Source of the DNA: Candidatus Thorarchaeota archaeon
Lineage (GTDB): Archaea > Asgardarchaeota > Thorarchaeia > Thorarchaeales > Thorarchaeaceae
Direction of reading: 5' to 3'
DNA length: 25,616 nt
Assembly: GCA_048884785.1 (NCBI GenBank)
Contig: JBHLQM010000008.1
Span: 48,447 to 74,062 of the forward strand
Shown: positions 1 to 25,616 of the stretch, one piece after another
Position numbering within the stretch: position 1 is the first letter of the stretch
Layout: each line of letters begins with the position of its first letter
Notes under the pieces: model-generated
Told to the model about the DNA's origin: nothing
Database searches by the model: none
The model's input: the letters and a program-made list of their open reading frames with translations, nothing else
Program-made: the position numbers and the translations under genes

Positions 1-393
1 CTTTGTTCACTTGGACTTTTTCTGGCAATTCTAGCAACAAGATATGCGTATCCTTGGCTTATAGCTTCTATATTCAAACTAGAGAGGAAGGAGCTCGAGA
101 ACCTCTGTAGGATTACTCCACGGATGGTCTTTTCATGTTTGATTGGACTGCTTTTTCATGTGCTCGTTGATTATCTTCATCATTGGTACAATCCCATATT
201 TTGGCCATGGATTGACCCTTTTGCTTTGGTGGGGCCTTTGGTTTCCCTGACTAGCATAATTGTTTCAGTAGACATCCAAACCGGGTATTTTATTGCCAAT
301 GCTTTTACGAATGCCATTATGCTGATCGTATTGATCCAGATTGTTCTTTCAAACAAAGAGGATAGGTGGAGAAAGCTCTGGATTGGGAGCTAG
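1..393 (+). CDS. Membrane-bound metal-dependent hydrolase (YdjM/DUF4184-like), 5'-truncated by the window edge
   Basis: Frame 1 is open from base 1 (LCSLGLFLAILATRYAYPWL...) into the listed ORF. It has hydrophobic helices and the motif HVLVDYLHH...PIFWPW. Its stop overlaps the convergent stop at 390-393 (CTAG). Confidence 0.65.
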   Translation, partial: LCSLGLFLAILATRYAYPWLIASIFKLERKELENLCRITPRMVFSCLIGLLFHVLVDYLHHWYNPIFWPWIDPFALVGPLVSLTSIIVSVDIQTGYFIANAFTNAIMLIVLIQIVLSNKEDRWRKLWIGS

Positions 394-1157
394 TTTTTCT
401 TTCTAGCCACCATCACAATATTTCGACTTGATTCTTTTTGGAAAGTATTTCCGGCATAATCCGAATATGTTTCTAAATGAGCTAAACCCGACTGTGAGAG
501 AAGTCTTGTCAGTATATCGATATTTAGCCTCAGGACCTTCTGCCTTGATACAACCTCTTGCCAATCTGTGTTCTCCTTGACCATTGTGGAAAGCCTGAGG
601 GTCGTTGTTTCGCTCTTAATGGATGGATGCTCAAATTGTCGGCTGAATATGACCTCGTTTCCAGAGTCCAGCACGGCAGTCTTCGAGTCAAAAGAAGCAA
701 AGCCTGTTGCATCAATCTCATCAAAATTCAGAGTTTGAAAGATGAAAACCCCGTTATCTGAAAGCAGCTGACCAACACTTGATATAACCCTAGACAAGAC
801 CTCCAAATCAGGCAGAAGAGCAAGTGAGTTTCCAAGACATATAATTGCGTCAAAATTGAACTTGAAGACCTCAGATATGTCCATCATATTGGCAATGATG
901 AAAGTCGTCTTGGTGCCTGCCTTATTTGAGAGTTCCTTTGCAGCATTAATCATGGAGGAGCTGTTGTCAAATGCCTGGACTGCATAACCCTTCTTGGAAA
1001 GGGCTACAGCATGACGACCACTACCGCACGCCATGTCGAGCACACGTTTCTTTCCAGGTCCAATATTCTGAACCAAGAATGGGATTTCTCGGTCTAAACG
1101 AGATTTCCAATCAATAGTGCTATCGTATGCAAGTGCTAGATCATCAAAGGTTGGCAT
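390..1157 (-). CDS. Class I SAM-dependent methyltransferase (glycine/sarcosine N-methyltransferase-like)
   Basis: Motif I VLDMACGSGRH and FDAIICLGNSL. Start placed at ATG 1157 (MPTFDDLA), which is preceded by an AAGGTGA SD-like motif. Confidence 0.85.
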   Translation of the reverse strand: MPTFDDLALAYDSTIDWKSRLDREIPFLVQNIGPGKKRVLDMACGSGRHAVALSKKGYAVQAFDNSSSMINAAKELSNKAGTKTTFIIANMMDISEVFKFNFDAIICLGNSLALLPDLEVLSRVISSVGQLLSDNGVFIFQTLNFDEIDATGFASFDSKTAVLDSGNEVIFSRQFEHPSIKSETTTLRLSTMVKENTDWQEVVSRQKVLRLNIDILTRLLSQSGLAHLETYSDYAGNTFQKESSRNIVMVARKKN

Positions 1158-1174
1158 AATTTTCACCTTATGCT

Positions 1175-1996
1175 TCAAAGTCGATATTGTTCAGCCTGGT
1201 CGGCAACCTCGTCAGGTGTGAAGAGAACTCGACCCTCCATACCTCCGGCCACCGTTAGCGTTTGACCGCTCACATGACCGGAGACCGCATCAGATGCTAG
1301 ATACAGAATTGCACTCGCAATATCGTGAGGACGAGCTATCTTTCTCATTGGAATTGTCTGGAGCACCCTGGACATTCCGATAGGATCAGATGCAATATCA
1401 ACGGCCATAGAAGTCAGGGTCCAGCCCGGATTCACAAGATTTACTCTTCCTCGTTCAGCAAGATGTACAATCTCATTCTTCAGGCTCATTAATAGGCCAT
1501 GCATGCCTGCTTTTGATGTTGAGTAGTCGCAATGCCAAGCCTCACCAAACAGTCCTGCGGTTGAGCCAACAAGGATAAGGGACGCATTACTTTCAGGATA
1601 TTTCTCGAGATTTCTGAAGAAGTATTTGGCAGTCAGGAATGCTCCGGTAAGATTTACTCTGATGGTACTTTCCCACTGCTCGAGACCCATCTCATGAACT
1701 CCTAGCCCTTGGAGGGGGGCAATTCCAGCATTCGCGACAGCTATATCTACTCGGTCAAATTTCGAATTAGCCGCTTCAAAGAGGGCCTTAACCTCGTTTT
1801 CATAGGAAACATCTGCACGAATGCACTGTAGTCTATCAGGGGCTGCTTTGCTCAGGGCATCTAGCTCTCTCAATTGAGTGTTATAGCATGCAGTGATTTG
1901 CGCACCCTCCGAGAGTAGCTGCCTTGTGAGTTCTAGGCCTATCCCTCCGGATGCCCCAGTAATGACAACATGTTTTCCTTTTAGTTCCAAATTCAT
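1175..1996 (-). CDS. Short-chain dehydrogenase/reductase (SDR)
   Basis: TGASGGIG Rossmann motif, NAG, catalytic YSTSK, VNPG. Likely start MNLELKGKHVV at ATG 1996. Confidence 0.92.
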   Translation of the reverse strand: MNLELKGKHVVITGASGGIGLELTRQLLSEGAQITACYNTQLRELDALSKAAPDRLQCIRADVSYENEVKALFEAANSKFDRVDIAVANAGIAPLQGLGVHEMGLEQWESTIRVNLTGAFLTAKYFFRNLEKYPESNASLILVGSTAGLFGEAWHCDYSTSKAGMHGLLMSLKNEIVHLAERGRVNLVNPGWTLTSMAVDIASDPIGMSRVLQTIPMRKIARPHDIASAILYLASDAVSGHVSGQTLTVAGGMEGRVLFTPDEVADQAEQYRL

Positions 1997-2037
1997 ACAA
2001 TCATATCCTAGAATGTCAATGCATCCGAGGGAGGCAA

Positions 2038-2523
2038 TTAGGGCTGTGGGGTCTTCCACAAAATCTTATGGAATTGATCAACCAATACATCAGGCCAACT
2101 CCCAATTGATCTGAGTAGCAAATCTGCTGTGAGAGTCGCAGAACCGTCGAATTTGATGTCAGTAAGATCTGAACAATGAAATAGCGGCGAGAGATCTATG
2201 GAACGCAGGGCGTTGTTTCGAAGATCCACTTCTCGCAGATGAGCACAATCGCTCAAAGGACTCAGTTCAATATTCACTAGATGGTTATCATTTAGGCGGA
2301 GTATCTCCAAGTTGACACATCTACTTAGTGGAGTGAGGTCAATGTGTTTCAAGTGATTATGCTGTATAGTCACTTTCTCAAGTTTCTTGCACCATATCAG
2401 AGGCAGTAAGTCGATTTCAGCTATGTCCCTAAGATCCAAATTCAATCCAGTTTCATCAATATCTATAGATCGGGTCTTCTCTGCCCCATCAGTGGTCAGG
2501 TACCTTATGATGATTTCATCCAA
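2038..2523 (-). CDS. Leucine-rich repeat protein (~4 repeats of ~22 aa)
   Basis: Repeated LxxLxLxxNxLxxIDLxPL units. TTG start preceded by GGAGGAG. Confidence 0.88.
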   Translation of the reverse strand: MDEIIIRYLTTDGAEKTRSIDIDETGLNLDLRDIAEIDLLPLIWCKKLEKVTIQHNHLKHIDLTPLSRCVNLEILRLNDNHLVNIELSPLSDCAHLREVDLRNNALRSIDLSPLFHCSDLTDIKFDGSATLTADLLLRSIGSWPDVLVDQFHKILWKTPQP

Positions 2524-2656
2524 GGCGGCTCCTCCTTCAGGCTGTCAGCTCTTTAACCTAAGATGCGTGCAGCGATTACACTCCTTCAATACGCAATGGT
2601 ACTTAAGACTTGACCCAAAAGTAATCGCCATCCAATATTGACATGACAGGCGATGG

Positions 2657-2875
2657 TCAGTCTACAGGAAGATGTCCCCATCCATTGCATCGAGGGTAAA
2701 ACATCCACCAATTCAGTGCTTTAGGTTCTACTCTGAGTTTCACTCCGCAATTCGTATTACTGCATTCATATTTCGACCTAGGCCAAGGTGTGGAGCAGAC
2801 CGGACAGACTCTGATCATCTCTAGAATCTCTTCTTTTGTTAGGCGCTTGGGATTTGTCGAAGTTGTAAAGGTCAT
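2657..2875 (-). CDS. Small zinc-ribbon protein (~72 aa)
   Basis: CPVC...CSNTNCG pattern. Likely start ATG 2875 (MTFTTS); the upstream extension of the listed ORF looks non-coding. Confidence 0.6.
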   Translation of the reverse strand: MTFTTSTNPKRLTKEEILEMIRVCPVCSTPWPRSKYECSNTNCGVKLRVEPKALNWWMFYPRCNGWGHLPVD

Positions 2876-3087
2876 GTCCACACATGCATAGGTACTGAAC
2901 TGACTATAATAAGCGGAATCTGAGAGAGATATTCTGTTTCTCCTCTTGGTTTTGATAAAAACCTGCAACAATCAGCGCGGTACTTGCAATCATGATATCT
3001 CATCATAGCTGGAATCGACTTGAGAAATGTATGATAGTATAACAGGCGTACACAGATGTTTTTAGGACAAAATGTCAATTTGTAGGT

Positions 3088-3423
3088 GTGCCTATAGACA
3101 AAACGTTCCGTATCACGTGGAGAAAGACATCTCAGAGAGTACCCTATCCAATGTGGGTATCAGACTATGACGGCGGAATAATACATGGCAGTATTGTTGG
3201 GGTCTATGTTGACTCTTGCAATGGCTGTATGAAGTGTATAGATGCATGTCCAACCAATGTTTTTGACCTGGAAACCCTGAATAGCGAAGTGGCGGTTCCG
3301 ACTAGAGAGAGAGATTGTATCTTCTGTCTGGCGTGCGAAATAGCATGCCCTACAGATGCAATCGATGTTGACAAAAAGGCCGGGTCGAAGGATACGCTAG
3401 ATTCTTTATTGGGAAACGTATAG
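3088..3423 (+). CDS. Dicluster 4Fe-4S ferredoxin with a Zfx-like N-terminal extension
   Basis: CNGCMKCIDACP and CIFCLACEIACP. The N-terminus MPID...IHGSIVGV resembles archaeal zinc-containing ferredoxins. Confidence 0.9.
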   Translation: MPIDKTFRITWRKTSQRVPYPMWVSDYDGGIIHGSIVGVYVDSCNGCMKCIDACPTNVFDLETLNSEVAVPTRERDCIFCLACEIACPTDAIDVDKKAGSKDTLDSLLGNV

Positions 3424-3448
3424 CCCGAGCTGGAGCGAGGTTAGAATT

Positions 3449-4708
3449 ATGTTTGATGTTCTATTGACTGATGAAGAGAGAGCAATTAGGAACGAAGTGC
3501 GAACTTTTGTGCGTGATAGAGTACCACGGGACCTCTTGATTGCCATGGATTCAAAGGAAAAAGAGTACCCGTACGAATTCATCAAGGAGGTCTCCAAGGC
3601 AAACCTCCTAGGCTTGCGGTTTCCAATTGAGTATGGCGGAAGGGGACTTGGATGGGTCTCTGAGATGGTGGCAATCGAAGAGATAGGAGTGCTTGGAATA
3701 GCTCTCGGATGTGCATACTCTCTCCCAAGCATAGTCGGAGAGGGCATCAATAAACATGGTAGCGAGAAACTAAAGAAGAAGTATTTGTTGCCAACGCTGA
3801 AGGGAGAGAAGATATGCGGGGAGGGACTCACTGAACCGAGAGGCGGATCAGACTTCTTTGGCACAAATACCACCGCTGTCAAAGAGGGAGAGAACTTCAT
3901 CATCAATGGTGACAAGCGCTTTGTAGCAGGCGGGGTGGGTGCTGACTACTTCATCATCTATGCGAAGACGGATTTCGAAGCACCACCGCACAAATCACTC
4001 AGCGCCTTTCTTGTTGAGAGGGACTGGGGAGTCAAGGTGGAAGAGGAGTACGAACTGATGGGCTGTCGGGGAATGGGAGCCGCCCGAATAGTCATGAGAG
4101 ACCTTGAGGTGCCAGAGGAAAATCTTGTTGGTGAATTGCACGATGGCAACTCCGTTTTCAACGCTATGATGGTGCCTGAGCGTCTAACAACTGCTGCAGG
4201 TGCAGTAGGTTTGGGAAGGGCAGCGATTGAGATTGCAACACGTTACGCGGACAAGAGGGAGGCCTTTGGGAGCACTATTCGCAGGTACGAAGCCATTAGC
4301 TTCAAGGTCGCTGATTGTGCAATGGAACTCGATGCAGCACGAGGACTCACCTACAGGGCGGCGAAAGTCGCAGATACAGGAGCTTGGTGCAGAAAGGAGG
4401 TCTCCATGGCGAAGACATTTGGAACAGAAGCGGGATTCAAGGCTGTACACGAGGCGATGCAAATTCTAGGCGGGATAGGATATACTGATGTCTACCCGAT
4501 TGAACGGCTCTATAGAGATGCCCGTTTGGCTACAATATGGACAGGCAGCAATGAGGTGCAGCGTCTAATAATCCAGAATGAGGTCTTTAGAGAGATTCTA
4601 TCGGAGGACAAGTCATCAAAACGTGATGTAGAACTTGACACTCCGGGATCTCACAAGACAGCTGAGAAGGTCTACACTGAGGATATCAAGAAGTACTATC
4701 CAACATGA
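3449..4708 (+). CDS. Acyl-CoA dehydrogenase
   Basis: GLTEPRGGSD, INGDKRFV, MGCRG, AMQILGGIGY, ERLYRDAR...IWTGSNEVQR. Confidence 0.95.
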   Translation: MFDVLLTDEERAIRNEVRTFVRDRVPRDLLIAMDSKEKEYPYEFIKEVSKANLLGLRFPIEYGGRGLGWVSEMVAIEEIGVLGIALGCAYSLPSIVGEGINKHGSEKLKKKYLLPTLKGEKICGEGLTEPRGGSDFFGTNTTAVKEGENFIINGDKRFVAGGVGADYFIIYAKTDFEAPPHKSLSAFLVERDWGVKVEEEYELMGCRGMGAARIVMRDLEVPEENLVGELHDGNSVFNAMMVPERLTTAAGAVGLGRAAIEIATRYADKREAFGSTIRRYEAISFKVADCAMELDAARGLTYRAAKVADTGAWCRKEVSMAKTFGTEAGFKAVHEAMQILGGIGYTDVYPIERLYRDARLATIWTGSNEVQRLIIQNEVFREILSEDKSSKRDVELDTPGSHKTAEKVYTEDIKKYYPT

Positions 4709-4780
4709 CACAATCGCCAAGAGCCATTACGTACAACACTGAACTTAGCTCCTTCACGCAGAGAAGAAAGATGACCATGT

Positions 4781-5020
4781 ATGAGAGCAGTTGAGATAGC
4801 TCCAGAAAACCTAACTGAGAACCAGTGGATACAATACTTCGAGTGTAGAGAAGACATCTATAGAAACGCTAATCCCGAAGATCCACTTCCTTCGAGAGAT
4901 CAACGTAGAAAGTACATGCTTAATCCTCACCCCGAAAGGATGGGTTTCAAGATCCACCGAAAGGAACTGTTCATGAAATATGACATTGCAGATATTGGTT
5001 TGAAACTCTCTTCGCACTAG
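4781..5020 (+). pseudogene. Probable internally deleted GNAT acetyltransferase remnant (79 aa)
   Basis: The N-terminus (..NPEDPLPSRD..) and C-terminus (ERMGFK..) resemble the two ends of tandem-GNAT proteins, but the catalytic core is absent. Confidence 0.45.
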
Positions 5021-5024
5021 CATT

Positions 5025-5366
5025 CTATTCTTCTTGGTCTATGAAGATAGATTTGACCATCCCTTCGAGAATCACATAGTCAGCCCAGTTTCCACTCCCT
5101 TCTTTCATGCCCTGTAGGTATGTTTTCTCAACTCTCTCCCTGAATTCCTTTAGCATCTCGCGGTGTCTAGGCGCATCTTCTCTTACTAGTAGCGAGAAGA
5201 CCAAATTCAAATTCACTCCCAGTTCGTGAATCATCACTATTTCTCGCGCCTGTAATTTCTGGGGAATGACACGGGGATTCTTCTGGAGTGCTTTATCCAT
5301 GAAATGAGTATACAACGGTCTCTGTGTATCCTCATCAATTACCATGACAGCAAGAATCTCTGACAT
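5025..5366 (-). CDS. Longin-like domain protein (113 aa)
   Basis: N-terminal beta-hairpin ILAVMVID..RPLYTHF, a middle strand VFSLLV, a helix LKEFRERVEKTY and a C-terminal helix: a longin-like pattern. Confidence 0.55.
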   Translation of the reverse strand: MSEILAVMVIDEDTQRPLYTHFMDKALQKNPRVIPQKLQAREIVMIHELGVNLNLVFSLLVREDAPRHREMLKEFRERVEKTYLQGMKEGSGNWADYVILEGMVKSIFIDQEE

Positions 5367-5440
5367 TGGAATCTTTCGTTTCGTAGCATTCGCTGAATAA
5401 GGTTCTTCCTGTCGGGAATATGGTGACTATGTCAAAATCG

Positions 5441-5448
5441 TTAAATAT
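5441..5448 (+). promoter_or_regulatory. Putative TATA box for the 5481 microprotein gene
   Basis: TTAAATAT lies 33-40 nt upstream of ATG 5481. Confidence 0.4.
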
Positions 5449-5480
5449 AGTTAAAGGAATATTTCGCATGTGAATCAAAT

Positions 5481-5648
5481 ATGGCGAAGTTAGTATGTCC
5501 AATGTGTGGAGAAGAGACCGCTGTGCCCTTTCATTGCGGCAGGGAGATGCACCGAGAGGGAGATCGACTTGTCTGCTGGATGGGTCCTACTTGCGGCGTA
5601 AAAGATATGCCAAAGCATTGCGGAGAGTACATGGAAGTTAAGAAGTAA
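5481..5648 (+). CDS. 55-aa Cys/His-rich metal-binding microprotein (not in the ORF track)
   Basis: Translated by hand: MAKLVCPMCGEETAVPFHCGREMHREGDRLVCWMGPTCGVKDMPKHCGEYMEVKK*. It has two internal repeats of LVC..CG..PxHCGxxM. Confidence 0.8.
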   Translation: MAKLVCPMCGEETAVPFHCGREMHREGDRLVCWMGPTCGVKDMPKHCGEYMEVKK

Positions 5649-5705
5649 GCAAACCAACAGACTCATTGCAGTCTGTTGGAATGTATTTACCCTGTGGGGT
5701 TTTTA

Positions 5706-6254
5706 ATGGTAGAGCTCCTGAGAGAGATAAAAATACGAAGAAGTGGAAGAGCGTTCGCCACAACGCCCATTTCGGATGAAATGATTGAGTCAATAATTGA
5801 AGCCGGAAGATGGGCACCGTCATGTTCGAACACACAAGCATGGAATTTCGTTGTTGTGAAAGACCCAGCAGCCCTTTCTAAGGCCCACGAGGCAATAAGT
5901 AGAGGAAATGCTTGGGGAAAAGCAGCACCTGTCATGATTGTTGTAGCGGCTAAAGAGGATGCTGGATGTTCATCTCATGGTCTGCCATACTTCATGATGG
6001 ATATCGGATTGGCAACTCAGAATATTCTCCTGCAGGCATTCCATCTTGGTCTACTGGCGCATCCAACTGCGGGATGGGATGAGGCGATGCTGAAGGGAAT
6101 CCTAGAGATTCCAGAGGAGTACAGGATTGTAACTGTCATCTTCATCGGCTATGAAGGACGATTTGAAGACCTTGATGAGCGGACCCAGGAGAAAGAGAAA
6201 AGACCACGCACGCGAAAAGCCCTAGAGGAAATTCTGCACATGAATAAATGGTAG
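5706..6254 (+). CDS. Nitroreductase family protein
   Basis: IKIRRSGRAF, EAGRWAPSCSNTQAWNFVVV, DIGLATQNILLQA. Likely start ATG 5706. Confidence 0.93.
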   Translation: MVELLREIKIRRSGRAFATTPISDEMIESIIEAGRWAPSCSNTQAWNFVVVKDPAALSKAHEAISRGNAWGKAAPVMIVVAAKEDAGCSSHGLPYFMMDIGLATQNILLQAFHLGLLAHPTAGWDEAMLKGILEIPEEYRIVTVIFIGYEGRFEDLDERTQEKEKRPRTRKALEEILHMNKW

Positions 6255-6271
6255 CTTAGATGCGAAAGAAT

Positions 6272-6301
6272 ATGAGATGATTTGATTTCAAATCATCTCA
6301 T
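6272..6301. repeat. Perfect 14-bp inverted repeat (3' hairpin or operator)
   Basis: ATGAGATGATTTGA-tt-TCAAATCATCTCAT. Confidence 0.85.
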
Positions 6302-6326
6302 CAATTTCTGATCATCTGAAAGTGGG

Positions 6327-6704
6327 GTGGCGTCCATGCAGACGGTGCTAAATGAGATATCTCTGCTATTCATACTACCTCCAATTCTTATTGGAATTGG
6401 GGCGGGATATACAATTGGTGGACAGACCAGCCTTGAGGCCAGTTACAGGATAGTAATGGGAGCAGCTGTTAGTATCATAGGAGGTGTCATTGTGGGACTC
6501 CTCCTGAGTGCATTCTTTCCTTCTTTTGAATATTCCATGTTTCTTGCAGTTCTCTCTTTTGCGGGAGGGTGCGCTTTTGGAGAAGGCGCAAACTGGGCTC
6601 CGACTCCTTCCAAGGGGCCCAAACGACATGTGGTTTTTGACCCAGAGGAAGAAGAAGCTCAGTTTGATAGAGAGATTGAAGACGCCTTCAAGGGAAGCCA
6701 GTAA
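6327..6704 (+). CDS. Hypothetical 3-TM membrane protein with an acidic C-terminal tail
   Basis: Three Gly-rich hydrophobic segments, then DPEEEEAQFDREIEDAF. Start is GTG 6327 or ATG 6336. Confidence 0.75.
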   Translation: MASMQTVLNEISLLFILPPILIGIGAGYTIGGQTSLEASYRIVMGAAVSIIGGVIVGLLLSAFFPSFEYSMFLAVLSFAGGCAFGEGANWAPTPSKGPKRHVVFDPEEEEAQFDREIEDAFKGSQ

Positions 6705-6782
6705 GGGGGACAATATGCCCATTAAGATTAAAGCATAGTTTGACAATGCACCGGCAATATAACCCTTTGAGGAAATGAGGAA

Positions 6783-7901
6783 ATGAAAACAAGACTGCCA
6801 CACCTCTTAAGTATGGGACTTATGCTATACTTGCTAGGTGCTTTATTACTGATACCAGTTCAAGCTCAGCCACCGGGATGGAGTGGCGATGACAACCTAG
6901 CATTCCTTTTAGAAGTCAATGATGTTTCGGCTGCGGATTCTGATGCCTCCAATCAAATACCTGTGAATCTCTCAGTGCCTGTTACGATAGAACTCACAAT
7001 TGATGTTGGGGCTAATCTGAATATCACGGGTGGGCTCTTCTCAATGCTCTACATGAGCATACCGATCTTCAGTCAGCCGCTCGCCATCAACTTCCCGGTA
7101 CCTTCAGGAACAACAGGAAGTCTACTGAATACTTCCATTGACTTAGCGTCGTTATTGGGTCCTGGAATCGATCTCATATCAGGTACAATTGAGGGGATAT
7201 TCTCGCTGACATATGTGCTCTGGGCAAGTCCCGCTGAAAACACCACTGTGACAGAGAATTTCATTCTTCGAATTGGAGCTCAAGGAACAGCAGCTCTGGT
7301 TTCTGTTCCGGGATTGATTACTATTGGACTTGCTGTTATGACAGTCTTTGGTCTTTTGAAATCCCTTGACGAATTCCAAAAAGGAATCTTGGCTGCACAT
7401 AAGATGCGAAGCGGCAAGACCCCGAAGGGAGTTGGCAGCTTTCCTGCGGCAGTTGTGCTACGACGGAAGCCGAAAGGAAAAGAAAAACTCAGCAAGGATG
7501 AGCTGATTAGCAGAGTTGGCTCAGCAGTATCAGGGGCCGACAGTGTTGCCAAATATGCACCAAAGGCCATGGAGGTCGTAAAACCAAAGTCGAAAGTTAC
7601 TGTTGGCAAGCTTTCCAAGGCGCTCCGACTCAAACGTGATCAGGGTGGAACGCTTGCTGCGGCCATGACTGAATTAGGTATATTTCAGACGAAGAGTGTA
7701 AAGACGCCATTGAAAAAGGTAGCTTTCTCAGGAATGACTCTTGTTGGCATTTATTGGAGCATAATGCAGCTAATGGGTGGTGCCTATCCAGACCTATTGA
7801 CAGTGCTCTTCACAACAATGGGTGCACTTGTTATTTCAGTCGTAATTGGGTACCTGATGGCTTGGTTTGCAAGAGTCCCAGAGATGGGCTACGATAAATA
7901 A
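6783..7901 (+). CDS. Membrane protein: signal peptide, extracellular beta-rich domain, TM, Lys-rich cytoplasmic region with a probable winged helix, 2 TM
   Basis: Signal peptide ending PVQA; beta-strand-rich aa ~35-165; TM ~172-192; VTVGKLSKALRLKRDQGGTLAAAMTELGIF; two C-terminal TMs. Confidence 0.75.
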   Translation: MKTRLPHLLSMGLMLYLLGALLLIPVQAQPPGWSGDDNLAFLLEVNDVSAADSDASNQIPVNLSVPVTIELTIDVGANLNITGGLFSMLYMSIPIFSQPLAINFPVPSGTTGSLLNTSIDLASLLGPGIDLISGTIEGIFSLTYVLWASPAENTTVTENFILRIGAQGTAALVSVPGLITIGLAVMTVFGLLKSLDEFQKGILAAHKMRSGKTPKGVGSFPAAVVLRRKPKGKEKLSKDELISRVGSAVSGADSVAKYAPKAMEVVKPKSKVTVGKLSKALRLKRDQGGTLAAAMTELGIFQTKSVKTPLKKVAFSGMTLVGIYWSIMQLMGGAYPDLLTVLFTTMGALVISVVIGYLMAWFARVPEMGYDK

Positions 7902-7910
7902 TCCTTTCCT

Positions 7911-7952
7911 GCTGATGTGAGAGGTCAGTCTCACATCAGTTTCCTCCTTTTT
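7911..7952 (+). terminator. Stem-loop followed by a pyrimidine tract
   Basis: CTGATGTGAGA-ggtcag-TCTCACATCAG then TTTCCTCCTTTTT, 10 nt after the stop codon. Confidence 0.7.
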
Positions 7953-8074
7953 CCGCGACTTGGTTTTGTCATGACATACCTTAATTGCAGCTCAGCAATA
8001 TCTTTTTGATACACCTCTCCTTTGCATAATTGGCTAGAAACAGGAGAATTGCTTAGATTGGGAGGTCATGAATA

Positions 8075-8833
8075 GTGTCAGGTCAAACAAAGCATAGCAG
8101 CATTTGGTCAAACGACGAAGTTGAGGTGAAGGTTCCGTACTCAGCGGCCGGTGTAGGGACTACTGTTGTGTTAACATCCAGATTTACTGGGAAGATTCTT
8201 CTCATGGATGTTGGTGATGGTGCTTTGCGAGACCTCCTCTTAGCGGGCAACTTGGATTTTGTGACTGAGCTGGATATCATTGCGATTACGCATGGGCATT
8301 TTGATCATGTTGGAGGGCTATGGACGCTCCTCGGATTCCTTAGAATGCTTGGAAGAACTGAGCCAGTCAATATACTTGTGCCAACAGGATGCACCGAAGT
8401 CACGAATATTGTAAAAGGTTTCAAAGACTGCTACTTTGAGACCCTTGGGTATCAAATCAATATCTTTCAATTGCAGCACGGATCAGGATTTGATACAGAC
8501 TTCTTCAAGCTGAAAGCCATGGGAGTTGAGCACTATGGATCAGAGAATGTCACAAAAAGAGATGTTCTAATGCCTGCTTTGGGCTACAGGGTTCTGATAG
8601 GAGAAACCATGATTGCCTACACAGGAGACAGTAGAATGTGTAAAAGCTTGGAAGACTTGGTAGCTGATGCACACCTTGCAGTTATTGAGGCGACATATGA
8701 TGAACATCCAAATTCCGATCGGAAAGTTCATCTCACAGAGAAAGAAGCCAAGAAACTAGGTAAGAAGGCAAAGGAGCATTTACTAATACATATGAAACCA
8801 GATGCAGGTAAAGAGATTATTTCTCCACGTTAA
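8075..8833 (+). CDS. MBL-fold metallohydrolase, ribonuclease Z-like
   Basis: LMDVGDG, ITHGHFDH (HxHxDH), YTGDS, IEATY, distal His residues. No obvious flexible-arm exosite. Confidence 0.85.
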   Translation: MSGQTKHSSIWSNDEVEVKVPYSAAGVGTTVVLTSRFTGKILLMDVGDGALRDLLLAGNLDFVTELDIIAITHGHFDHVGGLWTLLGFLRMLGRTEPVNILVPTGCTEVTNIVKGFKDCYFETLGYQINIFQLQHGSGFDTDFFKLKAMGVEHYGSENVTKRDVLMPALGYRVLIGETMIAYTGDSRMCKSLEDLVADAHLAVIEATYDEHPNSDRKVHLTEKEAKKLGKKAKEHLLIHMKPDAGKEIISPR

Positions 8834-8972
8834 ATAGATACAGATTCTTGGCTGGTAAGATTGGATTCATCTATGACCTGCGCAAACATCTCTCCATTTA
8901 GTGCTGGCGTATTCACCCTAATTTAGTTAATAAATAACGGAACTGAGATTTAATCAAATTGAGGTTATAACC

Positions 8973-9740
8973 ATGGGTGTAGATTTTGACAAACTGAGAA
9001 AAGAAGTCCTTGAGAAAATGCACAAAGGGAAATCTGGAGACGTCGGAAATGAATTGAGAAAAGCATTCGAAAAGATTGACTCTTCAGAGTTCCAGAAGTT
9101 TGGTGAGGTTATGAGGGATGCCATTTTAGTAGATCCCGCAATGTTCTCGGAGAAAGCATACATTCTCTTTGATAAGATGATGCGTGCGAGAAAGGCAGAC
9201 AAACTAGCTGAATACGAGAGATTCTTTGTTCAGAACTTCTGTAAATTACCTGGTGAGGAATTTGCAACAGTTTTTGATGGCTGGGTTGAAACAGGCAAGT
9301 CTGTAATCAAGGGACAAGTTTTCGTTTCGAACCAGCGAGTCATTGCAACCGGAGTTCAAGAGGCGAAGGCAGCTCGAGTAAGCGGTGGAGGCGTATTCGC
9401 ATTCCTAAGCTTAGTCCAACTTGGTAGCTATATGTACAACAAATCCATCATGGAACAGATCACTAAGGGAGTCACTGATAGCGGTTACCAGATGGTTAAC
9501 TATGGTGTCCTGTACCCTGTCAAGGGGGCATATGAGATCGAACAGGAAGCAAAGGGCTTCAGGGCAAAGCAGGCTGACCGTGTCAATTACAAGGTTGATG
9601 TTCCCTATGCTGACAAGAAGGGTAACCAGCAAGTTGCAGACATTGACGTTTCAATTGTTGTCAACATCAAGGATCCTGAGATCCAAGCGAAGCTCGACAA
9701 GATTGAAGCAATTGTCCGGGCCAACGCTAAACCTATGTAA
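8973..9740 (+). CDS. Hypothetical protein with a possible GRAM/PH-like domain
   Basis: Helical N-terminus, then FCKLPGEEFATVFDG...GQVFVSNQRVI. GAGGT SD upstream. Confidence 0.75.
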   Translation: MGVDFDKLRKEVLEKMHKGKSGDVGNELRKAFEKIDSSEFQKFGEVMRDAILVDPAMFSEKAYILFDKMMRARKADKLAEYERFFVQNFCKLPGEEFATVFDGWVETGKSVIKGQVFVSNQRVIATGVQEAKAARVSGGGVFAFLSLVQLGSYMYNKSIMEQITKGVTDSGYQMVNYGVLYPVKGAYEIEQEAKGFRAKQADRVNYKVDVPYADKKGNQQVADIDVSIVVNIKDPEIQAKLDKIEAIVRANAKPM

Positions 9741-9744
9741 GTCT

Positions 9745-9772
9745 ATTTTTGATGTTCACTTGCATCAAGAAT
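9745..9772 (+). terminator. Stem-loop between convergent genes
   Basis: ATTTTTGATGT-tcactt-GCATCAAGAAT, an 11-bp stem with two G-U pairs. Confidence 0.5.
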
Positions 9773-9791
9773 CAAGTACGGGGTCATGGAT

Positions 9792-10832
9792 TCAGAATAT
9801 CATCTGGGTAAAGTAGAGAACTCCAACTGCGAGAAGGGCAGATATGGGGACTGTGACCACCCAGGAGATGAGAATCTCTCGTACTTGTTTTCTCTTGACC
9901 GGTTCTCTGGAGACCCAGCCAACAGCGATCAAGGCTGCCACAAGAACGTGTGTGCCACTCAATGGGAATCCGAGATAAGTCCCAACAAACAACACTAGAG
10001 ATACAGAAATGCTGGCCGAGAGAGCAGAAGAGGGAGTTAATGTGACCACTTCGGTTGCTAGGACTTTAATCACTCTTCTGCCAACTACAATGAGTCCTAG
10101 GGCCATGCCAATTCCGCCAACAAGTAAAGGTATTATTTGTGAGCTCAGCTGAATCCAACCGAGATCGATGGTTGAGTTGAAGTCCGGGATAGACACCAGA
10201 GGAGCTATTGCATTAGCCACATCATTACCGCCTCTGCTTAGACTGATAATTATCAGAAACCCTGCAAGCCCATATGCTGCAATCCGTTCCTGTCTCTCAC
10301 GACCTGTCAGGCCTGCAGCCTTCTTCTGGAGTCTTCTAACGCCGGCATAGACCAATCCAGCAATCAAGAACCCAATTATGGGAGAGACCAGCCAGCCAAC
10401 AACAATCTCAGCTACAACGTACCAGGCTACTGCTTCAATACCCCAGCCAATCTCACCCAGTAGTGGGGCAATAACGGCGACACCAACCACAGAGCCAACT
10501 ATACATTGCGTTGTGCTTATTGGGAGACCCTTTGTAATTGATGCCAGGAGAAGCCATATTGCCATTGATATGAGAATTGCAAAGACCATTGCTGTGGTCA
10601 ACGGGCGCCCGCCCACTAGATCTGAACCTACCTTCTCAGAGACTCCGCCACCCATGAAAATAGCCCCGATAACGGTGATAAAACCACCAATCAGCACCGC
10701 AGTATTAACAGTGAAGACTCGGGCTCCCACTGCTGGTGCCATTGCTTCATCATTACTCCCAATGGCAAAAGCAACGATAAAGCAGATTATGAGTAAAGCA
10801 AGTAACAGAATGAGGTCCAGTGCCAGCACCAC
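9792..10832 (-). CDS. pit: PiT-family inorganic phosphate transporter
   Basis: Signatures AIGSNDEA and GGNDVANAIAP, GLPISTTQCIVG, GFPLSGTH, SWVVTVP. Confidence 0.93.
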   Translation of the reverse strand: MVLALDLILLLALLIICFIVAFAIGSNDEAMAPAVGARVFTVNTAVLIGGFITVIGAIFMGGGVSEKVGSDLVGGRPLTTAMVFAILISMAIWLLLASITKGLPISTTQCIVGSVVGVAVIAPLLGEIGWGIEAVAWYVVAEIVVGWLVSPIIGFLIAGLVYAGVRRLQKKAAGLTGRERQERIAAYGLAGFLIIISLSRGGNDVANAIAPLVSIPDFNSTIDLGWIQLSSQIIPLLVGGIGMALGLIVVGRRVIKVLATEVVTLTPSSALSASISVSLVLFVGTYLGFPLSGTHVLVAALIAVGWVSREPVKRKQVREILISWVVTVPISALLAVGVLYFTQMIF

Positions 10833-10836
10833 CGAC

Positions 10837-11499
10837 CTAGGAATACTTCACAGCCAGCTCGCGGATGTAGTCACCAGCGTCCTCGGCTCTTTGTGCAACC
10901 TCAACCATCTTTTCAATTACTGTTTGAAAGATAGCGATTTCATTTGCCTTTATTTTGGCGTTTGTATACATCTTTCCCAAGAGGGCGAATTGCAGGTCTC
11001 GAGCGTCTTCTCGGGTTGTGTCAATATTCCTGGTGATCTCTATGGCTTTCGAAAAGTCGTTGTAGAGAAACTTAATAGCGTCTTGTAAAAGGTCGGTGCA
11101 CATCCAGAGCTTCTTGCCAATTGATCGTATTTCTGGTGGTGGTTTTATTGACCGGCCCAAGTGAATCAGGCGTATTGCATCCTCGCAGGCATCGATAATT
11201 CTGTCGAGAGCCATCACCAAGTTGTGGCGTTCCAATGCTTGTTGTGGCATGAATGCAGATTTTGTCAGGATATTCTCAACGAGATCGTCCTTGACATGGT
11301 CCATCTCGCGCTCCAATTCAATAATCTCATGCTTGAGCTCGTCAAGCACCTTTGTGTTGCCCTCCTCCCATTCCTTGGAAGCTACACATAGCTTTGCAGC
11401 AGCAGACTGGAAACCCTTGCTAAGTTTCAGAAGAAGTTCATCAGCCTTCTCTTGCAGTTCCTTGTCACCTGAACCAAAAATCCTTGAGAATGTTCCCAT
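10837..11499 (-). CDS. DUF47 (PhoU-like) phosphate transport regulator
   Basis: IIELEREMD, LDRIIDACED, VAQRAEDAGD. Sits directly upstream of PiT. ATG 11499 has an AGGTG SD (alternative start GTG 11508). Confidence 0.88.
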   Translation of the reverse strand: MGTFSRIFGSGDKELQEKADELLLKLSKGFQSAAAKLCVASKEWEEGNTKVLDELKHEIIELEREMDHVKDDLVENILTKSAFMPQQALERHNLVMALDRIIDACEDAIRLIHLGRSIKPPPEIRSIGKKLWMCTDLLQDAIKFLYNDFSKAIEITRNIDTTREDARDLQFALLGKMYTNAKIKANEIAIFQTVIEKMVEVAQRAEDAGDYIRELAVKYS

Positions 11500-11688
11500 T
11501 TCATACACACCCTGGAGCGAAACGAAATCAGATTATACTTCAGCGCAAGGTATGGGTCATTCGCTTCTTAATGAAAAATGCTACGTTTTCAAAAAATGGT
11601 GACGCCGAGAGGTACGCAGCCTGAACTGGTATTACATTCTGGGACACATATAAATGAAGAGTTGCGAATTCCTTCAGGAGTATTTACA

Positions 11689-11820
11689 GTGGTAAAGATT
11701 AGCGAGAATTATGTCAAAGTCAATGGAATCAGGCTATACTATGAAGAACTTGGAGCAGGATACTCCTTAGTTCTGCTTCATGGCGGCATTAGAGTTTCTC
11801 TGAATTGAAACCGGCAGCTT
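11689..11820 (+). pseudogene. N-terminal fragment of an alpha/beta hydrolase
   Basis: VVKISENYVKVNGIRLYYEELGAGYSLVLLHGG..SLN*NRQ. The TGA falls where Trp is typical and the rest of the domain is missing. Confidence 0.7.
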
Positions 11821-11910
11821 TGCCAAGCCAAATCTACGGTCTGTGTCATAACTTGCTTATTAGTGCACAATTATATTTATTCAAGAATTCTCGAGAAGTT
11901 GGTGTACCTG

Positions 11911-12837
11911 ATGGAAATAGGAATGCGTGATTTTCACTGGGATACGGACTTTGAATCGGTTCGGAACTTTCTCATCGAGGCATGGAATGCAGGACCGCTC
12001 TATCGCAATTTCGTCCCCACAATGATGGAGAATGTCAAGTTTGGCCCAGGTGGAACTGAATATCTTGACGAAGAGGATGAATATGTCAAGATCTGGGAAA
12101 TCCAATCTGCGTCTATTTCTAAGATTGTGGCAGTATCGATAGTAAAGCCGTCTGGAGAATGCTGGATTAACATCCATCCAGAACACCTCAAGATTGAGAG
12201 AACAATTATTCAATGGATTGAAGAACAGAGAAGAGAACTGAAGGAAGACCACGCCGCAAAGGGTAGCTATTATTTTGTTGTGGAAGATGATGATAGTAAA
12301 CGTATATCGCTGCTACAAGGTCTTGGATTTCAGAAGGCCGAATTGGAGGGGGTTTCACGAGTTCGTCCAGCCAATCTTCCTGTTCCAAAATACGAAGTTG
12401 CTGAAGGGTATACAATAAGGCATACCGATATTCATACTGAGTACGAAGAATACAGGACTGTGCAAAAAGCAGTATTTCCCCATATCAAGAGTATGAGCAA
12501 GGACCAACTCGAGGCCTTTAGCACTGCCTCATTTTATGTCCCGGAATTGGACATTGTAGCAGTTGATTCAAATGGTGTCTTTGCTGCCTTTTGTACAGGT
12601 AGACTAGATCCAGTTAGCAGAATTGCGGAGCTTGAGCCTGTAGGCACCCATCCAGACCATAGAAAGAAAGGCCTAGCAAAAGCGACAATACTGGAATGTC
12701 TGAGTCGTCTTGAGAAGTATAATCCAGTAGTAGTTGTCATCCTTGGAGCTGCGGCTACAGAAGGTGCAAACAGATTATACGACTCAGTTGGTTTTGAAAA
12801 TAAAGGCGAGAGACACCTATGGCGAAAGGATGTGTGA
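11911..12837 (+). CDS. Tandem GNAT N-acetyltransferase
   Basis: ELEPVGTHPDHRKKGLAKA (acetyl-CoA motif A), ANRLYDSVGF. Likely start ATG 11911. Confidence 0.9.
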   Translation: MEIGMRDFHWDTDFESVRNFLIEAWNAGPLYRNFVPTMMENVKFGPGGTEYLDEEDEYVKIWEIQSASISKIVAVSIVKPSGECWINIHPEHLKIERTIIQWIEEQRRELKEDHAAKGSYYFVVEDDDSKRISLLQGLGFQKAELEGVSRVRPANLPVPKYEVAEGYTIRHTDIHTEYEEYRTVQKAVFPHIKSMSKDQLEAFSTASFYVPELDIVAVDSNGVFAAFCTGRLDPVSRIAELEPVGTHPDHRKKGLAKATILECLSRLEKYNPVVVVILGAAATEGANRLYDSVGFENKGERHLWRKDV

Positions 12838-12872
12838 TTTATTCATCGGAGAGGTGATGTGTTTCTTTGCAA

Positions 12873-14648
12873 CTAGTGCTCAAGAATGCCCTTTATCCTC
12901 ATAAGACCAGCACCGATCTTCTCTTGCTTGGCAATCTTGAATTTGCCTAGAATGCCTGTCTGTTCCACATGAGGACCACCACATAGCTCCATGCTGAAGT
13001 CGCCCACTGAATATACGGAGACAGTCTCACCGTAGTTCTCTTTGAAGAATGCCAATGCTCCAGCAGCAATTGCATCATCATACTTCATGGTCCTTCTTTT
13101 GACCTCGATATTCTTCTTTATCACACCATTAATTAAAGTTTCAACCTCGCTGATTTCCTCAGAGGTCAGTTTCCTATCGAAGGTAAAATCGAATCTCAAG
13201 CGTTCTTTTGTGATGTTGCTCCCATTCTGTTGGATCTCATTTCCCAGCACTTTTCTGAGGGCTGCCTGAAGGAGATGAGTTGCTGTGTGTAGCATGGTGA
13301 TTTCTTCGCTATGATCAGCAAGACCGCCCTTGAACTTGCCCTGGGTTGCAGTTCGAGATAACTCTCGATGTTCTTCAAACTGCCTCTGGAACTCGTTCAT
13401 GTCGACTTTGATTCCATGTTCTACTGCAATTTCATGAGTCATTTCCACAGGAAGACCAAAACTGGTGAATAGTAGAAACGCATCTTCGCCAGTTATCGTA
13501 CCTGTTTCCTGAAGAATTCGATCCAATTTCCTAAGTGCCTTGTTCAGCGTCTTTCTGAACTTGGACTCCTCCTCTGCGAGATTCTGATGAGCAAACTCCT
13601 TGTTTCTTTCAACCTCTTCGTACACATCACGGTACATCTTGATAGTTATGTCTGCTAGGTCTTTCATGAATCCAGGTTCTATTCCTAAGATATCGGCACT
13701 ATGAATTGCTTTTCTTATGAGCCGCCTTACAATGTAGCCCGCCTCAACATTCGAGGGTGATACCTTTCTATCATCGGACATAATCATAACTGCAGATTTC
13801 ACATGATCTGCTATTATCCGCATCAGTCTTAGTTGATGGTCATCAGGATTGTCGATATTCGACATCTCCTTGATTCTTGTGATGAGTGGGAGAAACAGCT
13901 CTGTATCAAAGACAGTTGGAACACCTTGAAGCATTGCCAGTGTTCGTTCCACACCCATCCCTGTATCGATGTTCTTCCTCTCCATCTCCACATAGGTTCC
14001 ATCCTCTTTCTTGTTATAGCTCAAGAAGACATCATTCCAGACCTCAACAAAATGGCCGCAAGTACAACTGGGACGACATTTATCGCTACAACGAGGAATA
14101 TCATCAATCTCGATGAACATCTCAGTGTCAGGTCCGCAGGGCCCTGTCGTGCCTGCTGGTCCCCACCAGTTATCATCCTTTGGGAGGTAGTAGATTCGTT
14201 CCTCAGGAATTCCAACACTCTTCCATATCTCTACGGACTCGGTATCTCGTGGTGCATCATTGTCTCCAGCAAATACAGAAACATAGAGCTTCTCAGGATT
14301 AAATCCCAGGTGCTTCTTTGATGTGAGAAATTCATAGCTCCATGTTATTGCCTCTTTCTTCCAGTAGTCATTGAGGCTCCAGTTTCCTAACATCTCAAAG
14401 AATGTGAGGTGTGTAGTATCACCGACCTCATCAATGTCTGTTGTCCTTACGCATTTCTGCACATTTGTGAGTCGATTGCCCTCAGGATGCGGCTGCCCAA
14501 GTAGATATGGCACAAGAGGGTGCATTCCGGCTGATGTGAAGAGCACTGTAGGGTCGTTCTCAGGTAGTAGAGAAGCGGAAGCGATAATGGCATGTTTTTT
14601 CCCTTTGAAGAACTCCAAGTACCTCTTTCGTAGTTCTTTTGCTTTCAT
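12873..14648 (-). CDS. alaS: Alanine--tRNA ligase, short form without C-Ala
   Basis: DPTVLFTSAGMHPL, HLTFFEMLGNWS, GPCGPDTE, IDTGMGVER, IIADH, editing motifs HTATH and ELCGGPHV. Confidence 0.97.
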   Translation of the reverse strand: MKAKELRKRYLEFFKGKKHAIIASASLLPENDPTVLFTSAGMHPLVPYLLGQPHPEGNRLTNVQKCVRTTDIDEVGDTTHLTFFEMLGNWSLNDYWKKEAITWSYEFLTSKKHLGFNPEKLYVSVFAGDNDAPRDTESVEIWKSVGIPEERIYYLPKDDNWWGPAGTTGPCGPDTEMFIEIDDIPRCSDKCRPSCTCGHFVEVWNDVFLSYNKKEDGTYVEMERKNIDTGMGVERTLAMLQGVPTVFDTELFLPLITRIKEMSNIDNPDDHQLRLMRIIADHVKSAVMIMSDDRKVSPSNVEAGYIVRRLIRKAIHSADILGIEPGFMKDLADITIKMYRDVYEEVERNKEFAHQNLAEEESKFRKTLNKALRKLDRILQETGTITGEDAFLLFTSFGLPVEMTHEIAVEHGIKVDMNEFQRQFEEHRELSRTATQGKFKGGLADHSEEITMLHTATHLLQAALRKVLGNEIQQNGSNITKERLRFDFTFDRKLTSEEISEVETLINGVIKKNIEVKRRTMKYDDAIAAGALAFFKENYGETVSVYSVGDFSMELCGGPHVEQTGILGKFKIAKQEKIGAGLMRIKGILEH

Positions 14649-14712
14649 TATTGTTCACCTTGCCGGAGTAGGTTTCAGCGATGCCACTCCTTGATTCATT
14701 AAAACCATTGTG

Positions 14713-15198
14713 TTAGGAAAGTATTAGGCCCGATGGCGTTAGACGGTATCTACGCAACCGCGATGATAGCCAAGGATAGTTACCAAGCCAGTTCAGAAAT
14801 CTATCGTTGCTAATGATGTCAGCATTCCGCTTCTGGGCTTCTTGGATGATTAGTAAGTCATCATTACTCCCGCGCGGAGCCTCTTGAATATCTGGTATGG
14901 TAGCAAGCAACTCTGGTTTATCGATATTATGTTTCAAGGCAGCAGATATTACAATGGTCGGACTGAAGCCAACCGAAACAAGGCTTCGGTATGCGTTTGC
15001 GATATTCTCAGCCCTAGGAGTCCCATTGTGCAATAGGTGATATGCTATGTTGTTTCCATCCACGATAACAGATTTTCGAACTGCGGGATGTATTACCTTT
15101 CTGACATGCCTACTAGATCTGCATTTTGCTATATGATTGTCAAGTTCTCTTCTATCAAATGACCTATCGCAGTATGGACATCGAGCACGTTTTGGCAA
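14713..15198 (-). CDS. C2HC zinc finger + NYN/PIN (Zc3h12a/Regnase-like) ribonuclease
   Basis: CPYC-x11-H-x3-C, VIVDGNNIAY, SNDDLLII, IISNDRF. TTG start. Confidence 0.85.
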   Translation of the reverse strand: MPKRARCPYCDRSFDRRELDNHIAKCRSSRHVRKVIHPAVRKSVIVDGNNIAYHLLHNGTPRAENIANAYRSLVSVGFSPTIVISAALKHNIDKPELLATIPDIQEAPRGSNDDLLIIQEAQKRNADIISNDRFLNWLGNYPWLSSRLRRYRLTPSGLILS

Positions 15199-15336
15199 TT
15201 TAAGTCCTCTTCGCGTCCAAGAGGCAGAATATCCCTTTTGATGTTTTTCTGTTCAGGATTTTTTACTTCACTGAGAGTTTTTTTCAATAGATACATGTCA
15301 TAAATTTCAAAAGCAAACTAAACTATGTGATTATGT

Positions 15337-15426
15337 GTCACTACCTAATAGTGGCATGGGCGTCCGGTTTCGTTTCTTGTTCGTCCTCCCGGCGGCTTGA
15401 ATAATGGGCGGACGCCGCCTTTTTTT
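15337..15426 (+). ncRNA. Candidate small structured RNA ending in oligo-T
   Basis: GC-rich island in an AT-rich intergenic region. Helices GGCGTCCG/CGGACGCC, CGTCCtCCC/GGGcGGACG and GGCGGC/GCCGCC, followed by T7. No + strand gene feeds this T tract. Confidence 0.4.
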
Positions 15427-16724
15427 CAGATAAACAGGGAAAGCAGCAGAAGCCAGCCTGTACTTATTCCCAGCATAAGTAATCCAAGTGGTGTCGCGAT
15501 TTTTGCGAATTCAATCATGTTGATCGGTTTATGTTCTTTTTCCGCAAAGGCCAAAGCTAGGATGTTAGCTGGAGAACCAATGGGAAGAATGAAACCACCA
15601 ATATTCACACCCAAAATCAGTGCCATTGGGAGTAGCGGACTGATTCCGGCAAATTGCACGGCAATTGGAGCAACTACAGCAGAGATAGGAATGTTGTCGA
15701 TTACAGCTGAGAGAAGTCCTGGCACCCAGATCATGAACACGATTGCCAGTGTCTTGTCGCCACCAATGAGGGCTCCTACGGCCACTCCGATTTCATCAAT
15801 AACTCCAGTAATTTCAAGCGCGGCTACAAGCCCGAATAAGCCAACTAGAAAGAAGATTGTGCCCCAGTTTACTTTCTTCAGAATATCATCGACGAATTCC
15901 CGTGATGAGAGTAGCAAAGCAGCCGCAACAAGGATGGCAATCATAGATGGTTGAAAGCCAACGCTATGACCAACGGTGAAGGATATTATAAGAACAAGTA
16001 TGGCAACTATTGATCCGTAGAAGTCACGCTGTGAACGGATCATATACTGAGGGTTAACAAACATGATTTCATCGATCAAGAGCTGATCACTCTGAACGAG
16101 AAAGACATCAAAGTATCGCAACAAGATTGGAATTGACACTAGAAATAGAATGACAGAGAGAGGCATCAATGATGCAAAGAGGAGCCCCTGATCCAAAACG
16201 GTCTGTTCTGCAATCACGAGATTCGGAACTGCTCCCACAATAGATGGTGTAGATGCAAAATTGCACACTATTGCCTCGGAGATTAAGAAAGGCCTGAAGT
16301 CAAGTTCCAATCCCTTGCACAATTCTATTGTAAGAGGCGCCATTATTAGCATCGTGGAAGTTGTGTCAAGTACGAGTGAAATGATAAAGACAAATCCAAG
16401 ATAGCCTATAAAGAGATGACGCGTTTTAGCACGTGTTGGGCGGGTCAGTTCAACTGATAGATATTGGAACATACCGGAACTCGTTGCAATTGTGACAATA
16501 ATCATCATGGCAGTAACGAATAACACAATATGCCACTCGATGCGCTCCGTAACTGAGGAAAAATTGCCCTCACCTGCGGCCCATATTATGACCCCCACTA
16601 AGCCCATGCCTAGTAGGGATGTGGCGGTTCGATTCACTTTCTCACTTGATATTGCAATATAGGTGCCGATAAAGACTACAAGTACTAGTGCTCCAACGAA
16701 ATCTATTCCACCATTTACTTGCAT
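15426..16724 (-). CDS. ArsB/NhaD/SLC13 (IT superfamily) permease, paralog 2
   Basis: Polytopic membrane protein. SSGMFQYL, SAVIDNIP, NIGGFILPIGSPANI. Confidence 0.9.
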   Translation of the reverse strand: MQVNGGIDFVGALVLVVFIGTYIAISSEKVNRTATSLLGMGLVGVIIWAAGEGNFSSVTERIEWHIVLFVTAMMIIVTIATSSGMFQYLSVELTRPTRAKTRHLFIGYLGFVFIISLVLDTTSTMLIMAPLTIELCKGLELDFRPFLISEAIVCNFASTPSIVGAVPNLVIAEQTVLDQGLLFASLMPLSVILFLVSIPILLRYFDVFLVQSDQLLIDEIMFVNPQYMIRSQRDFYGSIVAILVLIISFTVGHSVGFQPSMIAILVAAALLLSSREFVDDILKKVNWGTIFFLVGLFGLVAALEITGVIDEIGVAVGALIGGDKTLAIVFMIWVPGLLSAVIDNIPISAVVAPIAVQFAGISPLLPMALILGVNIGGFILPIGSPANILALAFAEKEHKPINMIEFAKIATPLGLLMLGISTGWLLLLSLFI

Positions 16725-16796
16725 CTCGTCCTTGACACCTCAGTTCAATACATGCTCGAAATGTAGTTGGTAAACCCCCCAATAATGATACCTATG

Positions 16797-18245
16797 TCAT
16801 TGTGTCTTTTGCCTTCTAAAGACAAAATAGATTCCTATCAGGAACGGAGCGAACCCGAGGAGTAGAAGAGGAAGAATTCCTACACCACTTGATAACAGCA
16901 GGCTTTCGAGGAGAAGCCATCCAGTACCAATGGCAAGATGAATCATGCCTAGAATGGTCCCTATTTTTATGTATTCGATAAATGGAATCGGGTCATGCTC
17001 TTTCTCAGAGAATCCTATGGCAACCATGTTTGCAGGAGAACCTAGCGGTGTGAATATGTAGCCGCCGACATTGACTGCAAAAATGAGTGCGAGTGGAAGA
17101 ACTGCGCTTACATCTGAGAATAGAATAGCTATGGGTGCAAGAACTATGGAAACAGGAAGGTTGTCAAGAAAGGCTGACAACATGGCGGGAATCCAGACCA
17201 TGAATATTGTAGCTACAGTGGCATCATTACCTATTACCAGCTGTATACCTGCTGCAAGGTCATCAATTAATCCAACTATATCAAGGGCAACCACAAGGCC
17301 AAATAGACCAACAAGGAAAAAGACTGTATCCCAGCCCACTTCAGTCAAGAATTCAGAGGCTCGATCATGGGAAAGAATTAACATGAAGGCAGCTATGGCC
17401 AAAGCGAACATCGCGGGAGCGAGAAGATATGTCGGACCAAACATGAAACCAACAATTAGAATCACTATTGCGATTACAGCCGCATAGAAATCACGTCTTG
17501 ATTTAATCATGTGCACTGGGTCTATATTGAAGATTGCTTCAACTCTGTGAGCGTCCGTTTCTCCAAAAGCCCTTGAATACCACTTCAAAAGAATTGGAAG
17601 ACTAACAATGAAGAGAAGTGCCGAGAGGGGCATAAAAGACAGGAAGAGTAATCCTGCATCCAATTTCACCTTGTTAGCAATGACCAAGTTTGGAACGGCA
17701 CCCACGATAGATGGAATGGATGCATAATTGCATGTAATAGATTCAGCAACCAAAAAGGGTTTGAAATCAATATCCAGCGCTCGACATACTTCAATGGTTA
17801 GAGGGCACATTATCAGCATTGTCGATACGGTGTCAAAGAAAAGACTGATCCCAAAAACAAACAGGAGAAACGTTATGAAGAGGCGCTTATGATCACCCTC
17901 AGTTGGACGAACCAATCGAAGGGCAATATATTGGAACATCCCCGATGCGCCAGCAACGGCAACAATAATCATCATACTTGTGACAAAGAGAATAGTATCC
18001 CACTCAATGTGACTAACAAGCTCAAAAAAAGGGCCATGTTCATCCCAGCCCTCGGTCACGGGATGCTGTAGGGCGAAGAATATCCAGAAGACAAATCCCA
18101 CAATTCCCATCCCAAGTAATGCAACGCCGGTTCTGTTGAATTTCTCAGATGAGATGACAAGATAGGTACCAATGAAAACAACGAGGACTGTAATTCCAAA
18201 GGCGTCAAGTGCCACTATGCTCTCACCGTTAGAGTTCTCACTCAT
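16797..18245 (-). CDS. ArsB/NhaD/SLC13 (IT superfamily) permease, paralog 1
   Basis: IEWDTILF, SGMFQYIA, SAFLDNLP, NVGGYIFTPLGSPANM. Confidence 0.9.
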   Translation of the reverse strand: MSENSNGESIVALDAFGITVLVVFIGTYLVISSEKFNRTGVALLGMGIVGFVFWIFFALQHPVTEGWDEHGPFFELVSHIEWDTILFVTSMMIIVAVAGASGMFQYIALRLVRPTEGDHKRLFITFLLFVFGISLFFDTVSTMLIMCPLTIEVCRALDIDFKPFLVAESITCNYASIPSIVGAVPNLVIANKVKLDAGLLFLSFMPLSALLFIVSLPILLKWYSRAFGETDAHRVEAIFNIDPVHMIKSRRDFYAAVIAIVILIVGFMFGPTYLLAPAMFALAIAAFMLILSHDRASEFLTEVGWDTVFFLVGLFGLVVALDIVGLIDDLAAGIQLVIGNDATVATIFMVWIPAMLSAFLDNLPVSIVLAPIAILFSDVSAVLPLALIFAVNVGGYIFTPLGSPANMVAIGFSEKEHDPIPFIEYIKIGTILGMIHLAIGTGWLLLESLLLSSGVGILPLLLLGFAPFLIGIYFVFRRQKTQ

Positions 18246-18323
18246 GCTTGTTTACATGTGTACCCAATCTAGAGTGAAAAAGAAGTGACAGACTGACTCA
18301 TTAATGTGTCGTACTAAGAGGAA

Positions 18324-19223
18324 CTAGAAGTCATATGGAAGAGACTCACATATGTCTCCTTCCATGAAATGTGTCAAAGTAACAGCATTGTTTTCAATTC
18401 GGATTTCTGCTATTGCATCTCGAATGAGCGAAGAAAAATCATCATCCGGCGGACGCCCATAGCCCAGCGGGACTGTTATCGCGGTGAGACCATTAACTGA
18501 AGCCTGCTTTCTGATGTGGCTGTGACCTGAAATTGAAAGAATTACTCGCTTGTCACTCGTTAGAATTTGTCCGGTGCTTTCAGCACCCATGAATGCAGAG
18601 AAGTAATCCCATGGAAGGCTATTCCTATACAAGATTAGCTCTCGGAATGGGAGATGATGCGATATGTAAGCAATGGATTTGACTTGACTCGGGAGAGTGG
18701 AAAGATCATACTTCAATTTGCCATTCACGAGCTCTGTGAACTCCAGATCTGTGTATGACCAGTCAATCGAATAATAGTCCCTCCAATAGGCGCCTTGCCA
18801 GTGTTTCTCTCTATAGTTATCTTCTGAAATTTTTAGGTCCTCACGTTTGAATGAATAATCATACCATCCCAGACTGCCAACAAAGGCTAGTTTATCGATC
18901 ACAAAAGGCTCATCTGGAAGATGTATGAAATTTGCGCGCCTACATACCTCTCCAATTGTGTGGGAGTATTTCTCAAGAGAACCCAGATTCTTTGCGTCTT
19001 CGAACCATATGTCGTGGTTTCCAGCCACATAGAGATTAGTTGAATCGGGGAGAGCTAATTCTTTGAGGACGGTTTCAAGTACATCAATTCTATCAGAGAT
19101 GTCTCCAGCAATAATAAGGACATCCGGAGAAATGTCAGCCAAGCGGTCTCTGAGTCCTTCAATCAATGCATCATCTTTGCTATCTGAACGAATGTGAATG
19201 TCTGAGAGAGCTGCTAGCTTCAA
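18324..19223 (-). CDS. Calcineurin-like metallophosphoesterase
   Basis: SDIH, AGDI, AGNHD, GWYDYSF, SHHLP, SGHSH. Confidence 0.92.
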   Translation of the reverse strand: MKLAALSDIHIRSDSKDDALIEGLRDRLADISPDVLIIAGDISDRIDVLETVLKELALPDSTNLYVAGNHDIWFEDAKNLGSLEKYSHTIGEVCRRANFIHLPDEPFVIDKLAFVGSLGWYDYSFKREDLKISEDNYREKHWQGAYWRDYYSIDWSYTDLEFTELVNGKLKYDLSTLPSQVKSIAYISHHLPFRELILYRNSLPWDYFSAFMGAESTGQILTSDKRVILSISGHSHIRKQASVNGLTAITVPLGYGRPPDDDFSSLIRDAIAEIRIENNAVTLTHFMEGDICESLPYDF

Positions 19224-19381
19224 GCAGAAACCTCCTCTTTGCTTCTTGGGCGGTGCGAGCTTCTGTTTTAATCCAATTGGTTTGAAACTTTCTGATTCTA
19301 TCAGAAAAGAGATGACAAATGCTAACTTTGATATTGCCTAATGCACAGGCCGACGATAGTATCTCGATGGTGAGAAGAACG

Positions 19382-21028
19382 ATGAGTAACAGAATAAAAG
19401 CGATAGCCCCTGGAAAGGCGGACCTTTCCACTATGAAGGCTGTCACAGACCAGGCAGATATTACAGATACATATGCTCTCTATCTTGATGACGAGAGTCA
19501 CTCATTTGCTGGACAGACAGAGAAGATTGTGTTCCCTGAAAATGAGAACCAAGTTGCTGCTGTTATTAAAGAGGCATATCAAAAAGGAGAGCCTATCACA
19601 ATTCAGGGCGGACGCACAGGTCTTACCGGTGCAGCTGTACCGATTGGTGGTTTGACTCTTAATTTTGAGAAGATGAATAGACTGTTGTATATGAAGTATA
19701 ACGAGCAGGGCGGAATATATACGATAGCAGCCGAGGCCGGTGCACTCCTTGAAGACCTTGTGAAGGCTGTTACCAATAAGAGCCTTGATTCGATAAAGGG
19801 CAAGGGCACTCCAGACGAACAGACTGCTCTGGGGAAGTTCTTGGCTGAAAAGAAAGACTTCACTTTTCCTGTAGACCCCACCGAAATGAGCGCATGGATT
19901 GGAGGTATAACCGCATGCAATGCATCTGGTGCAAAGTCCTTCAAGTATGGTGCGACCAGAGAATGGGTATTCAGAATCAGAGTTATACTAACGAATGGGG
20001 ATATTCTGGATATTGAGAGAGGAAGATACACTGCTAGGGATGGGAAGTTCGAAATTGAACAGACCAATGGCTCGATAATTGAAATAGAAATTCCCACATA
20101 TACAATGCCAAACACAAAGAATGCTGCAGGACTCTTTGCCAAACCCGACATGGATCTTATTGACCTGTTTATTGGCTCAGAAGGAATTCTTGGAGCAATT
20201 ACTATGGTAGAATTGGGATTGGTTAGCCTTCCTGAGAATATCATGACTGTCATGGCATTCTTCCCTAGTGAAGATGATGCAGTGAACTTTGTTTACGCTA
20301 TTCGTGGGCCAGATACTCCTGTGAAAATGGACTTTCTAGAGTATTTTGATCCAAATGCAATAGAGATGATCAAGCAAAAAGCCGCGTCTTCTGGAATCAA
20401 GGTACCTGCTCTTACCGAGCAGACCAAGGCAATTGTTTGGTTTGAGTTTGAGTATACAGAAGAGGAAATGGAAGAAAAAATCATGGGCCTTGAGGAGGTC
20501 CTGGTGAAAAGCAACAGCTCTTCCGAATCTAGTTGGGCAGGACTTGACCGCTCAGAGCTGCAGAAGATGAAAACAGTGCGACACTTTGTTCCTGAAACTG
20601 TCAATGCGCTGATAGCGCAGAGGAAAGCCGAATATCCCAAGGTTCACAAGATTGGTACAGATATGGCGGTTCCTGATGAACCACTGAGGGACTACATCAG
20701 ATACTATCGCGATGTGCTCGAGGCTCAAGGCATGGAATTTGTCATATTTGGGCATATAGGAAACAATCACCTCCACTGCAATATGCTCCCACGTAATAAC
20801 GAGGAAGTAGACCAAGGAATGGACAACTACATGACCTTCGCAAAGCGTGCTGTCGAGCTGGGTGGAACGGTTGCAGCTGAACATGGGATTGGCAAACTCA
20901 AGCGAGCCTTTCTTGAAGTCATGTATGGAGATAAAGGGATTCAAGAGATGCAGGCTGTGAAGAGAGCACTTGACCCACAATGGCTCCTCAATCGCGGCAA
21001 TATGATCAGTGTTCCAGCAGACAAGTAA
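19382..21028 (+). CDS. FAD-linked oxidoreductase (GlcD/D-lactate dehydrogenase family)
   Basis: QGGRTGLTGAAVP, DPTEMSAWIGG..NASG, FIGSEGILG, FGHIGNNHLH, AEHGIGKLK. Likely start ATG 19382. Confidence 0.92.
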   Translation: MSNRIKAIAPGKADLSTMKAVTDQADITDTYALYLDDESHSFAGQTEKIVFPENENQVAAVIKEAYQKGEPITIQGGRTGLTGAAVPIGGLTLNFEKMNRLLYMKYNEQGGIYTIAAEAGALLEDLVKAVTNKSLDSIKGKGTPDEQTALGKFLAEKKDFTFPVDPTEMSAWIGGITACNASGAKSFKYGATREWVFRIRVILTNGDILDIERGRYTARDGKFEIEQTNGSIIEIEIPTYTMPNTKNAAGLFAKPDMDLIDLFIGSEGILGAITMVELGLVSLPENIMTVMAFFPSEDDAVNFVYAIRGPDTPVKMDFLEYFDPNAIEMIKQKAASSGIKVPALTEQTKAIVWFEFEYTEEEMEEKIMGLEEVLVKSNSSSESSWAGLDRSELQKMKTVRHFVPETVNALIAQRKAEYPKVHKIGTDMAVPDEPLRDYIRYYRDVLEAQGMEFVIFGHIGNNHLHCNMLPRNNEEVDQGMDNYMTFAKRAVELGGTVAAEHGIGKLKRAFLEVMYGDKGIQEMQAVKRALDPQWLLNRGNMISVPADK

Positions 21029-21036
21029 TAGAATAA

Positions 21037-21075
21037 TCCAGCCTGGTTTTGAGTTCGCTCAAAATCAGGGCTGGA
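21037..21075. terminator. Long hairpin with a TTCG tetraloop between convergent genes
   Basis: TCCAGCCTGGTTTTGAG-ttcg-CTCAAAATCAgGGCTGGA. Confidence 0.75.
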
Positions 21076-21101
21076 GTCTTTCATTGTTTATGAAGAAATA
21101 C

Positions 21102-21374
21102 TTACGAGAGAATTTGCCGTTCGACTTCCCTCATTTTGATGCAGATATCAGGTTCTTCTCTGCACAATTGCTGTATACTCTTTATTCCTAAGGCTTTCCA
21201 GTATTTGATCAAGGCATTCTCCAGAGGAACACCATTGTCTTCGCACTCACGTACAGTATTCTTGAAACCTGTAACGAGGTCCTCTATCGATGCCTTCTTG
21301 ATCTTCGTTCGAGCCCAGAAGTCACAATTTCGTCCCTTGCATGGCCCGTGAACCATTGTGCAGTAATACGCCAC
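21102..21374 (-). CDS. Hypothetical Cys-rich protein (90 aa)
   Basis: YCTMVHGPCKGRNCDFW N-terminus and LCREEPDIC. GTG start. It converges on the 21037 hairpin. Confidence 0.7.
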   Translation of the reverse strand: MAYYCTMVHGPCKGRNCDFWARTKIKKASIEDLVTGFKNTVRECEDNGVPLENALIKYWKALGIKSIQQLCREEPDICIKMREVERQILS

Positions 21375-21487
21375 TTCTAGACAGCCTCGCAGTAGATTGG
21401 AACACTTGAAGATGTGCTTTAATGATTACTATGTAGTCAAATGTGTCTGGCATTATTATAGCACTTGAAATGTCATTTTTTCGTGAG

Positions 21488-21504
21488 CAAAAACCCTTTA
21501 GTAC
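21488..21504 (+). promoter_or_regulatory. BRE/TATA-like promoter
   Basis: CAAAAACCC-TTTAGTAC, centred about 25 nt upstream of the 5' end of the 21524 stem. Confidence 0.5.
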
Positions 21505-21523
21505 AACTATGCTCTATACTTTT

Positions 21524-21610
21524 GTTGGTGGGCTGCTTGCAGGGACAGTCATGGTACTAACCTAACAATGTACCACACCCATAAATGACGCCCAGCTGGC
21601 TCCCACCAGC
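21524..21610 (+). ncRNA. Candidate ~87-nt structured RNA with paired 5'/3' ends
   Basis: Nested helices GTTGGTGGG/CCCACCAGC, GCT/AGC, GGG/CCC, GTCAT/ATGAC and GGTAC/GTACC. G-U pairs favour the + strand. Confidence 0.55.
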
Positions 21611-21692
21611 TGCTGCTTCTCTGTTGCACCTAGCTGTGAATTAATAATCGAGAAGTTATGCTCAATGATGAGAACGTTTGGATGTCTGACAG

Positions 21693-22025
21693 ATGGATAG
21701 TGAACATCAGAACAGCACAGGACCTGTCATTGACAAGGAAAAAAAGGTAGTTTCGAGAATGATTCGCCTCTATTGTCAGAAGAAGCATTCAACATCTTCA
21801 GGAACTCTCTGTGAGGAGTGTCAAGCATTAGAAGAATACTCTCATCATCGCCTTGACCAATGTAGATATGGAGAAGAAAAGACCACCTGTCGAAAATGTC
21901 CAACTCATTGCTATAAGCCTGAGATGAGAGAGAAGATACGTTCGGTTATGCGATTCTCTGGACCTCGCCTAGCACTTCGTGCACCTATGGATTGGGTTCG
22001 TCACCAGATTCATGACAGAGATTAG
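21693..22025 (+). CDS. YgbA-like (nitrous oxide-stimulated promoter family) Cys-rich protein
   Basis: EKKVV..MIRLYC..KH, LCEECQAL..Y...RLDQC, CRKCPTHCYKP, VMRFSGPR. Confidence 0.9.
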   Translation: MDSEHQNSTGPVIDKEKKVVSRMIRLYCQKKHSTSSGTLCEECQALEEYSHHRLDQCRYGEEKTTCRKCPTHCYKPEMREKIRSVMRFSGPRLALRAPMDWVRHQIHDRD

Positions 22026-22099
22026 GTTTTTCTGAAACGGGGTTGACTCACCTATCCGAAGAGTCATATTGGAAGTTGAGAGGTAATCGGGTGATATCC

Positions 22100-22273
22100 A
22101 TGGACCAAGAAGACACGGTTGAAATGTCAATAGATGGCATAGGAACTCAGCAGGAGCCGCTCTGTCCATTCTGTAAATACCAAGGTACGAAAAAGGGAAG
22201 TGCGATCCTCTTTCTGGTCTGGGTTTTAGCACCGGTTCTATTATTGCTTCTAGTATTGTTCTCAGAAATGTAG
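22100..22273 (+). CDS. Small tail-anchored membrane protein with a CxxC motif (57 aa)
   Basis: ATG 22100 preceded by a GGGTGA SD. LCPFCK, then a C-terminal TM helix. Confidence 0.55.
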   Translation: MDQEDTVEMSIDGIGTQQEPLCPFCKYQGTKKGSAILFLVWVLAPVLLLLLVLFSEM

Positions 22274-22328
22274 GCAAGATTTGCCCTACTGGTAGGAAAG
22301 AGGAAAATTTACCCTCTTTCATTTGGGC

Positions 22329-22336
22329 TTTATATA
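22329..22336 (+). promoter_or_regulatory. TATA box
   Basis: Consensus TTTATATA upstream of the 22386/22434 gene. Confidence 0.65.
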
Positions 22337-22385
22337 AACGGGAGATATTCATCACAGAGGAAGAACCCTCTGGGAGGAAATATAG

Positions 22386-22745
22386 CTGGATACCACCACT
22401 GGCGCGCTAACTTTTGGAAAGGACTGGCATCAGATGCTCAGATTCTTGGCAGATTCGGAGCATGTTATTGACATATACCTCTGTGCCAATGCCTTCGGAA
22501 ATATTGATGATAAGCCACAAATGTCAAGCGAGACTCATGGCGTTCGTGTCATCTATGTAGGTGAAGACTATGTCATTGTTGGACCAAGGCGACCAATCCA
22601 CTCAAGCATTATTCCGCTTGGATGGATATCAATGATTAGAATACACGAAGCGCAGGAAACGGCCACCATGCCTGAACTCATTGGAGAAGATGAAGATCTC
22701 AGCTCTCTATCAGAAGGTGATATCGAAGGATTTGAGATGACGTAG
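22386..22745 (+). CDS. Hypothetical protein, possible Sm-like/SH3-like beta-barrel with an acidic tail
   Basis: VRVIYVGEDYVIV...IIPLGWISMIRI. The frame is open back to CTG 22386, which is preceded by GGAGGA. The first ATG is at 22434. Confidence 0.65.
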   Translation: MDTTTGALTFGKDWHQMLRFLADSEHVIDIYLCANAFGNIDDKPQMSSETHGVRVIYVGEDYVIVGPRRPIHSSIIPLGWISMIRIHEAQETATMPELIGEDEDLSSLSEGDIEGFEMT

Positions 22746-22757
22746 AATGGAATGCAA

Positions 22758-23561
22758 CTACCAATCAGGAGCGAAGTAGGGATCTACGATACGTTCCTCA
22801 TCGGTGATTGACTCAATCAGCTGAATATCACTGGGAGCCAGTTTAACATCAAGGGCCTCAAGGTTCTCTCGCTGATGTTGCTCGCTCGAAGCCTTGGGGA
22901 TGGTCAAGACATTATCCTTGCTCAACAACCAAGCAAGACAGACCTGAGCTGTACTGATCCCTTGACGTTCAGCTATCTCCTTCACTTCAGGGATGTCATG
23001 GATTAATCCTCTACCTAGTGGACTATATGCAACAAGATACATGTCGTGGTTCTTTGTATATTCGACCATCTCCCTCTGCTGCAATAATGGATGCATCTCT
23101 ACTTGATTTGCTATGAGATCATTCTTTGAGATTGCTAATGCCTCATCAAGCAGAGGGGGAGTGAAGTTGCTCACGGCAATGTGTTTAGTCAGTCCCTCCT
23201 CCATGACTTCATTCAGTGCAATCAAGGTCACTTCCGGTTCATAGGTTTCGGCGGGCCAGTGAATATAGAGAAGATCTACAAAATCAACCCCTAGCTTATT
23301 CAGACTCTCAGAAGCCATTCTTTTCAGATCGTCAGGTTGGAGATAGCTCGGAGATATCTTTGTGGCTAAAAAGAGCTCCTCACGCGAAATCCCGGACTCC
23401 CTGATACCAAGTCCAACTAGTTCTTCATTGAAATACAGCTGAGCAGTGTCTATGTGTCTGTACCCCATTTGAATTGCCTTTGCAATACTCTGAGGAGTAG
23501 TCCTGGGATCCTTGCTCTCCCATGTACCAAGTCCAATTCTAGGAATCTTTACACTGGGCAT
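22758..23561 (-). CDS. Aldo/keto reductase
   Basis: IGLGTW, GYRHIDTAQLY, LATK, DLLYIHWP, AVSNF, NQVEMHP, AYSPLG, IPKAS. Confidence 0.96.
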   Translation of the reverse strand: MPSVKIPRIGLGTWESKDPRTTPQSIAKAIQMGYRHIDTAQLYFNEELVGLGIRESGISREELFLATKISPSYLQPDDLKRMASESLNKLGVDFVDLLYIHWPAETYEPEVTLIALNEVMEEGLTKHIAVSNFTPPLLDEALAISKNDLIANQVEMHPLLQQREMVEYTKNHDMYLVAYSPLGRGLIHDIPEVKEIAERQGISTAQVCLAWLLSKDNVLTIPKASSEQHQRENLEALDVKLAPSDIQLIESITDEERIVDPYFAPDW

Positions 23562-23696
23562 GATTTTCAGGTGTGGATTGGTGATAATTAATTTGATGCT
23601 AGAGTTGTCCTGATTTCGTTATTTCAGGATTGCAGCTTAAACTGTTGAAGAAAAATCAATTCTTGACATCACAGGATGATTCATTATCTAAAGTGA

Positions 23697-24371
23697 ATGA
23701 ATCTTTTGAAGGAGATGCTTGAGTTGACTAATGGCCTTTCAGCAAATAGGAAATTCTTGATTGCTGTGTTCATTGGGATTGTTCTAGCGATAATTTCGTT
23801 TCTGCTCTGGAGAGTAGATCAGACAATTTCGCTAATTGTGTTAGTTGTTGCCATGGCAATTCCAATTGGAGTCTATGCGATGTTCGAAGATCTGGTTGAC
23901 CTTGAAGACTTACTGGATCAACAGGTTGAAACCCATGAGGAGGAGTATGTGGAAGCAGTCAAAGTACCAGCTGCCCCTCTTAGCGATTTACCAATTGAAA
24001 CAATTGAGGGAATTGGAGAATCATATGGGAAGATGCTAAGGAACGGAGGAATTGATACTGTCGCGGATATGATTGCGGCAGACCCTATTAGAATCAAGGA
24101 ACTCACTGGCGTAACTACTCGTAAGGCTGAACGGTGGATTGCGATGAGCCGTTTTGCGTGGCTTGACTCAGTTTCTGAAGAAGATGCTGAAGCGATTGTC
24201 TTTGCAACCAGTATTAGACAGGTGAAGGAACTTGCAAACGCAGATCCATCAGATCTTCTCTCAAAGATTAAGAAAGCTGTTGCAGATGGAAAGGTAGAGG
24301 TGCCTGCGGACTACGAATTCACCTTGGAAATGGCTAAAGCTTGGGTCAACGAGGCGAAACAGAGAATATGA
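23697..24371 (+). CDS. Membrane-anchored DUF4332/helix-hairpin-helix protein
   Basis: Two N-terminal TMs, an acidic linker, then IETIEGIGESYGKMLRNGGIDTVADM. Start is uncertain. Confidence 0.82.
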   Translation: MNLLKEMLELTNGLSANRKFLIAVFIGIVLAIISFLLWRVDQTISLIVLVVAMAIPIGVYAMFEDLVDLEDLLDQQVETHEEEYVEAVKVPAAPLSDLPIETIEGIGESYGKMLRNGGIDTVADMIAADPIRIKELTGVTTRKAERWIAMSRFAWLDSVSEEDAEAIVFATSIRQVKELANADPSDLLSKIKKAVADGKVEVPADYEFTLEMAKAWVNEAKQRI

Positions 24372-24377
24372 AACAAT

Positions 24378-24398
24378 AGGGGCGATGCAACCGCCCCT
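24378..24398 (+). terminator. GC-rich stem-loop after the stop codon
   Basis: AGGGGCG-atgcaac-CGCCCCT. Confidence 0.55.
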
Positions 24399-24484
24399 CG
24401 CTTCTCATGGCCAAAAACCTACGTCATCCGAGATGCAAAACCAACTATTAGGTGAGCGCGCAGTAAATGCTTCTGCTCAGGCAC

Positions 24485-25489
24485 TCAACCTTCAAGCAGT
24501 AGTGGATAATGATCTATACTCTCCGCGTTGCCAGGTATCGTGTACCAGCCAGTACCAGAGTAATCGTGCCAGCTGTTTCCATCTGATACATACTCCCACC
24601 GGTTCTCGCTCCCGTCATCCCATGCATTATGCACTGTATTCCACCCGAGCTTATTACGATACACAATCATCTCTGAAACTGTATCATCAAATCGAATTCC
24701 AATCTCTGAGTTGTATACTATCTCGTTGCCAGCTATGGTCCAATTACCGCTGTGACCCTGAACATCAATTCCGTACGTAGTTCTGGTTATGAGATTCTCG
24801 TCAATCATGCATCGAAATGAGAATTGGGAAAGAATGCCAATTTCACTATACATGATCTCGTTATAATAAACGGACGTAAGATTGCTGGCAACTAAGGTGA
24901 TTCCCCATGTGGTATTAGAGATTAGATTTCCTTCAATTCGGGACCAGTGAGACTCACTCATGTTTATTGCAGACCATGAATATCTCACATCGCATTCCAT
25001 GATGACTCCGTTGTCGGAGTTAAAGAATTCAATACCAGAGCCACCACCCTCTACTCGACAATTCACAACAGATGCGTCAACACAGCTCCCTATGTAGATA
25101 CAAATCCCCCAATTTTCCAAAGTTGCAACCTGAAGCTCACAGTTTCGAATAATGAATGATGCTTCCACATTCTGGATGGAGATGCACGTATATTCAGAAA
25201 CAATGCTCAGGTTTTCAATGATATATGGGTCCGTTTTAATCCCAGAACCTGCAAATCCATGCTCTTGGACCGCTGCAATCATCTCAGTATCCCCCACTAT
25301 GTCAAGTTCTGCATCAACGTCCAAGATTGGATATGGGTTGGTCGTATTCGTTGTACTTGTTGGACCTGTAGGACCAATTGGAATAAGACCAGTATTCAAC
25401 GCATACACCAATCCGGCGGCTGCAATAATTACAATAACAAGGACTGCAATAGATAGCTTTCCAGTCCCTCTGGGATAATTCTCCACCAC
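24485..25489 (-). CDS. Membrane-anchored right-handed parallel beta-helix (NosD/CASH-like) protein
   Basis: N-terminal TM, Thr/Pro linker, GSGIKTDPYIIENLSI, GI-x-x/N-x-I repeats, GNSWHDY, D-H-YPL end. GGGGTGA SD before the GTG. Confidence 0.88.
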   Translation of the reverse strand: MVENYPRGTGKLSIAVLVIVIIAAAGLVYALNTGLIPIGPTGPTSTTNTTNPYPILDVDAELDIVGDTEMIAAVQEHGFAGSGIKTDPYIIENLSIVSEYTCISIQNVEASFIIRNCELQVATLENWGICIYIGSCVDASVVNCRVEGGGSGIEFFNSDNGVIMECDVRYSWSAINMSESHWSRIEGNLISNTTWGITLVASNLTSVYYNEIMYSEIGILSQFSFRCMIDENLITRTTYGIDVQGHSGNWTIAGNEIVYNSEIGIRFDDTVSEMIVYRNKLGWNTVHNAWDDGSENRWEYVSDGNSWHDYSGTGWYTIPGNAESIDHYPLLLEG

Positions 25490-25575
25490 GTTTCACCCCA
25501 TTAATTGTGAGAAATAGTATGGAGAGAATAGGTATTGAATCTACTTTTAGTCGCAGGTACACATAGACTAGGATT

Positions 25576-25594
25576 GGTGCGAGTGATTCGCACC
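25576..25594. terminator. Stem-loop, possibly 3' of a minus-strand gene ending near 25600
   Basis: GGTGCGA-gtgat-TCGCACC. Confidence 0.4.
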
Positions 25595-25616
25595 TCTACC
25601 TATTCAGAAAAATCAG

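Follow-up and report, generated by a model that had tools for sequence, protein, structure and literature searches.

A stand-alone small RNA gene with a nearly invariant unpaired bulge, predicted in one family of Thorarchaeia-type Asgard archaea

Results and discussion

This analysis of the window, i.e. the whole stretch of 25,616 nucleotides of Thorarchaeota DNA under study, confirmed by sequence comparison that a hairpin located between two protein-coding genes does represent a gene whose product is a folded RNA of about 85 nt. The original prediction, which had put its size at about 87 nt and described it as a novel structured non-coding RNA with its own promoter, was borne out: the element is present as a single copy, its helices covary in 57 genomes, its promoter is conserved and no Rfam family matches it. 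The RNA constitutes a new, clearly delimited family, and small RNAs that stand alone and are restricted to one lineage are a known kind of object. It most likely acts in trans through a signature element that is exposed in a bulge. The best explanation, which we put forward tentatively, is that of a stand-alone, single-copy small RNA (sRNA) gene of about 85 nt whose product would engage in antisense pairing via this bulge. Antisense pairing is slightly preferred over protein docking at the same element, and the balance falls to a cis-acting leader, a known class that escaped the models and a non-functional hairpin.

Fold, stability and covariation

The MFE fold of positions 21524-21610 (+) is a rod of nested helices with a free energy of -36.9 kcal/mol. 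Dinucleotide shuffles of the same segment gave -24.4 +/- 3.3 kcal/mol, which places the hairpin at z = -3.83, and none of the 200 shuffles folded as stably; an unremarkable folding energy would have counted against the original prediction. The reverse complement exhibits an ordinary stability (z = -0.81), and stability on one strand only is a signal of the RNA type, not expected of a DNA palindrome. In the window, the fold comprises a 9-bp closing helix, three short helices split by single-base bulges and a 6-bp upper helix, and it leaves an apical loop of 12 nt, UAACCUAACAAU, and a 3'-side bulge of 10 nt, CACCCAUAAA. The nested helices, the loop and the bulge that had been described beforehand were all reproduced by this fold. 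No ORF explains the region, as had also been remarked: the sole overlap is a 40-aa GTG frame (21443-21565) that crosses the promoter. A small-ORF reading was dropped, as the indels among homologues measure 1-2 nt and the substitutions are compensatory.

The covariation that the proposed helices called for is extensive. In the alignment of 57 homologues, both-sided compensatory changes are found in 19 of the 23 base pairs, and 93% of the pair cells hold standard pairs, counts that lean towards the model's own structure, to which this alignment was fitted. Sliding the 3' partners by 1-3 columns lowers pairing to 35-58%, and on all five measures the observed values exceed every one of 500 column shuffles (0/500 reach them). 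The same four helices emerged independently when RNAalifold was run on ten sequences aligned with MAFFT. G-U pairs are abundant and are compatible with the + strand only. We regard the secondary structure of the RNA family as proven by this comparative evidence.

With regard to the architecture shared by the family, P1 joins the 5' and 3' ends with 6 bp and is followed by a small internal loop, P2 and P3, a one-sided 3' bulge and the P4 hairpin. The 5' strand of P1 (GGUGGG, 21527-21532, +) pairs with CCCACC at 21602-21607, and all 6 of its pairs exhibit compensatory changes in the 57-sequence alignment, with 97% of cells paired; in several genomes, for example, GGUGGG/CCCACC is replaced by GGUGAG/CUCACC. 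In the window's genus P1 extends to 21524-32/21602-10. The 9-bp closing helix of the original prediction therefore holds for this genus, whereas only the inner 6 bp are found family-wide, the outer 3 bp being genus-specific. P2 (5' strand GCU-U-GC-A-GGG, 21535-21544, +, pairing with 21591-21600) shows both-sided changes in 8 of 9 pairs, with 90% of its cells paired in the same alignment. All 4 pairs of P3 (5' strand GUCA, 21548-21551, +, pairing with UGAC at 21586-21589) covary, for instance from GUCA/UGAC to AUCA/UGAU. The largest genus has P2 and P3 merged into an uninterrupted helix. Fold and covariation place the 3' strands of P3, P2 and P1 (UGAC, G, CCC-A-GC-U-GGC, U, CCCACC) at 21586-21607 (+).

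The P4 hairpin (UGGUAC/GUACCA, 21552-21575, +) carries the apical loop at 21558-21569, and the base of its helix, GGUA/UACC, is nearly invariant in the family. The loop is rich in pyrimidines and A and poor in G, being of the CUACCA, CUAUCA or CUUCCA type. Two genomes of one genus have only 4 nt left of it, and two from the window's genus carry an extension of ~30 nt, a longer hairpin, in its stead; judging from these homologues, the apical loop is dispensable. Insertions of ~20-30 nt with a hairpin of their own were observed in the position of the apical loop at L051 and L059, both from the window's genus, and at L044, from another genus.

Promoter and transcript ends

Conserved upstream sequence shows that the RNA has a promoter of its own, of the predicted BRE/TATA type, and both transcript ends could be predicted. 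The putative promoter (21488-21503, +) consists of an A-rich BRE-like run (21489-21493) and the TATA-like octamer CTTTAGTA (21496-21503), and the block [G/A]AAAC[C/G]CTTTAGTA is kept upstream of nearly all 57 homologues. In 37 of the 49 homologues that could be scored, the first T of TTTAG lies 29-30 nt ahead of the first P1 base, so the BRE/TATA-like element noticed earlier is both conserved and at a spacing compatible with the proposed start. The tRNA genes of the same genome exhibit an A-run and boxes of the TTTA/TTAA type at similar distances.

As the archaeal TATA box is centred near -26/-27, the transcription start is predicted at P1 or just before it, at 21524-21528 (+), either on G21527, the base with which conserved pairing begins, or as far as 3 nt ahead of it. 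This prediction draws on the TATA spacing and on the sequence conservation among homologues, which starts at GGUGGG. At the other end, a pyrimidine-rich 3' tail (21608-21620, +) is the probable termination zone, in which the 3' end would lie. The consensus after P1 reads n-C-U-U; P1 is immediately succeeded by a T4 run (CACCCC-TTTT) in the largest genus, and TTT is present near the end in 34 of the 57 homologues.

With only 3 occurrences in the host genome, the extended promoter motif marks no regulon; a shared promoter regulon was rejected on account of this rarity. A promoter-like AAAAACCCTTTAGAC was observed in a genus without the RNA, at L318 (G021:C217:3350-4252, minus strand), where it lies at ~335-350 of the oriented locus, downstream of the HTH gene described below. 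No recognisable RNA follows it at this locus, and it may be a relic of a lost RNA copy.

Distribution and copy number

The element is single copy in its own 3.6-Mb assembly, and BLASTN retrieved nine relatives within the same family. Two covariance models were built, the first from ten sequences and the second from all 57. With the first, exactly one match per genome was obtained in 57 of the 86 genomes of the host's family, representing 11 of its 16 genera, so that the homologs expected of a genuine RNA gene are at hand. A MITE or other dispersed repeat, which the original prediction had named as an alternative, is ruled out by the one copy in the host genome and the one copy per relative genome.

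Outside the family, the second model had no match in the one sister-family genome and none in 125 sampled genomes (0/125) from 26 other families of the Asgard phylum. The 29 negative genomes of the family were searched again with laxer filters at E <= 1 and likewise gave no match. Five genera lack the RNA in every genome searched, and some of these assemblies are 96-99% complete. Stray TACCACACCCA sites, i.e. occurrences of the signature 11-mer, in negative genomes were found to be unrelated and to lie mostly in coding sequence. A contig scan with a loose pattern, whose matches were mostly random bacterial ones, yielded six archaeal loci, the only ones that the covariance model confirmed; a metagenome pattern scan added 11 further contigs, all of them ordinary long DNA contigs and none transcript-like. 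On the genomes covered here, the RNA is specific to one family of Asgard archaea of the Thorarchaeia type.

The conserved bulge and its proposed action

The signature UACCACACCC and its A-rich tail occupy 21571-21585 (+). The first 4-5 nt close P4, and the remainder forms the unpaired 3' bulge (21576-21585), which measures 9-13 nt among homologues as against 1 nt on the 5' side. No other block of the family consensus is as well conserved as this signature: ACCACACC occurs without a mismatch in 51 of 57 homologues, and the stretch (U)ACCACACC(C), then AA, is almost invariant. The composition of the bulge is 47% A, 47% C and 2% G (94% A+C). The partners of the first signature bases, GGU, are equally fixed and exhibit no covariation, the junction pairs being G-C in 54 and 55 of 56 rows. 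As the alignment shows, the helices are free to vary if pairing is kept, and the G-free 3' bulge at the P3/P4 junction is nearly invariant. In the absence of G, the bulge would not pair with the other unpaired segments, which are G-poor, and should therefore stay accessible. An invariant unpaired stretch beside covarying helices is the usual signature of a seed or a docking site; action in trans is most likely.

The rod may be regarded as a nuclease-resistant scaffold that displays a C/A-rich single strand to a trans partner. Under the antisense reading, which we favour while giving it somewhat less than an even chance, the bulge might pair with a G/U-rich RNA segment (GGGUGUGG-like, overlapping the GGUG of Shine-Dalgarno-type sequences), and this pairing would lower the translation or stability of the target, as in regulatory sRNAs with a C-rich seed. 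The features by which a base-pairing sRNA can be recognised at the sequence level, namely its own promoter, a terminator and a conserved unpaired seed, are all present. Against antisense pairing, both strands of the P4 base (GGU/ACC) are invariant as well, and paired ends are seen more often in RNAs bound by protein than in sRNAs that act by base pairing.

The target tests still allow a seed of 6-8 nt, but they give no positive support for the antisense model. With the gene's own antisense removed, the exact 11-nt complement of the signature was not found above the reversed-pattern control in 86 genomes; for the 8-mer, the host genome has 56 sites, compared with ~64 estimated from base composition. 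Of the matches at ribosome-binding sites of the host genome, the best is GGAGGUGUGGU, which precedes a NuoN-like gene. It is confined to this genome, as 27 orthologous leaders do not retain it; most of these leaders show an SD-like GGAGGU(G). A 7-nt match in the SRP RNA (GGUGUGG) is confined to the window's genus, and the signature matches 16S, 5S and 23S rRNA no better than chance. The SRP RNA of the host genome (G000:C19:35561-35871) itself scored 91.3 bits, below the Rfam gathering score of 96.5. Only 27 of the 86 family genomes have an SRP RNA above this cut-off, so standard annotation would miss it in most of them.

Protein docking is a credible competitor of antisense pairing, although we consider it, too, to fall short of an even chance. 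In that case it would serve as the nucleic acid component of a small RNP peculiar to this lineage, or as a sponge for a protein. The protein, of a single-strand-binding type such as KH, RRM or cold-shock, would recognise the junction of helix and bulge (GGU/ACC with ACACCC), perhaps also the apical loop with its CCA/UCA, and the RNA would sequester, recruit or stabilise it. The fixed G-C pairs of the junction are better accommodated here, as the invariance covers paired bases that do not covary, and the closed-end rod resembles Y, vault and 4.5S-type RNAs. That the RNA was not found in five genera, some with highly complete genomes, would fit co-loss with a partner, and the searches run revealed no conserved RNA target. 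However, no RNA-binding gene was found as a conserved neighbour, the neighbours being metabolic or regulatory and variable by genus. The sole recurrent one, encoding an HTH protein, does not co-vary with the RNA, and no TROVE gene was found in the host genome.

A more specific proposal, which we consider unlikely, is that the RNA is the core of a new Thorarchaeia-specific RNP, a 'rod RNA' similar to Y, vault or 7SK RNA, with a dedicated protein that reads the ACCACACC junction. If true, it would be an Asgard example of the small stable RNP RNAs that are otherwise typical of eukaryotes.

Genomic context

In the window, the RNA is flanked by a gene for a FAD-linked oxidase (19319-21028) and by a co-directional gene of the YgbA_NO family (21693-22025; Pfam match to YgbA_NO with E = 3.7e-38) that starts 83 nt downstream of the RNA. 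The original prediction had left the choice between a stand-alone RNA and a 5' leader of this YgbA-like gene. Only the window's genus has this gene behind the RNA. In other genera its place is taken by a gene for a glyoxalase or a histidine phosphatase or by a convergent CBS-domain gene, the gene 3' of the RNA being convergent at 14 loci, and the upstream genes include those for an MFS transporter, an HNH protein and an HTH protein. Outside the RNA, a TTGCAC...TTAATA block (21624-21648, +) is kept in those five genomes of the genus in which YgbA comes next, and is probably a separate promoter of the YgbA-like gene. As the neighbours differ by genus and the YgbA-like gene appears to possess a promoter block of its own, the sequence data support a stand-alone gene, the first of the two options, over a leader, the second.

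Control in cis of the gene immediately 3' (YgbA in the window's genus), by a leader or riboswitch-like element, is accordingly very improbable in our estimation. The close co-directional gene in the window, and a co-directional ORF that is also close in the largest genus, would suit such an element. Its C-rich asymmetric bulge also superficially resembles ligand pockets, among them the ACANCCCC bulge of the nadA/NAD+ riboswitch. Nevertheless, a cis-acting element is at odds with a downstream gene that varies in identity and even in orientation, with the conserved TATA-like block that lies after the RNA and with the T-tract directly 3' of P1 in the largest genus. Rfam riboswitch matches are, moreover, absent even at E <= 10.

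The recurrent HTH neighbour is a protein of ~400 aa with matches to AsnC-type HTH and winged-helix domains (L017:219-1421 (+) and orthologues). Its gene directly precedes the RNA in four genera and is located within ~4 kb of it in a fifth. It is present also in genera without the RNA and, by this query, was not found in the genera that hold most RNA copies. Since the HTH gene does not track the RNA, the linkage looks like inherited gene order, not functional pairing. In one genome without the RNA (L320, G016:C24:154214-154613), the HTH gene is directly followed by the YgbA-like gene, and the spacer contains an unrelated hairpin (GGCACACC...GGUGUGUC) at the place that the RNA takes in the window's genus.

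Known RNA classes

At the gathering score, Rfam 15 gave no match in the whole window (0 matches), and at E <= 10 nothing was found over 21524-21610; the cmscan comparison therefore leaves the hairpin without a matching family, in keeping with its presumed novelty. ARAGORN reported no tRNA in the window and no T-loop, the fold being an unbranched rod, and the family consensus contains neither C (RUGAUGA) nor D (CUGA) boxes. The earlier statement that no tRNA T-loop, C/D boxes or riboswitch consensus could be recognised is thus upheld by ARAGORN, by the family consensus and by Rfam at E <= 10. No ACA follows the closing helix in the 3' flanks of the 57 homologues, and no tandem G-A of a K-turn or K-loop was found; a K-turn in the GGGA/UGAC region was rejected in view of the continuous P2-P3 helix of the largest genus.

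The tRNA-Sec, SRP RNA, RNase P RNA, 5S rRNA and 16S rRNA were all located elsewhere in the genome. TROVE (Ro60, PF05731) was not found in the host genome, which is 91% complete, with positive controls in Deinococcus and Bacteroides. RVT_1 (PF00078) was not found in it either, with positive controls in three genomes, and no RT is encoded among the neighbours. The MVP domain PF11978 had no match in the host genome, a search in which the positive control also matched nowhere. Of the likeness to Y and vault RNAs suggested in the original prediction, the architectural part stands, whereas a TROVE gene in the genome and a sequence match are both wanting.

It is similarly improbable that the models overlooked a diverged representative of a known class, such as an H/ACA or C/D guide, a tRNA-like RNA or intron-bearing tRNA, a Y RNA or an RT template RNA. 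A single hairpin of guide-RNA size and a template-like C/A-rich bulge could be read in this way, and we take the bulge ACCACACCCA to match 10 nt of the yeast telomerase template. A bioRxiv preprint (10.64898/2026.10.13.758758) states that Asgard tRNA genes are often heavily interrupted, which counts in the same direction. These points are outweighed by the lack of C/D boxes, the lack of ACA in any genus and the negative ARAGORN result. The pocket is also one-sided, with 1 nt 5' compared with ~10 nt 3', the known RNAs (tRNA-Sec, SRP, RNase P, 5S) were found elsewhere, and TROVE and RVT_1 are absent.

Two observations on annotation were made alongside. In the host genome, ARAGORN found a tRNA-Sec (C35:12547-12637) and several tRNAs interrupted by introns of 8-54 nt, as well as, on G000 contigs C9, C14 and C67, tRNA genes with implausibly long 'introns' of 253-1437 nt. 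The weak C/D-like Rfam matches obtained at E <= 10 are located outside the hairpin. The one to SNORD113 at 21658-21716 (+) (19.3 bits, E = 0.38) contains AUGAUGA and CUGA and extends over the start codon of YgbA; not being conserved in four aligned congeners, it is probably a chance match.

Finally, a non-functional element, be it a chance hairpin, a DNA palindrome or protein-binding site, a repeat or a MITE, has only the prior that intergenic hairpins are common in its favour and is barely conceivable, being refuted by covariation and copy number, with strand-specific stability, compensatory changes that include G-U pairs, and a single copy kept across 11 genera in differing genomic contexts.

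Significance

Very few non-coding RNAs are on record for the Asgard archaea, a group with few members in culture. The invariant single-stranded signature of 8-10 nt can be added to RNA catalogues, and the RNA family can be used to annotate Thorarchaeia genomes and to probe sediment metatranscriptomes. That it was not found in five genera provides a handle on the protein or RNA partner via phylogenetic profiling. A dedicated protein as partner would make the RNA relevant to how small RNPs of the eukaryote type arose; with an mRNA as partner, it would rank among the first conserved riboregulators from the archaea most closely related to eukaryotes.

Comparison with known systems

Three kinds of known RNA invite comparison. 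The single-hairpin H/ACA guides of archaea (~70-90 nt) share with the Thorarchaeia RNA a lower stem, an internal unpaired region and an upper stem. In contrast to these guides, the Thorarchaeia RNA exhibits neither an ACA box nor a K-turn or K-loop, its internal loop is one-sided, and its lower helices are continuous in the largest genus.

C-rich seeds are known from Firmicutes sRNAs of the RsaE/RoxS type, which carry an anti-SD-like CCUCC/UCCC motif. Among archaea, trans-encoded regulatory sRNAs include sRNA162, sRNA154 and sRNA41 of Methanosarcina mazei and the sRNAs of Haloferax, as given in a review (PMC5867862). Like these archaeal and Firmicutes RNAs, the Thorarchaeia RNA is small, has a putative promoter of its own and a U-rich end, is not tied to a fixed neighbourhood and presents a conserved unpaired, G-free and C-rich element beside structured parts. 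It differs from them in that its ends are paired into a rod, whereas trans sRNAs have a free 5' seed and a terminator hairpin. Its motif is ACCACACC, not CCUCC/UCCC, it bears no sequence or model similarity to them, and no complementary target was found.

With regard to Y RNAs, stem-bulge RNAs and vault RNAs, the conserved elements are different, Rfam gives no Y_RNA or vault match, and Ro60/TROVE was not found in the genome. Nevertheless, the Thorarchaeia RNA is similar to them in size (80-110 nt in their case), in the stem that closes its 5' and 3' ends, in its internal unpaired pyrimidine- or C-rich region and in its short U-rich 3' tail.
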